Assembly (NCBI GenBank): GCA_017694835.1
Contig: JADIMJ010000040.1
Location: forward strand, 555 to 64,554
Reading direction: 5' to 3'
Origin: Candidatus Cryptobacteroides gallistercoris
GTDB lineage: Bacteria; Bacteroidota; Bacteroidia; Bacteroidales; UBA932
DNA length: 64,000 nucleotides
A program made the translations under genes and the position numbers. Position 1 is the first letter of the stretch; every line of letters begins with the position of its first letter. The notes beneath the pieces are model-generated. The model made no database searches. It had not been told where the DNA came from and worked only from the letters and a program-made list of their open reading frames with translations. Positions 1-64,000 of the stretch are shown here, piece after piece.

Positions 1-2
1 TC

Positions 3-1946
3 ATGCCTATGGTAGATGTCAGGCCGGAGGGCGGAATTTCAATCCTGGGGAAAAATGATGCCCGGATTCATATTGACGGACGAAGTGTAGGATCCAACCA
101 GATGGCAGAACAGATGCTCAAGGGCATTTCAGCAAGCGAAATCGCCAGCATTGAAATTATTCCCATGTCCGGGAGTGCCGATGCTGCGGAAAATCGTGGT
201 GGAATAATAAACATTGTACTGAAAAGGCCTGACGAAGGTATGCGCCTCATCGCCACGGTAGAGGACAGGCAAGGGTATTACAACAGTCCTCAAGGCGTCC
301 TTTTTATGAATTATGCCGGAAAGCGGCTTGATCTGACTGCGGGGGTAACGGTTTCATACAACCAGCTTCGGCAGGATTCTGAACATGAGTATGATTATCT
401 TCAGACCGGGCTTTTCACCCATTCTGAATTCCATGAAAAAACAAAGTCACTCTACGGAGGAGGATATGTTAATTTGGATTACCGGATTGCCGATCGCCAC
501 AGGTTGGGGGCGCAAATCAACCTGAGCAGTACGAACTACCGTAACAGATCCTCCTCTGTAAATTCTTACGGCAGGGTTGGCAGCAGCCGGATTGATTCGA
601 TTTATAGAGCCGATGTGCGAATGAAGAGCCCAGAGGCTAATCTGAATTGGGGGGCAAACCTCAATTATGTTTTTAATATAGACGACAAAGGTTCCCGGTT
701 GGGGGTTGATTTCGATTTCATCGACAATGAGAACAAGCGTGACATATATAGTCTCTACCATCGGGATTCCGATGCTTCGTCCGTCACCACGGACGATTTC
801 CTCCAGCGCCCGAGAACCTATACTCAGGTCTATGGCGGGCGGGCTGAATACTTGCACTGTTTCAATGCAGACAATAAGCTTAGGATTGGCATAAGCGCAT
901 ACCGAGGGAAGGCGGATAACGATTTCTTCTACGGAATATATTCCGGGGAGAGCTATGTGAGCGATCCGAGACGAACCAACGGCTTCGTCTACAAAGATTA
1001 TAACTTTGCCGGACATGCCAGTTTTCTGCGTGTGTGGTCGGAAAAGTTTGAGACAGAAATCGGAGTCCGGGTGGAGAAGTATTATGCGCGTGGTATGCAG
1101 CAAACTACCTCGGAGACCATCAATCGGGACGAGTTTGATGTTTTCCCGTCGCTCTCGTTGCTTTATATGCCTTCTGATGACCATGAACTCTCACTTGATT
1201 TCTCCAGTTCGATTTCCCGACCCTATTACGGACTTCTCAATCCTTTCATCACTTACACTTCTCCATCTACCTATGTACAGAACAATCCCTACCTCCGGTC
1301 GAGCAAAGGGTACGAGCTGATGTTTGCCTATATGCTGCTGGACGACTATATGCTGACTGTGGACTATCTCTACGACGATAATCTGTGGACGGAGTTCACT
1401 CTGCCGGCAGGCGACATGACGCGCACATACACGGATAATTACGGCAACAGCCATGTATTGGATGTTTCACTGTTCGTATCCAAAAGCCTGTTCAGAGACT
1501 ATTGGAATCTTTCGGCCGAGGTGATGATGGGTTACGAGCGTACATATGGTGAGGTAATTGGTCAACGGATTGACATAAAAGACTTCAGTTACGGCATAAC
1601 CCTCAAAAGCAACTTTGCATTGTCGAAAAAGTACAATTGGCATCTTGACATGAAATATAAGTATTCAAGCGAGAGCCATAAGGCGGCATATGAGATCGGC
1701 TCTACACATGAAATGGAAATCTACCTGATGAAACAGTTCCGGCGGGCTTCCCTTTCTGCCGGAGTGTACAATATCCTGATGCCGGCGGTGACCGTAGGCA
1801 ATACATTAGCGGATTACCGTTTCTCAATCACCAATAAGCGGTATGTCACAGGTGTGGTGACATTCTCTTACACCTTTGGCAATCAGCGCGCCCGCCGCGT
1901 GGAGAAGCGGCAGAATGAGAGTATCGAAAAGCGCATGCAATGGTGA
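3..1946 (+). CDS. TonB-dependent receptor-like outer-membrane beta-barrel protein, 5'-truncated by window edge
   Basis: Plug-like segment (IDGR...IASIEII...GGIINIVLK), long beta-strand pattern, FPSLSL and NPYLRS motifs, C-terminal FSYTFGN typical of Bacteroidales OMP beta-barrel family; begins mid-domain with no signal peptide. Confidence 0.75.
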   Translation: MPMVDVRPEGGISILGKNDARIHIDGRSVGSNQMAEQMLKGISASEIASIEIIPMSGSADAAENRGGIINIVLKRPDEGMRLIATVEDRQGYYNSPQGVLFMNYAGKRLDLTAGVTVSYNQLRQDSEHEYDYLQTGLFTHSEFHEKTKSLYGGGYVNLDYRIADRHRLGAQINLSSTNYRNRSSSVNSYGRVGSSRIDSIYRADVRMKSPEANLNWGANLNYVFNIDDKGSRLGVDFDFIDNENKRDIYSLYHRDSDASSVTTDDFLQRPRTYTQVYGGRAEYLHCFNADNKLRIGISAYRGKADNDFFYGIYSGESYVSDPRRTNGFVYKDYNFAGHASFLRVWSEKFETEIGVRVEKYYARGMQQTTSETINRDEFDVFPSLSLLYMPSDDHELSLDFSSSISRPYYGLLNPFITYTSPSTYVQNNPYLRSSKGYELMFAYMLLDDYMLTVDYLYDDNLWTEFTLPAGDMTRTYTDNYGNSHVLDVSLFVSKSLFRDYWNLSAEVMMGYERTYGEVIGQRIDIKDFSYGITLKSNFALSKKYNWHLDMKYKYSSESHKAAYEIGSTHEMEIYLMKQFRRASLSAGVYNILMPAVTVGNTLADYRFSITNKRYVTGVVTFSYTFGNQRARRVEKRQNESIEKRMQW

Positions 1947-1965
1947 TATTTTCAGAATGCTGCCT

Positions 1966-3309
1966 TTACAGCAGATTAGTCAGGAATATTATCATGACTG
2001 CGACAGGGGCGAGATATTTTATCAGAAAATAGATGAAGCCGGATATGCGGAGGTCTCCTTTGATGGAGCCTCCGTTTGTGAATTCATCCAGGACATCGGA
2101 TTTTTTCATTTTCCATCCCGTGAAAATCACGATGATAAGGGCTCCGAGCGGCATGAGCCAGCCGGCGGACAGCTTGTCAAAGAAGTCGAAAATCGTGTTG
2201 CCGAGGATGCGTATGCCCGAAAGGCTGCCGAAAGAAAGGGAACACAGGATGCCGAGAGCCCATGCTATGCCGGACACGGTCCAGGTCGCGGCTTTTCTTG
2301 AAAGGTGTTTCTCCTCGGTGAGATAGGCGACTCCCACTTCGACCAGTGACACCGAGGAAGTGAGGGCGGCGACGAGAAGGGCAATGAAGAACAGGATGGC
2401 GATGACGCCTCCGAGCGGCATGTTGGCGAAGATGAAAGGAAGAGTTTCGAATACGAGCCCCGGTCCCTCCTGCGGATTGAGGCCGAAGGTGAATACAGCA
2501 GGCATGATGGCGCAGCTCGCTATGATGGCAAAGGTAAGGTCCGCTACGGCGGTCCATGTAGAGTTGAAGGCGATATTCGAGCTCTTGCGGGTATATGAAC
2601 CGTAGGTGAGCATTATGCCGAATCCGACGGAAAGGGAGAAGAATCCCTGTCCGAGGGCTGCCGCGCATACTTCAGGGGTTATCTTGGAGAAATCAGGCCG
2701 GAACAGGTATTTCAGCCCTTCTCCGGCTCCCGGCAGTGTCACGGACCTTACGGCAATGGCTATCACCGTGAGGAAGAGGACGGGCATTATGATTTTGCCG
2801 AATTTTTCTATTCCCTTGTTCACTCCTCCGAGGATGACAAGGGCGGTGAGAAGCATGAAGACCGTATGCCAGAGCAGAGGTGCCCAGGTGGAGGAGATGA
2901 ATCCGCTGAATATTGTCCCGAGTTCTTCCCTCGTCGCTCCCTGCGAAAAAGAGAATGTGCAGGCCTTGAAGAGGTATTCGAGGGACCAGCCTCCGATGAC
3001 GCTGTAGTATGAGACCACGATGACCGGAGTGGCGACCATCAGGATGCCGGCCCATTTCCATGGACTCCCGGGTGCAAGGGTGCCGAATGCCCTGAATGCA
3101 TTGGTGTGGCTCCGCCTTCCTATGATGATTTCAGAGAACAGGATAGGCAGGCACAGCAGGAATGTCAGTATGATATAGACGAATATGAATGCCGCGCCCC
3201 CGTAGATACCCACCATGTACGGGAATCTCCACAGGTTGCCCAGGCCGATGGCTGAGCCTGCCATGGCCACAAGTATGCCGAATGTGCTCTTGAAGTGCTC
3301 TCTTTCCAT
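1966..3309 (-). CDS. Sodium-dependent transporter, neurotransmitter:sodium symporter (NSS) family
   Basis: GSAIGLGNLWRFPY, GGAAF, GQGFFSLS, GPGLVF signature motifs; about 11 TM helices. Confidence 0.95.
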   Translation of the reverse strand: MEREHFKSTFGILVAMAGSAIGLGNLWRFPYMVGIYGGAAFIFVYIILTFLLCLPILFSEIIIGRRSHTNAFRAFGTLAPGSPWKWAGILMVATPVIVVSYYSVIGGWSLEYLFKACTFSFSQGATREELGTIFSGFISSTWAPLLWHTVFMLLTALVILGGVNKGIEKFGKIIMPVLFLTVIAIAVRSVTLPGAGEGLKYLFRPDFSKITPEVCAAALGQGFFSLSVGFGIMLTYGSYTRKSSNIAFNSTWTAVADLTFAIIASCAIMPAVFTFGLNPQEGPGLVFETLPFIFANMPLGGVIAILFFIALLVAALTSSVSLVEVGVAYLTEEKHLSRKAATWTVSGIAWALGILCSLSFGSLSGIRILGNTIFDFFDKLSAGWLMPLGALIIVIFTGWKMKKSDVLDEFTNGGSIKGDLRISGFIYFLIKYLAPVAVMIIFLTNLL

Positions 3310-3335
3310 AGAACAGCTGTTTTAAGTGGCGGGCT

Positions 3336-3866
3336 TCATGCCCTTGTGTAGGTGACGAATTCGAATTCAAGCCCGCTTTCGGGATCGAGGCGAATGCCGG
3401 ATTTTTCCGACGGATGCCATACTGTAGGGTCAATGGCCGGAAAAAATGTGTCAGCGTCTCCGATTGCCGTATGGACATGGGTGATGAGGAGCCTGTCGGC
3501 CGTATCCATGGCCTGGCGGTAGATTTCCCCGCCTCCGATGACGAAGCATTTCATCCCGCAGTTCTCTGTCTCATGATGCTCTTTCATGTAATTTTCGGCT
3601 GCTGCGTATGCTTCAGAAAGCGACTTGGCATAATAAACTCCCTCCGGCCTGTCCTCCGGATTTGTCAGTGACCGTGAGACGATGATGTTCAGTCTCTTGG
3701 GCAGCTGCCTCCCGAGGGACTCGAATGTCTTTCTTCCCATTATCACGGGATATCCAGAGGTATTCCTTTTGAAAAACTGCAGGTCTTCGCGCAAATGCCA
3801 TGGCATGGCATTGCCTTTCCCTATTGCCATGTTCTCGGCAACTGCTGCTATGATTATTCTTTCCAT
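3336..3866 (-). CDS. folA: Dihydrofolate reductase
   Basis: IGKGNAMPWHLREDLQFFK, VIMGRKTFES, LPKRLNII, VIGGGEIY, DTFFP. Confidence 0.95.
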   Translation of the reverse strand: MERIIIAAVAENMAIGKGNAMPWHLREDLQFFKRNTSGYPVIMGRKTFESLGRQLPKRLNIIVSRSLTNPEDRPEGVYYAKSLSEAYAAAENYMKEHHETENCGMKCFVIGGGEIYRQAMDTADRLLITHVHTAIGDADTFFPAIDPTVWHPSEKSGIRLDPESGLEFEFVTYTRA

Positions 3867-4315
3867 GCGGTCCTGAGTCCGAGTCCCCGGAGCCCCGGGA
3901 ACATGTTTTCGTTCTCTATGGTTATGTCCAGTCTCCAGATGCCTTTTTCGGCAGGGACAAGCCCGAGCCTGTATGGGATTTCATATTCTCTGGAGAAATC
4001 TGTTTCCCTGGACACGGATTGCTTCGGCACAGGGAATTCTTCGGAATATCTCTGTCCGGACGGCGCAGTGAACATCATGTTCATCCTGATTGTGTCAGGC
4101 ATGGCCTCAAAGACGGAAGGGCGGCAGTCTATCTTTGAATACAGGTGCAGGTCGTATCTGCCGGCCGTATCGGTCATTGCAATTGTAAAGCAGTATTTCC
4201 CGTTTTCCCTGTCTGCCGCTTTTCTGAAGTCCTCATGGACGGCAGGCCTTGAACATCCTGCGGTAAACATGAGCAGGACGGACAGACACAGCGTAACTGC
4301 GGCCCGGATCTTCAT
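3854..4315 (-). CDS. GldH-like lipoprotein
   Basis: Lipoprotein signal (LLMFTAGC), GLRGLGLR C-terminus, position directly after holB-ricT as in conserved Bacteroidota synteny. Confidence 0.6.
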   Translation of the reverse strand: MKIRAAVTLCLSVLLMFTAGCSRPAVHEDFRKAADRENGKYCFTIAMTDTAGRYDLHLYSKIDCRPSVFEAMPDTIRMNMMFTAPSGQRYSEEFPVPKQSVSRETDFSREYEIPYRLGLVPAEKGIWRLDITIENENMFPGLRGLGLRTAWKE

Positions 4316-5583
4316 TATGCTTCTCCTCCTCCGTTGTTCCTGTTGTCCGCGTTGCTGTTCCGGTCCCCGTTATTTCTGTTGTCTCTGCCGCGGCCGTCTC
4401 TTTTTCCGTCCCTGCGGTCACCTCCTCTTGCTGTATTGCGGTTCTGGCTGTTTCTGTTTTTCTTCTGATTGCCGCTCCGGCGTTTTTTTCTTGTGTCGTC
4501 AAACCGGGTGATGCTGTCGTCCCCGACTGCCGAGATGAATTCAGGCATTGAAGGCTCCGGCTCCGACTTGAGTGACTCCGGCTTTTCACCGTTGCGGTTC
4601 ATGGCCAGCACTTCCCTGACTTCAGCAGCTGCAATGGGATAGAGATTGGCGAAGGAGCCCTGCTCATAAGAGAAGTACATCACTTCCCTGAGTATGTCGG
4701 TCTTCATCAGCCATGCCTGTCCGTCCTGGAATTCAAGCGGCCCGTTGAGCTTCGGAATTCTTGACTGGGCGTCCATATATGTGGCAGTCTCGTAGTTGAG
4801 GCAGCATTTCAGCTTGCCGCATTGCCCCGCAAGTTTCTGCGGATTGAGTGACAGGTCCTGGCATCTTGCCGCCGATGTGGTGATGGACTGGAAGCTGTTG
4901 ATGTAGTTGGAGCAGCACAGTTCCCTGCCGCAGACCCCGAGTCCTCCGATGAGACCGGCTTCCTGCCGTGCACCTATCTGCTTCATTTCGATGCGGATGC
5001 GGAATTCTTCCGCAAAGACTTTTATAAGCTGCCGGAAGTCCACGCGGCCGTCGGCGATGTAGTAGAATATGGCCTTCGTGCCGTCTCCCTGGAATTCCAC
5101 GTCGCCTATCTTCATCTCAAGGTTGAGCTCTGCCGCAATCTGCCTTGCCCGGATCATTGTCTCATGCTCCCGCGCTATTGCCTCCTGCCACTTCTCGATG
5201 TCGAACATCTTGGCCTTCCTGTATATTTTCTTGAATTCGGCAGTGTTGACGTCGATTTTCCGGCAGGCCATCTGTCTGGCTACAATCGGGCCTTCAAGGG
5301 TTACTATCCCGAGGTCATGCCCGTTGGCTGCTTCTACGATGACAAGGTCCCCGGTCTTGATGCTCTGTCCCGACGCGTTGACGTATATTCCTTTTCTGGT
5401 GTTCTTGAACCGTACTTCAAAGTAGTCCTTGAACTGTTCCTGTCTTACTCCGGGCAGCCAGTTGTACACTTCCTGCTTGCAGCATCCCTGACGGTAGGTG
5501 CATTCAAGCTCTCCGTCATCGTTGCGCTCCACGACACAGCCCCTTGAGCAGTCGAATTGTCTTGTCTCGTTATCTAAATCCAT
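4315..5583 (-). CDS. ricT: PSP1-domain Fe-S protein RicT/YaaT
   Basis: EVRFKNTRK, RVDFRQLIK, GLGVCGRELCC, QKLAGQCGKLKCCLNYE; low-complexity R/N/D/G tail. Confidence 0.92.
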   Translation of the reverse strand: MDLDNETRQFDCSRGCVVERNDDGELECTYRQGCCKQEVYNWLPGVRQEQFKDYFEVRFKNTRKGIYVNASGQSIKTGDLVIVEAANGHDLGIVTLEGPIVARQMACRKIDVNTAEFKKIYRKAKMFDIEKWQEAIAREHETMIRARQIAAELNLEMKIGDVEFQGDGTKAIFYYIADGRVDFRQLIKVFAEEFRIRIEMKQIGARQEAGLIGGLGVCGRELCCSNYINSFQSITTSAARCQDLSLNPQKLAGQCGKLKCCLNYETATYMDAQSRIPKLNGPLEFQDGQAWLMKTDILREVMYFSYEQGSFANLYPIAAAEVREVLAMNRNGEKPESLKSEPEPSMPEFISAVGDDSITRFDDTRKKRRSGNQKKNRNSQNRNTARGGDRRDGKRDGRGRDNRNNGDRNSNADNRNNGGGEA

Positions 5584-5587
5584 AGCC

Positions 5588-6718
5588 TTATATACTTAAA
5601 AACAGTCTGTTGACAAGGTCGCAGAACACTATCTTGGCATTGACGTTCCTGTCCAGCAGCGCCGCCGCCTTGTCGAGATATCCGAGAGCCTTGCGGCAGA
5701 ATCCCGGCCCGGCATTCCGTGCAGCCCCTGTAAAGAATTCCTTTTCCTGCGGGGATATCCATGCTATCTGAGGCATGTCCTGCTGAAGCATGAAAATTTT
5801 TCTGACACAGTCGCCTGCAAAGTTACAAAAAGCTTTCTGTTTTTCCCGCGAATCCAGTCCGGACATCATTTCTCCGGTTTCCAGCGCAGACATGAGGTCC
5901 CTTGCAAGCGCAGCCCGCATGAAGTCCGAGAATATGTCAAGGAATTCGGTCTCGCTTTCCTTTCCCGACAGGTCCGCCAGGGCCCTTCCTATACTGCCTC
6001 CGCAGAGGCCGGCTTCTATTGATGCCTCTTCCTCGCCGGCATCCGAATATCGTCTGATGGCCAATGCGGCTTCTTCTTTCGGCTGCGGGGGAATCCTGAG
6101 GCTCTGGCATCTGGAGAAGATTGTCTGCAGCACTTTTTCAGGAGCATGGGTAATGAACAGGAAAATGGTGTTTGCCGGCGGCTCCTCGACGATTTTCAGC
6201 AGCCTGTTGGCAGCCTCGGCATTCATTTTCTCGGGCAGCCACATCAGGATTGTCTTGTATCCGTTCTCTACGGCGGAGAAAGAGAGTTTCTCAAGGATGG
6301 ACTTGGCTTCGGCTACAGCTATGTTGCCGGATTTGCCTTCTATTCCGAGGGCTTTCCACAGGTCGTTCTCAAGGAAATACGGATTCTTCAGCACCAGTCC
6401 TCGCCAGTGGCTGGCATAGGTGTCTGAAGTGGGCCTGGAAGAACTGTCCGCCTTTGCTCCTCCAGTCACCGGATAGACGAAATGTACGTCCGGATGAATC
6501 AGTTTTGCCATTCGGGCGCATGAGGGACATTCTCCGCAGGAGTCTCCCCCGTGCCTGGCCGGGCAGTTCAGGTATTGGATGAATGCCAGTGCAAGAGCCA
6601 GTCCTCCGCAGCCTTCATTCTCATAGAAAAGCATGGCATGGGGAACTCTACCGCTGTCCGCCATAGAGCGCAGGACTTTCTTGATGTCCTCATGTCCGAT
6701 GATTTCCCCGAATCTCAT
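5588..6718 (-). CDS. holB: DNA polymerase III subunit delta'
   Basis: MRFGEIIGH start, PHAMLF, Zn motif C..CGECPSC, HPDVHF, AANRLLKIVEEPP, TIFSRCQ; start set at the ATG just after the upstream stop. Confidence 0.92.
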   Translation of the reverse strand: MRFGEIIGHEDIKKVLRSMADSGRVPHAMLFYENEGCGGLALALAFIQYLNCPARHGGDSCGECPSCARMAKLIHPDVHFVYPVTGGAKADSSSRPTSDTYASHWRGLVLKNPYFLENDLWKALGIEGKSGNIAVAEAKSILEKLSFSAVENGYKTILMWLPEKMNAEAANRLLKIVEEPPANTIFLFITHAPEKVLQTIFSRCQSLRIPPQPKEEAALAIRRYSDAGEEEASIEAGLCGGSIGRALADLSGKESETEFLDIFSDFMRAALARDLMSALETGEMMSGLDSREKQKAFCNFAGDCVRKIFMLQQDMPQIAWISPQEKEFFTGAARNAGPGFCRKALGYLDKAAALLDRNVNAKIVFCDLVNRLFLSI

Positions 6719-6719
6719 G

Positions 6720-7709
6720 TCACGACTGTCTTTCTGCAACAAAATGGGCAAGTTCTTCAAGATAGGTGCGGTCCTGTGATTCTGGAAGCTGTTTCAGCGC
6801 GTCCACTGCCTTGCCGATGTAGCTGTCAAGAACTTTTCTCGCATAGTCTATCCCTTTGTTTTCCCTGACGAAAGAGAGTATTTCCTCTCTTGTCTGTCCG
6901 GGATTCTCCGATATCCGGCCGATTCTTTCCCTTATGGCCGATTCTTTTTCTTTCCCGGCATTCCTGAATGCACCGAGCAGCGGGAGTGTGATTTTCTGCT
7001 CCAGTATATCGACTCCAGCCGGCTTTCCGGTGTCCATTTCAGGCGAGTAGTCGAAGATGTCGTCCCTTATCTGGAAAGCAAGGCCGAGGGACACGGCATA
7101 CTCCCTGACTGCCCGGATTGTATCTTCTCCGGCTTTGACGGAAATGGCGGCGGATACTGCGGCTGCCTCGAACAGGGATGCCGTCTTGTTGAAGATGATG
7201 CGGATGTAGTCGTTTTCGTCCGTGTCCCCGCTCCGGGCTTTTTGAAGCTGAAGTATTTCACCTTCGGCAAGGTCGCTCAATGTCCTGGAGAAGAGTCTGA
7301 TGACTTTCCCTGTGTCTGTCCTGCTTTCCAGGATGAGACCCATTGCCTTGACGAGCCAGTAGTCGCCGATGAGCACGGACACGGAAGGCCCCATCATCGA
7401 CCTGATTGTCGGCATGCCGCGTCTCTGGTCGCTGTCATCCGCCACATCATCGTGAAGAAGGGTCGCATTGTGCAGCAGTTCCGCGCCGGCGGCATATCTG
7501 CAGCTGTCTTCGTCGGCCGTATTTCCGGGGGAACAGGCTCTGGCCACAAGCAGTGCCACCAATGGCCGCAGCTGTTTCCCGGAATGTGACAAGATTGACC
7601 TGTTGGTCTTGTCCAGCAGGTCAATGTCGCTTTTGAGAGAATCTTCGATATAGTTTGCCGTCCTTTTCCAGTCCCGGTCCAGATAATCTTTTATTTCATT
7701 CAGATTCAT
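6720..7709 (-). CDS. Polyprenyl diphosphate synthase (IspB-like)
   Basis: GKQLRP, LLHDDVADDSDQRRG (FARM), KTASLF, AFQIRDDIFD (SARM); probable start MNLNEIK. Confidence 0.93.
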   Translation of the reverse strand: MNLNEIKDYLDRDWKRTANYIEDSLKSDIDLLDKTNRSILSHSGKQLRPLVALLVARACSPGNTADEDSCRYAAGAELLHNATLLHDDVADDSDQRRGMPTIRSMMGPSVSVLIGDYWLVKAMGLILESRTDTGKVIRLFSRTLSDLAEGEILQLQKARSGDTDENDYIRIIFNKTASLFEAAAVSAAISVKAGEDTIRAVREYAVSLGLAFQIRDDIFDYSPEMDTGKPAGVDILEQKITLPLLGAFRNAGKEKESAIRERIGRISENPGQTREEILSFVRENKGIDYARKVLDSYIGKAVDALKQLPESQDRTYLEELAHFVAERQS

Positions 7710-7726
7710 GGTTATATTTTTTCCTG

Positions 7727-8392
7727 TCAGAAAAGGAATGACACAGACAGTGTGAGGCCCTTGAAATTGCCTCCTTCTCCGAAGGCGTTTTCCATGAACC
7801 ATGCCGCCTGTGAGGCTGTGTCGATATTCGGGTTGTCCCTGTACAGCGGGCCGAAGTTCCAGTTATATCTTCCTATAATCTGGAATCTCCAGATTTCAAC
7901 ACCGATGCCGACACCTAAGCCGTATTCCATCCTTGATACGCCTGCCGCCTGCCAGATGTTTTTCCCCGTGAAGCTTTCGGCTTCTGCTGCTCCTTTGCAT
8001 GAAATTTTATTGTTCAGACCTACTCCGATGTATGGCGTGACATCAAGGAATGGCCTGAATAACAGAAGGTCCGGCCCCCACTGGAATGACACCGGAAGTT
8101 CCAGGTATCCGATTGTGAGATCCATGTTGGTTCCTGGTAAATCAGCGATGCGTCCCGCCCTGACTCCTTTGGAGTGATACATGAGCGAAGGCTGTATCGA
8201 GAATCCCATCGGAAGTTTCAGCTGATATGTCACACCGGCATTGTATCTGGTCGTTGTTCCCCGGTTGCCGACTTCGGAGGCTTGGGAAAAGGAGAAACCG
8301 CCGATAACTCCGTAGCGGTTCTGGGCCGTCGCCCCGAGGCCCGTACACAGCATTGCAGCTATCAGAATCGAGATGGTCAGAATCTTTTTCAT
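7727..8392 (-). CDS. Outer-membrane beta-barrel (porin/PorT-like family) protein
   Basis: Signal peptide ending ATA-Q, SIQPSLMY, YLELPV, C-terminal Phe. Confidence 0.8.
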   Translation of the reverse strand: MKKILTISILIAAMLCTGLGATAQNRYGVIGGFSFSQASEVGNRGTTTRYNAGVTYQLKLPMGFSIQPSLMYHSKGVRAGRIADLPGTNMDLTIGYLELPVSFQWGPDLLLFRPFLDVTPYIGVGLNNKISCKGAAEAESFTGKNIWQAAGVSRMEYGLGVGIGVEIWRFQIIGRYNWNFGPLYRDNPNIDTASQAAWFMENAFGEGGNFKGLTLSVSFLF

Positions 8393-8404
8393 GATGTCTT
8401 TTGC

Positions 8405-8719
8405 TTACAGAAGGGCATTGAGTTTGGCTGCTATGTCAGACTTTGGAACGGCGCCCACCAGCCTGTCCACGAGTTGACCGTTCTTGAAGAATAGGAGGGT
8501 GGGGATATTCCGGATTCCGAATTGCATAGGGACTGTTTCGCATTCGTCCACATTGCATTTGGCGATGACTGCCCTGCCTTCATATTCTTCGGCCAGAGCT
8601 TCCACGACCGGGGCGATTGCGCGGCATGGTCCGCACCATGTTGCCCAGAAATCCACCATCACCGGCATCCCGGAATTCAGTATTTCATTGAAATTGGCAT
8701 CTGTAACTGTCTTTTCCAT
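8405..8719 (-). CDS. trxA: Thioredoxin
   Basis: DFWATWCGPC, IRNIPTLLFFKNG. Confidence 0.97.
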   Translation of the reverse strand: MEKTVTDANFNEILNSGMPVMVDFWATWCGPCRAIAPVVEALAEEYEGRAVIAKCNVDECETVPMQFGIRNIPTLLFFKNGQLVDRLVGAVPKSDIAAKLNALL

Positions 8720-8741
8720 AATCTTGTGTCTTAAAATTTAT

Positions 8742-8773
8742 TGTCTGTCAAAATAAGTGTCTGTCAAAATAAG
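8742..8773. repeat. Perfect 16-bp tandem duplication TGTCTGTCAAAATAAG x2 in trxA leader
   Basis: Read directly at 8742-8757 and 8758-8773. Confidence 0.9.
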
Positions 8774-8814
8774 TGCCCGAATAATAAACGGGCTTCCGGA
8801 CAAGCCGCCGTGTA

Positions 8815-9411
8815 CTAAAATACTATGGCGAGCGAAATCGTGTAGCCGCTGAAATTGGATTCGTTCAGAATGTCCTTGAATGCCTGTTCTGCGAGGTCCA
8901 TGTTGGCAAGGTTGCCGAGGCTCCAGTTGTATTGTCCCGTTATCTGGAAATGCCACAGCTGTATGCCGATGCCGGCGGCCACTCCGTATTCGAATCTGTT
9001 GAGGTTCTTCCAGGAATATTGGTTGCCTTCGGCGTCCTTCATGTCCTTGGAGATGGCGTATCCGATGTACGGGGAGCCCTGGGCAAAGACCCTTATGTTA
9101 CCGTCATTGAATCTCGGGCCCCACTGGATGTGTACGGGGACTTCAAGATAACCGAGGCCGAAGCTGTTGTCTGTTTCATTGATTCTGGCTCCCTTCACAT
9201 GGAACATGAGCTCCGGCTGTACTGAAAACCACAGAGGCAGGTCCACCTGATACAGCAGACCGGCCTGATAGCCGATGAAATCCTTGGCATTGACATTCCT
9301 CAGACTGGAAATATTCACTCCTCCTTTGATGCCGAAACCTTCTGCAGATGCGGTCAAAGGGATGACAGTCAACAATATGACTGTAGCTATGATTCTTATT
9401 AACCGTTTCAT
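8815..9411 (-). CDS. Outer-membrane beta-barrel (porin/PorT-like family) protein, paralog of 7727-8392
   Basis: FGIKGGVN, SVQPELMF, YLEVPV, C-terminal Phe. Confidence 0.82.
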   Translation of the reverse strand: MKRLIRIIATVILLTVIPLTASAEGFGIKGGVNISSLRNVNAKDFIGYQAGLLYQVDLPLWFSVQPELMFHVKGARINETDNSFGLGYLEVPVHIQWGPRFNDGNIRVFAQGSPYIGYAISKDMKDAEGNQYSWKNLNRFEYGVAAGIGIQLWHFQITGQYNWSLGNLANMDLAEQAFKDILNESNFSGYTISLAIVF

Positions 9412-9471
9412 GGCAGTACTTTTTACAAAAGTAATAATTTTCCTGCAAAAGATGAGTGGGCAACCGTTTTT

Positions 9472-10086
9472 TCAGATTTCCAGCCATTCATATTCTCCTC
9501 CCCAGATTGAGAGGAACTTCAGGAAATCAGAATATGCGAGCACCGCTCCGGAAGTGTTCTCGCATGGATGGAAACTGAGCTTTTCGGCTTTTTTCAGGTC
9601 GCTGTCAAGGAAAAGCTTTACCCTGTGCCCGTTATCGAACAGTTCCTTCGGGTCGGCGGTCTCCCTGATGCCGATGTCATTTATGAGTCCGAGGGGGGAG
9701 ACCGAGCCCGGCTTCAGGCCGAGACATCTCTCCATCCTTTCCGGGGAGGCAAATGACAGCTTCCCCTGATGCAGGAGGTGTTCCAGTCCGTGGATATCGA
9801 GGTCCTTGTGGCACTCCAGCACTACCAGATAATGCCTGTTCCCCTTGTGGTTGCGGAAAAACAGGTTTTTGCAATGCGTCGCCTCCACATTTTTCCAGTA
9901 CTCGAGAGCTTCCTTTACTGTAGGGAGCGGGGGATGGGTATAGAGTTCATAACCGATGCCGTGCTCTGTCAGGAAGTCCAGCGTCTTCTGTCTTCTGGCA
10001 AGCCTGTCCGCCGTTTCATCGTCCGGCTTTGCGGTGCAGGTCCCGTACTGTTTTGCCTTATTTTCCATCTGCGAGGCTTTTGGCAT
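9472..10086 (-). CDS. Prolyl-tRNA editing protein (YbaK/PrdX family)
   Basis: HPPLPTV, HCKNLFFRNHKG, LSFAS, PGSVSPLGLIND, FHPCENT; start could be 10068. Confidence 0.9.
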   Translation of the reverse strand: MPKASQMENKAKQYGTCTAKPDDETADRLARRQKTLDFLTEHGIGYELYTHPPLPTVKEALEYWKNVEATHCKNLFFRNHKGNRHYLVVLECHKDLDIHGLEHLLHQGKLSFASPERMERCLGLKPGSVSPLGLINDIGIRETADPKELFDNGHRVKLFLDSDLKKAEKLSFHPCENTSGAVLAYSDFLKFLSIWGGEYEWLEI

Positions 10087-10945
10087 GGCGGGTCGGCTCT
10101 GCCTTGTGCTTCTGCTGATGCTGGAGCATGGCCGGCTTTCCCCATCCGAGACTGTAGATGATGAGCCCGATGCCGATGAGAATGAACGGAATACTCAGAA
10201 TCTGTCCCATATTCAGGACCATACCCTCTTCAAATCCTACCTGCGGCTCCTTGATGAATTCTATCAGGAATCTCATGCCGAAAAGCACAATGAAGAAGAT
10301 GCCGAGCAGAGTGCCCCTCCTGAGTTTTTCAAGCCTGTATCGGTACATCGCCATCAGCACGAATCCGAGAATCGTATAGCTCAGGGCCTCATAAATCTGG
10401 GTCGGGTGCTTCGGCTGGGTCTCTCCGCGCAGCTCGAATATGAAGCCCCACGGAAGGGAAGTGACATCCCCGTATATTTCCGAGTTGAAGAGATTGCCTA
10501 TCCTGATGAGCGCTCCGGCAAAGCAGACGGCTATGCAGAGCCTGTCCAGAATCCACAGCAGGTCAAAGTCATATTTCCTTCCGTAATGGTGTGAAAACCA
10601 CCACATCGCAAGTATGAGGGCGATTGTTCCCCCGTGGCTCGCGAGGCCGCCTTTCCAGACCATGAATATCTCCCAGAATCCTTTCCAGCTGCCGAAATAA
10701 TAGTCCGGCTGGTAGAACAGGCAGTGGCCCAGCCTTGCCCCTACTATAGTTCCTGCCAAAAGGGTGTAAAGCAGCGGTTCAAGCAGTGTCACGGGCACGC
10801 CCTCCCTCCTGAAGAACCATTTGAAGATGTACCATCCTATGAAAAATCCGGAGATGAACAGCAGGCTGTACCACCTGACGGCAAATGAACCTATATGGAA
10901 GATTTCCGGATTTACATTCCAGTTGATGAAAAGCAGGTCTGTCAT
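10058..10945 (-). CDS. lgt: Prolipoprotein diacylglyceryl transferase
   Basis: VRWYS, GARLGHCLFY, GGLASHG, RIGNLFNSEIYG, HPTQIYE. Confidence 0.96.
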   Translation of the reverse strand: MTDLLFINWNVNPEIFHIGSFAVRWYSLLFISGFFIGWYIFKWFFRREGVPVTLLEPLLYTLLAGTIVGARLGHCLFYQPDYYFGSWKGFWEIFMVWKGGLASHGGTIALILAMWWFSHHYGRKYDFDLLWILDRLCIAVCFAGALIRIGNLFNSEIYGDVTSLPWGFIFELRGETQPKHPTQIYEALSYTILGFVLMAMYRYRLEKLRRGTLLGIFFIVLFGMRFLIEFIKEPQVGFEEGMVLNMGQILSIPFILIGIGLIIYSLGWGKPAMLQHQQKHKAEPTRHAKSLADGK

Positions 10946-10990
10946 TTTATGTGTCTTTATCCTGGTCGCAAAGTTATAACAAAATATACT

Positions 10991-11021
10991 AAAAAGACAC
11001 CGGGACCGGCCCGATGTCTCT
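10991..11021 (-). terminator. Intrinsic terminator after pgk
   Basis: Minus strand AGACATCGGG-ccggt-CCCGGTGTCT followed by T-run. Confidence 0.7.
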
Positions 11022-11062
11022 CAAAATATTTGTGGAATGTAAATTATTCCTTTGAACGGGGA

Positions 11063-12316
11063 TTATTCCCTTACTGCTGCGATGCCCGGGAGCTCCTTGC
11101 CCTCAAGGTATTCGAGCATTGCGCCGCCTCCGGTTGACACATAGCTTACTTTCTTGGCGTAGCCCATCTGTGTCACGGCTGCCACTGAGTCTCCTCCGCC
11201 AACGAGGGTGAAGGCTCCGTTTTCAGTTGCCTTTGCAAGCATTTCGGCCACTCTGTTGGTGCCTTTTGCAAATGAAGGGATTTCGAATACTCCGACAGGG
11301 CCGTTCCAGAGGATGGTCTTTGACTTCATGATGACGTCTTCCCATTCTGCAAGTGTGCTCGGTGCTGCGTCGACACCCTCCCAGCCGTCAGGAATTTCCG
11401 TATTGTGGCAGATCTTGGTGTTGGCACCTTCGGCAAATGCGTCGGCGATAACCACTTCCTTTGACAGGTAGAGCTTCACGCCTTTTTCCTCGGCTTTCTT
11501 CAGGGTGTCGAGGGCGAGCTGGAGCTGGTCATCCTCGCAGAGGGAGTTGCCGATTTTTCCGCCCTGGGCCTTGACGAATGTGTAGACCATTCCGCCGCCG
11601 ATTATCATGTTGTCCACTACATCGAAGAGATGCTCGATGATGCCGATCTTTGAAGAAACCTTGGCTCCTCCGATGATGGCGGTAACAGGACGCTCAGGAT
11701 TGTTGACGACTCTCTCGAGGGCCTTGATTTCACCTTCCATGAGGTAGCCGAACATCTTGTCGTTAGGGAAATACTTGGCGATGAGGGCTGTTGAGGCGTG
11801 TGCCCTGTGGGCTGTCCCGAATGCATCGTTGACATAGCAGTCTCCGTAAGAGGCAAGCTTGGCGACGAATTTCTTCTGGCTTTCCTTGACGGCAGCCTTT
11901 GCAGCCTTCTTCTCCTCGTCGGTAACATCTTCTGCGAGGCCTCTCGGCTTGCCTTCCTCTTCAGCGTAGAAGCGGAGGTTCTCAAGTACGAGGACTTCGC
12001 CCGGCTTGAGGGCTGCAACCTGCTCGTCAGCTGACATGCAGTCCTCTGCGAATTTCACAGGTACCCCGAGGAGTTCTTCCACACGGCCGAGGATATGCTT
12101 GAGAGAAAATTTCTCTGTCACTCCCTTCGGACGTCCGAGATGCGACATGATGATCACTGAACCGCCTTTTTCAAGGATTTTCTTGAGAGTAGGCACGGCA
12201 GCCCTGATGCGGGTGTCGTCTGTAATCTCGAACTTCTCATTGAGAGGAACATTGAAATCCACTCTGACAAGAGCTTTCTTGCCGGAGAAATCATAAGTGT
12301 CAATACTCTGTTGCAT
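11063..12316 (-). CDS. pgk: Phosphoglycerate kinase
   Basis: [44 protein letters not shown]. Confidence 0.99.
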
Positions 12317-12356
12317 AATGTTATTTAGTTAAAAGTTGTTTCGTTATGTCAATCTG

Positions 12357-12402
12357 CAAATATAAAAAAAGATTATGAATTCGTCAAAGATGTGTATTTT
12401 TG
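12357..12402. promoter_or_regulatory. Divergent Bacteroidota sigma-A -7 elements (pgk / methyltransferase)
   Basis: TATATTTG on minus strand (12357-12364) and TATTTTTG on plus strand (12395-12402) match TAnnTTTG. Confidence 0.7.
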
Positions 12403-12421
12403 CCGAAAATATGATACGGTC

Positions 12422-13387
12422 ATGACAATAGAGACACCCGGGGAGTTCTGGAAAGACTATGAACTCATTGATTCAGGCAATTTTGAGAAACTTGAGAGAT
12501 TCGGAAGGCAGGTCCTGTCCAGGCCTGAGCCAAAGGCTCTCTGGGACAAGTCCATGTCTGACGCGGAATGGTCGCGGGCGGCGCATATCCGCTTCAGGCC
12601 AGGTGCCGGATTCGCCCGTGCCGGGAAGGAGGACAGCGGCACATGGGAGAAGCTCGGGAAGGCCGACGACCAGTGGGTCATAAGATACGGCGGAAGCGGA
12701 CAGGGACCGGATTTTTCCCTGCGTCTCGGCCTGACTGCATTCAAGCATGTCGGAGTGTTTCCGGAGCAGGCACCGAACTGGGAGTATATATACAGGAATA
12801 CGCGGGAACTCGTTGAAAAGGCAGAAAAAGACTCCCTGCCGAAGCCTCGGGTGCTGAATCTCTTCGCCTATACCGGGGCCGCCTCTCTTGCGGCAAAGGC
12901 GGCAGGCGCCGATGTCACGCATCTCGATTCCGTGCGGCAGGTCGTGACATGGGCCCGCAACAACATGGAGATCAGTCGGATGGACAATATCCGCTGGATT
13001 GTGGAAGATGCGATGAAATTTGCCCGCAGGGAGGCAAAGAGGGGTAATGTCTATCAGGGAATAATCCTTGATCCTCCTGCCTACGGGCACGGGCCGGACG
13101 GGGAGAAATGGAAACTGGATGAATGCCTCAACGAGATGATGAAGAATATCGCAGCCATCCTTGCCCCGAAAGACAGCTTCATGGTCCTGAACCTGTATTC
13201 CAACGGCTTTTCCGCCGTGCTCGGGGAGACTGTGGTACGGCAGGCGTTCGGAATCGGAGGGGAGGCGGATGTGCGCGGAAATGACAATCCCGAAGAGGGC
13301 ATCAGACTTGATTCGGGAGAATTGGTTCTGAATGACCGCTTCGGGAAAAAACTTCCGCTCAGTATCTTTGTCAGGTTGAGGCGTTAG
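12422..13387 (+). CDS. Class I SAM-dependent methyltransferase (RlmI/RlmK-like)
   Basis: YELIDSGNFEKLERFG, VLNLFAYTG, IILDPPAYG; start moved to ATG downstream of -7 promoter. Confidence 0.88.
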   Translation: MTIETPGEFWKDYELIDSGNFEKLERFGRQVLSRPEPKALWDKSMSDAEWSRAAHIRFRPGAGFARAGKEDSGTWEKLGKADDQWVIRYGGSGQGPDFSLRLGLTAFKHVGVFPEQAPNWEYIYRNTRELVEKAEKDSLPKPRVLNLFAYTGAASLAAKAAGADVTHLDSVRQVVTWARNNMEISRMDNIRWIVEDAMKFARREAKRGNVYQGIILDPPAYGHGPDGEKWKLDECLNEMMKNIAAILAPKDSFMVLNLYSNGFSAVLGETVVRQAFGIGGEADVRGNDNPEEGIRLDSGELVLNDRFGKKLPLSIFVRLRR

Positions 13388-13421
13388 CCGCTGTTGCCTC
13401 TGGAGTCTCTGATGCCTGGAA

Positions 13422-14489
13422 TCAGCCGAGGTCTTTGGCTGCCCGGGCCACTTTCCCGGCAAGGGCTGCGAAAGCAAGTCCGTCCGGCCTGTCGGAAAGC
13501 GCGGCAGGCTCTCCGTCGTCTCCGCTTTCCCTGATGCTCTGGACGATAGGAATCTGCCCGAGGAGAGGGATTCCGTATTTGTCGGCCATGGCGGCTCCGC
13601 CGTTCTTTCCGAAAATGTAATATCTGTTGTCCGGCAGTTCTTCCGGGGTAAACCATGCCATGTTCTCAACCAGGCCGAGTATCGGCTTGCGGATGCTTTC
13701 GTTGCGGAACATGTTGACGCCTTTTTCCACATCGGCGAGGGCCACCGCCTGCGGGGTGGTGACTATCACGGCTCCTGTCAGAGGTATGTCGTGCACGAGG
13801 CTGATGTGTATGTCCCCTGTTCCCGGAGGCATGTCGATGAGAAGGAAGTCAAGCTCGCCCCACCTCACCTGCAGAATCATCTGCTTGAGAGCGTTGCAGG
13901 CCATCGGTCCTCTCCAGATGAGAGCCTGCTCCGGACTGGCGAAATAGCCGATTGACATCCATTTTACCCCATATTTCTCAAGCGGGAGAATCACCTGTTT
14001 CTCTCCTTCAAGGAATGCCTGCGGCTGCTCCTCTTCGGTGCCTGTCATTTTCGGCACCGACGGGCCGTAGACATCGGCGTCGGCAAGTCCTGTTTTGTAT
14101 CCGAGCCGGGCCAGCGCCACTGCAAGATTGACGGCAACTGTTGATTTCCCTACTCCTCCCTTTCCTGATGCTATGCCGATTATATGCTTTACGCCGGCCA
14201 GTTCCTCAAGGCCGAAGTCCAGCCCTACGGGCTTTTTCTTTGCTTCGTCCCTAATTATGGTCTTTACCTCGACTTCCGCGTCCGGGGCGTGCCGGATGAT
14301 TGCGGCACGGGTGCTTCCGATGAGGTATTCTGCAAGCGGGTCGCGGTGCTTCGGGAAAGCGAGTGTGACGGTCACCTTGTTGCCGTCGCACTCGACTTTG
14401 TCCACCATTCCGAGCTCCACGATGTTCCTGTCCCCCTTTGCGGGATGCTGCACATCGTAGAGCATTTTCATTATTTCGTTCTGTTTCAT
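13422..14489 (-). CDS. Mrp/NBP35 Fe-S cluster carrier ATPase (ApbC)
   Basis: ASGKGGVGKST, DADVYGPS, IWRGPM, DMPPGTGD, VENM. Confidence 0.96.
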   Translation of the reverse strand: MKQNEIMKMLYDVQHPAKGDRNIVELGMVDKVECDGNKVTVTLAFPKHRDPLAEYLIGSTRAAIIRHAPDAEVEVKTIIRDEAKKKPVGLDFGLEELAGVKHIIGIASGKGGVGKSTVAVNLAVALARLGYKTGLADADVYGPSVPKMTGTEEEQPQAFLEGEKQVILPLEKYGVKWMSIGYFASPEQALIWRGPMACNALKQMILQVRWGELDFLLIDMPPGTGDIHISLVHDIPLTGAVIVTTPQAVALADVEKGVNMFRNESIRKPILGLVENMAWFTPEELPDNRYYIFGKNGGAAMADKYGIPLLGQIPIVQSIRESGDDGEPAALSDRPDGLAFAALAGKVARAAKDLG

Positions 14490-14552
14490 TGCGTCAGATT
14501 GAATCTGAAATGTCCTGATGACTTGATGAAATGTCCTGGATTGTAAGCCGGA

Positions 14553-16721
14553 TTATCTTACGATGTCCATTTCGTCGAGAAGGTAGCCCGCTCCGCCGAA
14601 TTTGTCCATGATGAAGAGGACATAGCGGATGTCCACATTGATGCATCTCTGCAGGTCCGGCTCGAACATGATGTCGCTGCTCATGGATTCCCAGTTCCCG
14701 TCGAAGGCGAGGCCGATGAGCTGGCCGTCGGCATTCAGTACCGGGCTTCCTGAGTTTCCTCCAGTGATGTCATTGTTTGAAAGGAATGCCACAGGCATCT
14801 TCCCGTCAGCCATGGCGTAGTCTCCGAAGTCCCCGTTCTGCCAGAGTTCTTTCAGCTTTGCCGGAACGACGAATTCCCAGTTGTCAGGGTCTTCCTTTTC
14901 CATCACTCCGTCCAGGGTGGTCCAGTATTTATATATTACTGCGTCTTTCGGGGAATAACCTTTGACCGTGCCGTAGGTCAGGCGCATGGTGAAGTTGGCG
15001 TCCGGGTATGAAGGCTCTCCTTTCTTCCATTCGAGGAGTCCGGCAGTATATGCTTTCCTGGCTTCAGTCAGTGTTTTTTCGCTGTCCTGAATCCTGCCGA
15101 TGACCGGAACAATTACTGAAGCCTCGGCTATCGCGAGGTTGATGGCGGGGTCATCGAATATTTCAGATGGTGTCATTGACTTGACTGCCTCGGAGAGCTT
15201 TTCTTCCGAGGTGAAGATGCTTTCGGCAAACAGGGTGCTGACGAATGACGGGATGTCCATTGTCGCGAAGTCCGCGCCGATTCCTTTTATATAGTATGTG
15301 CTGTCCACATGGGTCCGGTAATATTCAAGAAGGGCCTCGGCTTCCTTTATGTCAGTGCCGACAGAATAATCCTTGTAGAAATCCCCCATGGCTGCGAGGG
15401 CAGATTCAAAGGCTGCGAGAGTGTCTGTTCCTGAAGCTTCCAGTGCAGACTTTGCCGCATTGTTGAAAATTGTGGCGGCCTGGGTAAGCTCAATCTTCAT
15501 GGCGGATTCGGCAAGTGTCCTGAAAATCCGGTTGGCTTCTCTGCCTGCATCGACACCTTCCCTGATCATCCGGAGGGCGTCTCCGTATTTTTTCTGTCTC
15601 TTCGGGTCGGCATTCACCCATTCCGTGAATTTCGCCTCTTCCTGTTCTGCCCTGCCTATGACATCAAGTTTGGCGAAAGCCTGCTTCATGCCGATCCATT
15701 TCTTCCAGCCGTTGGATGAGCCGGCATATTTGCTGGCATACTGGATTTTGACCTTCGGGTCGGCAAGCATGTCTTCCATCATGATGTCCTGGCGGATTGT
15801 GCGGGCTTCGATGGAGATGTCCTGCATGTCGAGGAGGTTCTTGAGTTCTGGTGAGGTGTAGAACCTGTTTGTCCTGCCCGGATAGCCCATGATCATGGTG
15901 AAGTCTCCTTCATTGATGCCTTTGAGGGATATCTGCAGATGCTTCTTCGGCCTGTACGGGACATTGTCCCCGGAGTAGTCGGCCGGATTGTTGTTCTTGT
16001 CTGCATATACGCGGAACATGGAGAAATCTCCGGTGTGGCGCGGCCACATCCAGTTGTCCGTGTCTGCCCCGAATTTTCCGATTGAGGAAGGCGGCGCGCC
16101 GACAAAGCGGATGTCGCGGAATGTCTTGTAGACAATCAGGTACTGGACATTGTCATTATAGAATGACATAATGCTGATGTCACAGTACGGATTGGCTTCT
16201 TCTGCCTTTTCCTTGAGCTCCTGCCGTGCCTTGTCAACAGCGGCTGCAGCTATTGAGTCCCTTGTCTCCGGGTCGGATCCGGAATATTTCCTGAGGGCCG
16301 AGCTCCGGGCTTTCTCAAGGGCTTTGGTTATGTCGGTCATGCTTTCGAGGAAGGTGACGGTAAGCCCTTCTGCCGGAAGTTCCTCGCTGCGGTTCATGGC
16401 CCAGTATCCGTCTGTCAGATAATCATGCTCCACCGAGCTGAGCTTCTGGATGCTTGAGTAGCCGCAATGGTGGTTTGTCACCAGCAGCCCTTCGTCGGAA
16501 ATTATTTCTCCGGTGCATCCTCCTCCGAACTGCACGATTGCATCCTTGAGGGACGAGTTGTTGATGTCCCAGATGTCTTCAGCAGACAGGCGGCATCCCG
16601 TCTCCTGCATTGTTTCTATGTTCATTTTCTTCAGCAGAGGCAGCATCCACATTCCCTCGTCTGCCCTCATGCCGGCCGAGAATACCGCCAGCGCAGCAAT
16701 GGCGCAAAGAAATTTTTTCAT
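14553..16721 (-). CDS. Peptidase S46, dipeptidyl-peptidase 7 type
   Basis: ADEGMW, TNHHC, DTDNWMWPRHTGDF, TGGNSGSP; AFDGNWE (Gly at the specificity position, not the Arg of DPP11). Confidence 0.93.
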   Translation of the reverse strand: MKKFLCAIAALAVFSAGMRADEGMWMLPLLKKMNIETMQETGCRLSAEDIWDINNSSLKDAIVQFGGGCTGEIISDEGLLVTNHHCGYSSIQKLSSVEHDYLTDGYWAMNRSEELPAEGLTVTFLESMTDITKALEKARSSALRKYSGSDPETRDSIAAAAVDKARQELKEKAEEANPYCDISIMSFYNDNVQYLIVYKTFRDIRFVGAPPSSIGKFGADTDNWMWPRHTGDFSMFRVYADKNNNPADYSGDNVPYRPKKHLQISLKGINEGDFTMIMGYPGRTNRFYTSPELKNLLDMQDISIEARTIRQDIMMEDMLADPKVKIQYASKYAGSSNGWKKWIGMKQAFAKLDVIGRAEQEEAKFTEWVNADPKRQKKYGDALRMIREGVDAGREANRIFRTLAESAMKIELTQAATIFNNAAKSALEASGTDTLAAFESALAAMGDFYKDYSVGTDIKEAEALLEYYRTHVDSTYYIKGIGADFATMDIPSFVSTLFAESIFTSEEKLSEAVKSMTPSEIFDDPAINLAIAEASVIVPVIGRIQDSEKTLTEARKAYTAGLLEWKKGEPSYPDANFTMRLTYGTVKGYSPKDAVIYKYWTTLDGVMEKEDPDNWEFVVPAKLKELWQNGDFGDYAMADGKMPVAFLSNNDITGGNSGSPVLNADGQLIGLAFDGNWESMSSDIMFEPDLQRCINVDIRYVLFIMDKFGGAGYLLDEMDIVR

Positions 16722-16808
16722 GTCCTTGTTTCCTTATTGAATTATTATGATTGAATTAAAAATATCCGGTTCATAAATACAGTTGGCAAATATACGCAGA
16801 AGCCGGGC

Positions 16809-16842
16809 GCAATGCAAATTGAACTTGTTCAAATTTCATTGC
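16809..16842. repeat. Imperfect palindrome GCAATG(C)AAATT-GAACTTGTTC-AAATTTCATTGC next to the S46 promoter
   Basis: Inverted repeat read directly; minus-strand TATATTTG at 16787-16794. Confidence 0.6.
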
Positions 16843-16869
16843 CGGGGCGCAATGATATGCCGCGGACTG

Positions 16870-17610
16870 TCAGAACAATGCAGGCTCGAGTTCCCTGATC
16901 CGGAAACTTTTTCTGTGATGCGGAGTGAGCCCGTATCTGCGGATGGCTTCAATGTGTTCCCTGGTGGGATATCCCATGTTTCTGTCCCAGCCGTACTCGG
17001 GATATTCTTCAGCCAGCCGTTTCATGTATCTGTCCCTTGAAGTCTTGGCCAGGACGGATGCGGCGGCGATGTTCATGTATTTTCCGTCGCCCTTTATTAT
17101 GCAGCTGAACGGTATGTCCTCTGCCCTTCCTGCAGTCGTGTGCTTTCCTTCCGTGGAGGACCATGGGGACTTTCCGTCTGTTTCCCGGGCCTTGTCCATG
17201 TCCAGGAGAGAAGCAGGAGAAAGCTCCCCGGCTTCGGGAACCAGGCTGTATCTTCGGAATCTGTTTCCGTCCACGGAAATTGCCTGCGGCCTGACCGACA
17301 GGTTATATACGGCTCTCCACATGCCTGCAATCGAAGCATTCAGAATATTTATCCTGTCTATTTCTTCTGCCGAGACGGCTTCCACGGCATAGCTGACTGC
17401 AGCTTCCGTTATCACTTCCCGTACAATTTCCCTGTCTCTCGCCGACATTTTTTTTGAATCGTCCAGAAGAGGGTGCCGGAATCCGGGGGGAAGTATCACT
17501 GCTGCCGCGAATACCGGTCCGGCGAGAGGCCCGCGGCCGGCTTCGTCGCATCCTGCCTCGAGTGTGTCGGGATTCAGGCATAGTTCAAGTTTTCTTTCCG
17601 AAGAATTCAT
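16870..17610 (-). CDS. rnhB: Ribonuclease HII with internal insertion
   Basis: GCDEAGRGPLAGPV, DSKK, VDGN, KGD..IAAASVLAK, HHRKSF; start at MNSSER downstream of minus-strand TAATTTTG. Confidence 0.95.
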   Translation of the reverse strand: MNSSERKLELCLNPDTLEAGCDEAGRGPLAGPVFAAAVILPPGFRHPLLDDSKKMSARDREIVREVITEAAVSYAVEAVSAEEIDRINILNASIAGMWRAVYNLSVRPQAISVDGNRFRRYSLVPEAGELSPASLLDMDKARETDGKSPWSSTEGKHTTAGRAEDIPFSCIIKGDGKYMNIAAASVLAKTSRDRYMKRLAEEYPEYGWDRNMGYPTREHIEAIRRYGLTPHHRKSFRIRELEPALF

Positions 17611-17667
17611 TTCCTGCAGCTTTTGTCGTCTCTGCAAAATTAACATTAATTTGTCTGACGGCAGAGA

Positions 17668-18093
17668 TTATTTCTTGGAAGCAGCTGCGGCCGACTTGCG
17701 GAGCATGGCTATGATTTCATCTTTGGTTCGGATGGTTTCTTTCAGAGTCTCAATGAATTCTGTCAGGACCTTTATCTGTGCGGCAAGGGCGGTCACTTCT
17801 TCGGAGTGTCCGGTCTCGATATCCCGTATCCGGCTTTCATATTTTTCCCTGATGTCCTCGGCTGATGCTGCGGGCCTTTCCTCCGTGCTGTGCCCGAGAA
17901 GCAGTTCTTCCGTGGTGATGCCGAGGATGGAGGCTATTTTGTCGGCGTGGTTGCTTATCAGTTTTGTCTTGCCTGTTTCAATGTTTCTGTATGCTGTCCT
18001 TGAAATGCCCAGTTTTTCAGCCATGGCTTCCTGTGACAGTCCGAGCCTGCTGCGCATCTTGAGCAGATTTTCTTTAACAGAGTTCTTGTCCAT
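17668..18093 (-). CDS. XRE-family HTH regulator with C-terminal coiled coil
   Basis: RSRLGLSQEAMAEKLGISRTAYRNIETG. Confidence 0.9.
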   Translation of the reverse strand: MDKNSVKENLLKMRSRLGLSQEAMAEKLGISRTAYRNIETGKTKLISNHADKIASILGITTEELLLGHSTEERPAASAEDIREKYESRIRDIETGHSEEVTALAAQIKVLTEFIETLKETIRTKDEIIAMLRKSAAAASKK

Positions 18094-18336
18094 TTCCGGT
18101 TTTCTTGTTGGTCACATGACAAATTTATGCCAACGGCTGCACTTTGTATGGCAACAAAAGATTGTCATTGAAAACAAATTCTTGCCAAAAAAGAGAAAAA
18201 AGAATAAAAAAGAGAAAAATCTCATGTTGAAAAGAGAAAAAATGGCAAGCGTTTGTTGCACTTGTGATGATGTACTGCCATTTTTGTTGACACAAAGGCA
18301 ACATTTGCTGACGGAAAGACAATAAAAAGAGTCGCC

Positions 18337-18561
18337 ATGGAAGAGTATTATGACATTTTTGCCGAGCTTCTGGAAGAGGAGCGGGTGTATATGGATCCGG
18401 GGCTTACGTTCGATTCCATCTGCCGGTGGATTGGAGTCAGCCGGGCTGATTTTGACATGTATCTTATGTCGGAGACGGGATGCAGCGGCTCTGATATTCT
18501 GAAAGCATACAGGGGTGCGGCATCTTTACGTTTTTTGAAAAAATACGGAATTTTGTTATAA
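18337..18561 (+). CDS. Small protein resembling the first helix-turn-helix of an AraC DNA-binding domain
   Basis: VYMDPGLTFDSICRWIGVSR...G.S..DILKAYR resembles Bacteroidota AraC YLDPDLTL..LA..LG..R...YR; ATG with A-rich leader. Confidence 0.55.
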   Translation: MEEYYDIFAELLEEERVYMDPGLTFDSICRWIGVSRADFDMYLMSETGCSGSDILKAYRGAASLRFLKKYGILL

Positions 18562-18657
18562 AACTGTGTTGACTTTGCTGTTTTATTTCATTAAATTTGC
18601 AAGGATGCGCCGTTTTGATGCGCAATTTTGAAAATTAACCCATAATAAATAAGTAAA

Positions 18658-20811
18658 ATGAAAGCTTATTCAACACAAAACATCCGCAATGTGGTTCTTC
18701 TTGGCAGCAGCAAGTCAGGCAAGACCACATTATCTGAAGCCATGCTATTTGAAGGCAAGGTCATCGACAGGCGAGGGACTGTGGAGGCCGGCAATACGGT
18801 TTCGGACAATTCTGAGATAGAACAGACCAACCAGAGGTCCATATATTCGACCCCGCTCTATGCGGAATTCATGGATACCAAATTCAATATAATAGATACT
18901 CCGGGCTCCGATGATTTTGTGGGCGGGGCCGTTTCCGCATTCAAGGTGTGCGATACAGGTATCCTTGTGATGAATGCCCAGCAGGGCGTTGAGGTCGGCA
19001 CGGAGATTTTCGCAAGATATGCGGAACAGTACAATGTGCCGCTCATAGTGGCCGTCAATCAGCTTGACGGAGAGAAGGCATCCTGGGAGAACATGCTTGA
19101 GACGATGAAGGAAGCGTTCGGAAGCAAGCCGGCTGTTGTCCAGTTCCCTGCCAACCCGGGCACCGGCTTCGACGGATTCATAGATGTCCTGAAGATGAAA
19201 TACTATCATTTCAAGGATGACAACGGCACAAGGGAAGACCTGGAGATACCTGCTGAATATAAGGATGAGGCGGATGAACTGCGTGCCGCCCTCATCGAGA
19301 GGGCTGCCGAATATGACGACACTCTGATGGAGAAGTTCTTTGATACGGGAGAACTGTCTGAAGATGAAATCCGCAAGGGTCTCGGCCTCGGTCTCCGTTC
19401 CGGAGAAGTGATGCCTGTCTTCTGTCTTTCAGCCAAGAAGGACATCGGAGTCAAGAGACTGATGGAATTCACCATCAGGACAGCGCCGTCTCCGGCAGAA
19501 AGAACGGCCCGGACCGTGGACGGAAAAGAAATTGAATGCAAGCAGGATGCGCCGACATCTCTGTTCATCTATAAGACGGCGGTGGAGTCCCATCTGGGAG
19601 AAGTCGCATATTTCAAGGTGATGTCTGGAGAGCTTACCGAAGGCCAGGACCTTGAGAATCCTGCAACCGGCGACAAGGAAAGAATCTCTACGATATATGC
19701 TGTGGCCGGAAAGAAGAAAGAGAAGGTGACGGACCTCTATGCCGGTGACATAGGCTGTACCGTGAAGCTGCGCAATGCCAAGACCAATGTCACTCTTTCG
19801 CATCCCGGCACCGAGATTGAGTATGAGCACATCGTGTTCCCGGCCTCAAAGTTCCGCACGGCAGTGAAGGCCAAGGAGCAGAAGGATGAAGAGAAGATGG
19901 GCGAGGCCCTTGCAAAAATGTCCGCCGAGGACCCGACAATTATTGTTGAATATTCAAAGGAACTGAAGCAGACCATATTGTATGGGCAGGGAGAACAGCA
20001 TATCAATATCGTCCGTACCCGGCTCAAGAACGAGAACAAGATAGAGATAGAGCTTTTCCCTCCGAAGATTTCCTATCGCGAGACCATCACCAAGGTGGCC
20101 ACGGCAAATTACCGCCACAAGAAGCAGTCGGGCGGTGCGGGCCAGTTCGGAGAGGTGCATCTTCTTGTCTGCCCTATCGTCGAGGGCGTCGAAGCCACCA
20201 ACCGTTTCCGCATCGACGGCAAGGAGATGGTGCTGAACATCAAGAGCAAGGAGTCATTTGACCTTGAGTGGGGAGGAAAGCTTGAATTCTACAACTGTAT
20301 CGTGGGCGGGGCCATCGATGCCCGCTTCATGCCTGCCATCCTCAAGGGCATCATGGACAAGATGAGCGAAGGCCCTCTTACCGGGTCCCTTGCAAGGGAC
20401 ATCAGGGTCTATGTCTACGACGGAAAGATGCATCCGGTGGACTCCAACGAAATTTCATTCGTGCTTGCCGCCCGGAATGCCTTCAAGGAGGCTTTCCGCA
20501 ATGCCGGGCCGAAGATTATGGAGCCTATCTACAGCCTTGAAGTCATGACTCCTTCTGAATATATGGGGTCCTGCATGTCCGACCTCCAGAACCGCAGGGC
20601 CCTGATTGAAGGCATGGGCAGCGAAAAGGGATTCGATGTCATCAAGGCAAGGGTTCCGCTTGCCGAACTCTATAAATATTCTACTTCCCTGAGCTCCCTT
20701 ACTTCAGGAAGCGCCACCTTCACAATGCAGTTCGCCGACTATCAGCCGGTACCGGGCGATGTGCAGGAGAAGCTTCTGAAGGCATACATGGAGCAGGACA
20801 AGGACGAATAG
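18658..20811 (+). CDS. fusA2: Elongation factor G paralog EF-G2
   Basis: Divergent G1 GSSKSGKTT, DTPG, G4 NQLD (Lys lost), HKKQSGGAGQFGEV, domain IV insertion (EGVEATNRFRIDGKEMVLNIKSKESF), HPVDS. Confidence 0.9.
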   Translation: MKAYSTQNIRNVVLLGSSKSGKTTLSEAMLFEGKVIDRRGTVEAGNTVSDNSEIEQTNQRSIYSTPLYAEFMDTKFNIIDTPGSDDFVGGAVSAFKVCDTGILVMNAQQGVEVGTEIFARYAEQYNVPLIVAVNQLDGEKASWENMLETMKEAFGSKPAVVQFPANPGTGFDGFIDVLKMKYYHFKDDNGTREDLEIPAEYKDEADELRAALIERAAEYDDTLMEKFFDTGELSEDEIRKGLGLGLRSGEVMPVFCLSAKKDIGVKRLMEFTIRTAPSPAERTARTVDGKEIECKQDAPTSLFIYKTAVESHLGEVAYFKVMSGELTEGQDLENPATGDKERISTIYAVAGKKKEKVTDLYAGDIGCTVKLRNAKTNVTLSHPGTEIEYEHIVFPASKFRTAVKAKEQKDEEKMGEALAKMSAEDPTIIVEYSKELKQTILYGQGEQHINIVRTRLKNENKIEIELFPPKISYRETITKVATANYRHKKQSGGAGQFGEVHLLVCPIVEGVEATNRFRIDGKEMVLNIKSKESFDLEWGGKLEFYNCIVGGAIDARFMPAILKGIMDKMSEGPLTGSLARDIRVYVYDGKMHPVDSNEISFVLAARNAFKEAFRNAGPKIMEPIYSLEVMTPSEYMGSCMSDLQNRRALIEGMGSEKGFDVIKARVPLAELYKYSTSLSSLTSGSATFTMQFADYQPVPGDVQEKLLKAYMEQDKDE

Positions 20812-20848
20812 GCGCGTATGCAGCAGATCCGCCGTGTATGTCGGCGGC

Positions 20849-20892
20849 AAAAGAGAGAGGGAACACCCGGAAAGGCCGTTCCCTCTCTTTTG
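20849..20892. terminator. Bidirectional intrinsic terminator between fusA2 and porin
   Basis: AGAGAGGGAAC...GTTCCCTCTCT stem flanked by A-run and T-run. Confidence 0.8.
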
Positions 20893-20908
20893 TAATATAG
20901 GCCTGAGC

Positions 20909-22240
20909 CTATAGCCCGAGCTCTACCTGGAAGCGGAGCATCCACCGGTCATAGTCAGGAGTGACGGCTTTGTTGCGGTAGTTGTAGGACAGGTCCATCT
21001 GAATCTTGAGGCTGTGGCCGATGAGGTAGCGCGTCACGCCGATTGTGCTCTGGTTCCAGCTTGCATATCCCAGGAAAGTCTGTACTGCGGCATCAGGGAG
21101 CATTGTGGAATTGCGCAGGGCGACTTCCCATTTCTTGTCGAAGAGGTAGCTGGTCTGCACATTGAGTCCAGAGCCGGTGTAGATGAATGCCGGGGAGCCG
21201 TTTCCGGCCGCAGGGTCGCTGACAATCGGGCTCGGGCAGTGCCTTCCCATGAAATCAGTCACGAAGGCGAAGCCCCTGTACTTGAGAATGAAGTCGACAT
21301 AGTACGAGCCGATGTTCCTCGGGTCGCTGAAAAGGGCCCCTTTCATCCCCTGCGTCCTGAGCGCATTGTTGTTGAATGTGTATGCCCCTGCAAGCATTAT
21401 CTTGACATTGTCTTCTCCTGCCACATCTCCTTCAAGCAGTTCTCCGTTGGAGTGGAACCGGCCGCATGGATAGAGTTCAAGGCGCCCGGTATAAGCGAAA
21501 CCGGAGACATCCGAAGAGTTGAAGTTGCGCCCTTCTCCGAGGGTCACGGACCCTTTTGCCGACAGGGCGAAGGAGTCGAAGTCCCCGTAGTTGTACTCGC
21601 CGAAGAATCCGAAGTCCCTGTCCCCGCCGAACTCGCTGTTCACGATGCTCCTGTCGATGAACTGGAGGGCGCTGGAGGAATTGACCCTTGCCCTGTTGGC
21701 CTTGATTTTGGTCTGGCCAAAGCCGATGTTCCATTTCGGACTCGGGACATAATAGACGATGGCGTCGCGGATGAGGTTCATGTTGCCGTTCGGAATCATT
21801 TCAGTGTCATAGCTGCTGAAACCGAGCTGGATGGAATATACAATCTTCGGGGAGAATATGTATCCGTCGAACCTGAGCCTGAGTCTCTTGACCTGGGCGT
21901 CGGTTGAAGTGAGCCCCATGTGCCTGTTGAATGAGAGCCCGACCATGTTCTGCATCCGGAAGCGCAGGGTCATTTCATATGAATTGTTCTTCGGGCGGAA
22001 TGTCACGCCCTTGCCGACCTCGATGTTCGGGAGGTTGAGCAGTCTCTCCATGATGTCGGTGCGTCCTCCGTCGATGGAGTCTGTCACGAAGCTCTGGAAA
22101 TTCCGGAAACTGCCGGATTCTCCGGAAGGGGAGGGCGATGCTTTCTCTGCTGCGGATGTCCGGAAAGATGCCGCCGCAATCATTATGAATATGGAAAGCA
22201 GAGCCGCCGCCGGCTTCATGAATAAGTCAATAGTCTTCAT
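20909..22240 (-). CDS. Phosphate-selective porin OprO/OprP-like
   Basis: KRLRLRFDG, FGQTK, SSSALQFIDRS, DRDFG, C-terminal RFQVELGL. Confidence 0.8.
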   Translation of the reverse strand: MKTIDLFMKPAAALLSIFIMIAAASFRTSAAEKASPSPSGESGSFRNFQSFVTDSIDGGRTDIMERLLNLPNIEVGKGVTFRPKNNSYEMTLRFRMQNMVGLSFNRHMGLTSTDAQVKRLRLRFDGYIFSPKIVYSIQLGFSSYDTEMIPNGNMNLIRDAIVYYVPSPKWNIGFGQTKIKANRARVNSSSALQFIDRSIVNSEFGGDRDFGFFGEYNYGDFDSFALSAKGSVTLGEGRNFNSSDVSGFAYTGRLELYPCGRFHSNGELLEGDVAGEDNVKIMLAGAYTFNNNALRTQGMKGALFSDPRNIGSYYVDFILKYRGFAFVTDFMGRHCPSPIVSDPAAGNGSPAFIYTGSGLNVQTSYLFDKKWEVALRNSTMLPDAAVQTFLGYASWNQSTIGVTRYLIGHSLKIQMDLSYNYRNKAVTPDYDRWMLRFQVELGL

Positions 22241-22437
22241 ACAATACAAAATGTCTGCAAACTCAGGCGCAAAAATATTTTTGAAAAATGTAACGAATCT
22301 GAATTCAGGCTTACAATCTGCAAAATTCGTTATTTTTGTTAAATGAATATTAAAACCGGCAACAGAATTTTATTTCTGCTGCAACATTTTGTCACCTTGG
22401 CAGGTCTAACCTGCAAACAATATAAAATAATTTTGCT

Positions 22438-22860
22438 ATGGTAGAAATCATTGTCCCAATCGGGGTATGCGTCGTATTGCCCGTAATGGTAGTGTGGCTT
22501 GTGTTCAGGTCCAGGAATCATATTGTCGACAGGAAGGCGGAAGTTCTTCTCAAGGCGATTGAGAACGGACAGGATATTGACCCTGAGATGTTCGCTTCGG
22601 ATGACAGGTCCAAGAGAAGTGACAGGTCCAAGAGAAGCCTGAAAATGAATCTTCTCGGCAGACTTCAGACGGGAATCATTCTTGTCATTATGGGGGCGGG
22701 GCTGGTTGCCTGTGCCATGGTTATTCCGGACAAGACTTATCTTTTCATCATTGCATGTATCCTTCTTGCCCTCGGCATAGGTTTCTTTGTGTCGTTCTTT
22801 GTCGGCAGGAAATGGATGGAAGCAGAAATCAAGGCGGAAGAAAATAAGGCTCTGCGGTAG
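22438..22860 (+). CDS. DUF6249-like membrane protein
   Basis: IVPIGVCVVLPV..LKAIENG, three TM segments, upstream of ECF sigma. Confidence 0.75.
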   Translation: MVEIIVPIGVCVVLPVMVVWLVFRSRNHIVDRKAEVLLKAIENGQDIDPEMFASDDRSKRSDRSKRSLKMNLLGRLQTGIILVIMGAGLVACAMVIPDKTYLFIIACILLALGIGFFVSFFVGRKWMEAEIKAEENKALR

Positions 22861-22862
22861 TA

Positions 22863-23363
22863 GTGGACAAGGCGCAATTCATAGAGATGGTGTCGCGCGA
22901 GCAGGAATCTTTGCGGAGGTTCCTGTGCGTGCTGTGCAGGGGTGATGCGTTCCGGGCCGATGACATAGCGCAGGAGGCGCTTCTGAAAGCCTATATGTCC
23001 TTCGGGAAATTCGAGGGCAGGGCAAAGTTTTCGACATGGCTGTTCAGGATTGCCTATAATTGCTTTTATGACAATCGGGCGGCAAGCGTGAAGACGGAAG
23101 GGGAGCCGCTCGGTCCGCAGCACGAGAAATTGGCTGCAGATGACGGCCGGTCCGTGCGCGGATTCGAATATCAGGAACTTTACAGGGCCATCGGAGACCT
23201 TCCTGAAAAAGAGCAGGCTGTCATTCTTCTTTTCTATATGGAGGAAAAGTCTATCAAGGAGATAGAAGCTATTACAGGGATGCCGTCCGGTACGGTCCGC
23301 TCTCATCTTTCCAGGGCCCGGGCGCATCTGAAGAATTTTTTGGTCAGGATGGAAAATGTATGA
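22863..23363 (+). CDS. ECF RNA polymerase sigma factor
   Basis: ADDIAQEA, FSTWLFRIAYN, SIKEIEAITGMPSGTVRSHLSRAR; GTG start. Confidence 0.95.
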   Translation: MDKAQFIEMVSREQESLRRFLCVLCRGDAFRADDIAQEALLKAYMSFGKFEGRAKFSTWLFRIAYNCFYDNRAASVKTEGEPLGPQHEKLAADDGRSVRGFEYQELYRAIGDLPEKEQAVILLFYMEEKSIKEIEAITGMPSGTVRSHLSRARAHLKNFLVRMENV

Positions 23364-23386
23364 CTCTGGTCAGCAGGTCATAAAAA

Positions 23387-23779
23387 ATGCAGAATATGTC
23401 GACAGATAAGGAAATAAGGCAGTTCATCAGGGAGAACATGCCGGAGATAAAGGGAGGGGACAAGTTCATGGCGGAGCTCGTCAGGCAGATAGAGCTTCTT
23501 CCGGTGCCGGCTTCACTGGCGGGAAAGTCGGAGGCGGAGATACGGACGGCCATGGATCTGATAGCTGCAACAGCCCGCAGAATCAAGCGCCGCAACAGGC
23601 TCAAGGCAGTATCGGCAGCGGCTGTCACGGCTGTGCTTCTGGGCGCAGTGCTTGCTGTATATTATCTTGTTCCTGACATCAGGCAGTTTGTGCAGCAGCA
23701 TTTTGTATATATCTTTGCCGGGTTTGCGGCAGTAGTGCTTGCCGTGGCGTTGCTGAGCCTCCGTCACGACAGGGTCTGA
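23387..23779 (+). CDS. Two-TM membrane protein, probable anti-sigma factor
   Basis: Follows ECF sigma; cytoplasmic N-terminus plus 2 C-terminal TMs; 3' end overlaps rsmA by 16 bp. Confidence 0.6.
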   Translation: MQNMSTDKEIRQFIRENMPEIKGGDKFMAELVRQIELLPVPASLAGKSEAEIRTAMDLIAATARRIKRRNRLKAVSAAAVTAVLLGAVLAVYYLVPDIRQFVQQHFVYIFAGFAAVVLAVALLSLRHDRV

Positions 23780-24612
23780 CTGAATTTCAGGGTGAGGGCG
23801 ATGAAATCCCCGACGCCTAACCTTTCCGGGCGCAGGCTGAAGACAGGGTCTGAGACAAATGCTTCCGCCTGTCCCTCTGTCCATCCTTCCTTTGCCGCCT
23901 TGTCCATGATGAGCGGCTTGAGCGAGTTGCGGAGCGTCTTGCGCCTCTGGTTGAAAGATGTCTTTACGACGGTCTTGAACAGACTTTCGTCGCATCCGAG
24001 GCTTGTCCGGCTGTTGCGGGTGAGCCTGATGACGGCTGACTTTACCTTTGGAGGCGGGTTGAATGCACCCTCTCCGACAGTGAACAGATATTCAATGTCA
24101 TACCAGGCCTGAAGCAGGACAGAGAGTATGCCGTATGTCTTTGTCCCCGGCTTTTCCGCTATCCTCTCGGCCACTTCCTTCTGTATCATGCACACCACCT
24201 GCGGCACTGAATCCTTGTAGTCGAGTATCTTGAAGAATATCTGCGAAGAGATGTTGTAGGGGAAATTGCCTATGACGCAGAAGTCTCCGCTGAAGAAATT
24301 CTCAAGCCTGAGCTTCAGGAAATCCGCCTCTATCAGGCTTCCGTTCACCTGCGGGAAATTCACGAGGAGGTAGTCCACCGATTCCCGGTCTATCTCTACC
24401 ATCTTCAGGTTCAGCTCAGGCCTCTGCAGCAGATATTGTGTCAGCACCCCCATTCCCGGGCCGACTTCAAGGACATCTGTCCTGCCGGGAACTGCCTGAC
24501 AGCCGTCTTCGGCAGTCTTGTCCGGGACAATCAGAGCATCGGCAATCTGCCGTGCGACGGACAGGTCAGTGAGAAAATGCTGACCCAAGGATTTTTTTGC
24601 CCTTACTTCCAT
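23764..24612 (-). CDS. rsmA: 16S rRNA m6(2)A1518/1519 dimethyltransferase
   Basis: KKSLGQHFL, EVGPGMG, GNFPYNISS, FNPPPKVKS, FNQRRKTLRNSL. Confidence 0.97.
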   Translation of the reverse strand: MEVRAKKSLGQHFLTDLSVARQIADALIVPDKTAEDGCQAVPGRTDVLEVGPGMGVLTQYLLQRPELNLKMVEIDRESVDYLLVNFPQVNGSLIEADFLKLRLENFFSGDFCVIGNFPYNISSQIFFKILDYKDSVPQVVCMIQKEVAERIAEKPGTKTYGILSVLLQAWYDIEYLFTVGEGAFNPPPKVKSAVIRLTRNSRTSLGCDESLFKTVVKTSFNQRRKTLRNSLKPLIMDKAAKEGWTEGQAEAFVSDPVFSLRPERLGVGDFIALTLKFSQTLS

Positions 24613-24736
24613 ATTGTCGTCTTTTCATTCACAGATGTGCAAAGATAAGAAGACCTGTTGATTTCTGGAATCTTCGCGCCGGCCTTCTGAATAATTTTGT
24701 ATTTTTGCAGGTTGTTTGGAAATAATATTTACAGAT

Positions 24737-26509
24737 ATGTACAGAACTCATACTTGCGGGGAACTCCGCATTTCTGATGTCGGGAAGACAGTGACTCTTG
24801 CCGGATGGGTGCAGAGGACGAGGAAACTCGGCGGAATGACTTTCATCGATCTGCGCGACAGATACGGTATCACACAGTTTGCCGTGGACAGCACAGCTGC
24901 CGAAGAACTTCAGTCCGCAGCCAATTCCCTCGGCCGCGAATATGTCATACAGGCCACGGGGGAAGTCATCGAGCGTCAGAGCAAGAATGCCAAGATGCCG
25001 ACGGGAGACATTGAAATCAGACTTTCCGGACTGAATGTACTGAACAAGGCCCAGACTCCGCCTTTTACCATCGAGGACGAGAGTGACGGAGGCGAGGAGC
25101 TCAGGGCGAAGTACAGGTATCTTGACCTCAGGAGAAATCCTCTCCGGAAGGCTCTGGAACTGCGTCACAGGCTCGCCCATGAAGTCCGCAACTATCTTGA
25201 CGGACTCGGGTTCATGGAAATAGAGACTCCGTATCTCATCAAGTCCACTCCGGAAGGTGCCCGCGACTTTGTCGTTCCTTCAAGGATGAATCCCGGACAG
25301 TTCTATGCCCTGCCGCAGTCGCCGCAGACATTCAAGCAGCTGCTGATGGTGGCCGGGTATGACAGATATTTCCAGATTGTCCGCTGCTTCAGGGATGAGG
25401 ACCTGAGGGCAGACCGTCAGCCGGAGTTCACGCAGATAGACTGTGAGATGTCTTTCGTGGAGAGGGACGATGTGCTCAATACTTTTGAGGGGATGATGCG
25501 CACCCTGTTCAAGAATGTGCTCAATGTCGACATCCCGAATCCTATACCCCGCATGAGCTGGTTCGACGCAATGGACAGGTACGGGTCCGACAAGCCTGAC
25601 ATCAGATACGGGATGACAATCCATGAAATCACTTCCGATGTCCAGGGCCACGGTTTCTCTGTGTTCGATTCCGTGGAATATGTCGGGGCAATCGCCGTCG
25701 AAGGCCTTGCTTCATATACGAGGAAGCAGCTTGACGAGCTGACGGAGTGGGTGAAGAGACCGCAGGTGGGAGCCAAGGGTCTTGTATATATAAAAGTCAA
25801 TACTGACGGCAGCATAAAGTCTTCTGTGGACAAATTCTATACTCCGGAGGAACTCAAGGCTGTGGCGGAAAAGGCCGGAGCAACGGCCGGAGACCTCGTG
25901 CTTGTGCTCTGCGGGCCGAAGCGCAAGACTCAGACCATGCTCGGAGTGCTCCGCATCGAAATGGGAGGCAGGCTCGGCCTGCGTGACCCTCATGTCTTCG
26001 CCCCGCTTTGGGTGGTGGACTTCCCTCTCCTTGAGTGGGACGACGAGACAAGCCGCTTCTATGCAATGCATCATCCGTTCACGGCTCCGAAGCCGGAGCA
26101 GCTTGACCTGTTCTACAGTGACAAGAAGGAAGACCTGGAGAAAGTCTGTGCCAATGCGTATGATTTCGTGCTGAACGGCACTGAGCTTGGCGGAGGGTCC
26201 ATCAGGATACATGATGCCAAGGTTCAGCAGAGGATGTTCGAGGTGCTCGGATTCTCAGATGAGGATGCCCAGTATAAGTTCGGCTTCATCATCAACGCCT
26301 TCAAGTTCGGGGCTCCGCCTCACGGAGGACTTGCATTCGGCTTCGACCGCATGTGCGCCCTCTTCGGGGGACAGGAGACTATCCGCGACTTCATCGCCTT
26401 CCCGAAGAACAATCAGGGCCGCGATGTGATGATAGATTCTCCGTCATACATAGACCAGGTGCAGATGGATGAGCTCTGTCTGGTGTCCACGGCAGAAAAT
26501 AAGAAATGA
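24737..26509 (+). CDS. aspS: Aspartate-tRNA ligase
   Basis: [49 protein letters not shown]. Confidence 0.99.
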
Positions 26510-26530
26510 AAAATCTTGGGGGCGGGTGGT

Positions 26531-29500
26531 TTACCATCCGCCTCCAAGTGCTTTATAGAGTTCCGTCAGCGCTATGTACTCGTTGGCAATTGCGTTGCTG
26601 AGTTCGACCTGGGCGTCAAAATAGCTTCTCTGGGCGTCCAGCACATCGAGATAGTTCAGGATTCCGTTGATATATTGTGAGCTGGCCAGAGATACATATT
26701 TGCGGGACGCTTCCTGAAGGTCGAACTTCAGGTTGGTGTTCTCCCGTGCGGAATTGAATGTGACTACGGCATCATAGACTTCCTTGACGGCCTGCATCAC
26801 ATTCTTTTCATATTCAAGCTTGGCCTGATTGTATTCGGAAATTGCCGCCCTGAATGCTGCCTTGCGCTTGCCGAATTCAAAAATCGGTGATGCAATCCCT
26901 GCAGCGGCGTAATAGAACGGGGACTTCAGCACATCGAGGAATGAATTGCTTTCAAGGCCTCCGGAAAGGTCGATGACGAAAGTCGGAAACCGCTCTGCCT
27001 GCGCCACTCCTACTGCGGCCTCGGCTGCCCTGAGCCTTTGCCATGATTCCATGAGGTCCGGACGGCGCTCCAGAAGCTGTGACGGGATGCCGGTCGGCAA
27101 AATGTCCCTGTATGACAGTTCCAGCACCTGCCTCGGCCTCTTCATTTCGTGCGGATAGGTGCCTGTCAGAAATGCCAGTTCGCTTTCCTTGACGGCAACT
27201 TTCCTTTCAAGGTCAGGGACAAGGGACGCTGTGGTGGCCAGTTCCACAAGGGCCTGCTGGTGCGGGATTTCTGATGTCAGGCCTCCGTCAGCGCGGAGTT
27301 TGGCCTGCTTGACTCCTTCCTGGCGTGTCTCCAGTGTGCGTCTGACAATTTCTAGTTCGTTGTCGAGGGAAAGAAGTTCGAAATATGTCTTGGCTACTTC
27401 AGAGACAAGGGTCATCTGCAGAGCCCTCTGCGCCTCTATGCTTGCCAGATATTCGGCCATCTTTTCCCTGCTGGCCCACCTGAGGTGTCCCCAGATGTCG
27501 ATTTCCCATCGCAGGGCGATTTTCGGACCGAGCTCGGGATCATTCGGATTTGCCTCATTACCGCCGTAATTGTTGTATTCATTGTTGGCATATGCCTTGG
27601 CGGAAATGGACGGCCAGAGTTCTGACCTCTGGATTCTGTACCTGCATTCAAGTTCCCGGATCCGTTCAGCTGCAATCAGCATGTCCTTGTTGTACTCGAG
27701 GGCCTGCTTTATGAAATTCTGGAGGGTGGTGTCGGCATACAGTTCCCACCATTTCACATCTGCCAATGTCAGCGAGTCTGCTGCAGGGGATGCCGCCATA
27801 TACTGTTCCGGCAGATTGAGTTCAGGCTCGGCACAATGTTTTGCCGGCGAGCATGAGGCTGCCGAGGAGCCTGCTATGATGACGGCAGCTATGACGGCTG
27901 CCCCGGACCCTGTGACTTTGGATTTTCCGGACATCTTGTTCTTGAGTTTATATATCCATACGAAGAAGAACGGCACGAATGTGATGCCAAGCGTTATGGC
28001 CACAATCATTCCGAAGAATACTCCGGTACCGATGTTCTGGCGGCTGGCGCTTCCAGGCCCAGTGGCGAATACGAGAGGAAGCATGCCGAGGATGAAGGCG
28101 AGGGATGTCATCACGATAGGCCTGAACCTGAGGTGTGCGGCCGTGACGGCAGCCTCTTCTATCGGTTTCCCTTTTTCTACCTCTTCTTTGGCGAATTCTA
28201 CGATGAGGATGGCATTTTTCGCCACAAGTCCCACAAGCATCACAAGTCCGATCTGGAAATACACATTGCTTTCCAGGCCGACAATCCAGATGCCGAGATA
28301 TGCTCCGGCAATGGCAATCGGCAGGGAGAGGATTACTGCAATCGGCACTGACCAGCTCTCATACTGGGCGGCGAGCACGAGGAATACGAACAGAAGCGCA
28401 AGTCCGAGCACAAGTCCTGTCTGGCCACCTTCTTTCTTCTCCTGGAATGAAAGTCCGCTCCATTCTATGTCAATGTTGGACGGCAGGTGTTCATCTGCGA
28501 TTTCCTCCAGGATGTCCATCGCCTGCCCGGAGCTGACTCCATGTCCGGCCTCTCCGGTGATTGTGGCCGAGTAGTACATGTTGAATCTCTTGATGGTGCC
28601 GGGGCCTGTGGTGTACTGGGTGTTGCCGAGGGCCGTCACCGGAATCATGGCTCCGCTGTCGCTCTTGACGAAGAACAGGTTGAGGTTGTCCTTGTGTGCC
28701 CTGTACGGGGCATCTGCCTGGAGGTATACCCTGTAGACACGGTTGTACATGTTGAAGTCATTCACATATATTGAGCCGGTGAAGGCTTTCAATGTGGAGA
28801 ATACATCGGACAGGGGAACTTCCAGAAGCTGTATCTTGTCCCTGTCGGCGTCAAAATAGAGCTGCGGGATATTTTTCTGGATTCCGGAGGCAAGTCCGGT
28901 GAGTTCTTTCCTTTGGGAAGCGTAGAAAAGAAGGGTGTCCGCCGCAGCCTGAAGGTCGTCATATGTGGCGTCGCCGCGGGCTTCAAGCACCATGGAGAAA
29001 CCTCCTGAAGTGCCGAGTCCCGGGATTACTGCAGGACTGCTGATATAGACCTTGCTTTCAGGATACAGGGAAAGGGTGTCCCGAACCATCTGCATCATCT
29101 TGTTGATGTCGGTCTCTTCGCGCTCGTTCCATGGCTTCATTATGACAGTCAGGGTGCTGTTGGACTGGCTCGTGCCGATTCTCGGGCTTGAGCCCGTCAC
29201 ATTCAGCACATATTCTATGTCATGCTGCCTGAGCAGGAAATCCATGGCACGGTCGGTGACTTCCCTTGTCCTTTCGAGAGTCGCGCCTACGGGAAGCTCA
29301 AGCTCCACGGTGAAATAGCCCTGGTCTTCCTGAGGCATGAAACTCTTGGGCACAAGCTGTGAAAATGCCCAGATGCATACCACAGTCACCCCGAAGAGGA
29401 CAAACATTCTCGGGGAGTGCCTCAGGCTGGCATGTATGACTTTGGCATAAAACGAATTGCCGGCATCGAATCCCTGGTTGATCTTGCGGAAAAGGAAATT

Positions 29501-31021
29501 TTTCCTGGCATTCGCGTCATGCGGCTTGAGCAGTCTGGAGCACATGACAGGGCTCAGCGTCAGGGCGACTATCGTGGAGATGATGACGGATACCGCGATG
29601 GTGATGGTAAACTGCCGGAACAGCTGTCCCGTGATACCTGAGAGGAAGCTCACCGGAATGAATACTGCACAGAGCACGAGTGACATGGCGATGAGGGCAC
29701 TTCCGATGCCGCTCATGGCTTTCTTCGTGGCTTCATAAGGCGGCAGATTCTCTTCTGCCATGATTCTGTCCACATTCTCGACCACCACGATGGCATCGTC
29801 CACCACAATACCGATGGCAAGTATCAGTCCCAGCAGGGTCATCATGTTGAGGGAAAAACCGAACACGAGCATGATGCCGAAGGTTCCGATAAGGGATATC
29901 GGCACCGCTATGGCGGGAATTATTGTCGCCCTCCAGCTCTGGAGAGAGAGGAAGACCACGAGAATCACCAGGAAAAGAGCCTCGAAGAGGGTCTTGTACA
30001 CATGGTGGATTGATTCCGAAATGTAGGTGGTCATGTCGAACGGGATGTCGTATGTGATGCCGTCCGGGAAATTCTTGCTGATTTCCTCCATGGTGGCCTT
30101 GACGTCTTCGGCGACCTGCATCGCATTTGCCCCCGGAAGAGTGTACACATACATTACGGCCGCATTTCCTCCGTTGATGCCGCTCTCGGTGTTGTAGGAC
30201 TGGGCTTCAAGTGATACCCTTGCCACATCCTTTATCCTGATGATGGCCCCGTCGTCACCTGTCCTGACCACAATGTTCTCGAACTGGCTTACTGAAGAAA
30301 GCCTTCCGGTGGCTGTAATCGGGATAGTCACATCCACATCGCTGATTGGCTGCTGTCCGAGCACTCCGGCCGCAGACTCCCGGTTCTGGTCCTTTATCGC
30401 GCTTGTGAGGTCGTCGACGGTAAGGCCGAGGCTTGCCAGCTTGTCCGGCTGCACCCATATCTGCATTCCGTAGTAACGGCTTCCTACATTGGACACTCGT
30501 CCTACTCCCGGCACACGGCGGAGCATGTCAAGCACATTGAGCGTGGTGTAGTTGCTCAGGTATATTTCATCGAATTTCGGGTCGTCCGAAAGCACGGTGA
30601 TGGTCATGAGGCGGCTTGCTGCCTCCTTTTCCACCGAGATGCCGTTCTGCACCACTTCTGCCGGAAGCCTGGATTCCGCCAGCTTGACCCTGTTCTGCAC
30701 TTCGACAGCCGCAAGGTCAGGGTCACTTGAGATGTCAAATGTCAGGGTGGCCGAGAAGCTTCCCGAATTGGTGTTGGTGGATTCCATGTAGAGCATGCCC
30801 GGCGTGCCGTTCAGCTCCTGTTCAATAGGAGTCGCCACCGCCTGTGCGACTGTCTGTGCGCTCGCTCCCGGATAGGAAGCCGAGATTTTCACTACAGGAG
30901 GAACAATCTGCGGATACTGGTCCACAGGCAGGAGCATGAGGCCTATGAATCCGACAAGCACGATGATAATCGATATGACTATCGAGAAGACGGGCCTGTC
31001 TATGAAGAAGTCTGATTTCAT
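26531..31021 (-). CDS. HAE1-type RND permease fused in frame to a NodT/TolC-family outer-membrane lipoprotein
   Basis: About 1030 aa AcrB-like part (GIVVDDAIVVVEN, AKNAILIVEF, RFRPIVMTS), then signal-like helix + AASC, then OMF motifs (WWELYAD..L, WEIDIWG, LLERRPD, YKALGGGW); no stop between them. Confidence 0.9.
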   Translation of the reverse strand: MKSDFFIDRPVFSIVISIIIVLVGFIGLMLLPVDQYPQIVPPVVKISASYPGASAQTVAQAVATPIEQELNGTPGMLYMESTNTNSGSFSATLTFDISSDPDLAAVEVQNRVKLAESRLPAEVVQNGISVEKEAASRLMTITVLSDDPKFDEIYLSNYTTLNVLDMLRRVPGVGRVSNVGSRYYGMQIWVQPDKLASLGLTVDDLTSAIKDQNRESAAGVLGQQPISDVDVTIPITATGRLSSVSQFENIVVRTGDDGAIIRIKDVARVSLEAQSYNTESGINGGNAAVMYVYTLPGANAMQVAEDVKATMEEISKNFPDGITYDIPFDMTTYISESIHHVYKTLFEALFLVILVVFLSLQSWRATIIPAIAVPISLIGTFGIMLVFGFSLNMMTLLGLILAIGIVVDDAIVVVENVDRIMAEENLPPYEATKKAMSGIGSALIAMSLVLCAVFIPVSFLSGITGQLFRQFTITIAVSVIISTIVALTLSPVMCSRLLKPHDANARKNFLFRKINQGFDAGNSFYAKVIHASLRHSPRMFVLFGVTVVCIWAFSQLVPKSFMPQEDQGYFTVELELPVGATLERTREVTDRAMDFLLRQHDIEYVLNVTGSSPRIGTSQSNSTLTVIMKPWNEREETDINKMMQMVRDTLSLYPESKVYISSPAVIPGLGTSGGFSMVLEARGDATYDDLQAAADTLLFYASQRKELTGLASGIQKNIPQLYFDADRDKIQLLEVPLSDVFSTLKAFTGSIYVNDFNMYNRVYRVYLQADAPYRAHKDNLNLFFVKSDSGAMIPVTALGNTQYTTGPGTIKRFNMYYSATITGEAGHGVSSGQAMDILEEIADEHLPSNIDIEWSGLSFQEKKEGGQTGLVLGLALLFVFLVLAAQYESWSVPIAVILSLPIAIAGAYLGIWIVGLESNVYFQIGLVMLVGLVAKNAILIVEFAKEEVEKGKPIEEAAVTAAHLRFRPIVMTSLAFILGMLPLVFATGPGSASRQNIGTGVFFGMIVAITLGITFVPFFFVWIYKLKNKMSGKSKVTGSGAAVIAAVIIAGSSAASCSPAKHCAEPELNLPEQYMAASPAADSLTLADVKWWELYADTTLQNFIKQALEYNKDMLIAAERIRELECRYRIQRSELWPSISAKAYANNEYNNYGGNEANPNDPELGPKIALRWEIDIWGHLRWASREKMAEYLASIEAQRALQMTLVSEVAKTYFELLSLDNELEIVRRTLETRQEGVKQAKLRADGGLTSEIPHQQALVELATTASLVPDLERKVAVKESELAFLTGTYPHEMKRPRQVLELSYRDILPTGIPSQLLERRPDLMESWQRLRAAEAAVGVAQAERFPTFVIDLSGGLESNSFLDVLKSPFYYAAAGIASPIFEFGKRKAAFRAAISEYNQAKLEYEKNVMQAVKEVYDAVVTFNSARENTNLKFDLQEASRKYVSLASSQYINGILNYLDVLDAQRSYFDAQVELSNAIANEYIALTELYKALGGGW

Positions 31022-31057
31022 TTTCTGTCCTTTAGTTAATCAATCGGCGCCTGAAAG

Positions 31058-32284
31058 TCAGTCAATCGGCACATGAAGCTGGTCTGCCCTTCTGGCCTTC
31101 ATTCCGTGCTGGAGCTTGTGGAAGCCTTCTGTCACAATCTGTTCTCCCGGGAGCAGTCCCCTTTCCACCACGACATTGTTGCCTGTCTCGGGGCCGAGCT
31201 CGATGAATCTTCTTTCCACGACATTGTCATTTCTGAGCACGAATATATAAGAGCCGTCCTTTTCTATTTCAACAGCCTTTGTAGGGACTACGACCGCATC
31301 CTCCCGCACATCAAGCAGAAGTGTCACATTGGTGAACTGCCCCGGGAGCAGTTCCCTGTCCGGATTCGGGATGTCGGCGTGTACCGAGAATGTCCCTGAC
31401 CGCGAATCCACCTGAGGGTCGGCAAAGTCCACGAGCCCGCGGTATTTGTACACGGATTTGTCCGCAAGGGTGATGGTGACATACGGGTCCCATTTCCTGA
31501 GTGAGTCCTTCTGCCCGATGTTCACATTCCTCGCCTTGCTTATCTGATAGTCGAGGTCGGTCATCTTGAATTCCACCGTGACAGTGTCGCTCTTGACGAT
31601 TGTGGCGAGCAGGGACTGTCCTCCGGGACCCACAAGAGTCCCGATGTCGGCGTGTCTCTCGCTTATGTAGCCGCTGATAGGTGAGCGTACCGTGGTATAG
31701 CTCAGCGCCAGTTCATCCTGCTTGAGGTCAGCCTCGCTCATGAGGACTTCAGCCTTGGCGCTTTCGTATGAGGCGATGGCATTGTCGAGGTCCAGCTGGC
31801 TGGCGGCCTTCTGGTCAAACAGCGGCCGTATGCGTTCAAGGTCTCTTTCTGCCTTGAGTTCCATGGCCTTGGCTTTTTCAAGCATGGCCTTTGCCCTGTC
31901 GACCGTAGCCTTGTACTGGCGCGGGTCAATGATGAAGAGCACCTGGTTTTTCTTGACATATGTTCCTTCCTCGAAAAGCATCTGCTCCAGATAGCCTTCC
32001 ACTCTTGCGCGGACTTCAACAAACTGCTGCGCCGTCACGCTTCCGGGGTATTCCCCGTATATCTCCACATCTTCTGTCGTTACGGTCTCGGTGCTGACAA
32101 CCGGGATGACTTCTTCTGCGGGGGCAGGCCTCGTGAGCCATATTATTGCCCCGGCAACGGCAGCGGCGACAATGCCGATGGCCGTCCAGTGCCGCCAGTC
32201 AAGTTTCTTGATTTTAACGACGAAGTATTGCGAACCTTTGCCTACATTGGCGTATGTGTCCTTCAGAAATTGCGATCCTTTCAT
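31058..32284 (-). CDS. RND periplasmic adaptor (MFP)
   Basis: VEVRARVEGYL, VRSPISG, LLPGQF; start MKGSQF downstream of minus-strand TATATTTG. Confidence 0.93.
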   Translation of the reverse strand: MKGSQFLKDTYANVGKGSQYFVVKIKKLDWRHWTAIGIVAAAVAGAIIWLTRPAPAEEVIPVVSTETVTTEDVEIYGEYPGSVTAQQFVEVRARVEGYLEQMLFEEGTYVKKNQVLFIIDPRQYKATVDRAKAMLEKAKAMELKAERDLERIRPLFDQKAASQLDLDNAIASYESAKAEVLMSEADLKQDELALSYTTVRSPISGYISERHADIGTLVGPGGQSLLATIVKSDTVTVEFKMTDLDYQISKARNVNIGQKDSLRKWDPYVTITLADKSVYKYRGLVDFADPQVDSRSGTFSVHADIPNPDRELLPGQFTNVTLLLDVREDAVVVPTKAVEIEKDGSYIFVLRNDNVVERRFIELGPETGNNVVVERGLLPGEQIVTEGFHKLQHGMKARRADQLHVPID

Positions 32285-32391
32285 AAAAAGAAAATTGTTC
32301 CAACCTGCAAATATATGCATAATTTGCATTTATCCCCTCTTTATCCGGGTCTCTTATGCAATTTGAATATTATTTTGTATTTTTGTAGGAA

Positions 32392-32805
32392 ATGTCAAAA
32401 TCAATAGAAATACTGGAAAGGAAGGGAGTCAGGGTCACCTCAATAAGGATTCTCGTGCTGGAGGCCCTGATTGATTCGTCGTATCCGATGTCGCTTTCGG
32501 ATCTGGAGACAGAACTGGACACCGTGGACAAGTCAAGCATATTCCGGACCCTGGAAGTCTTTGAGAAACATCATATAGTACATTCAATAGACGACGGCTC
32601 CGGTTCTGTCAAATATGAAGTCTGCGGGGGACGCGACAACTGCACCATTGCAGACATGCACACTCACTTCTATTGTGAAAAATGCCACAGGACATTCTGT
32701 CTCAAGGACATTTCCGCCCCTCTTGTCGACCTTCCCGAAGGATTCAAAGCCAGTTCAGTCAACTATATCATAAAAGGAATCTGCCCGGAGTGCCGCAGGA
32801 TATGA
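32392..32805 (+). CDS. Fur-family metal-responsive repressor
   Basis: RVTSIRILV, DKSSIFRTL, HTHFYCEKC, GICPEC. Confidence 0.92.
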   Translation: MSKSIEILERKGVRVTSIRILVLEALIDSSYPMSLSDLETELDTVDKSSIFRTLEVFEKHHIVHSIDDGSGSVKYEVCGGRDNCTIADMHTHFYCEKCHRTFCLKDISAPLVDLPEGFKASSVNYIIKGICPECRRI

Positions 32806-32852
32806 CATGGCTACGGCAGGACATTCATGAAATACCTTGAAATCGTCAACGC

Positions 32853-32993
32853 GGCCGGTGGATACATGAAATGGCGTCCAACGGCCGTGATTTTCCCGCA
32901 AAAGTGTGGCCGTTGGCATTTTGAAAATACCATCGGGCGTGAAAAATCAGCAAAACCGTGCCCGATGGACAGCATTTTGTGCTTCCACCGGGC
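32853..32993. repeat. Array of alternating inverted 9-mers (CCAnCGGsC / GsCCGnTGG), REP-like
   Basis: Half-sites at 32853, 32878, 32908, 32930, 32960, 32985; two perfect 9-bp-arm, 39-nt hairpins (32878-32916, 32930-32968). Confidence 0.75.
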
Positions 32994-33166
32994 GCTCTGC
33001 TGGACATGGGATTGCCTTCTGCGACTAGTGCCAGTTTGCCGGAACTTATGTTTCCATCGCATTGAACCGAATTTGATTATATATTGAAATCTGGATGAAA
33101 TTTTCTATTTTTGAAAATACGGACTCAAATCCGGGATTTTGACTCTATGGAAGAGGAATCAGACCT

Positions 33167-35983
33167 ATGGATACCAGAAAATCTTTTACAGCCATAATCT
33201 TAGTTATCAGCTTTATAAGCCTGCATGCACAGAATCCGGTACAGAAAGGCATCGTCAGGACTGCCCTGCGACCCGACAGGGAAATCGTCTACCTTTCCGA
33301 TGTCAGCATACGGCAGAGAGGCGGACACAACACCGTACTCAGTAGTGGTGACGGTTCTTTTGAGATGACTCTGCCGGATATCCGTATCGGCAGTGCATTT
33401 TATATCAGCTCTGTCCGTAAAGCGGGATATGAACTTGCCGACAATGCTACCATAGGCAAGGCATTTACTTATTCGCCTGAAGTTCCGATAGAGATTGTAA
33501 TGCTCGACTCCAGAGCCAAGCAGGAGGACATAATCAGAATTACAAGCAATGCCTACTCCCGCGCGGAGAAAGAATATGCAAAGAAGATGGCTTCCCTTGA
33601 ACAGCAACTGCAGGACAAAACTCTATCAGAAGAAAATTACAGACAACAACTGCGGGAACTCCAGTCTGGCTTTGAGAAATACGAGTCCCTGATCAGTGAC
33701 ATGGCCGAACGGTATGCATCTGCCGACTATGCAACAATAGATTCACTGAATGCAGCTATTAATGTGGCCATAGAAAACGGCAGCCTGGAGCAGGCAGATT
33801 CTCTCATTTCCACTGTTGGCCCGCTTGACCGGCTGGTCAAGGAAAGTCATGAAGTGATGGCTAATGTCCGAAAAAAACAGAAAATCGGAGAAGCAATTAT
33901 GGAACAGGTCTCTCGCGAGATGACATACATCGAAGACAGCAACAAAAGGCTGGGAGATTTGCTGTACAGCAAATACAGCATTGCCCTCTCCCGATTTGAG
34001 ACAGACTCCGCGGCTTACTATATAACCATGCGAGCGGAACTGGACACGACGAATATTGAGTGGCAGAATGAAGCAGGGTCATTCATAAGTGAATATGTGG
34101 CTGATTATGATATGGCGATGGCGTTATTTCAGAGAGTATTAAGAATAAATGAAGAGAAATATGGAGAAAATCATCCGGACATAGCAACATCGCTCAACAA
34201 TATCGGTATGGTTTACGCAAAGCAAAGCGACTATGGCAGAGCTCAGTGTTATTATAATAAGGCTCTCAAAATCCAGACAGAACTATTGGGCGAAAGTCAT
34301 CCGGATGTAGCTGCATCACTTAACAATATCGGTATAATTTACACCAAACGAGGCGACTATGACAGAGCTCATGGATATTATATCAGAGCCCTCAAAATCC
34401 AGACGGAACTATTGGGCGAAAGACATCCGGATGTAGCCACATCGCTCAACAATATCGGTATGGTTTACACCAAACGAGGTGACTATGACGCGGCTCTGAA
34501 ATATCTTGATAGGAGCCTCATGATCCGTACTGAACTCTTTGGCGAAAGTCATCCGGCAGTAGCCAAGTCATTCAACAACATTGGAGGTATTTACGATATT
34601 CTGGGAGAGTATGGCAGAGCACAGGAATATTATGATAGAGCCCTCAAAATCCAGACTGAACTATTTGGTGAGTCCCATCCGGATGTGGCTACATCACTCA
34701 ATAATGTCGGTATGGTGTATATAAAACAAGGCGACTATGACCATGCTCTGGAATATCTTTGCAGAAGTCTCAGAATTCAGATAGAACTCTTTGGCGAAAG
34801 TCATCCGAATGTAGCCGCATCATACAACAATATCGGTATGGTTTACACCAAACGGGGAGGTTATGACAGAGCATATGGATATTATAATAAAGCCCTTAAA
34901 ATCTGGATAGAACTCTTTGGCGAAAGTCATCCGAATGTAGCCACATCATACAACAATATCGGTATGGTTTACACCAAACAAGGCGACTATGGCAGAGCAC
35001 AGGAATATTATGACAAAGCTCTAAAAGTCAAAATTAACTTATTTGGCAAATCCCATCCGGATGTAGCCACATCATACAATAATATAGGTATGGTTTATAC
35101 TTATCAAGGAGACTATGGCCGAGCTATGAAATATTATAATAAAGCCCTTAAAATTCAGATAGACCTCTTTGGCGAAAGTCATCCGAATGTGGCTGCATCA
35201 CTCAATAATTTAGGTATGCTTTACACAAACCAAGGCGCCTATGGCCAGGCTCTGGAACATCTTGACCGGAGTCTTAGAATCCGGACAGGACTCTTTGGTG
35301 AAAGTCATCCGGATGTAGCAACATCGCTCAATAATATAGGTATGGTTTATTACTATAAAGGTGACTATGACAAGGCACAGGAATATTATATAAAAGCCCT
35401 CAAAATCTGGACAGAACACTTTGGAGAGAGTCATCCGGATGTCGCTGCATTACTCAACAATATCGGTTATATTGGAATGATTTACATCAATCAAGAAGAT
35501 TATGACAAAGCTCTGGAATACTTTATCAAGGTTCTTGGAATCGAAAGAGAATTTTGTGATGAGAACGATTATACGATTTTAAAGACATATAATAATATAT
35601 ATGATTGCTACATAAAAGCAATCAAAACATCCGGATTCTATATTCCTTCATACAGGGACTTCATCTCTGAAATGGCATTTATTGTCACGGTTGTATCTGA
35701 AGATTCCTCTGCAGCGGGTCTGGGAATGTCAGGAGAATATTACCTGTTGGAATACGAAGATTGGACTCAGTGTAGTTATATCAATATCTATGAGAAGAAT
35801 ATGCGTCTCAGAGGTAAGCCCAAAGACATTCTTGTCATGAAAGACGGAATCATCTCAGAACATCATTTTGAAGATACAATAGGTTTCACCATCGGATTGA
35901 AATATGTCGGCAAAGAAGAAAAAGCTTTGCTATCTGAGGCTTATGACAATTGGAAAAAACAACATAGCCATGAATACGACTGA
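33167..35983 (+). CDS. Exported tetratricopeptide-repeat protein (signal peptide, beta-sandwich, coiled coil, 42-aa TPR array, PDZ-like C-terminus)
   Basis: Signal ending SLHA-Q; 11 units of GESHPDVATSLNNIGMVY..QGDY..A..YY.KAL.I; C-terminal VTVVSEDSSAAGLGM..YLLEY resembles PDZ; TATTTTTG promoter at 33106. Confidence 0.88.
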   Translation: MDTRKSFTAIILVISFISLHAQNPVQKGIVRTALRPDREIVYLSDVSIRQRGGHNTVLSSGDGSFEMTLPDIRIGSAFYISSVRKAGYELADNATIGKAFTYSPEVPIEIVMLDSRAKQEDIIRITSNAYSRAEKEYAKKMASLEQQLQDKTLSEENYRQQLRELQSGFEKYESLISDMAERYASADYATIDSLNAAINVAIENGSLEQADSLISTVGPLDRLVKESHEVMANVRKKQKIGEAIMEQVSREMTYIEDSNKRLGDLLYSKYSIALSRFETDSAAYYITMRAELDTTNIEWQNEAGSFISEYVADYDMAMALFQRVLRINEEKYGENHPDIATSLNNIGMVYAKQSDYGRAQCYYNKALKIQTELLGESHPDVAASLNNIGIIYTKRGDYDRAHGYYIRALKIQTELLGERHPDVATSLNNIGMVYTKRGDYDAALKYLDRSLMIRTELFGESHPAVAKSFNNIGGIYDILGEYGRAQEYYDRALKIQTELFGESHPDVATSLNNVGMVYIKQGDYDHALEYLCRSLRIQIELFGESHPNVAASYNNIGMVYTKRGGYDRAYGYYNKALKIWIELFGESHPNVATSYNNIGMVYTKQGDYGRAQEYYDKALKVKINLFGKSHPDVATSYNNIGMVYTYQGDYGRAMKYYNKALKIQIDLFGESHPNVAASLNNLGMLYTNQGAYGQALEHLDRSLRIRTGLFGESHPDVATSLNNIGMVYYYKGDYDKAQEYYIKALKIWTEHFGESHPDVAALLNNIGYIGMIYINQEDYDKALEYFIKVLGIEREFCDENDYTILKTYNNIYDCYIKAIKTSGFYIPSYRDFISEMAFIVTVVSEDSSAAGLGMSGEYYLLEYEDWTQCSYINIYEKNMRLRGKPKDILVMKDGIISEHHFEDTIGFTIGLKYVGKEEKALLSEAYDNWKKQHSHEYD
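34163..35557 (+). repeat. 126-bp coding tandem repeat, 11 units
   Basis: ggcgaaagtcatccg(g/a)atgtagc..catca..caacaatatcggtatggtttac recurs every 126 bp; last unit has a 9-bp insertion. Confidence 0.93.
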
Positions 35984-37127
35984 CAATACCCGAACCTACA
36001 AGTACTTCGCCTTCATTAGCTATAGCTCACTGGACATCAGGTGGGGCAAGCGGCTGCAGAAGAAGCTCGAGAACTATAGCATGCCGGCTGCCATGTGCCG
36101 GAAACACGGCTGGACGCGTAAGCCGATAAATCCGCTGTTTTTCGCACCAAGCGATATTCAGCCAGGAGGATTATCAGAAGAACTCAAGGCAAGGCTGCGG
36201 GTTTCAAAGAATCTTATTGTAATTGGAACTCCGGCATCAGCGAAATCCAAATGGGTTGCTGCAGAAATAACATATTTTCGGAGCCTCGGACGGGAGAAAA
36301 ATATTCATGTCTTCATAGTTGAGGGAGAGCCGCACAGTGGGAATCCAGACACGGAATGCTTCAATTCGGCATTGGATAAGTTGAGTATACCAGAGATTCT
36401 CGGGGCCAATATCCACGCAAAAAATTACAGATGGGGCTGGGTGAACAGGGAGTATGCATATGTACAGTTGATTACGAAACTGCTCGGAGTGGAAGTCGAC
36501 GACATCTGGCAGAGGCATAAACGCTGGTTGAAAGAAAAAATTATCCTGTGGACCGTCGGTGCGATGTGTGTGGTGGCTGCAATCGCCGGGGTTTGGTTAA
36601 TGAATCAGCCGATAGACATTCGCGTAAGCCTTGAAGAAACCTCCGTACATAACAGTTATTTGCCGCCGATGCAGGATGCTTCCGTAACCTTCACCTTTGA
36701 CAACGAAATAAAGACAGATACCGTCAGTTCGTTCAGCGATAATGTACTGTTCAGGAACATCCCCCATCATTTTCTCGGGAAGCGGGTCCGGGCGCAGGTC
36801 GCCTGCAGGGACTTCATCAGCATAGATACGGTTTTCGCCCTTACCAAAGACTTGGCATTGGGTCTGTGCAGGAATCCTGAAATATATGGCAATATCAGCT
36901 TCCGCCTCTGGAATCCCATGTCCGAAAAGACAGTCCCTGGCTGCAAGGTGGAAATAAACGGGATAGAGACAGTCTCCGATGAAAACGGGCGGGTGACCTT
37001 GTTCATCCCTCTTGAATCTCAGCGGACCCGATACAGTATTTCGGCAGAAATTCCGCTGCAGGACACGACTGTCCATATGCCTTGCGGGAAAAATGATGTG
37101 ATTCTGGCTTGTCCTGAGGTAAAATGA
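35970..37127 (+). CDS. TIR-domain protein with single TM helix and extracytoplasmic beta-rich domains
   Basis: YFAFISYS, LIVIGTPASAKSKWVAAEI (conserved Glu), TM IILWTVGAMCVVAAIAGVWL, then VPGCKVEING..TVSDENGRVTL; ATG overlaps the TPR gene end by 14 nt. Confidence 0.9.
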   Translation: MNTTDNTRTYKYFAFISYSSLDIRWGKRLQKKLENYSMPAAMCRKHGWTRKPINPLFFAPSDIQPGGLSEELKARLRVSKNLIVIGTPASAKSKWVAAEITYFRSLGREKNIHVFIVEGEPHSGNPDTECFNSALDKLSIPEILGANIHAKNYRWGWVNREYAYVQLITKLLGVEVDDIWQRHKRWLKEKIILWTVGAMCVVAAIAGVWLMNQPIDIRVSLEETSVHNSYLPPMQDASVTFTFDNEIKTDTVSSFSDNVLFRNIPHHFLGKRVRAQVACRDFISIDTVFALTKDLALGLCRNPEIYGNISFRLWNPMSEKTVPGCKVEINGIETVSDENGRVTLFIPLESQRTRYSISAEIPLQDTTVHMPCGKNDVILACPEVK

Positions 37128-37221
37128 TAAAGACGGTACAGTCCGGAGTGAAATCCGGCATGATAATTTGTCCCGGGAGATAGATTTTCATCCGCGGGAA
37201 TCTCTATATCTGAAAAATGAT

Positions 37222-38334
37222 ATGGAGATGAAAAAGAAATTGTTTTCTGTATTCAACAACGGGTCTGTGGCGTGGAAGATATTTTCTTACAGCGCGGCGG
37301 TTCTTGTGTTTGTGCTTGCCGTGTGGATAGGCGGGGCATTTGTTTACAATATTGTCATAGACAATTGGATAAGGCCGGCTTTTGACGGCCGTTGCTGGGG
37401 AGACAGGTATATCAGCAATACTATTTCCTATCAGTGGCGGTACGGGAGACGGGGTGGAGCGAGGCTCTATGATGAGGCTTCCGGGAAGGTGCTCATGAGA
37501 AACATCGACTGGGTCGCGACATCGGACGACAATGACAGTCTGGCCGTCTTTGCCAAAGGCCGGAAAAGAGGGTATCTCAACAGATTTACGGGAGAGGTGG
37601 TCATTCCTCTTGAATTCACCAGGGCCTGGGTGTTTTCGGAAGGCCTTGCCGCAGCGGAAAAGGACGGAAGCCTCGTGTTCATCGACCATTCTGGCAGGGT
37701 GGTCATTGACAAGGGGGTCGGAGTGGACTCAGACAGGCAGGGTTATGCTTTCCATGACGGCTACTGCATCCTCGGGGAGCCTGAGGGCGGAACAGTCGGG
37801 ATGATAGACAAGTCCGGGAACTGGGTGCTGGAGCCGGTCTATGACAATGTGAGCAACGACAGCGGATTCTGGAAGGTAAGGAAAGACGGTCTTTATGGCC
37901 TGTTTTCGGCAGAACTTGACACGGTTCTCACCATATCGAAAACGAGGATATGTATATTTGAAGATGCAATAGAAGCAGGACATCCGGACCATACCTCCCG
38001 GCTCTATGATTTTGAAGGAAATGTCATTGAAGACTTCCGCATTGACGGAGTCGAGAGCATGTACTATGAGACAGGGGAACTGCTTGCCGGTACCGGGGAA
38101 TACGATGAATACAGCGGGGAATACGACACATACGACATTGTCTATGATGCGGCAGAATGTTTCCGCTATTATGTCAATCCGTATGGCGCCGCATATTACT
38201 ACGGGCTCATGGACAGGCAGGGCCGTAGGACTACACCGCCGCTTTACTCGTCGATAACAGCCATAGGCAAGGACCGTTATCTGTGCCAGCCGAACGGGGT
38301 CATAATCGACGGCAAGGGCAGAAAAGTCGAGTAG
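37222..38334 (+). CDS. Membrane-anchored WG-repeat protein
   Basis: N-terminal TM; RGYLNRFTGEVVIP..FSEGLA, GMIDKSGNWVLEP.YD, YGLMDRQG..PPLY repeats. Confidence 0.85.
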   Translation: MEMKKKLFSVFNNGSVAWKIFSYSAAVLVFVLAVWIGGAFVYNIVIDNWIRPAFDGRCWGDRYISNTISYQWRYGRRGGARLYDEASGKVLMRNIDWVATSDDNDSLAVFAKGRKRGYLNRFTGEVVIPLEFTRAWVFSEGLAAAEKDGSLVFIDHSGRVVIDKGVGVDSDRQGYAFHDGYCILGEPEGGTVGMIDKSGNWVLEPVYDNVSNDSGFWKVRKDGLYGLFSAELDTVLTISKTRICIFEDAIEAGHPDHTSRLYDFEGNVIEDFRIDGVESMYYETGELLAGTGEYDEYSGEYDTYDIVYDAAECFRYYVNPYGAAYYYGLMDRQGRRTTPPLYSSITAIGKDRYLCQPNGVIIDGKGRKVE

Positions 38335-38343
38335 GGGACATAT

Positions 38344-38378
38344 TGCAACCGGGTTGCGGCAGTTTAGGAATATCTTTG
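38344..38378 (+). promoter_or_regulatory. Palindromic operator TGCAAC-CGG-GTTGCG plus TATCTTTG -7 promoter of the heavy-metal RND operon
   Basis: Dyad at 38344-38358 overlaps the expected -33 region; -7 element at 38371-38378. Confidence 0.65.
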
Positions 38379-38420
38379 CGGCTGTCAAAAATTGTCAGAC
38401 GATTTTAACAGAGTAAAGAT

Positions 38421-39593
38421 ATGAAAAGATTCGCTCTTCTTGCCGGAATGTGCACGGCATTCCTTCTATGGTCCTGCAATGCAGGCCACAACCATGAAGA
38501 CCCGCACGACCACGAGGCTGAACATGGGGCCGCAGAGACTCATGAGGCAGCCGGGGCTCATGCCGGACATTCGGATGAAATAGTGATTTCTCCCGAAAAG
38601 GCTGCCGCAGCCGGGATAATGACAGAAACCGCGTCACCGGCGGAGTTTTCGGGCGTAATCCGCACCGGCGGACAGATTCTTTCCTCCAGGAGTGACGAGA
38701 TGACCGTTGTGGCCCCGGCCGACGGCATAGTGTCCTTCGGGGGGAATTATTTTGGAGGTGCCGCCGTGGATGAGGGGCAGACGCTCTTTTCCGTCATATC
38801 TGGGACAATCCAGGACGGAAACCGCATCGGAAAGGCAAAGGTAGCCTATGAGGCTGCAAAGGCAGAATACGAGAGGGCTTCCTCGCTCGTGGACAGCAGG
38901 ATAGTTTCCCAGAAAGAATATGTGAGAATCAAGGAGAATTACGAGAATGCCCGTCTCGCATATGAGGCCCTGAAGCCCAATGCCGACGGTACGGGTGTCC
39001 TGGTCTCCTCTCCGTGCGGCGGATATGTGGAGAGCATATTTGTCAGGGAGGGCGACTATGTGTCGATGGGAACCCCTCTTGCATGTGTCGTCAGGAACAG
39101 CAGCCTGGTGCTGCAGGCGGACTTGTCCCAGACCTATTATGACAGGACAGGGGGAATCGTTTCGGCCAACTTCAGGACACCGTCCATGGACAGGACAGAG
39201 AATGTCAAGGCTCTCGGAGGCAGGCTCCTTTCTGTCGGGCGCAGTTCCGCAGAGGCATCGCATTATATTCCGGTGACATTCTCCATCCCGGCAGGGCACG
39301 GCCTTGTGCCTGGCTCTTTTGCGGAAGTATGGCTTCTGACCGGTGTCCGCAAAGATGTCATTTCCCTTCCTCTGCAGGCCCTGACCGAGGAGCAGGGGGT
39401 GAATTTCGTGTACATAAAGATGGATGAGAGCTGCTACAGGAAGCAGGAGGTGACTCTCGGCGAAAGCGACGGGGAGAGAGTGGAGATTGTGTCGGGAGTC
39501 AAGGCCGGAGACAATGTCGTGACCGCCGGGGCATATAATGTCAGGCTTGCCTCGGCAAGCAATGCCATCCCGGCGCACACCCATAACCACTGA
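38421..39593 (+). CDS. CzcB/CusB-like RND adaptor lipoprotein with His-rich termini
   Basis: LWSC lipobox, GHNHEDPHDHEAEH.., C-terminal AHTHNH, MFP motifs. Confidence 0.92.
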   Translation: MKRFALLAGMCTAFLLWSCNAGHNHEDPHDHEAEHGAAETHEAAGAHAGHSDEIVISPEKAAAAGIMTETASPAEFSGVIRTGGQILSSRSDEMTVVAPADGIVSFGGNYFGGAAVDEGQTLFSVISGTIQDGNRIGKAKVAYEAAKAEYERASSLVDSRIVSQKEYVRIKENYENARLAYEALKPNADGTGVLVSSPCGGYVESIFVREGDYVSMGTPLACVVRNSSLVLQADLSQTYYDRTGGIVSANFRTPSMDRTENVKALGGRLLSVGRSSAEASHYIPVTFSIPAGHGLVPGSFAEVWLLTGVRKDVISLPLQALTEEQGVNFVYIKMDESCYRKQEVTLGESDGERVEIVSGVKAGDNVVTAGAYNVRLASASNAIPAHTHNH

Positions 39594-39623
39594 CAGATAC
39601 GGACACCCTAACCTTGAAGCATC

Positions 39624-42600
39624 ATGCTGAACAAAATCATACATTTTTCTTTGCAGAACAGGCTGCTTGTGCTTGTGGCGGCCGTGCTGCTCATGGTGGC
39701 CGGAGTCTATGTGATGAACCGCACCGAGGTGGATGTGTTCCCGGACCTGAACGCTCCTACTGTCGTAGTGATGACAGAAGCCGGAGGAATGGCAGCCGAG
39801 GAAGTAGAGCAGCTCGTTACCTTCCCGATTGAGACGGCAGTGAACGGGGCTACGGGAGTGCGCCGCGTGCGGTCATCATCCACTGCGGGATTTTCCGTGG
39901 TATGGGTCGAATTCGACTGGGACACGGACATTTATCTGGCCCGTCAGATAGTGTCGGAGAAAATAGCGATGGCGGCCGAGGAACTCCCGGACAATGTCGG
40001 CAATCCGACCCTCGGGCCCCAGTCGTCGATACTCGGGGAACTGCTCATAGTCGGCATGACGGCCGACTCCACTTCGATGCTTGACCTGCGGACAATAGCC
40101 GACTGGACCATAAGGCCGAGGCTTCTTTCTACCGGAGGCGTCGCCCAGGTGGCAGTCCTCGGAGGAGACATAAAGGAATACCAGGTGCTGATACACCCTG
40201 AGAAAATGAAGCATTACGGAGTCACTCTCGGGGAGGTGATGGCCGTGACCAGAGGCATGAACCGGAACACTAACGGAGGTGTCATCTATGAATACGGCAA
40301 TGAATACATCGTGCGCGGAATCGTGTCCACGGAAGATGTCGCCGAGATGGCCCGGTCGGTGATAAAGGTAATCGGAGGAGCCCCGGTGACCCTTGAAGAT
40401 GTGGCGGATGTGCGCATCGGCGCGCAGCAGCCGAAGCTCGGACTTGCTTCGGAGAAAGGAAAGCCGGCAGTGCTCGTGACTGTGACCAAGCAGCCGGAGA
40501 CAGGGACTCTCGAGCTGACAGAGCGGCTTGAGGCAGCGCTGGAGGATGTGCAGAAAAATCTTCCGCCGGACGTGAAGCTTTCCACAGATACATTCCGTCA
40601 GGCGAGGTTCATCGAAAGTTCCATCAGCAATGTGAAGTCTTCTCTTTATGAGGGCGCCATTTTCGTGGTCATTGTCCTGATACTTTTCCTCGCGAATGCC
40701 AGGACGACCATCATCTCTCTCATTACCTTGCCTCTGTCCATATTGATATCAATCCTTACTCTCAACTGGATGGGTATGACTATCAATACAATGAGTCTCG
40801 GCGGCCTTGCCATTGCGATAGGCTCGCTGGTGGACGACGCCATAGTGGACGTCGAGAATGTGTGGAAGCATATAAGGGCCAACAAGGCTCTCCCGGCGGC
40901 AGAGCGGCGTCCTGTGCTTGATGTCGTGTTCGATGCCTCGAAGGAGGTCAGGATGCCGATTCTGAATTCCACCCTCATAATAGTAGTGAGCTTCGTGCCG
41001 CTGTTTTTCCTTTCAGGCATGGAAGGGCGCATGCTCGCACCTCTCGGAGTGGCCTTCATCACTGCCCTCTTCGCATCCACCCTTGTGGCACTGACGCTTA
41101 CTCCGGTGCTCTGCAGCTATATGCTTGACTACAAGGTCAAGGGAGACGGCGTGCCGAAAGAGGCATTCCTTGCCGTATGGCTCAAGAAATATTACAGAAT
41201 CGCCCTGGAATGGGTGATGAGGCACAAGAAAAGCGTCGTCGGTGCCACGGTGGCTCTCTTCTGTGTGGCCCTCGGCCTGTTCTTTACCCTCGGCCACAGC
41301 TTTCTTCCTCCTTTCAATGAAGGCTCATTCACGATAAATGTAAGTTCCCTGCCGGGAATTTCACTTGAAGAGTCTGACAAGATAGGCCGGCAGGCGGAGG
41401 AACTCCTGCTGTCAATACCTGAGATACAGACTGTGGCGCGGAAGACCGGCCGTGCGGAGCTGGACGAGCATGCCCTCGGGGTGAATGTGTCGGAAATCGA
41501 GGCTCCGTTTGAGCTCGGCGACCGTTCCCATGCGGAACTTCTTGCCGAAGTGAGGGAGAAGCTGTCCACAATCACAGGAGCAAACATAGAAATCGGGCAG
41601 CCTATAAGCCACAGGATTGACGCGATGCTCAGCGGAACCCAGGCCAGCATAGCCATCAAGCTTTTCGGTGACGACCTCAACAGGATGTTCGCCATAGGCA
41701 ATCAGATAAAGGACAGGATCAGCGGGGTGGAAGGCATCGCCGACCTGAATGTCGAGCAGCAGATAGAGAGGCCGGAAATCAAGATTGTCCCTAAGCGGGA
41801 GATGCTTGCCAAATACGGCATATCCATGCCCGCCTTCAGTGAGTTCGTGACGGTGAATATGGCCGGCGAGACCGTGTCCCAGGTCTATGAGCAGGGCAAA
41901 TCCTTCAATCTCGTGGTCCGAGCCGCTGAGTCTGACAGAGGCTCGGCAGAACGCATACGCAATCTGATGATAGACGATGCCCAGGGCAACAAGCTTCCGC
42001 TGTCCTATGTGGCGGATGTGGTTTCCTCAAGCGGACCGAATGCCATCAACCGCGAGAATGTCAAGCGCAAGGTGGTGATTTCCGCCAATGCCGCCGGACG
42101 GGACCTCGGAAGCGTCGTCGATGACATACGGGAGATTGTGGAAGATGAGATTGCGCTGCCGGAAGGCTATCACATAGAATACGGAGGCCAGTTCGAGAGC
42201 GAGAAGGCCGCGAGCCGTGTGCTGCTGCTGACATCCCTGATGAGCATTGTCGTCATCTTCCTCCTGCTCTACATGCAGTTCAAGAGTGCCGCGCAGAGCG
42301 GAGTCGTGTTGCTGAACCTCCCTCTTGCCCTCATCGGAGGCGTGTTTGCCCTGCTGATGACCACAGGTGAGCTCAGCATCCCTGCCATCATAGGATTCAT
42401 ATCCCTGTTCGGCATCGCCACCAGGAACGGGATGCTCCTCATCAGCCATTACAATCTGCTTCGCGAGCAGGGCCATTCCCTCTATGACAGCATCATCACC
42501 GGCTCTCTGGACAGGCTCAATCCGATACTGATGACAGCCCTGTCCTCTGCCCTTGCCCTGATTCCTCTCGCCATCAAGGGAGACCTTCCGGGCAATGAAA

Positions 42601-42734
42601 TCCAGAGCCCGATGGCAAAGGTCATCCTCGGGGGGCTGCTTACTTCCACCTTCCTCAACGGCTTCATCGTGCCGGTGATGTACTGGTGGCTCCACAGAAA
42701 GGAAGAAAAGGAAACTCCGAAACAGATAAACTGA
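39624..42734 (+). CDS. CzcA/CusA-family heavy-metal RND permease
   Basis: DVFPDL, GSLVDDAIVDVEN, GRAELDEH, RLNPILMTA. Confidence 0.95.
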   Translation: MLNKIIHFSLQNRLLVLVAAVLLMVAGVYVMNRTEVDVFPDLNAPTVVVMTEAGGMAAEEVEQLVTFPIETAVNGATGVRRVRSSSTAGFSVVWVEFDWDTDIYLARQIVSEKIAMAAEELPDNVGNPTLGPQSSILGELLIVGMTADSTSMLDLRTIADWTIRPRLLSTGGVAQVAVLGGDIKEYQVLIHPEKMKHYGVTLGEVMAVTRGMNRNTNGGVIYEYGNEYIVRGIVSTEDVAEMARSVIKVIGGAPVTLEDVADVRIGAQQPKLGLASEKGKPAVLVTVTKQPETGTLELTERLEAALEDVQKNLPPDVKLSTDTFRQARFIESSISNVKSSLYEGAIFVVIVLILFLANARTTIISLITLPLSILISILTLNWMGMTINTMSLGGLAIAIGSLVDDAIVDVENVWKHIRANKALPAAERRPVLDVVFDASKEVRMPILNSTLIIVVSFVPLFFLSGMEGRMLAPLGVAFITALFASTLVALTLTPVLCSYMLDYKVKGDGVPKEAFLAVWLKKYYRIALEWVMRHKKSVVGATVALFCVALGLFFTLGHSFLPPFNEGSFTINVSSLPGISLEESDKIGRQAEELLLSIPEIQTVARKTGRAELDEHALGVNVSEIEAPFELGDRSHAELLAEVREKLSTITGANIEIGQPISHRIDAMLSGTQASIAIKLFGDDLNRMFAIGNQIKDRISGVEGIADLNVEQQIERPEIKIVPKREMLAKYGISMPAFSEFVTVNMAGETVSQVYEQGKSFNLVVRAAESDRGSAERIRNLMIDDAQGNKLPLSYVADVVSSSGPNAINRENVKRKVVISANAAGRDLGSVVDDIREIVEDEIALPEGYHIEYGGQFESEKAASRVLLLTSLMSIVVIFLLLYMQFKSAAQSGVVLLNLPLALIGGVFALLMTTGELSIPAIIGFISLFGIATRNGMLLISHYNLLREQGHSLYDSIITGSLDRLNPILMTALSSALALIPLAIKGDLPGNEIQSPMAKVILGGLLTSTFLNGFIVPVMYWWLHRKEEKETPKQIN

Positions 42735-42754
42735 ATAAAGACGAATCAATCAAT

Positions 42755-43975
42755 ATGAAACCTGTTATATATGCCGTACCGGCAATGGTGCCGACGACAA
42801 TCTTAATGTTGCTGACTGCAATCTTCCAGCCGCTTCAGGCGCAGGATACTCTCCATACCCAGAATATTGAAGAGGTGCTGGAGTCTGTGGCAAGGAACAA
42901 TCCCGAGCTGGAAGCCTTAGCCAAAGATGTTGAGGCCCGGTCCCTTCAGATGAAAAGCGAGAACATCCTCGAGGACCCTACCATAGAATACAGCTCATTC
43001 TACAGCAGCGGTGTCTCCGGTCAGTCCGGCTCGGAGCTCGTCGTGTCGCAGGGCTTTGACTTCCCGACCCTGTACGCTGCCCGGCATCAGATGAACGAGC
43101 TGTCACGGTCTGCGCTCGGAAGTGGACTTGAGAATGAAAGGAGGCGGATTCTGCTGGACGCCAAGAATATCTGCCTTGACATCATCATGTACAGGCGGAT
43201 CGGAGAACTGCTTGAAATGCAGGCCGGCATAGCGGACGAGCTTCTCGGCCTCTATACCAGGAGGCTTGAGTCGGGAGATGCCTCTGCCCTGGAGGTGAAC
43301 AAGATAAAGATGGAGCTGATGAGTGTCGCCACGGCCGTGGCCCGGAACAATGCCTCCCTTGATGCTGCCTGCCGCGCCCTCAATGCCATGAACGGAGGGA
43401 AGGAGACCGTCTTTGACGCCGATTTCTATCCTCTTGTCGAGGAAGTGCTTGACAAGGAGGCTGCCGTGGAAGAATATCTTTCCTCAGATGCATCTGTTGC
43501 CGCTGCGGAAAGCGCCGCTGCCGCCGCCCGGAAAGAAGTCTCGGTCAACAGGCAGGGCTGGATTCCGAAATTCGAGATTGGCTACAGGCGCAACACCGCC
43601 ATCCGCGAGGCTGAGCACGGCTTTCTCGTCGGAGGCTCCATTCCGCTGTATTCCAATCACCGTAAAGTCGCGATGGCAAAGGCCCGCTCAGTCTCGGCCG
43701 GAAGCGCCCTGACTTCGGCCCGTCTTCAGTCCGAGTCCGAAATCCGCTCCCTCCTCAACGAAATTGACCAGACCAAAGCCGCCATCGACGCCTATGACGA
43801 GCCCCTGATGAGAGAAACCCTCGACCTGCTCGGCAAGGCCGTGGAAGGAGGAGAAATTTCTCTCATAGACTATTTCGTCGAGGCATCCTCCATCTACACC
43901 AACCTCTCCGCCTGCATCACCCTGAAGAACAGCTGGCACAAGCTGATGGCGCAGGTCTACAAGAACAGGCTGTAG
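42755..43975 (+). CDS. TolC-family outer-membrane channel (CzcC-like)
   Basis: Signal ending LQA-Q, NNPEL, SQGFDFP, GEISLIDYF; last gene of the RND operon. Confidence 0.88.
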   Translation: MKPVIYAVPAMVPTTILMLLTAIFQPLQAQDTLHTQNIEEVLESVARNNPELEALAKDVEARSLQMKSENILEDPTIEYSSFYSSGVSGQSGSELVVSQGFDFPTLYAARHQMNELSRSALGSGLENERRRILLDAKNICLDIIMYRRIGELLEMQAGIADELLGLYTRRLESGDASALEVNKIKMELMSVATAVARNNASLDAACRALNAMNGGKETVFDADFYPLVEEVLDKEAAVEEYLSSDASVAAAESAAAAARKEVSVNRQGWIPKFEIGYRRNTAIREAEHGFLVGGSIPLYSNHRKVAMAKARSVSAGSALTSARLQSESEIRSLLNEIDQTKAAIDAYDEPLMRETLDLLGKAVEGGEISLIDYFVEASSIYTNLSACITLKNSWHKLMAQVYKNRL

Positions 43976-44112
43976 AACCGGTTCAGTCTTTCAGACATGA
44001 TATAGGGACGACATATACTCCGTCCGGGCGGCGGTATGCATATTGTCCAGTACCGGTCAGGACCATGAGATATCTATAAATTCCCTGATTTCCAAAGAAA
44101 TAATAAATTCCA

Positions 44113-44174
44113 TTCACCAAGTTGGCCGGTTTTTGTTCACCAAGTTGGCCGGTTTTCATTCACCAAGTTGGCCG
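44113..44174. repeat. Three direct repeats TTCACCAAGTTGGCCG with 23-bp period
   Basis: Copies start at 44113, 44136, 44159. Confidence 0.92.
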
Positions 44175-44298
44175 CCTCTCCCCATTTGTTGGGAGCAGAT
44201 GCCGTGAAACTAATTATTTATGGGCATCATTTCATTATTTTATAGCGTCTCCGGCTCATCGGAGACGCAATTTTTTGTATCTTCGGCCGGATTTTCAG

Positions 44299-44343
44299 CG
44301 CAAATGATTTGGACGCAAATGATTTGGGCGCAACAGATTTCAG
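44299..44343. repeat. 15-bp tandem repeats CGCAAATGATTTGG(A/G) x2 plus one degenerate copy in the feoB leader
   Basis: 44299-44313, 44314-44328, 44329-44343; downstream of TATCTTCG (-7-like, 44278-44285). Confidence 0.85.
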
Positions 44344-44352
44344 ACAGGACAG

Positions 44353-46794
44353 ATGAAATTATCAGAACTAAAGACAGGGGAGAGGGCCGTCATAGTGAAG
44401 GTGAACGGCCACGGGAGTTTCCGCAAGAGGATAATCGAGATGGGCTTTGTGAGAGGCAAGCTCGTGAATGTCATATTGAATGCCCCGCTAAAGGACCCTA
44501 TAGAGTATGAAATCATAGGGTATAAGATTTCCCTGAGGAGGGAGGAGGCGGAGAAAATAGAGGTGATAAGCGAGACCGAGGCCAAGGAAGTGATGGCGGC
44601 ACAGGAGCCCCTTCCTCCGATTGAGGCATCCGAATGCGATGACATGCAGCCGGGACGGGAAAATGCGGACATCGAGAAGGAAATGAGGCATCTGGCGGCC
44701 GAACGGCGCAAGATGATCCGGGTCGCATTGGTCGGCAATCCCAACTGCGGCAAGACATCCCTCTTCAACATCGCTTCCGGCAGCCATGAGCATGTGGGCA
44801 ACTACAGCGGAGTGACCGTCGACGCGAAAGAGGGCAACTTTGAGTACGGTGGCTACAAATTCACCCTTGTCGACCTTCCCGGGACATATTCCCTCTCGGC
44901 CTACAGCCCGGAGGAACTCTATGTCCGCCGCAACCTCATAGAAGACCTTCCCGACGTCGTGGTGAATGTGGTGGATGCATCCAACCTCGAGCGCAACCTC
45001 TACCTTACGACCCAGCTGATTGACATGAACCTGCGGGTCGTCATGGCCCTGAACATGTATGACGAGCTCCGGGCGAAGAAGGACGAGCTTGACATAAAGA
45101 CCCTCGGCCATCTTCTCGGACTTCCGATTGTCCCTACGGTCAGCCGCAGCGGGGAAGGCATTCCGCAGCTCTTCGACACCGTCATCCAGATATATGAGAG
45201 AAATACACCGCAGCTCAGCCGCCACATACACATCAACCACGGCACCGAGATCGAGAAGAGCATAGACCGCATCAAGCTTCTGATTCAGAAAAACGAGGAG
45301 ATAAGATTCAAATATTCCACCCGCTACCTCGCCATCAAGTATCTTGAGAATGACAAGGACATCGAGAAAGTCATTGAGGCTCTCCCCGACAGGGATGAAA
45401 TCATCGCTGCAAGATTCGAGGAGCAGAAGAGGATAGACGAACTGATGCATGTCTCCACGGAATCCGCAATCGTGGATGCGAAATATGCGTTCATCCAGGG
45501 CGCACTCGCCGAGACATACCGGCCTTTCAAGGGCCAGAGGCGCAGGAATACGGTCACTGACAAGATAGATGCGGTGGTCACCAACAAATGGCTGGCGTTC
45601 CCGATATTTTTCCTGATGCTGTATCTCGTGTTCGAGTGCACGTTCGTCATCGGGGATTATCCGATGCAGTGGATAGAATGGCTGGTGGAGAAATTCGGGG
45701 ACTTTGTCTCTGCCTACATGAAGGACGGGGCGTTCAAGGACCTGATTGTGGACGGGATAATCGGGGGAGTGGGCAGCGTGCTTGTCTTCCTTCCGAACAT
45801 CCTCCTCCTGTATCTCTTCATTTCCCTCCTTGAGGACTCCGGCTACATGGCAAGGGCGGCGTTCATCATGGACAAGCTGATGCACAAGATGGGCCTTCAC
45901 GGCAAGTCGTTCATCCCGATGATTATGGGCTTCGGCTGCAATGTGCCTGCCATCATGGCCACAAGGACAATCGAGAGCCGCAAGAGCCGGCTCATAACCA
46001 TACTGGTCATCCCCCTGATGTCATGTGCCGGCAGGCTGCCGATATATATCCTGCTCGTAGGGGCGTTCTTCCCTCATTACGGCGGACTCGTGATGCTGGG
46101 CATCTATGCCCTGGGAATAATTCTGGCCGTACTTTCCGCCAGGGTGATGAGCCGCTTCATCAAGGATGACGACCTTCCTTTCGTCATGGAACTGCCTCCG
46201 TACCGTGTGCCTACGGCCAAGTCCGTCTTCCGCCACACATGGGAAAAAGGCAAGCAGTATCTCCACAAGATGGCAGGAATCATACTGATATGCTCCGTCA
46301 TCATCTGGTTCCTCGGCTACTTCCCGAACCACAGGGCATATGATACTGTGGCAGAGCAGCAGGAGAACTCATACATAGGATATATCGGCAAGGCAATAGA
46401 GCCTGTGCTCGAGCCTCTGGGATTCGACTGGAGGATGGGCGTGGGCATCCTTTCCGGCATAGGGGCCAAGGAACTCGTGGTGAGCTCGCTGGGCGTGATG
46501 TACAGCGCGGATGAGGCTGAATACGAGGCTTCGGGAGCTGTTGCCGTCGCACCTCCGGAGCAGGAGGAAACAGGCGACACCATGCTGCAGAGGGCCCTTC
46601 AGCGCTTCATGACGCCGGCCTCGGCCCTCGCATTCATGGTATTCGTGCTTCTGTACTTCCCTTGCATCGCCACATTCGTTGCCATAAAGCAGGAGGCCGG
46701 AGGCTGGAAGTGGGCCATAGGCTCCGCCGTATATACCATAGTCCTGGCATGGGTGATGGCATTCATTGTCTACAGGATAGCCCTGCTGTTCTGA
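44353..46794 (+). CDS. feoB: Ferrous iron transporter, FeoA-FeoB fusion
   Basis: N-terminal FeoA (RIIEMGF..APLKDP), GNPNCGKT, VGNYSGVTV, DLPGTYSL, GFGCNVP, PCIAT. Confidence 0.97.
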   Translation: MKLSELKTGERAVIVKVNGHGSFRKRIIEMGFVRGKLVNVILNAPLKDPIEYEIIGYKISLRREEAEKIEVISETEAKEVMAAQEPLPPIEASECDDMQPGRENADIEKEMRHLAAERRKMIRVALVGNPNCGKTSLFNIASGSHEHVGNYSGVTVDAKEGNFEYGGYKFTLVDLPGTYSLSAYSPEELYVRRNLIEDLPDVVVNVVDASNLERNLYLTTQLIDMNLRVVMALNMYDELRAKKDELDIKTLGHLLGLPIVPTVSRSGEGIPQLFDTVIQIYERNTPQLSRHIHINHGTEIEKSIDRIKLLIQKNEEIRFKYSTRYLAIKYLENDKDIEKVIEALPDRDEIIAARFEEQKRIDELMHVSTESAIVDAKYAFIQGALAETYRPFKGQRRRNTVTDKIDAVVTNKWLAFPIFFLMLYLVFECTFVIGDYPMQWIEWLVEKFGDFVSAYMKDGAFKDLIVDGIIGGVGSVLVFLPNILLLYLFISLLEDSGYMARAAFIMDKLMHKMGLHGKSFIPMIMGFGCNVPAIMATRTIESRKSRLITILVIPLMSCAGRLPIYILLVGAFFPHYGGLVMLGIYALGIILAVLSARVMSRFIKDDDLPFVMELPPYRVPTAKSVFRHTWEKGKQYLHKMAGIILICSVIIWFLGYFPNHRAYDTVAEQQENSYIGYIGKAIEPVLEPLGFDWRMGVGILSGIGAKELVVSSLGVMYSADEAEYEASGAVAVAPPEQEETGDTMLQRALQRFMTPASALAFMVFVLLYFPCIATFVAIKQEAGGWKWAIGSAVYTIVLAWVMAFIVYRIALLF

Positions 46795-46798
46795 CCGA

Positions 46799-46879
46799 AT
46801 CACCATCATTGGTGATGGGCAGCAGCGCAATTTCCCCATTTCTTGCGATTGTCCCGCACGGAGCACGGCCGTATCTTTG
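46799..46879 (+). promoter_or_regulatory. Two dyad boxes (ATCACCA-N4-TGGTGAT; TCCCCA-N4-TTGCGA) 33 bp apart, plus TATCTTTG -7 promoter
   Basis: Perfect 7-4-7 palindrome at 46799-46816; degenerate copy at 46833-46848; -7 at 46872-46879 with no ORF downstream before a terminator. Confidence 0.65.
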
Positions 46880-46884
46880 CAACT

Positions 46885-47024
46885 GAAGATTGAGATTTTA
46901 GGCCATATAGTTAAAAAGTTCAGATCCTTTTAATTGTTGTGCTCCGGGGCCGGTGAGAGCTGTCACTCTGGAGAAATTGAAAAAGGACGCGACCATAAAG
47001 TCTTGGGGCGTGTCCTTTTTGTTT
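46885..47024 (+). ncRNA. Candidate ~140-nt trans-acting sRNA between feoB and hemerythrin gene
   Basis: Own -7 promoter, A/U-rich 5' region, internal hairpin (CTCCGGGG..CTCTGGAG), terminator AAAAAGGACGCG..CGTGTCCTTTTT; downstream gene has a separate TAACTTTG promoter (47034-47041). Confidence 0.65.
46980..47024 (+). terminator. Intrinsic terminator
   Basis: AAAAAGGACGCG / CGTGTCCTTTTT stem followed by GTTTT. Confidence 0.75.
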
Positions 47025-47077
47025 TATAATCATTAACTTTGCCGGACATGAGACTTTTTGAAGCAAAGATCAGGACA

Positions 47078-47800
47078 ATGAAAAGAAATGACAATGATTC
47101 ATCCCGCATGGTGCTGTCCCCGACGATGAAGCTGGCGGACCTCATAGAGCTGAACTATTCTCTGCTCATAGTTCTTTCCCGCCTCGGGATAGACCTCGGG
47201 TTCGGAGAAAATACGGTGGCGGAAGTGTGCCGCAGCCACGGCATAGATGTCAGTTCCTTCCTGCTGATATGCGGAGTATACACTTACGATGACTATATCG
47301 CCCCCAATGAGCTCCTCAAGGCCGGCAATCCTGCCGATATCGTGAAATATCTCCACAGTTCGCACTCCTTCTATCTTGACGACGAGCTCAGGAAGCTGGA
47401 GCAGACCATAGGGGAACTGGTGCTTCCGTGCGACGGGAACCAGCAGAAAGTCATATTCAGGTTCTTTTCCGAATACAAGAAAGAAGTCGAGAACCATTTC
47501 GCATACGAAGAGAATACGGTATTCCCGTATGTCGCGGCTCTTCTTGCCCATGACACGCACGACGGCTACTCGATGGAGCAGTTCGAGGAGAACCACAGCA
47601 ACATAGACGAGAAACTCAACGACTTGAAGAACATAGTGATGAAATACCTTCCGTCAGTATGTGACACTGTCCTGAGAAACAGCGTGCTCTATCATATTTT
47701 CTTCCTTGAGGATGACCTTGACAGACACACCATGATTGAGAACAATGTCCTTGTGCCGATGGTAAACAGATTGGAGGAAAATGAAAAACGGGAACAGTAA
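47078..47800 (+). CDS. Hemerythrin-domain protein (RIC/ScdA-like N-terminus)
   Basis: GIDLGFGENTVAEVC, YLHSSHSFY, HFAYEE, HSNIDEKL, HTMIEN. Confidence 0.88.
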   Translation: MKRNDNDSSRMVLSPTMKLADLIELNYSLLIVLSRLGIDLGFGENTVAEVCRSHGIDVSSFLLICGVYTYDDYIAPNELLKAGNPADIVKYLHSSHSFYLDDELRKLEQTIGELVLPCDGNQQKVIFRFFSEYKKEVENHFAYEENTVFPYVAALLAHDTHDGYSMEQFEENHSNIDEKLNDLKNIVMKYLPSVCDTVLRNSVLYHIFFLEDDLDRHTMIENNVLVPMVNRLEENEKREQ

Positions 47801-48386
47801 GAAGGTCCTGCTGATCATACCCTCACGGATAATGGTCAGAGGAATAGAAGGAGTCTTCAGCGACCTCGGCGAATTCAAGGTCGAGGGGATATTGTCCGAC
47901 CTTTCGAGGACCAGCGAGGCGCGGCTCAGGACCATAGGAGCCGACCTGATAATAATCGACCCGATAGTCTTCGACTATGCAGGCAGAGCCGAGGGCCGCA
48001 GCCATATTGCGGAATACACCGATGCTTCGGTGGTGGCCCTTCAGACCATGGCAATGGAAGACGAGATGTGGAAGCAGTACGATGAAGTCATCAACATATA
48101 TGACGCCCCTGCCGTCATAATCAGAAAACTGCGCTCAGCCCTGTCGTCCCATGAGGAATCCCCGAAGTCGGACAGCCTCGAGCTCTCCTCCCGCGAAAAG
48201 GAAATACTCATCTGCGTCGCCAAGGGCATGCTCAACAAAGAAATCGCAGACCTCTATAACATCTCCATCTATACCGTCATTTCCCACAGGAAAAACATCA
48301 CCCGCAAGACCGGCATCAAGACCGTCGCCGGCCTCACCGTCTATGCCCTGCTCAACAATCTCATAGACTCCGGTTCCGTGGAATGA
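47781..48386 (+). CDS. LuxR-type HTH regulator with atypical receiver-like N-terminus
   Basis: LSSREKEIL..KGMLNKEIAD..ISIYTVISHRKNITRK; overlaps hemerythrin gene by 20 nt. Confidence 0.92.
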   Translation: MKNGNSKKVLLIIPSRIMVRGIEGVFSDLGEFKVEGILSDLSRTSEARLRTIGADLIIIDPIVFDYAGRAEGRSHIAEYTDASVVALQTMAMEDEMWKQYDEVINIYDAPAVIIRKLRSALSSHEESPKSDSLELSSREKEILICVAKGMLNKEIADLYNISIYTVISHRKNITRKTGIKTVAGLTVYALLNNLIDSGSVE

Positions 48387-48426
48387 CAGGTCTCGCGCCC
48401 GATGTAGTGGGAATTGCTGTCCGTCT

Positions 48427-49695
48427 TCAGGAATATTTCCGCGGCAGCCGCAGCAGTATCGCCAGCAGCGCGCAGATTCCCATCATGAACGGATAGTACA
48501 GGTGGCCGATGACCGAGACGGCCGACACGCCGGCCAGGCCGGAGGCCATGAGCATCTGTGCCCCATAGGGGATGATGCCCTGTATGAAACACGAGAATGT
48601 GTCAAGGATACTTGCCGTCTTGCGCGGGTCAAGGCCGAATTTTCCGGAAATTTCCCTTGCGATGCGTCCGGAAGTTATTATGGCTACTGTATTGTTCGCC
48701 GTGCACAGGTTGGTGAGACTGACGAGGGCGGCGATGCTGAGCTCCGCTCCTCTTTTCCCTCTGATTCTCTTTGTCAGCAGCCCTGTGAGAAAGTCCAGTC
48801 CTCCGTTGTGCCGGATGAGTTCAAGCATTCCGCCGGCCAGCATTGTCACAATGATCAGTTCGCCCATGCTTCCGATGCCGTCCCCGATGGCCCCGAGCCA
48901 GCCGCTCCAAGAAAGGCTTCCCTGCGCGGCTCCGATGACGGCATTCGCTGAGATGCCGAGAGCCAGCACGGCGACTACATTCACCCCGGCCACTGCAAGA
49001 AAGATGACGAGCAGGTATGGAATGAGCCTGACCCATCCTATCTGCCCGGCTTCAGTCGGGATTTCATTCCCGAGACCTATTATAATATATATTGCAGTGA
49101 CGATGACGGCCGCCGGGGCCACAATCCTGACATTGACCTTGAATTTGCCGGACATCGGACATCCCTGGGTCCGCGTCGAGGCTATCGTGGTGTCGGAGAT
49201 AAAAGACAGATTGTCCCCGAAGAACGCTCCTCCGGCCACTATTGCCGTCATGAAGGGGACGCTTGTCCCGGCCTCCTGCGCTATTCCGGCAGCCACAGGC
49301 ACGAGGGCAACGATGGTCCCCACGCTCGTCCCGATGGACATGGAAATGAAGCAGGCGGCGAGGAAGATGCCTGCATAGACAAATTTCCCGGGAAGAACCG
49401 CCAGTGTGAAATTGACGGCGGCATCTATTGCCCCGATGGCCTCTGCCGTGCTGGCAAAGGCTCCTGCAAGCACGAAAATCCATATCATCAGCAGCACATT
49501 CTTCTCCCCGGCTCCGGATGAGAACACGGATATCTTGTCCTCCGCCGTCCCCGGTGTGATGAGAAGGGCATACGCCGAAGCCAGCAGGAAAGCCGCCGCC
49601 AGCGGAATCTTATAGAAATCGCCTGCAGCCAGGGATGACACGAGATATACGCCGAGAAATACGGCCATCGGGCTCAGGGCGAGCCATCCGTTCAT
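48427..49695 (-). CDS. NhaC-family Na+/H+ antiporter / amino-acid transporter
   Basis: SIGTSVGT, GAFFGDNLSFISDTT, CTANNT, IIPYGAQ; start placed after minus-strand TATCTTTG (49734-49741). Confidence 0.9.
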   Translation of the reverse strand: MNGWLALSPMAVFLGVYLVSSLAAGDFYKIPLAAAFLLASAYALLITPGTAEDKISVFSSGAGEKNVLLMIWIFVLAGAFASTAEAIGAIDAAVNFTLAVLPGKFVYAGIFLAACFISMSIGTSVGTIVALVPVAAGIAQEAGTSVPFMTAIVAGGAFFGDNLSFISDTTIASTRTQGCPMSGKFKVNVRIVAPAAVIVTAIYIIIGLGNEIPTEAGQIGWVRLIPYLLVIFLAVAGVNVVAVLALGISANAVIGAAQGSLSWSGWLGAIGDGIGSMGELIIVTMLAGGMLELIRHNGGLDFLTGLLTKRIRGKRGAELSIAALVSLTNLCTANNTVAIITSGRIAREISGKFGLDPRKTASILDTFSCFIQGIIPYGAQMLMASGLAGVSAVSVIGHLYYPFMMGICALLAILLRLPRKYS

Positions 49696-49824
49696 TTTCT
49701 TATGTCTGTCCGGTATAATTCCCATAACGGGCGCAAAGATACGCCGAAGGTGCGAGCCTTGCAACTCCGGGACCGCACATCGGAATTTTTGCTATTTTTG
49801 CACCGTTCAGGAATTCATCTGAAA

Positions 49825-50433
49825 ATGAAGACAAAAAGTGACCAGAAAGTCTCCGGGACTGGCCCGGAAGTCCCCGGCGGAGAGACATCCGTGCTCCTGC
49901 ACACATGCTGTGCCCCGTGCTCGTCAGCCATTATAGAATATCTCATGAAGAACGGCATCCGTCCCACGGTCTTCTATTGCAATCCCAATATCTGGCCGGA
50001 GGAGGAATACCTCATCCGCAAGAACGAATGTACGCGCTATGCGGCTGCCCTCGGACTTGAAATCGTGGACGCTGACTATGACCATGATGCATGGCGCGAG
50101 GCTGTCTGCGGTCTCGAAGGAGAGCCGGAGCGCGGAGGACGCTGCCTGCAGTGCTTCCGCCTGAGGCTGTGCCGCACGGCAGAATATGCCCATACCCACG
50201 GATTCCATGTCATCACGACCACCCTTGCCTCCTCCAGATGGAAAAGCCTGGACCAGATTAACGAAGCCGGCCGATATGCCGCCTCCCTTTATCCTGATGT
50301 GACATGGTGGGACCGGAACTGGCGCAAAGGCGGCCTTCAGGAGCGCCGGCAGCAGCTCATCCGTGAATATTGCTTCTATAACCAGCAATACTGCGGCTGC
50401 GAGTTCAGCATGGCACGGCAAGACGGGGAATGA
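49825..50433 (+). CDS. queH: Epoxyqueuosine reductase QueH
   Basis: LLHTCCAPCS, NPNI, EPERGGRCLQCF, YNQQYCGCEFS. Confidence 0.93.
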   Translation: MKTKSDQKVSGTGPEVPGGETSVLLHTCCAPCSSAIIEYLMKNGIRPTVFYCNPNIWPEEEYLIRKNECTRYAAALGLEIVDADYDHDAWREAVCGLEGEPERGGRCLQCFRLRLCRTAEYAHTHGFHVITTTLASSRWKSLDQINEAGRYAASLYPDVTWWDRNWRKGGLQERRQQLIREYCFYNQQYCGCEFSMARQDGE

Positions 50434-50435
50434 TA

Positions 50436-50518
50436 CAAAAGATGACCGCCCCGCGTTTCACAACGCAGGGCGGTCGCAATTCTAACCTAAAACTTAACCT
50501 ATGAAAAAACTATTCGCG
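50436..50518 (-). ncRNA. Candidate ~80-nt sigma54-dependent sRNA
   Basis: Upstream -24/-12 promoter, U-rich 5' region AGUUUUUUCAUAGGUUAAGUUUUAGGUUAG, strong terminal hairpin 50444-50475 plus U-tract. Confidence 0.7.
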
Positions 50519-50528
50519 TAAGAAGTAT

Positions 50529-50545
50529 TGCAATCTCTGTGCCAA
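50529..50545 (-). promoter_or_regulatory. Sigma54 (-24/-12) promoter TTGGCACAGAGATTGCA
   Basis: Exact TGGCAC-N5-TTGC spacing on minus strand. Confidence 0.75.
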
Positions 50546-50553
50546 AAGTGGTC

Positions 50554-51246
50554 TCAGAGCAATATTTTCAATATTTCTTTGATGTTTTTTACCTCAATTA
50601 CCCTGTCGGAGTCCGGAATGTCCATCATTTCATGTGCCCAGGTCACTTCATGCGGGACATGGATGGCCGTGCCGCCGATGTTTATGACCGGTGCGATGTC
50701 CGATTTGACGGAGTTGCCCACCATCAGGATTTCTTCAGGACGGAGGTCAAGCTTTGCCGCCATCTCCAGATAGTCTTCCTCGCTTTTCTTTTCCATCACT
50801 TCAATGTGGTGGAAATATTTCTTGAGTCCGGATTCCCTGTATTTGTTCATCTGCTCCGGAAGGTCTCCCTTTGTGGCGACGGCAAGCCTGTACTTTTTTC
50901 CCAGGGCCCCGAGCACTTCCTCAATGCCTTCCTTCAGATGGAATTCATGGTAGGCAAGGTCGTGGATAATCTGCTTGGTCTTCCGGTAGATGCGGCTGTC
51001 GAAGTCTTCCCCGCACAGTTCCGTGGCGGCGTCAAGCATGCCTATCAGGTATGTCTTTGAGCCGTATCCGTAGACCGGAATGTTGTCTTCCTGCTTCTGC
51101 ATCAGCATTTCCACAATCTCCTTTTCAGGGGCGTATGCAGAAAGAAGCAGGGCAAACTTATGCTCTGCTTCCCGGAAGTAACTTTCGTTTTCCCACAATG
51201 TGTCGTCCGCATCGAAGAAAACATATTTGAACTGCGGCGTTGTCAT
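50554..51246 (-). CDS. HAD-family hydrolase
   Basis: FFDADDTLW, ATKGD, MVGNSVKSDI. Confidence 0.92.
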   Translation of the reverse strand: MTTPQFKYVFFDADDTLWENESYFREAEHKFALLLSAYAPEKEIVEMLMQKQEDNIPVYGYGSKTYLIGMLDAATELCGEDFDSRIYRKTKQIIHDLAYHEFHLKEGIEEVLGALGKKYRLAVATKGDLPEQMNKYRESGLKKYFHHIEVMEKKSEEDYLEMAAKLDLRPEEILMVGNSVKSDIAPVINIGGTAIHVPHEVTWAHEMMDIPDSDRVIEVKNIKEILKILL

Positions 51247-51968
51247 TTGCCTGCAACTGTCGTGTCTGCCTGAGTCTCTGCTGCAGAGGAGTCTTTCTCT
51301 GCCTCTGAAGAGCCTTTTTCGGCTGCTGCAGCTTCTGCGTTTACCGGCATGTCAGGACGGATGCTTATAATCTTTATGTCCTTGACAGGCCTGTCTTTGG
51401 CTCCGGTCTGTACTGCGGCTATTCTGTCGATGACATCAAAGCCTTCGAGAGTCTCTCCGAATACGGTGTACTCCCCGTCAAGCTGGGCGCAGGTCGCAGG
51501 GTTCTGTACAATATAGAACTGCGAGCCGGAAGATTCTTTCTTCGGGTTGGCTGCATCGCCCCTCCTGGCTGCGGCAAGCGCTCCTTTCTTGTGGGTGAGT
51601 CCCGGAATAATTTCGGCCGGAATCGTATAGCCCGGGCCGCCGGTCCCGTAAAGGTCGGCTTGGGCAGGGTCCTTTGTGAGAGGGTCTCCGGTCTGGATCA
51701 TGAATCCGTTGATGACCCTGTGGAACAGCACCCCGTCATAGAACCTCTCGGATGCGAGCTTCACGAAGTTGTCCCTGTGAAGAGGGGTCTGGCTGTAGAG
51801 CTTGACTTTGATTGTGCCCATGTCGGTGACAATGTCGAACACAGGCTCTGAAGGAAGGCCTTCGGTGTCGAAGGCCGGACTTTTCTCTTTGTTGCCGGAG
51901 CAGCTGCATGAGACGGCAGCAGATGCAAGGGCGAGCAATACCATTAATCTAACAAACAGGCGTTTCAT
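51243..51968 (-). CDS. Cyclophilin-type peptidyl-prolyl isomerase lipoprotein
   Basis: MKRLF..AVSC lipobox, FHRVINGFMIQTGD, SSGSQFYIV, YTVFG. Confidence 0.95.
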   Translation of the reverse strand: MKRLFVRLMVLLALASAAVSCSCSGNKEKSPAFDTEGLPSEPVFDIVTDMGTIKVKLYSQTPLHRDNFVKLASERFYDGVLFHRVINGFMIQTGDPLTKDPAQADLYGTGGPGYTIPAEIIPGLTHKKGALAAARRGDAANPKKESSGSQFYIVQNPATCAQLDGEYTVFGETLEGFDVIDRIAAVQTGAKDRPVKDIKIISIRPDMPVNAEAAAAEKGSSEAEKDSSAAETQADTTVAGK

Positions 51969-52037
51969 AAATGTGAATTTTGGTTCTGCAAAAATAAGAA
52001 ACACTTTTGAATAAATATGTCTAATTTTGCCGGCATT

Positions 52038-53573
52038 ATGGCAAATCCGTTGAAACAGCTTGCGGGGGAGACCGCGATATACGGGCTGAGCACGATTCTG
52101 GCCCGTGTCATCAACTTTCTTTTTGTTCCGTTCTATACCAGGCTTCTGACGACGGCAAGCTATGGGGTGGTGACGGAATTCATGGCATATATCGCCGTGC
52201 TTCAGGTTGTCCTCGTCCTCGGGCTTGAGACCGGCTGTTTCCGCTTTGCCAACAGGGAAGGCACCGATCCAAGGAAGGTGTATTCCAACGCGTTTCTCTC
52301 GGTCTTTGCAGTAAATGCCGTCTTTCTCGCCCTGATGATATGTTTTGCGGGACCGATAGCCTCGATGCTCGGATATGGCGGCTATGAAAACTGCATAATG
52401 TATGTCGGCGGCATCCTCTTCCTTGACTGCGTCACCGCCATCCTGTTTGCGAAGTACAGGCAGGAGCACAAGGCATTCAGGTTCGCGGTATTCAAGACGA
52501 TAAAAATTCTTACCGAGACAGGGGCCAACCTCGTTCTGTTCTTCTGGTTCCCCGGCTATTGCGAGAGGGCTGCGGCCGCTCTTGGCATCGGCGTCCGGTC
52601 GCTGTCCCCGTCTGATGTCTGGCTCCTGCACTTCATTTCCGCGACTCCGGATTTCACATATGTGATATTCGCAATATTTGTCAGCAGTATCGTGTGTGCG
52701 CTTCTGTTTGTTCCTGAACTGCTCCGGATGAGACTCTCGCCGGACAGGGCCCTGTTCTGGAAAATGCTCGCGTATTCGCTTCCCCTGATGGTCGCCGCTT
52801 TGCCAGGCATTGTCAATGACTTCCTTGACAGAATCCTTTTCAGATATTTCGACACGGGCTCCGAGGTCTGGCAGTCCAGCCTGGGCATATTCCAGGCTGG
52901 CGTAAAGTTGTCGGTCATTATGTCGCTGTTTATCCAGATGTTCCGCTTTGCCGCCGAGCCGTTTTTCTTCCAGAGAGCCGCCGACAAGAATTCAAGGGAA
53001 CTCTATGCTGAGGTCATGAACTGGTTTACGGCCTTCTGCGGCCTCGTCTTCCTTGGTGTCATCCTTTATATAGATGTCATTTCCCTCATATTGGGGAGGG
53101 ACTTCCGGGCCGGTGTCAGCATCGTGCCGATTATGCTGCTGTCCTATATGCTGCTCGGCATGCAGTTCAATGTCTCAATGTGGTACAAGCTTTCCGGCAA
53201 GACATCCTATGCAGTCTGGATTACCCTTGCCGGCCTTGCCGTGACAGCCGCGATAAATGTCATCTTCATGCCGCGATATTCCTATCATGCAGCCGCATGG
53301 GGCCATCTTGCAAGCTATGTCGTAATGCTTGCAATCAATGTATTTCTCGGAAAGAAATATTATCCGATTCCATATAACTGGAAGCTTATTTTCTGCATTT
53401 TTGCCGGCATGGGCATCACCTGGGCCGCTTCGTCCGCTTCATCCCGTTGTCTGTTCCCGGACGCCGACTTCTCCGCCGGAGGCCTTCAGATGGCCGGCAA
53501 GCTCGCCGTCAACACCGTCCTTGTCCTCGGCTATGCCGCATTTTCATGGCTGCTGCTCCGCAGAAGCCGCTGA
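52038..53573 (+). CDS. Wzx-like polysaccharide flippase (MOP superfamily)
   Basis: LAGETAIYGLS, ETGCFRF, FRFAAEPFFF, about 14 TMs. Confidence 0.88.
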   Translation: MANPLKQLAGETAIYGLSTILARVINFLFVPFYTRLLTTASYGVVTEFMAYIAVLQVVLVLGLETGCFRFANREGTDPRKVYSNAFLSVFAVNAVFLALMICFAGPIASMLGYGGYENCIMYVGGILFLDCVTAILFAKYRQEHKAFRFAVFKTIKILTETGANLVLFFWFPGYCERAAAALGIGVRSLSPSDVWLLHFISATPDFTYVIFAIFVSSIVCALLFVPELLRMRLSPDRALFWKMLAYSLPLMVAALPGIVNDFLDRILFRYFDTGSEVWQSSLGIFQAGVKLSVIMSLFIQMFRFAAEPFFFQRAADKNSRELYAEVMNWFTAFCGLVFLGVILYIDVISLILGRDFRAGVSIVPIMLLSYMLLGMQFNVSMWYKLSGKTSYAVWITLAGLAVTAAINVIFMPRYSYHAAAWGHLASYVVMLAINVFLGKKYYPIPYNWKLIFCIFAGMGITWAASSASSRCLFPDADFSAGGLQMAGKLAVNTVLVLGYAAFSWLLLRRSR

Positions 53574-53674
53574 CTGGCATATTATTTTTTTTAAAAATCA
53601 TTATAATTTTACGAAAAAGCCTTATCTTTACCGGAATATTAGTAACAACTATTTAATAACCAAAAATATCTGTT

Positions 53675-56600
53675 ATGTTGAAAACACTGAAGTCTTCATT
53701 GTTCAGGTGCTGTATGGCTGTACTTGCCTTTGCTGCCCTGAATATGCTGACACCTTCGGATGTCTTTGCGCAGAGCGCAAATGACGGGGGGGGCACAGTC
53801 AGCGGTGTGGTAACTGATGATCAGGGTCCTGTAATCGGGGCCGCCGTCATGATAAAGGACGGACAGGGCGGAGTTACTACAGGCTTTGACGGAGAGTACA
53901 CTCTCAGCGGACTCAAGTCCGGAGATGTCATCGTCGTATCCATTCTCGGATACGAAACACAGGAAATCCCTTATGTAGGACAGGCAACCCAGAATGTCCA
54001 GCTGTCCGTTTCCACAGAATTCCTTGATGAAGTCGTTGTGACGGCCCTCGGTATCAAGAGGGAGGAGAAGACCCTTTCCTACAATGTGCAGTCGGTGAAG
54101 TCCGATGAGCTCACTGCGGTGAAGGACGCCAACTTCGTCAACTCGCTCGTCGGCAAGGTCGCAGGTGTGACCATCAACTCAGGAGCCAGCGGCCCGGGAA
54201 GTGCCACGAGAGTCGTGATGCGAGGCATGAAGTCCATCGAGAAGAGCAACACCGTACTCTATGTGATTGACGGTATCCCGATGTACAACAAGAGCTTCGG
54301 AGGAACCGGCGGTGCTATGGAGTCTCCTGTCGGATCAGAGGCAGCTGCCGATATCAACCCTGAGGACATTGAGTCCATCTCCATGCTTACAGGTCCTTCT
54401 GCAGCCGCCCTCTACGGTTCTGATGCTGCCAACGGAGTCATCGTCATCAACACCAAGAGAGGCGCTGAAGGCAAGACTTCTGTCACTGTCAGCAACAGCA
54501 CCACATTCTCTACGGTATACATGATGCCGGAGATGCAGGACCGCTACGGAAAGAGCGGCGGAATGTACAGCTGGGGTTCGGCTCTGCCTGAGGATTACAG
54601 CTATGACCCTCGCAAATATTTCCAGACAGGAACGAATGTCATCAATTCCGTGTCCCTGTCCACCGGAAACGAGAAGAACCAGACATACATCTCCGCCTCA
54701 ACGACAAACACTACGGGTATTGTCCCGGAGAGCCAGTATGACAGGTACAACTTCACTGCACGCAACACCACCAAGTTCGCGAATGACAAGCTCATCCTCG
54801 ACTTCGGTGCCAGCTTCATCATCCAGAGGGACCACAACCTCGTGTCACAGGGTACATACTACAACCCTATCACAGGTCTCTACCTCTTCCCTCGCGGAGA
54901 CGATTTCTCTGAAGTCCAGAACTATGAGCGCTGGAACCCTGTACGCGGTATGATGACCCAGTACTGGCCGTACGGCGACGGCGGACACAACATCCAGAAC
55001 CCTTACTGGGTGCAGAACCGCAACAACAGGGACATGAACAAGCGCCGTTACATGCTCAACGCCTCTCTCCAGTGGAACATCACCGACTGGATGAATGTCA
55101 CCGGCCGTGCAAGACTCGACGAGTCCACATACAAGCAGACCCGCGAGTACTATGCTTCCACGCTCACCACATTCTGCGGAAACAACGGTGGCTACTATCT
55201 CGAGAACAGCTCGGACAGGTCTTTCTACGGGGATGTGATGCTCAACATCGACAAGAAATGGGGCGACTGGAGCCTCATGGCCAATGTCGGAGCTTCCATC
55301 AATGACCAGAGATATTATTCGGCAATGATGACAGGTGACCTGAAGGAAGCAAACTTCTTCTCAGCCAACAACCTTGACATTGCCAACAAGTACAAGAGGG
55401 ACGAGAACGGCTGGCATGACCAGACACAGTCCGTATTCGCATCAGTAGAGGTGGGCTGGAATGATGCCGTATACCTTACCCTTACAGGAAGAAACGACTG
55501 GGCTTCACAGCTCGCGTACTCATCACAGAAGTCATTCTTCTATCCTTCCGTAGGTCTTTCCGCTGTCATTTCCAACCTTGTTGAAATGCCTAAGTGGTTC
55601 GACTTCCTGAAAGTCCGCGGTTCATATTCCCAGGTTGCATCTCCGTCCTCAAGGTGGATTTCCAATCCGAGCCTTGACTACAACGACCAGACGGACCTCT
55701 GGACCCAGAGCAAGACTTACCCTTACAGGGACCTCAAGCCTGAGGACACCCGTTCATGGGAAATCGGTGTCAACATGCGCTTCTTCAAGGGCCTCAGCCT
55801 CGATGTGACATACTACCGTTCCAACACCTACAACCAGACTGTATACGGTGACCTCGCCGCCTCCACAGGCTATGACAACTTCATCGCGCAGACCGGTAAT
55901 GTGCAGAACCAGGGAGTAGAGCTCGCCCTCGGCTACAACAACACCTGGGGTGATTTCACTTGGGACAGCGGCTTCACTCTTACATTCAACGAGAACAAGA
56001 TTGTGGAGCTTGCCAACGACATCGTAAACCCTATCACCGGAGAAAATGTTACTATCACTGAAATCCAGAAAGACTGGCTCGGAGGCGAGAATGTCGCTCC
56101 GCGCGTAATTCTCCGTCAGGGCGGCTCGCTTACCGACATCTATGTGAACAATTTCATCAAGAGAGACCTCAACGGTTATGTGGATGTTGACGCCAACGGC
56201 CGTATCTCGATGGAAAGAACTGACTTTGTCAAAGTCGGCCAGCTTGCTCCTAAGGCCAACCTCGGATGGAGCAATACATTCAGCTACAAGGGCGTATCCC
56301 TCGGAGTAGTCCTCACTGCCCGTATCGGCGGCCTCGTATATTCCGCCACCCAGGGTATCCTCGACTTCTATGGTGCATCTGAAGCGTCTGCCGAGATGAG
56401 GGACAACGGCGGTATTCCTGTCAACTTCGGTCTGCTTGACGCACAGTCATACTATCAGACCATATCCACAGGTAGCGGCGGACATGGAGCATACTATCTG
56501 TATGACGCCACCAACATCCGTCTCCAGGAACTCACCCTGAACTACACTTTCCCGAGAAAATGGTTCAACAACAAGATGGGGCTTACCGTTGGCTTCGTGG

Positions 56601-56746
56601 CAAGGAACCTCGCCATGATCTACTGCAAGGCACCTTTCGACCCTGAACTTTCTGCTTCAACAAGCAGCAACTACTATCAGGGAGTTGACTACTTCATGCT
56701 TCCGAGCACAAGGAACCTCGGATTCAATGTCAAATTCCAGTTCTAA
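53675..56746 (+). CDS. SusC/RagA TonB-dependent transporter
   Basis: LDEVVVTALGI, DINPEDIESIS..AAALYG, RNDW, FFYPSV, C-terminal Phe. Confidence 0.96.
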   Translation: MLKTLKSSLFRCCMAVLAFAALNMLTPSDVFAQSANDGGGTVSGVVTDDQGPVIGAAVMIKDGQGGVTTGFDGEYTLSGLKSGDVIVVSILGYETQEIPYVGQATQNVQLSVSTEFLDEVVVTALGIKREEKTLSYNVQSVKSDELTAVKDANFVNSLVGKVAGVTINSGASGPGSATRVVMRGMKSIEKSNTVLYVIDGIPMYNKSFGGTGGAMESPVGSEAAADINPEDIESISMLTGPSAAALYGSDAANGVIVINTKRGAEGKTSVTVSNSTTFSTVYMMPEMQDRYGKSGGMYSWGSALPEDYSYDPRKYFQTGTNVINSVSLSTGNEKNQTYISASTTNTTGIVPESQYDRYNFTARNTTKFANDKLILDFGASFIIQRDHNLVSQGTYYNPITGLYLFPRGDDFSEVQNYERWNPVRGMMTQYWPYGDGGHNIQNPYWVQNRNNRDMNKRRYMLNASLQWNITDWMNVTGRARLDESTYKQTREYYASTLTTFCGNNGGYYLENSSDRSFYGDVMLNIDKKWGDWSLMANVGASINDQRYYSAMMTGDLKEANFFSANNLDIANKYKRDENGWHDQTQSVFASVEVGWNDAVYLTLTGRNDWASQLAYSSQKSFFYPSVGLSAVISNLVEMPKWFDFLKVRGSYSQVASPSSRWISNPSLDYNDQTDLWTQSKTYPYRDLKPEDTRSWEIGVNMRFFKGLSLDVTYYRSNTYNQTVYGDLAASTGYDNFIAQTGNVQNQGVELALGYNNTWGDFTWDSGFTLTFNENKIVELANDIVNPITGENVTITEIQKDWLGGENVAPRVILRQGGSLTDIYVNNFIKRDLNGYVDVDANGRISMERTDFVKVGQLAPKANLGWSNTFSYKGVSLGVVLTARIGGLVYSATQGILDFYGASEASAEMRDNGGIPVNFGLLDAQSYYQTISTGSGGHGAYYLYDATNIRLQELTLNYTFPRKWFNNKMGLTVGFVARNLAMIYCKAPFDPELSASTSSNYYQGVDYFMLPSTRNLGFNVKFQF

Positions 56747-56767
56747 CAATGCAATGAGGACACAGAT

Positions 56768-58288
56768 ATGAAAACAATTTTCAAAATATTTGCAAATGCT
56801 GCCGTAATCGGCGGACTTGTCGCTGTTGCAGGATGTACAAAGAACTTTCCGGAGTATAATACCGACCAGTATGCGCTTCGTGCCGAGAGTCCTGCTCTCA
56901 TCATCCCTTCGATGATAGAGACGATGATGTACGCCCAGCAGAACAGCTCCCAGATGGCAGACCAGATGGTCGGCTCTCTCGGCGGCTACTTCACCAATGT
57001 CAACAGATGGCAGGGAGCCAACTACGACACTTTCAATGTTTCAGACGGCTGGAATACATCTGTATATGACCAGGCTTTCCAGGGCGTCTACAGCAACTAT
57101 TTCAAGGTCGAGGACCTCACTGACGGAGAGGGGCACTGGTTCGCTCTCGCAAAACTCGTCAAGGCTGCGTCCATGATGAGGGTCACTGACTGCTACGGGC
57201 CTATCCCTTACAGCCAGGTTAAGGACGGAGACATGTATGTGGCATACGATTCGGGAGAAGATGTCTACAGGAACATCATTGACGACCTCCTCAGTGCAGC
57301 CGATGTGCTTTATCAGTATTCAGTACAGGTGGGAGCTTCCCCTATCGGGACCTCCGATGCCATCTACAGCGGCAATTATGCCAACTGGGCAAAATTGGGC
57401 GTGTCAATGGCAATGAGGGCTGCCATGAGGGCCGGCTTTGAGGATGAATTCGTGAGGGCCATGAATTCAGAATGCGGATATATCGACGAGAATTCAGAAA
57501 ATGCTCTTCTCGACCCTAAGTCTCAGGGAAATCCTTATCAGCTTGCCTCTTCATCATGGGGGGACATCAGAATCAATGCCAGCATCACAGACTATATGAA
57601 CGGGTACAATGACCCACGCATGCCGTTCTACTTCACCGCAGCCACAGATGGCGATGTGACATACCAGGGCATACGCATGGGCCAGGCAGCCAATTTCAAC
57701 AAATCAAGCTCCGCCGCGTTCTCCCAGCCTAACTTCCTCACATCTACCAAACTTCCTGTATTCGTGGCGGCTGAGACACAGTTCCTGCTTGCAGAAGCTG
57801 TCCTTCGCGGCTGGATAAGCGGAGATGCCAAGACATACTACAACAATGGTATAGCCTTGTCGTTTGACCAGTGGGGAGCCGGCAGTGCTGATGCATACAT
57901 AAGCAATACTACGGCGATACCTGCTGACCACAACGATTTCCTCAATCAGACATACACCCGCTCTACTGAGGTCAAGATTGCCTGGGATGCCGAGAGCACG
58001 ACAGACAAGCATCTTGAGCAGATAATAACCCAGAAATGGATAGCCAACTTCCCTATGGGCATTGAGGCATGGGCGGAATACAGGCGTACCGGATATCCGG
58101 AACTGTGCGAATCCGTCTCCACTCAGGAGCCGAATGCTACCATCCACTCCATAAAGGACTATCACCGTCTCCGCTATCCGTATACGGAAGCGAGTCTCAA
58201 TCCTGCAAATTATGCTGCAGCCGTACAGGCTCTCGGAGGCGCTGACCATGAAAGCACTGCGCTGTTCTGGCAGGGGAAAGGAATTTAA
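56768..58288 (+). CDS. SusD/RagB family lipoprotein
   Basis: AVAGC lipobox, DCYGPIPY, DPR, EQIITQKWIA, EYRRTGYP. Confidence 0.94.
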   Translation: MKTIFKIFANAAVIGGLVAVAGCTKNFPEYNTDQYALRAESPALIIPSMIETMMYAQQNSSQMADQMVGSLGGYFTNVNRWQGANYDTFNVSDGWNTSVYDQAFQGVYSNYFKVEDLTDGEGHWFALAKLVKAASMMRVTDCYGPIPYSQVKDGDMYVAYDSGEDVYRNIIDDLLSAADVLYQYSVQVGASPIGTSDAIYSGNYANWAKLGVSMAMRAAMRAGFEDEFVRAMNSECGYIDENSENALLDPKSQGNPYQLASSSWGDIRINASITDYMNGYNDPRMPFYFTAATDGDVTYQGIRMGQAANFNKSSSAAFSQPNFLTSTKLPVFVAAETQFLLAEAVLRGWISGDAKTYYNNGIALSFDQWGAGSADAYISNTTAIPADHNDFLNQTYTRSTEVKIAWDAESTTDKHLEQIITQKWIANFPMGIEAWAEYRRTGYPELCESVSTQEPNATIHSIKDYHRLRYPYTEASLNPANYAAAVQALGGADHESTALFWQGKGI

Positions 58289-58308
58289 CTATTAACAGAT
58301 AAATTGAT

Positions 58309-59493
58309 ATGAGAAAGATCAATATATTCAAATCGGTTATGATTGCAGCCGCCGCCTTCGCCGCAGTCGGCTGCAGTGACTGGATGACTCCTGAACCGGA
58401 GGTTTTTGATGAGTATTCTCTGACAGAAGTCGCCAGAGACGATGCTTATTATGAAGCTCTTCGCGCATACAAGGAGTCGGATCATGCCATAGCCTTCGGC
58501 TGGTATGACGGCTGGGGGGAACCGGGGATGTCTACTGCAAACATGCTTTTAGCTGTTCCTGATTCAATGGATATTATCTCCTTGTGGAATAATTCAAGAC
58601 CTCTGACTCCACAAAAGAAAGAAGAATTAAGATTTGTCCAGGATGTAAAAGGGACAAAGGTCTTGGTTTGTACATTTGTGCAGAAAATAGGAAATGGCTT
58701 TACTCCTGCCGAATATGAATATGATACAAGTCGTCCCGAAACTGTTGCCGCATGGAATGAATATTGGGGCTGGACAGATAATCCTGAAAATAAAGAGGTC
58801 AACAAGCCGGCCATTGAAAAATATGCAAAAGCGATTTCAGATACTCTTTATTATTATGGATATGATGGCCTTGATATAGATCTAGAACCGAATATAGATG
58901 CCACATATGGCCCTCTTGATGAAGATGCTACATATCTTCAGTGGCTTTTCGAAGCTTTGAGCAAATATATAGGACCAAAGTCCGGTACAGGAAGATTGTT
59001 TGTCATAGATGGAGAACTTTGGGAAATCCCGGCTGAAACATGTACTTGCTTTGACTATTTTGTAGCACAGGCTTATTCTGTCAGTGGAGGTACTCCTTCC
59101 CCTAATGCTGGTGTATCTGCTTCTAATCTTGATTCTCGTCTAAGTAGAATTGTCAATATTTTTTGTCCGACATACATGACTGAAGAAGAAGTTACCAATA
59201 AGTTTGTCGTAACTGAAAATCTTGAAAGTGCCATAGACTGTCTGAACGGAGGATTTTATTGGATAGACGGTACCGGTTCATGGTCCAAGTCTGTCATGCC
59301 GTCTTATCTCGGCATGGCTTATTGGCAGCCATCCAATGGATTCCGCAAAGGAGGATTCGGGGCGTATAAATTCAGTAATGAGAGAAATAATTCGCCTATG
59401 TACAAATGGCTCAGAAAAGGTATCCAACAACAGAATCCGAGCAGTCCGGATGTTGATATTATAACTCCTGAAGATTTTGTTGCAAGAGATTAA
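58309..59493 (+). CDS. GH18 endo-beta-N-acetylglucosaminidase-like lipoprotein
   Basis: AVGC lipobox, YYEALRAYK, PDSMDIISLW, catalytic DGLDIDLE. Confidence 0.88.
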   Translation: MRKINIFKSVMIAAAAFAAVGCSDWMTPEPEVFDEYSLTEVARDDAYYEALRAYKESDHAIAFGWYDGWGEPGMSTANMLLAVPDSMDIISLWNNSRPLTPQKKEELRFVQDVKGTKVLVCTFVQKIGNGFTPAEYEYDTSRPETVAAWNEYWGWTDNPENKEVNKPAIEKYAKAISDTLYYYGYDGLDIDLEPNIDATYGPLDEDATYLQWLFEALSKYIGPKSGTGRLFVIDGELWEIPAETCTCFDYFVAQAYSVSGGTPSPNAGVSASNLDSRLSRIVNIFCPTYMTEEEVTNKFVVTENLESAIDCLNGGFYWIDGTGSWSKSVMPSYLGMAYWQPSNGFRKGGFGAYKFSNERNNSPMYKWLRKGIQQQNPSSPDVDIITPEDFVARD

Positions 59494-59529
59494 TTTTATT
59501 CTGCTGTGAAATTGATTAAAGAGAATATC

Positions 59530-60747
59530 ATGAATAAAATATTTAGAATTGGATTGAGTGTCGCGGCAGTAATATTTGTTTCTGCCTGCAATGACGCTGA
59601 ATACGGGGTCGGCGGAGTCCATGCTTTCCTTAATGAAGGCACACAGTCTGCCGGAGTAAATGGCACCGTAGTTTCACTTGGAGAAACAGGAGCGGATTAT
59701 TCGCTGACTGTTACTTTGACTGACAGGGCTTCAGAGGATGCCGTGTTCAAATTTGTGGCAGATGAAAGCGTTCTGGAGGTATATAACAGAGAACAAAGTT
59801 CCGGATATAAAGCATTGCCTGCTGATTACTATGATCTTGGAGGAGAAATTTTGATTCCGGCAGGTGAGTACTCGGCCGATCCGGTTTCTATACACATTTC
59901 CACTCTTCCGAATGACCTTACAGGAACGCCTCTTGCTCTTCCTGTGAGGCTTGAGAAAGTGTCAGGGAATGTGGATCCGACTCCTGTAACATCTTCCTAT
60001 GTGATTGCTTTGGAGACGGTTCTCGTAAATGATTTGGCTCAGTTCAATGGCGCTTCCGGACTTAGGGCAGAAAACTTCAACGGTTCTTTCCCTACGGGAT
60101 TTACGATTGAGGTTAAATTTCAGGTAAGCAATACCGCCAACAGAAACAGGGATGTTTTCTCCAATGGTGCAAGCGTCCTATTCCGTTTTGAAGATCCACA
60201 GAGTGATCAGGGCGATGTCAAGGCACATTCAGCTGTCCAGTTTCAGGGAAGTCCGGCGTATATAAACCCGGATCCACTTGTCGGATTTGATGTCAATTGC
60301 TGGCAGCATTTGGCCTATACATGGGATGGGTCTTCGGGCTATCTGTATTATAACGGACAGCAAGTAGGAACTAAAGCAATTACTTCATCAGATGTTGGAG
60401 ACGGTTCTTTCCCTGTAGCCAGCTGGTTTGGCGGAGCGACAGGAGATGGCGGGCATGGAACAGGTTCAAGCTGGTGGATAGGATGTGACATAATGTTTAC
60501 AGAAGCCAGAATATGGTCTGTTGTCAGAACGCCTGAACAGATAGCCAACAATATGTCTTTTGTCGGAGCCGACAGTAATGGACTTGAAGGTTACTGGAGA
60601 ATCAACAGGGCATCCTATACCGATAACGGAGACGGAACATATCAGTTTGAGGATCTTACAGGAAAAGGACATCCGCTTGTTTCAAGCACGAACTTTGAGT
60701 GGAACGAGAATATTTCCAGTGAAGACACGGAGACTCCTTGGATATAA
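59530..60747 (+). CDS. DUF1735 + LamG/ConA-like surface glycan-binding lipoprotein
   Basis: VSAC lipobox, YN....YKALP, ALPVRL, WQHLAYTWDG, EARIWS.VRT..QI, GLEGYW. Confidence 0.85.
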   Translation: MNKIFRIGLSVAAVIFVSACNDAEYGVGGVHAFLNEGTQSAGVNGTVVSLGETGADYSLTVTLTDRASEDAVFKFVADESVLEVYNREQSSGYKALPADYYDLGGEILIPAGEYSADPVSIHISTLPNDLTGTPLALPVRLEKVSGNVDPTPVTSSYVIALETVLVNDLAQFNGASGLRAENFNGSFPTGFTIEVKFQVSNTANRNRDVFSNGASVLFRFEDPQSDQGDVKAHSAVQFQGSPAYINPDPLVGFDVNCWQHLAYTWDGSSGYLYYNGQQVGTKAITSSDVGDGSFPVASWFGGATGDGGHGTGSSWWIGCDIMFTEARIWSVVRTPEQIANNMSFVGADSNGLEGYWRINRASYTDNGDGTYQFEDLTGKGHPLVSSTNFEWNENISSEDTETPWI

Positions 60748-60772
60748 TATTTTACCGAGTAGTTTGACTTAT

Positions 60773-60812
60773 AAAAGATGGTCTGGAGGTTCGCTTCGGA
60801 CCATCTTTTTTT
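60773..60812 (+). terminator. Intrinsic terminator closing the PUL
   Basis: AAAAGATGGTCTGGAG-gttcg-CTTCGGACCATCTTTTTTT. Confidence 0.85.
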
Positions 60813-60923
60813 ATGATTGTGGCTAAAATTGTAATTTTATAGACAAATCCTTGATTTATGAATAACATTAAGTATATTTGAAGAAAAATATATTTAATAT
60901 TAATTTAAATAAACCTAATGCTT

Positions 60924-61259
60924 ATGAAATGTTATATCAAAGGTCTAATTTGCCTGTCGACAGCTTTCTCTATTGTTTCATGTACTTTGACGGAACTGAC
61001 TCCGGAACAAATTCAAAACGAGCTGAAGAATCCCGGGAGAATCCGGACCAGATGTCCCGATGTTCCTGCGGATAGTCTTGAAATGCTGAGCAGAATCCAG
61101 TCTGACAAGGAGATGATGCTTCTTAATCAGATATGGTTCAAGGACGGGAACTTTGTCCTTGGATTAAGCAGGAATGATGCTATGGATTTGGGTATTCCGG
61201 AGGAGATGTATGACAGGTTCCTAAATTATGTGAACAAGGCAAATGAATATATAAAATAA
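60924..61259 (+). CDS. Small hypothetical lipoprotein
   Basis: Signal ending SIVSC; 10 bp upstream of next gene. Confidence 0.65.
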   Translation: MKCYIKGLICLSTAFSIVSCTLTELTPEQIQNELKNPGRIRTRCPDVPADSLEMLSRIQSDKEMMLLNQIWFKDGNFVLGLSRNDAMDLGIPEEMYDRFLNYVNKANEYIK

Positions 61260-61269
61260 GACACTGGCT

Positions 61270-64000
61270 ATGAAAAAATTATTTTCCTCTTCATTGATTA
61301 CTATCTTATCGGTGATTTTCTGCGCCCTTCCTGCATCGGGACAGTCTCTTGAAGACAATGCGGAAGTAAGGGAATTCCTTGACGATATGTTCGGGCAGCT
61401 GGACATGTCCAAAGTTCCGACAGGATTGTTGAGAGATTATGCGTTTGAACTTGTGGATTTTGACAGATATGACGGGAAGGTGTTGACTGACAGCAATTAT
61501 GTGGAGAAAACGACTTTTGAATATCTGTTGCGCAGTATACGCTCGTCAGCTGTAGGAGAAAAACCTTTCAGGCCAGTAAATTCAATTCTGGATGACATGC
61601 ATAATGTCAACGACGGTTCTATTGCAGTCGGTATATAATTGTATAAATACAACTATATCAGAGACGATGCCCTTGACAATAACCTGATTCGATATCAGGG
61701 AGACAGGTTCTATGACAATTACGATGAAAACGGGCAATGGATTAATCCGTATGCCGAAAAATATGTTGTGGGATTTTCTTCTTACAGCAGGGTACATAAA
61801 GGGTCGGGCATAAAGTTCTCTTTTCCGTCAGAATTCATTTTTACCAATACGGAAATTTCAAAATTGGAATTTGATGCCGGTGATGGCAGCGGATACAGGC
61901 AGGTTTCCGCAGGAAGTTCTTTGACGGTAGGATTTGATGAAAGGGAAAGGGAGTTGAAGATGAGGATTACTCTTTCAACAGGAGAGATGCTTGTCTGCCA
62001 CGGTACAATGTATTCTTCCGGAGGTCGCGTGGAATTGTCGTCAGCCGGGTCATCAGTTCCGAGACCTTCAATTCCTGATATGGTCAAACCATTTTCCTGC
62101 AGTTCGGCAAGCGGACAGATAGAAGCTTCTGCGTCAGTATTTTATGCTGAGAACAAATCCGGCGCCGGAATTATCAGACCATTTGTAGTAGTGGAAGGCT
62201 TTGACCCGATGGATTTGGCCGATTATATGTATGGAATGGGAGCAATAGGCAATTATAATGCATGGTATGATGATTACGGCTTCACCAATGCGGAGAATTT
62301 GTTCCCGGCTATGCAGAATGTCATGGACGAGTATGATGTGATATATGTTGACTGGATGAACAGTGAGGCAGACATCCGTGATAATGCCAAGTTGATGGAA
62401 CAAATCATATTGTGGATAAATGAAGAGATGACGGATAATGGCAGCAGCGAGGGGATAGCTGTTGTGGGGCAGAGTATGGGTGGCCTTATTGTGCGCTATG
62501 CCTTGCGCTCAATGGAGTTTGAGGGAACAAAACATGGAGTTACAGCATTCGTCAGTCATGATGTCCCTCACCGGGGTGCGAATATCCCTGTGGGGATGCT
62601 GTATGCGGTCCATTCCTTGCTGTCTTTTTATTATGGCGAATCCTTGTCCGTTGATCTTCTTGATTTATTGACTGATTCTGAGGACTGGGTCAGAATGGTG
62701 CAGAAATATCTTTATTCAACATCAGCCAGTCAGATGCTTTGTAATTTTGTGAATCAGGACGGCCGGCTGGACAATTCCTCACATGCCGAATGGCAGGATG
62801 AAATAGATTTTATGGGCTTCCCTGAAGGTGACCCGGACAAAGGGATGATGAATTTTGCCATTGTTAATGGCGGAGAAACTGATGATTTGGCCGGTGTGAC
62901 AAGTTATCTGCATGCAAACGGGAATCTGCATACAAGATTCCTGACGGATCTGCTGAGTATTTTTTCAGGACCGATTCTGTGCAATTTTGTAGGGATTGAT
63001 GCCAATTTCTGGGATTATGTTCCCGGAAAAACAAATATTACAGCGTCAATAGATGTCTTTCCTTATTTGTCATCAGGGAATAAGGTCTTTGATATGAAAA
63101 TCATTTATCACAAGAAGGTACTCGGGATTTTCAACAGGGAAGTGACAGCTTTTTCCCAGATGAATTATGCGCCGTCATCCCCTTTGGCATTTGATGCTTT
63201 CCCTGGCTCATATTACAGTCTTTCACATTTCATCAATTCAGATGCGGATGCCATCAATATCGCTTTATTTCTCGGAGGTGATTACGAATATTCGGTCAAT
63301 GACAAATTCATGTTCGTCCCTACGGCAAGTGCGCTTGATATAGGCATAGGAAGAAGGACTTTGGCTGTAGGTGATTATACCAGATCTTATTGGCCTGACA
63401 TACCTCAGCCCTTGGTGGAGATGCCGTATCAGGCTGTTATCGCCGAATCAAAGGCATCCGATCATATCAGTGAAATAGAAAATATGTACGAATGGATACT
63501 GGAGCAGATGAGGATATATATTTCAGGGCCGCTTTCCCCTAAGTCCGGAGACCGCTATGTGCTTGAAAACTGCAGCTATCCTGTAAGATGGTCCATATCC
63601 GACATGTCAATAGCTGCAATAGACCCCCTTTCAGGAGAGATTACATTAAAGAAACCGGGGGTAGTCAAGGTGACAGCCACATATCAGTATGAGTATGGGA
63701 CGGTTTCAAGGAGCAAGACCGTGATGGTCGGTCTGCCGGATTTCTATATTTCAACATCCGAGGACGGAATGGTTGCCATTGCTACGGCAAAATGCAGGAC
63801 AAACGGGTCGATGTTCAAGATGTTGGTTGATGCCGGCCTCGTTGAATATGAGTGGGGGACAAAGACATGGGGAAATCCTATTGAATGGACCGTGCAGAAA
63901 GATTCTGTGTTTGCCCTTGGTGTCCCGGAAAGAATGTACAGGACAACGATATATATGAGGGTGAAGACTGCTTCCGGCCTGACAAGTCCTGTTTATAGTT
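61270..64000 (+). pseudogene. Large secreted alpha/beta-hydrolase (lipase-like) gene interrupted by in-frame TAA at 61636-61638; runs off window
   Basis: Same frame continues with no stop for 787 codons: RPFVVVEGFDP, VVGQSMGG (GxSxG), HDVPHRGANIP, FVPTASALD, Ig-like segment. Confidence 0.85.

Follow-up and report, generated by a model that had tools for sequence, protein, structure and literature searches.

A membrane-anchored TIR protein and an exported TPR partner as a candidate trans-envelope module in Candidatus Cryptobacteroides gallistercoris

Could a bacterial TIR domain be coupled to a sensor on the other side of the inner membrane? The question is raised by two adjacent genes within a 64,000-nt stretch of contig JADIMJ010000040.1 (referred to below as the window), which a first-pass annotation made from the letters alone had read as an exported TPR-array sensor paired with a single-pass membrane TIR protein. 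All elements of that sequence observation are present at the locus (Table 1). The two genes share 14 nt, as had been claimed: the ORF of gene 2 can start at position 35904 or 35970, in both cases ending at 37127, and the ATG at 35970, which yields the N-terminus MNTTDNTRTYKYFAFISYS and the 14-nt overlap, is equivalent to the starts of homologues of 376-381 aa. The cassette was also said to be AT-richer than its surroundings, and its GC content is indeed 0.36-0.47 over positions 33000-36000 vs 0.52-0.57 in the flanking DNA. In the window, the cassette consists of the two-gene core only, with no accessory genes; it is flanked by efflux pumps (envelope efflux systems) and a Fur-like regulator, and neither a defence island nor an adjacent known defence gene was found in the window flanks or by PADLOC. 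The gene that follows gene 2 encodes a WG_beta_rep protein. No terminator-like site was found between the two, and the two closest relatives have the same gene 3' of the TIR gene, but only 1 of 80 other loci does; its membership in the system is doubtful.

Table 1. Features of the two-gene cassette and its downstream neighbour (positions in the window)
Feature	Position	Strand	Basis
Gene 1, exported partner protein (predicted), 938 aa	33167..35983	+	Pfam TPR_12 4e-171; AF2 pLDDT 88.2
Signal peptide, residues 1-21, predicted cleavage between LHA and Q	33167..33229	+	Basic n-region and hydrophobic core
N-terminal beta-sandwich, residues 25-114, predicted docking domain	33239..33508	+	AF2 strands; hhalign; predicted interface
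Helical region, residues 115-331	33509..34159	+	AF2 model
Eleven 42-residue TPR_12-type units, residues 332-793	34160..35545	+	Pfam; exact spacing; tandem repeat
C-terminal small alpha/beta domain, PDZ-like, residues 836-933	35672..35965	+	AF2; ESM Atlas neighbours
Gene 2, single-pass membrane TIR protein, 385 aa	35970..37127	+	ORF; AF2 pLDDT 94.7
TIR domain (predicted cytoplasmic), residues 12-172	36003..36485	+	Pfam TIR_2, ThsB_TIR; Foldseek
Candidate catalytic Glu99, motif WVAAEI	codon 36264-36266	+	Conserved in at least 90% of 69 relatives
Transmembrane helix, residues 191-211	36540..36602	+	Hydropathy 2.23; flank charges
Ectodomain (predicted periplasmic), two beta-sandwiches, residues 215-300 and 308-380	36612..37109	+	AF2 model
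Downstream neighbour, membrane-anchored WG_beta_rep protein	37222..38334	+	Pfam WG_beta_rep 7.9e-20; N-terminal TM helix

According to Pfam and the AlphaFold2 model, the product of gene 1 is built of a signal peptide, a beta-sandwich, a helical region, eleven TPR units, and a PDZ-like tail, in this order. Its N-terminus combines MDTRK, a hydrophobic core that at 14 residues does not reach the length of a transmembrane helix (maximum 19-residue hydropathy 1.53), and the LHA-Q junction noted in the first-pass annotation. All 48 aligned partner homologues share this layout, after which the start of the mature protein is conserved as well (AQ|TQQGYVKTxGR), and the Gln just after the cleavage site agrees with the "Q-rule" for signal peptidase I substrates of Bacteroidetes. 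A lipobox Cys is absent, and no tail domain of type IX secretion (Por_Secre_tail) was recognized by Pfam. Sequence and prediction thus support a protein that is probably exported by Sec and retained in the periplasm. The sandwich and the helical region, which opens with two long helices (115-149 and 155-185) where a coiled coil had been noted, are the part conserved across the partner family, with BLAST E-values of 1e-15 to 1e-47 between the helical region and partners elsewhere. The count of eleven 42-aa TPRs was reproduced by Pfam (11 TPR_12/TPR_10 stretches) and by units spaced exactly 42 residues apart, corresponding to a 126-bp tandem repeat with 72% matches in the DNA. The tail is found in a minority of partner homologues only. 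Its proposed likeness to PDZ domains is backed by the nearest ESM Atlas clusters, PDZ_6/PDZ_2 (features 0.90-0.91, structure TM 0.5-0.66), and lacks a match to any Pfam family, so that "PDZ-like" is a supported lead and not a proven assignment. No enzymatic or nucleotide-binding domain, including any Pfam enzyme domain, was found in gene 1.

Gene 2, for which 3348 homologues were found at E<=1e-3, carries the predicted N-terminal TIR domain: residues 15-118 score above the Pfam cut-offs for TIR_2 (31.3 bits, cut-off 28) and ThsB_TIR (25.8, cut-off 21.2), and Foldseek retrieves the TIR domains of MyD88, SARM1, TLR1/10, RPP1, and SPARTA (TM by target 0.6-0.72). The Glu singled out in the first-pass annotation lies in the segment SxxxWVxxEI, which a profile alignment places opposite WCLxEL of plant TIRs; the latter segment is where the catalytic Glu of the plant TIR NADases lies. 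The TIR is the slowest-evolving part of the protein, with a mean p-distance of 0.22 vs 0.54 for the ectodomain. The single membrane helix that had been noted ends a long helix (176-211) and has a counterpart in 68 of 69 TIR homologues. Its flanks are QRHKRWLKEK on the N-terminal side and acidic on the C-terminal side; among the homologues, the flank next to the TIR carries a net charge of +4.0 and the opposite flank one of -0.7, the N-terminal side being the more positive in 66/68. Because of this bias the TIR is placed inside the cell, and sequence and prediction support a single-pass inner-membrane protein of type II that has its TIR in the cytoplasm and its sandwiches in the periplasm. Together with the signal peptides of the partners, this bears out the proposed division between a periplasmic sensor and a cytoplasmic TIR. 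The C-terminal beta-rich domain proved to be two beta-sandwiches in the AlphaFold2 model, resembling CnaB/pilin/SdrD-B/TIE-type sandwiches in Foldseek, and relatives give weak CarboxypepD_reg matches. The same TIR-TM head is also seen on WD40 propellers and RHS repeats.

The first-pass annotation had pointed to a similar pattern in the beta-rich domains of the two proteins. The similarity is recovered by hhalign between residues 38-90 of gene 1 and 317-366 of gene 2 (probability 84%, E 7.6e-6), and the interface proposed between these domains also has support. When residues 22-330 of gene 1 were modelled together with residues 212-385 of gene 2 in ESMFold2, the complex reached an ipSAE of 0.63 vs 0.15 for the best of three controls; this mark was attained by 58/80 solved complexes and 2/110 mismatched pairs, counts that serve only as a rough benchmark here because the alignments were made for this analysis. 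At least 90% of contacts agree among three runs (partner pLDDT >=88), and the interface joins residues 23-86 of gene 1 to residues 305-379 of gene 2. Distances between partner N-domains follow those between ectodomains when the TIR is controlled for (partial Mantel r 0.32, p about 2e-4), as compared with r 0.06 (p 0.17) for N-domains vs TIRs given the ectodomain. The N-terminal sandwich of gene 1 is therefore predicted, with supporting covariation, to dock on the membrane-distal sandwich of gene 2 by edge-strand pairing. Two observations weigh against this picture. Residues at the predicted interface vary more than the remainder of their domains (ectodomain entropy 3.04 at the interface vs 2.56, with 99% of random residue sets at least as conserved). 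Moreover, gene 2 and the relative at locus L109 share 98.8% identity in the distal sandwich, but the partner N-domains there are only 42-45% identical to gene 1; the docking, if real, is consequently not tightly sequence-specific, or the pair is a recent recombinant.

Co-occurrence of the two genes was assessed in other Bacteroidales species, at 79 loci whose flanks are otherwise unrelated. A gene-1-type partner adjoins the TIR gene at 59 of them (40 upstream, 19 downstream) and lies within 3 kb at 9 more, which agrees with the pairing claimed earlier; the remaining 11 have no partner in the retrieved DNA, several of these being at contig ends. In other families, versions that have diverged further are still arranged in the same way.

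We give an even chance to the reading that the pair forms a two-protein module spanning the inner membrane, in which a periplasmic ligand would activate the cytoplasmic TIR. Gene 1 would be exported by Sec into the periplasm and dock through its N-terminal sandwich onto the distal sandwich of gene 2, which would hold its TIR in the cytoplasm. The TPR solenoid and PDZ-like tail may bind a periplasmic ligand, candidates being a foreign protein, the exposed C-termini of proteins, or a product of envelope breakdown, and binding may alter the oligomeric state of the membrane TIR via the long juxtamembrane helix. The assembled TIRs, which keep a catalytic-type Glu, might then cleave NAD+, leading either to NAD+ depletion and growth arrest or to an ADP-ribose-derived signal. 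The interpretation offered in the first-pass annotation is supported in part: the topology, co-occurrence, predicted interface, and novelty held up, whereas ligand-driven clustering, NADase activity, and a phage or competitor trigger are putative.

The genes found beside the pair at other loci bear on what the TIR may produce. Same-strand neighbours include TM-RCK proteins (20/79 loci), RyR proteins (15/79), and MscS-like proteins (7/79), and a PrsW gene lies directly 3' of the TIR gene at 4/79; these, like the exported LRR-caspases described below, are candidate extra sensors or downstream effectors. They would suit a Thoeris-like alternative, in which the TIR makes a cyclic or linear ADP-ribose signal for separate receptors and does not kill by draining NAD+, the receptors being adjacent RyR, RCK/TrkA-N-type, MscS-like, or PrsW proteins. 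The TM-RCK family has weak TrkA_N/RCK matches and an RyR-like C-terminal stretch and is retained in the divergent versions L105-L107, and the genome that carries the window encodes a PrsW-RyR fusion, the candidate receptor here. Nonetheless, the TrkA_N and RyR matches are below the Pfam cut-offs, the fusion is on another, unplaced contig of 3 kb, and RyR, RCK, MscS, and PrsW genes are lacking in most loci (about 50/79), as in the window cassette; SLOG, Macro, and SAVED signal-binding domains were not detected by Pfam or PADLOC. We regard this alternative as unlikely.

Exported LRR-caspases are encoded at 13/79 loci, in six of them between the partner and TIR genes. Such enzymes could belong to a guard arrangement, in which the exported partner keeps the TIRs apart or inactive until envelope damage, or capture or cleavage of the partner (for instance by an invader protein or an exported caspase), frees the TIRs to self-associate. 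The predicted docking and the covariation serve this arrangement equally well, and the common partner paralogues of ~315 aa, which consist of the sandwich and helices without TPRs, could be pure regulators. The sequence does not tell whether the partner activates or restrains the TIR; many consensus-like TPRs in a row, together with a PDZ-like domain, however, resemble a ligand-binding surface more than a simple inhibitor, and we consider a guard rather improbable.

The distribution of the system is very patchy. It was found in 7/201 genomes of the family, with 0/13 among sampled congeners, and in 8/401 evenly sampled genomes of the order; 5 of these 401 have a full-length TIR relative, four of the five together with the partner. 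Arrays hold 1-4 partner paralogues per TIR gene, and a close relative has three at the same chromosomal site vs one here. The patchiness, low GC content, shifting paralogue numbers, and fast-evolving periplasmic parts fit a role in conflict (defence) better than housekeeping. The opposite possibility is that the TIR is a scaffold only and that the pair, having no part in conflict, serves an envelope function such as tethering or assembling a complex in the periplasm. Animal receptor TIRs act as scaffolds, TLR2 has the same Glu as E99, and we know of no report of NADase activity for TLR TIR domains; the envelope efflux systems in the window flanks and the lack of adjacent known defence genes point the same way. 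Against it stand the sparse distribution, the varying flanks among species and paralogue numbers among close relatives, the co-occurring caspase genes, and the strong purifying selection on a TIR with an almost invariant Glu, and we judge a purely structural role quite improbable.

With respect to novelty, PADLOC has no model of the system and returned only generic TPR matches and weak, partial ThsB matches (39-49 residues), in line with the first-pass expectation; no published description of a TIR/exported-TPR pair was found in the literature, and phage genomes gave no match to the system. The cassette resembles Thoeris (types I-XI) in its TIR_2/ThsB_TIR-type TIR with Glu, small operon, and patchy accessory distribution. 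To our knowledge, Thoeris ThsB has no membrane helix and is paired with a signal-binding effector, whereas here the TIR is membrane-anchored with a periplasmic ectodomain and the constant partner is exported and non-enzymatic. Toll and the TLRs share the single-pass layout, in which the TIR is cytoplasmic and the recognition part lies outside the cytoplasm, as well as the TIR fold (TLR1, TLR10, MyD88), and gene 1, a separate secreted protein predicted to bind the ectodomain, is reminiscent of Spaetzle, the separate extracellular ligand-adaptor of Toll. Unlike in these receptors, the TIR of gene 2 is N-terminal (type II), two small beta-sandwiches replace the LRR ectodomain, the repeat sensor is TPR-based and on a separate chain, and the output is probably enzymatic (NAD+ cleavage) and not adaptor recruitment. 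What the pair has in common with Toll is the layout alone: beyond the TIR domain, the resemblance is analogy, not homology.

Among envelope sensors, FimS of Porphyromonas gingivalis is a sensor kinase whose TPR part is periplasmic, and its NCBIfam model matches the TPR array of gene 1 below threshold (156.8 bits, cut-off 600). In the sigma-E pathway, the classic case of envelope-stress sensing, exposed C-termini are read in the periplasm by PDZ domains (DegS, RseP). The outputs of FimS and DegS/RseP run through a histidine kinase or through a proteolytic cascade that ends at a sigma factor, whereas here the output would be a TIR to which the sensor is not covalently linked. Similar operons in gene content are BcTir/BcTpr of Bacillus cereus, a two-gene TIR and TPR operon with anti-phage activity (bioRxiv 10.1101/2023.05.26.542521), and Thoeris type VIII, whose effector ThsI contains TPR (bioRxiv 10.64898/2025.12.03.692087); the proteins of these systems are reported to act as a complex. 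The known TIR-TPR systems are cytoplasmic, and BcTpr/ThsI have an N-terminal nucleotide-cleaving domain (nucleotide hydrolase or glycosidase; a CMP-hydrolase in ThsI) with no sign of export in these papers, in contrast to gene 1 with its beta-sandwich, helices, and PDZ-like tail. That the cassette is a cytoplasmic system of this kind with an unused signal peptide is highly improbable, being contradicted by the anatomy of both proteins (signal peptide, transmembrane helix, ectodomain).

If the reading of the pair as a ligand-activated module spanning the inner membrane is true, events at the cell envelope would be reported to the cytoplasm via TIR chemistry.

Genes 1 and 2, which encode an exported TPR protein (the partner) and a membrane TIR protein, constitute a variant of TIR-based conflict or signalling systems whose function we infer. 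The first-pass annotation of this pair was confirmed with respect to the ORFs, their overlap, the GC dip and the domain layout, with the PDZ-like tail as a lead. The ATG within the longest gene 2 ORF yields MNTTDNTRTYKYFAFISYS and a 14-nt overlap with the gene 1 stop, and this is the likely start of gene 2, since homologues of 376–381 aa begin at that point. The GC content is 0.36–0.47 over positions 33000–36000, compared with 0.52–0.57 on either side. The pair is flanked in the window by two RND efflux operons and a Fur-like gene, with a WG-repeat gene downstream; no tRNA genes were found in the window. The WG-repeat gene is kept in the two closest relatives and in 1/80 other loci, and was rejected as a component of the system because it is not conserved outside these relatives. 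The single RND–OEP ORF of the window combines a complete AcrB-type RND permease with an outer-membrane-factor (OEP) domain; it is matched in one congener (L101) by one tblastn alignment covering residues 1–1496 (70% identity), and in another (L102) in two pieces, residues 1–1026 and 1057–1388.

Coordinates of the gene pair, its surroundings and related features in other loci
Feature	Sequence	Coordinates	Strand	Remarks
RND–OEP ORF	window	26531–31021	−	1496 aa
Interval collinear with L109	window	32139–32804
Interval of broken collinearity with L109	window	32805–33961		covers dispersed repeat and gene 1 N-terminal module
ORF with no Pfam family	window	32827–33087		86 aa; overlaps dispersed repeat
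Dispersed repeat	window	32850–32998		~150 bp; just upstream of gene 1
Gene 1 ORF	window	33167–35983	+	938 aa
Interval collinear with L109	window	from 33962 on
Gene 2, longest ORF	window	35904–37127	+	same strand as gene 1; ATG at 35970
Glu99 codon	window	36264–36266		motif WVAAE(99)I
WG_beta_rep protein gene	window	37222–38334		membrane-anchored; directly 3′ of gene 2, without terminator-like site between
Three partner genes	L109	692–4679
RCK/RyR-like membrane protein	L015	2133–4304
RCK/RyR-like membrane protein	L044	3936–5981
RCK/RyR-like membrane protein	L106	13159–15111
LRR-caspase	L032	4418–5926		502 aa; signal peptide, BspA-type LRRs, Peptidase_C14
PrsW–RyR fusion	own genome (L104), contig C114	1308–2498		C-terminal RyR

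Residues 15–118 of the gene 2 product match TIR_2 (PF13676; 31.3 bits, cut-off 28) and ThsB_TIR (PF08937; 25.8 bits, cut-off 21.2), and relatives score 52–99 bits. As a single-sequence query against the PDB the domain gave marginal matches only, the informative search being that with the family profile. The AlphaFold2 model (69 homologues, pLDDT 94.7) comprises a TIR fold (residues 12–172), a long helix (176–211) whose end forms the sole TM segment (191–211), and an ectodomain of two beta-sandwiches (215–300 and 308–380, the latter being the distal one). In Foldseek searches, the head was aligned with the TIR domains of MyD88, SARM1, TLR1/10, RUN1, RPP1 and SPARTA (probability 1.00) at TM scores by target of 0.6–0.72, as for a flavodoxin-like TIR fold, and the tail with CnaB/pilin/SdrD-B-type sandwiches. 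The motif SxxxWVxxEI of the gene 2 family profile aligns with WCLxEL of plant TIRs (WCLDEL in AtTIR, WCLMEL in L6), and Glu99 is kept in at least 90% of the 69 relatives; we take this WCLxEL/W-x-x-x-E position to be that of the catalytic Glu of plant TIR NADases and other NAD+-cleaving TIR enzymes. Gene 2 carries the W-x-x-x-E signature of such enzymes (SARM1, plant TIRs, AbTir, ThsB), in which the Glu belongs to the alpha-C helix; the Glu alone is no proof of NAD+-cleaving activity, because TLR2 keeps it too. With Pfam scores above cut-offs, E99 and a single TM segment, the N-terminal TIR domain with its Glu and the one TM helix originally read from gene 2 are borne out.

A TM helix is present in 68/69 gene 2 relatives, and the mean net charge at this helix is +4.0 on the TIR side versus −0.7 on the other side, the TIR side being the more positive in 66/68 proteins. 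By the positive-inside rule, the TIR domain is therefore predicted to be cytoplasmic and the sandwiches periplasmic; as judged from sequence, both this topology and the TIR identity of gene 2 are well supported. The CarboxypepD_reg matches of relatives are weak (29.1 bits against a cut-off of 32.3), no Pfam match was obtained for the window's own gene 1 N-domain and gene 2 ectodomain, and the ESM Atlas holds clusters combining TIR_2 with CarboxypepD_reg.

The predicted export of the gene 1 product is also well supported. At its N-terminus a 14-residue hydrophobic core lies between a basic n-region and a c-region ending in LHA|Q, in agreement with the signal peptide proposed earlier, and a signal-peptide-like start followed by the conserved mature end AQ|TQQGYVKTxGR is found in 48/48 aligned partner homologues. 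A Gln right after the cleavage site fits the ‘Q-rule’ of Bacteroidetes signal peptidase I substrates. Gene 1 has no Cys at the cleavage site and no second hydrophobic segment, and since both a lipobox and a type IX secretion tail are absent, the periplasm is its likely location. The combination of a predicted cleavable signal peptide with no lipobox and no further TM helix is that of a Sec-exported periplasmic protein. Pfam detects eleven TPR_12/TPR_10 stretches, in which the units are spaced at exactly 42 residues from residue 332 to 793, the underlying DNA being a 126-bp tandem repeat. Hypervariability of these TPRs was considered and rejected: they are ordinary consensus-like TPR_12 units with about ten variable positions. 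The first 330 and last 149 residues belong to no Pfam family. In the AlphaFold2 model (27 homologues, pLDDT 88.2), the signal helix is followed by a beta-sandwich (residues 25–114), two long helices (115–185), further helices up to residue 332, the TPR solenoid and, at 836–933, a small alpha/beta domain. The ESM Atlas clusters nearest to the tail are PDZ_6/PDZ_2 (features 0.90–0.91, structure TM 0.5–0.66), which makes its description as “PDZ-like” a reasonable lead, and, with no Pfam match, an unproven one.

The two proteins are predicted to dock through their sandwiches. A similar pattern had been reported in their beta-rich domains, and hhalign indeed aligned residues 38–90 of the gene 1 sandwich with residues 317–366 of the gene 2 distal sandwich (probability 84%, E 7.6e-6). 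The complex predicted from gene 1 residues 22–330 and gene 2 residues 212–385, each with its own alignment, scored 0.63 (runs 0.62–0.64), as against 0.15 for the best of three controls; at this mark the calibration gives 58/80 solved complexes and 2/110 mismatched pairs, and is rough here since custom alignments were used. At least 90% of the contacts agree between runs, and the partner pLDDT is at least 88. The predicted interface is formed by residues 23–86 of gene 1 (strand 54–58) and 305–379 of gene 2 (strand 371–379), and so joins exactly those two sandwiches through which contact had been proposed. The docking is accompanied by supporting covariation: among 49 adjacent pairs, distances of the partner N-domain correlate with those of the ectodomain when the TIR is controlled (partial r 0.32, p ~2e-4), versus a partial r of 0.06 (p 0.17) with the TIR when the ectodomain is controlled. 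Preferential conservation of interface residues was tested and rejected, the predicted interface being more variable than the rest of the domains. In one relative, the distal sandwich is 98.8% identical to that of gene 2, whereas the N-domains of its three partners are only 42–45% identical to gene 1; from this contrast, docking, if real, tolerates much sequence change, or the pair is a recent recombinant.

Homologues of gene 2 number 3348 at E ≤ 1e-3 in a 90% clustered collection and 9565 representative clusters in a 50% library, and at least 539 confirmed stretches matching gene 2 were found in species-representative genomes. The related-locus search used the 14 closest sequences, the 69-sequence alignment being too short of conserved stretches. 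The best 80 of the at least 539 stretches come from Prevotella, Muribaculaceae, Paludibacteraceae, Bacteroidaceae and other Bacteroidales, mostly of the gut or rumen, and 79 of these loci have an intact TIR ORF. The partner gene is adjacent to the TIR gene in 59/79 loci (upstream in 40, downstream in 19), lies within 3 kb in 9 more, and was not seen in the fetched DNA of 11, several of them at contig ends. Genetic linkage of the two genes is thus well supported, and the expected co-occurrence of the pair across Bacteroidales was observed. The genes around the pair vary by locus, and many loci have two to four partner paralogues per TIR gene, the short ones (~315 aa) consisting of the sandwich and helices only. 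Of 401 genomes sampled evenly from the order, five contained a full-length TIR relative, and four of these a partner as well. The gene was present in 7/201 genomes of the window's own family and in 0/13 sampled congeners; phage genomes yielded no gene 2 relative.

The TIR domain is the slowest-evolving part (mean p-distance 0.22), as compared with the ectodomain (0.54), partner sandwich (0.58) and partner helices (0.62). Congeners share just the neighbouring RND operon with the window, and beyond it are too divergent to place insertion boundaries. A metagenomic relative (L109) has at the same chromosomal site a TIR 83% identical to that of gene 2, in the order Fur, three partner genes (733, 324 and 936 aa), TIR, WG-repeat gene, RND operon. 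The window has one partner gene where this relative has three, and DNA collinearity between them is interrupted upstream of and within gene 1. This comparison indicates that partner number and partner N-modules change between close relatives, and recombination is likely in the interrupted interval, since the region is mosaic and the break ends inside gene 1, after its N-terminal module. The identity of gene 2 to the relative's TIR protein (P0004) varies along its length, with 79% in the TIR, 72% in the helix/TM, 78% in the first sandwich and 98.8% in the distal one, which suggests a second recombination breakpoint, inside gene 2. The dispersed repeat, which has more than 30 copies of 70–88% identity on many contigs of the own genome, is a genome-wide REP/MITE-like element and not a feature of the cassette.

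Recurrent same-strand neighbours were obtained by clustering all ORFs of the 80 loci (best of at least 539). They comprise a membrane protein of 650–725 aa whose RCK/TrkA_N matches are weak and whose C-terminus is RyR-like (20/79 loci), small RyR-domain proteins (15 loci), signal-peptide BspA-LRR caspases (13 loci), MscS-like channels with a 364-aa protein without assignment (7 loci), an exported phosphoesterase-propeller (7 loci), and PrsW intramembrane proteases directly 3′ of the TIR gene (4 loci). The RCK/RyR-like membrane family also occurs in the divergent versions of other families. In six loci (L028, L032, L050, L055, L059, L062) the caspase (Peptidase_C14) gene lies between the partner and TIR genes and is preceded by that of a ~285-aa protein without assignment; the TIR gene is followed by a RyR gene in 5/6 and by an exported phosphoesterase-PQQ-propeller gene in 6/6. 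Export is unusual for a caspase. The gene order is retained in divergent versions from other families of the order, where the first gene encodes a ~361-aa protein with an unassigned N-terminal domain, a single TM helix and an ectodomain resembling CarboxypepD_reg; it is followed by three or four genes for exported TPR partners and, after these, by a homologue of the RCK-type membrane protein. Other proteins combine the same TIR-TM head with WD40 propellers or RHS repeats, or have it after an nSTAND1 NTPase; in one representative of 820 aa (P0144) this NTPase is fused before the TIR-TM-sandwich protein, a fusion that connects the membrane TIR family with STAND-type conflict proteins. The module grammar is clear: a single TIR gene with one to four exported partners, to which caspase, RyR, channel-like or PrsW genes may be added. 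The window has the two-gene core only, and a PrsW–RyR fusion is encoded on a 3-kb contig of the own genome.

Among known systems, Thoeris pairs a TIR gene with an effector carrying a signal-binding domain (SLOG, Macro, caspase-type ThsE and others), whereas the window neighbours of the TIR gene (exported TPR protein, WG-repeat membrane protein, Fur-like regulator, efflux pumps) include no Thoeris-type effector. In two published TIR-TPR systems, BcTir/BcTpr and Thoeris type VIII, the TPR protein has an N-terminal nucleotide-cleaving head; gene 1 was rejected as a protein of this kind, its residues 1–330 having no Pfam family, a modelled signal helix, sandwich and helices, and a conserved signal peptide. 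Toll-like receptors (type I, with an N-terminal LRR ectodomain and a C-terminal TIR) have the layout and TIR fold in common with gene 2 but differ in orientation and ectodomain, as the gene 2 TIR is N-terminal and is followed by two CnaB/transthyretin-like sandwiches, with no LRR. For gene 1, NCBIfam gives a match to FimS of Porphyromonas that stays below threshold. Diderm bacteria are known to have periplasmic TPR and PDZ sensors, e.g., DegS and RseP; FimS, DegS and RseP have no output through a TIR, unlike the pair as read here. PADLOC 2.0, suggested earlier as a check of novelty, returned generic TPR matches and weak, partial ThsB matches only. No description of the system was found in literature on membrane TIRs, TIRs with a CarboxypepD_reg ectodomain and bacterial RyR-domain partners, in a library covering the smaller part of subscription-journal papers. 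The distinctive feature of the pair would be its split design, with an exported TPR partner predicted to dock on a sandwich ectodomain.

We give about an even chance to the pair being a trans-envelope sensor–effector module. The first-pass annotation had proposed a periplasmic TPR sensor acting on a membrane TIR in a Toll-like manner, and this interpretation stands in part: export, topology, TIR identity and linkage are supported and docking is predicted, whereas we infer what the ligand is, in which direction control runs (clustering versus release) and what the output is (NAD+ depletion versus a signal). Most of the remaining probability falls to a signalling variant and a guard variant, both of which share the anatomy of the main reading. 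Rather improbable is a bacterial counterpart of the whole Toll logic, in which a secreted adaptor (TPR plus PDZ-like) would capture an extracytoplasmic cue and dock on a single-pass TIR receptor, the cytoplasmic TIR would then make an ADP-ribose-derived messenger, and this would be read by RyR-domain and RCK/TrkA-N-type membrane proteins or PrsW proteases. Such candidate readers are adjacent to the pair in many Bacteroidales, and here the PrsW–RyR fusion lies elsewhere in the genome. If true, it would be the first pathway of pattern recognition at the envelope level in bacteria, and would connect TIR products with RyR domains outside animals.

Bacterial TIR systems known to us sense the invader inside the cell. 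If a TIR enzyme is coupled to a periplasmic sensor, as proposed for the trans-envelope module, NAD+-based immunity or signalling could be triggered from the envelope, the first compartment reached by phage tails, ejected proteins, lysins and type VI effectors. The system is small enough for direct testing, and would offer a tractable model of how a single-pass helix switches on a TIR domain, a question common to animal Toll-like receptors.
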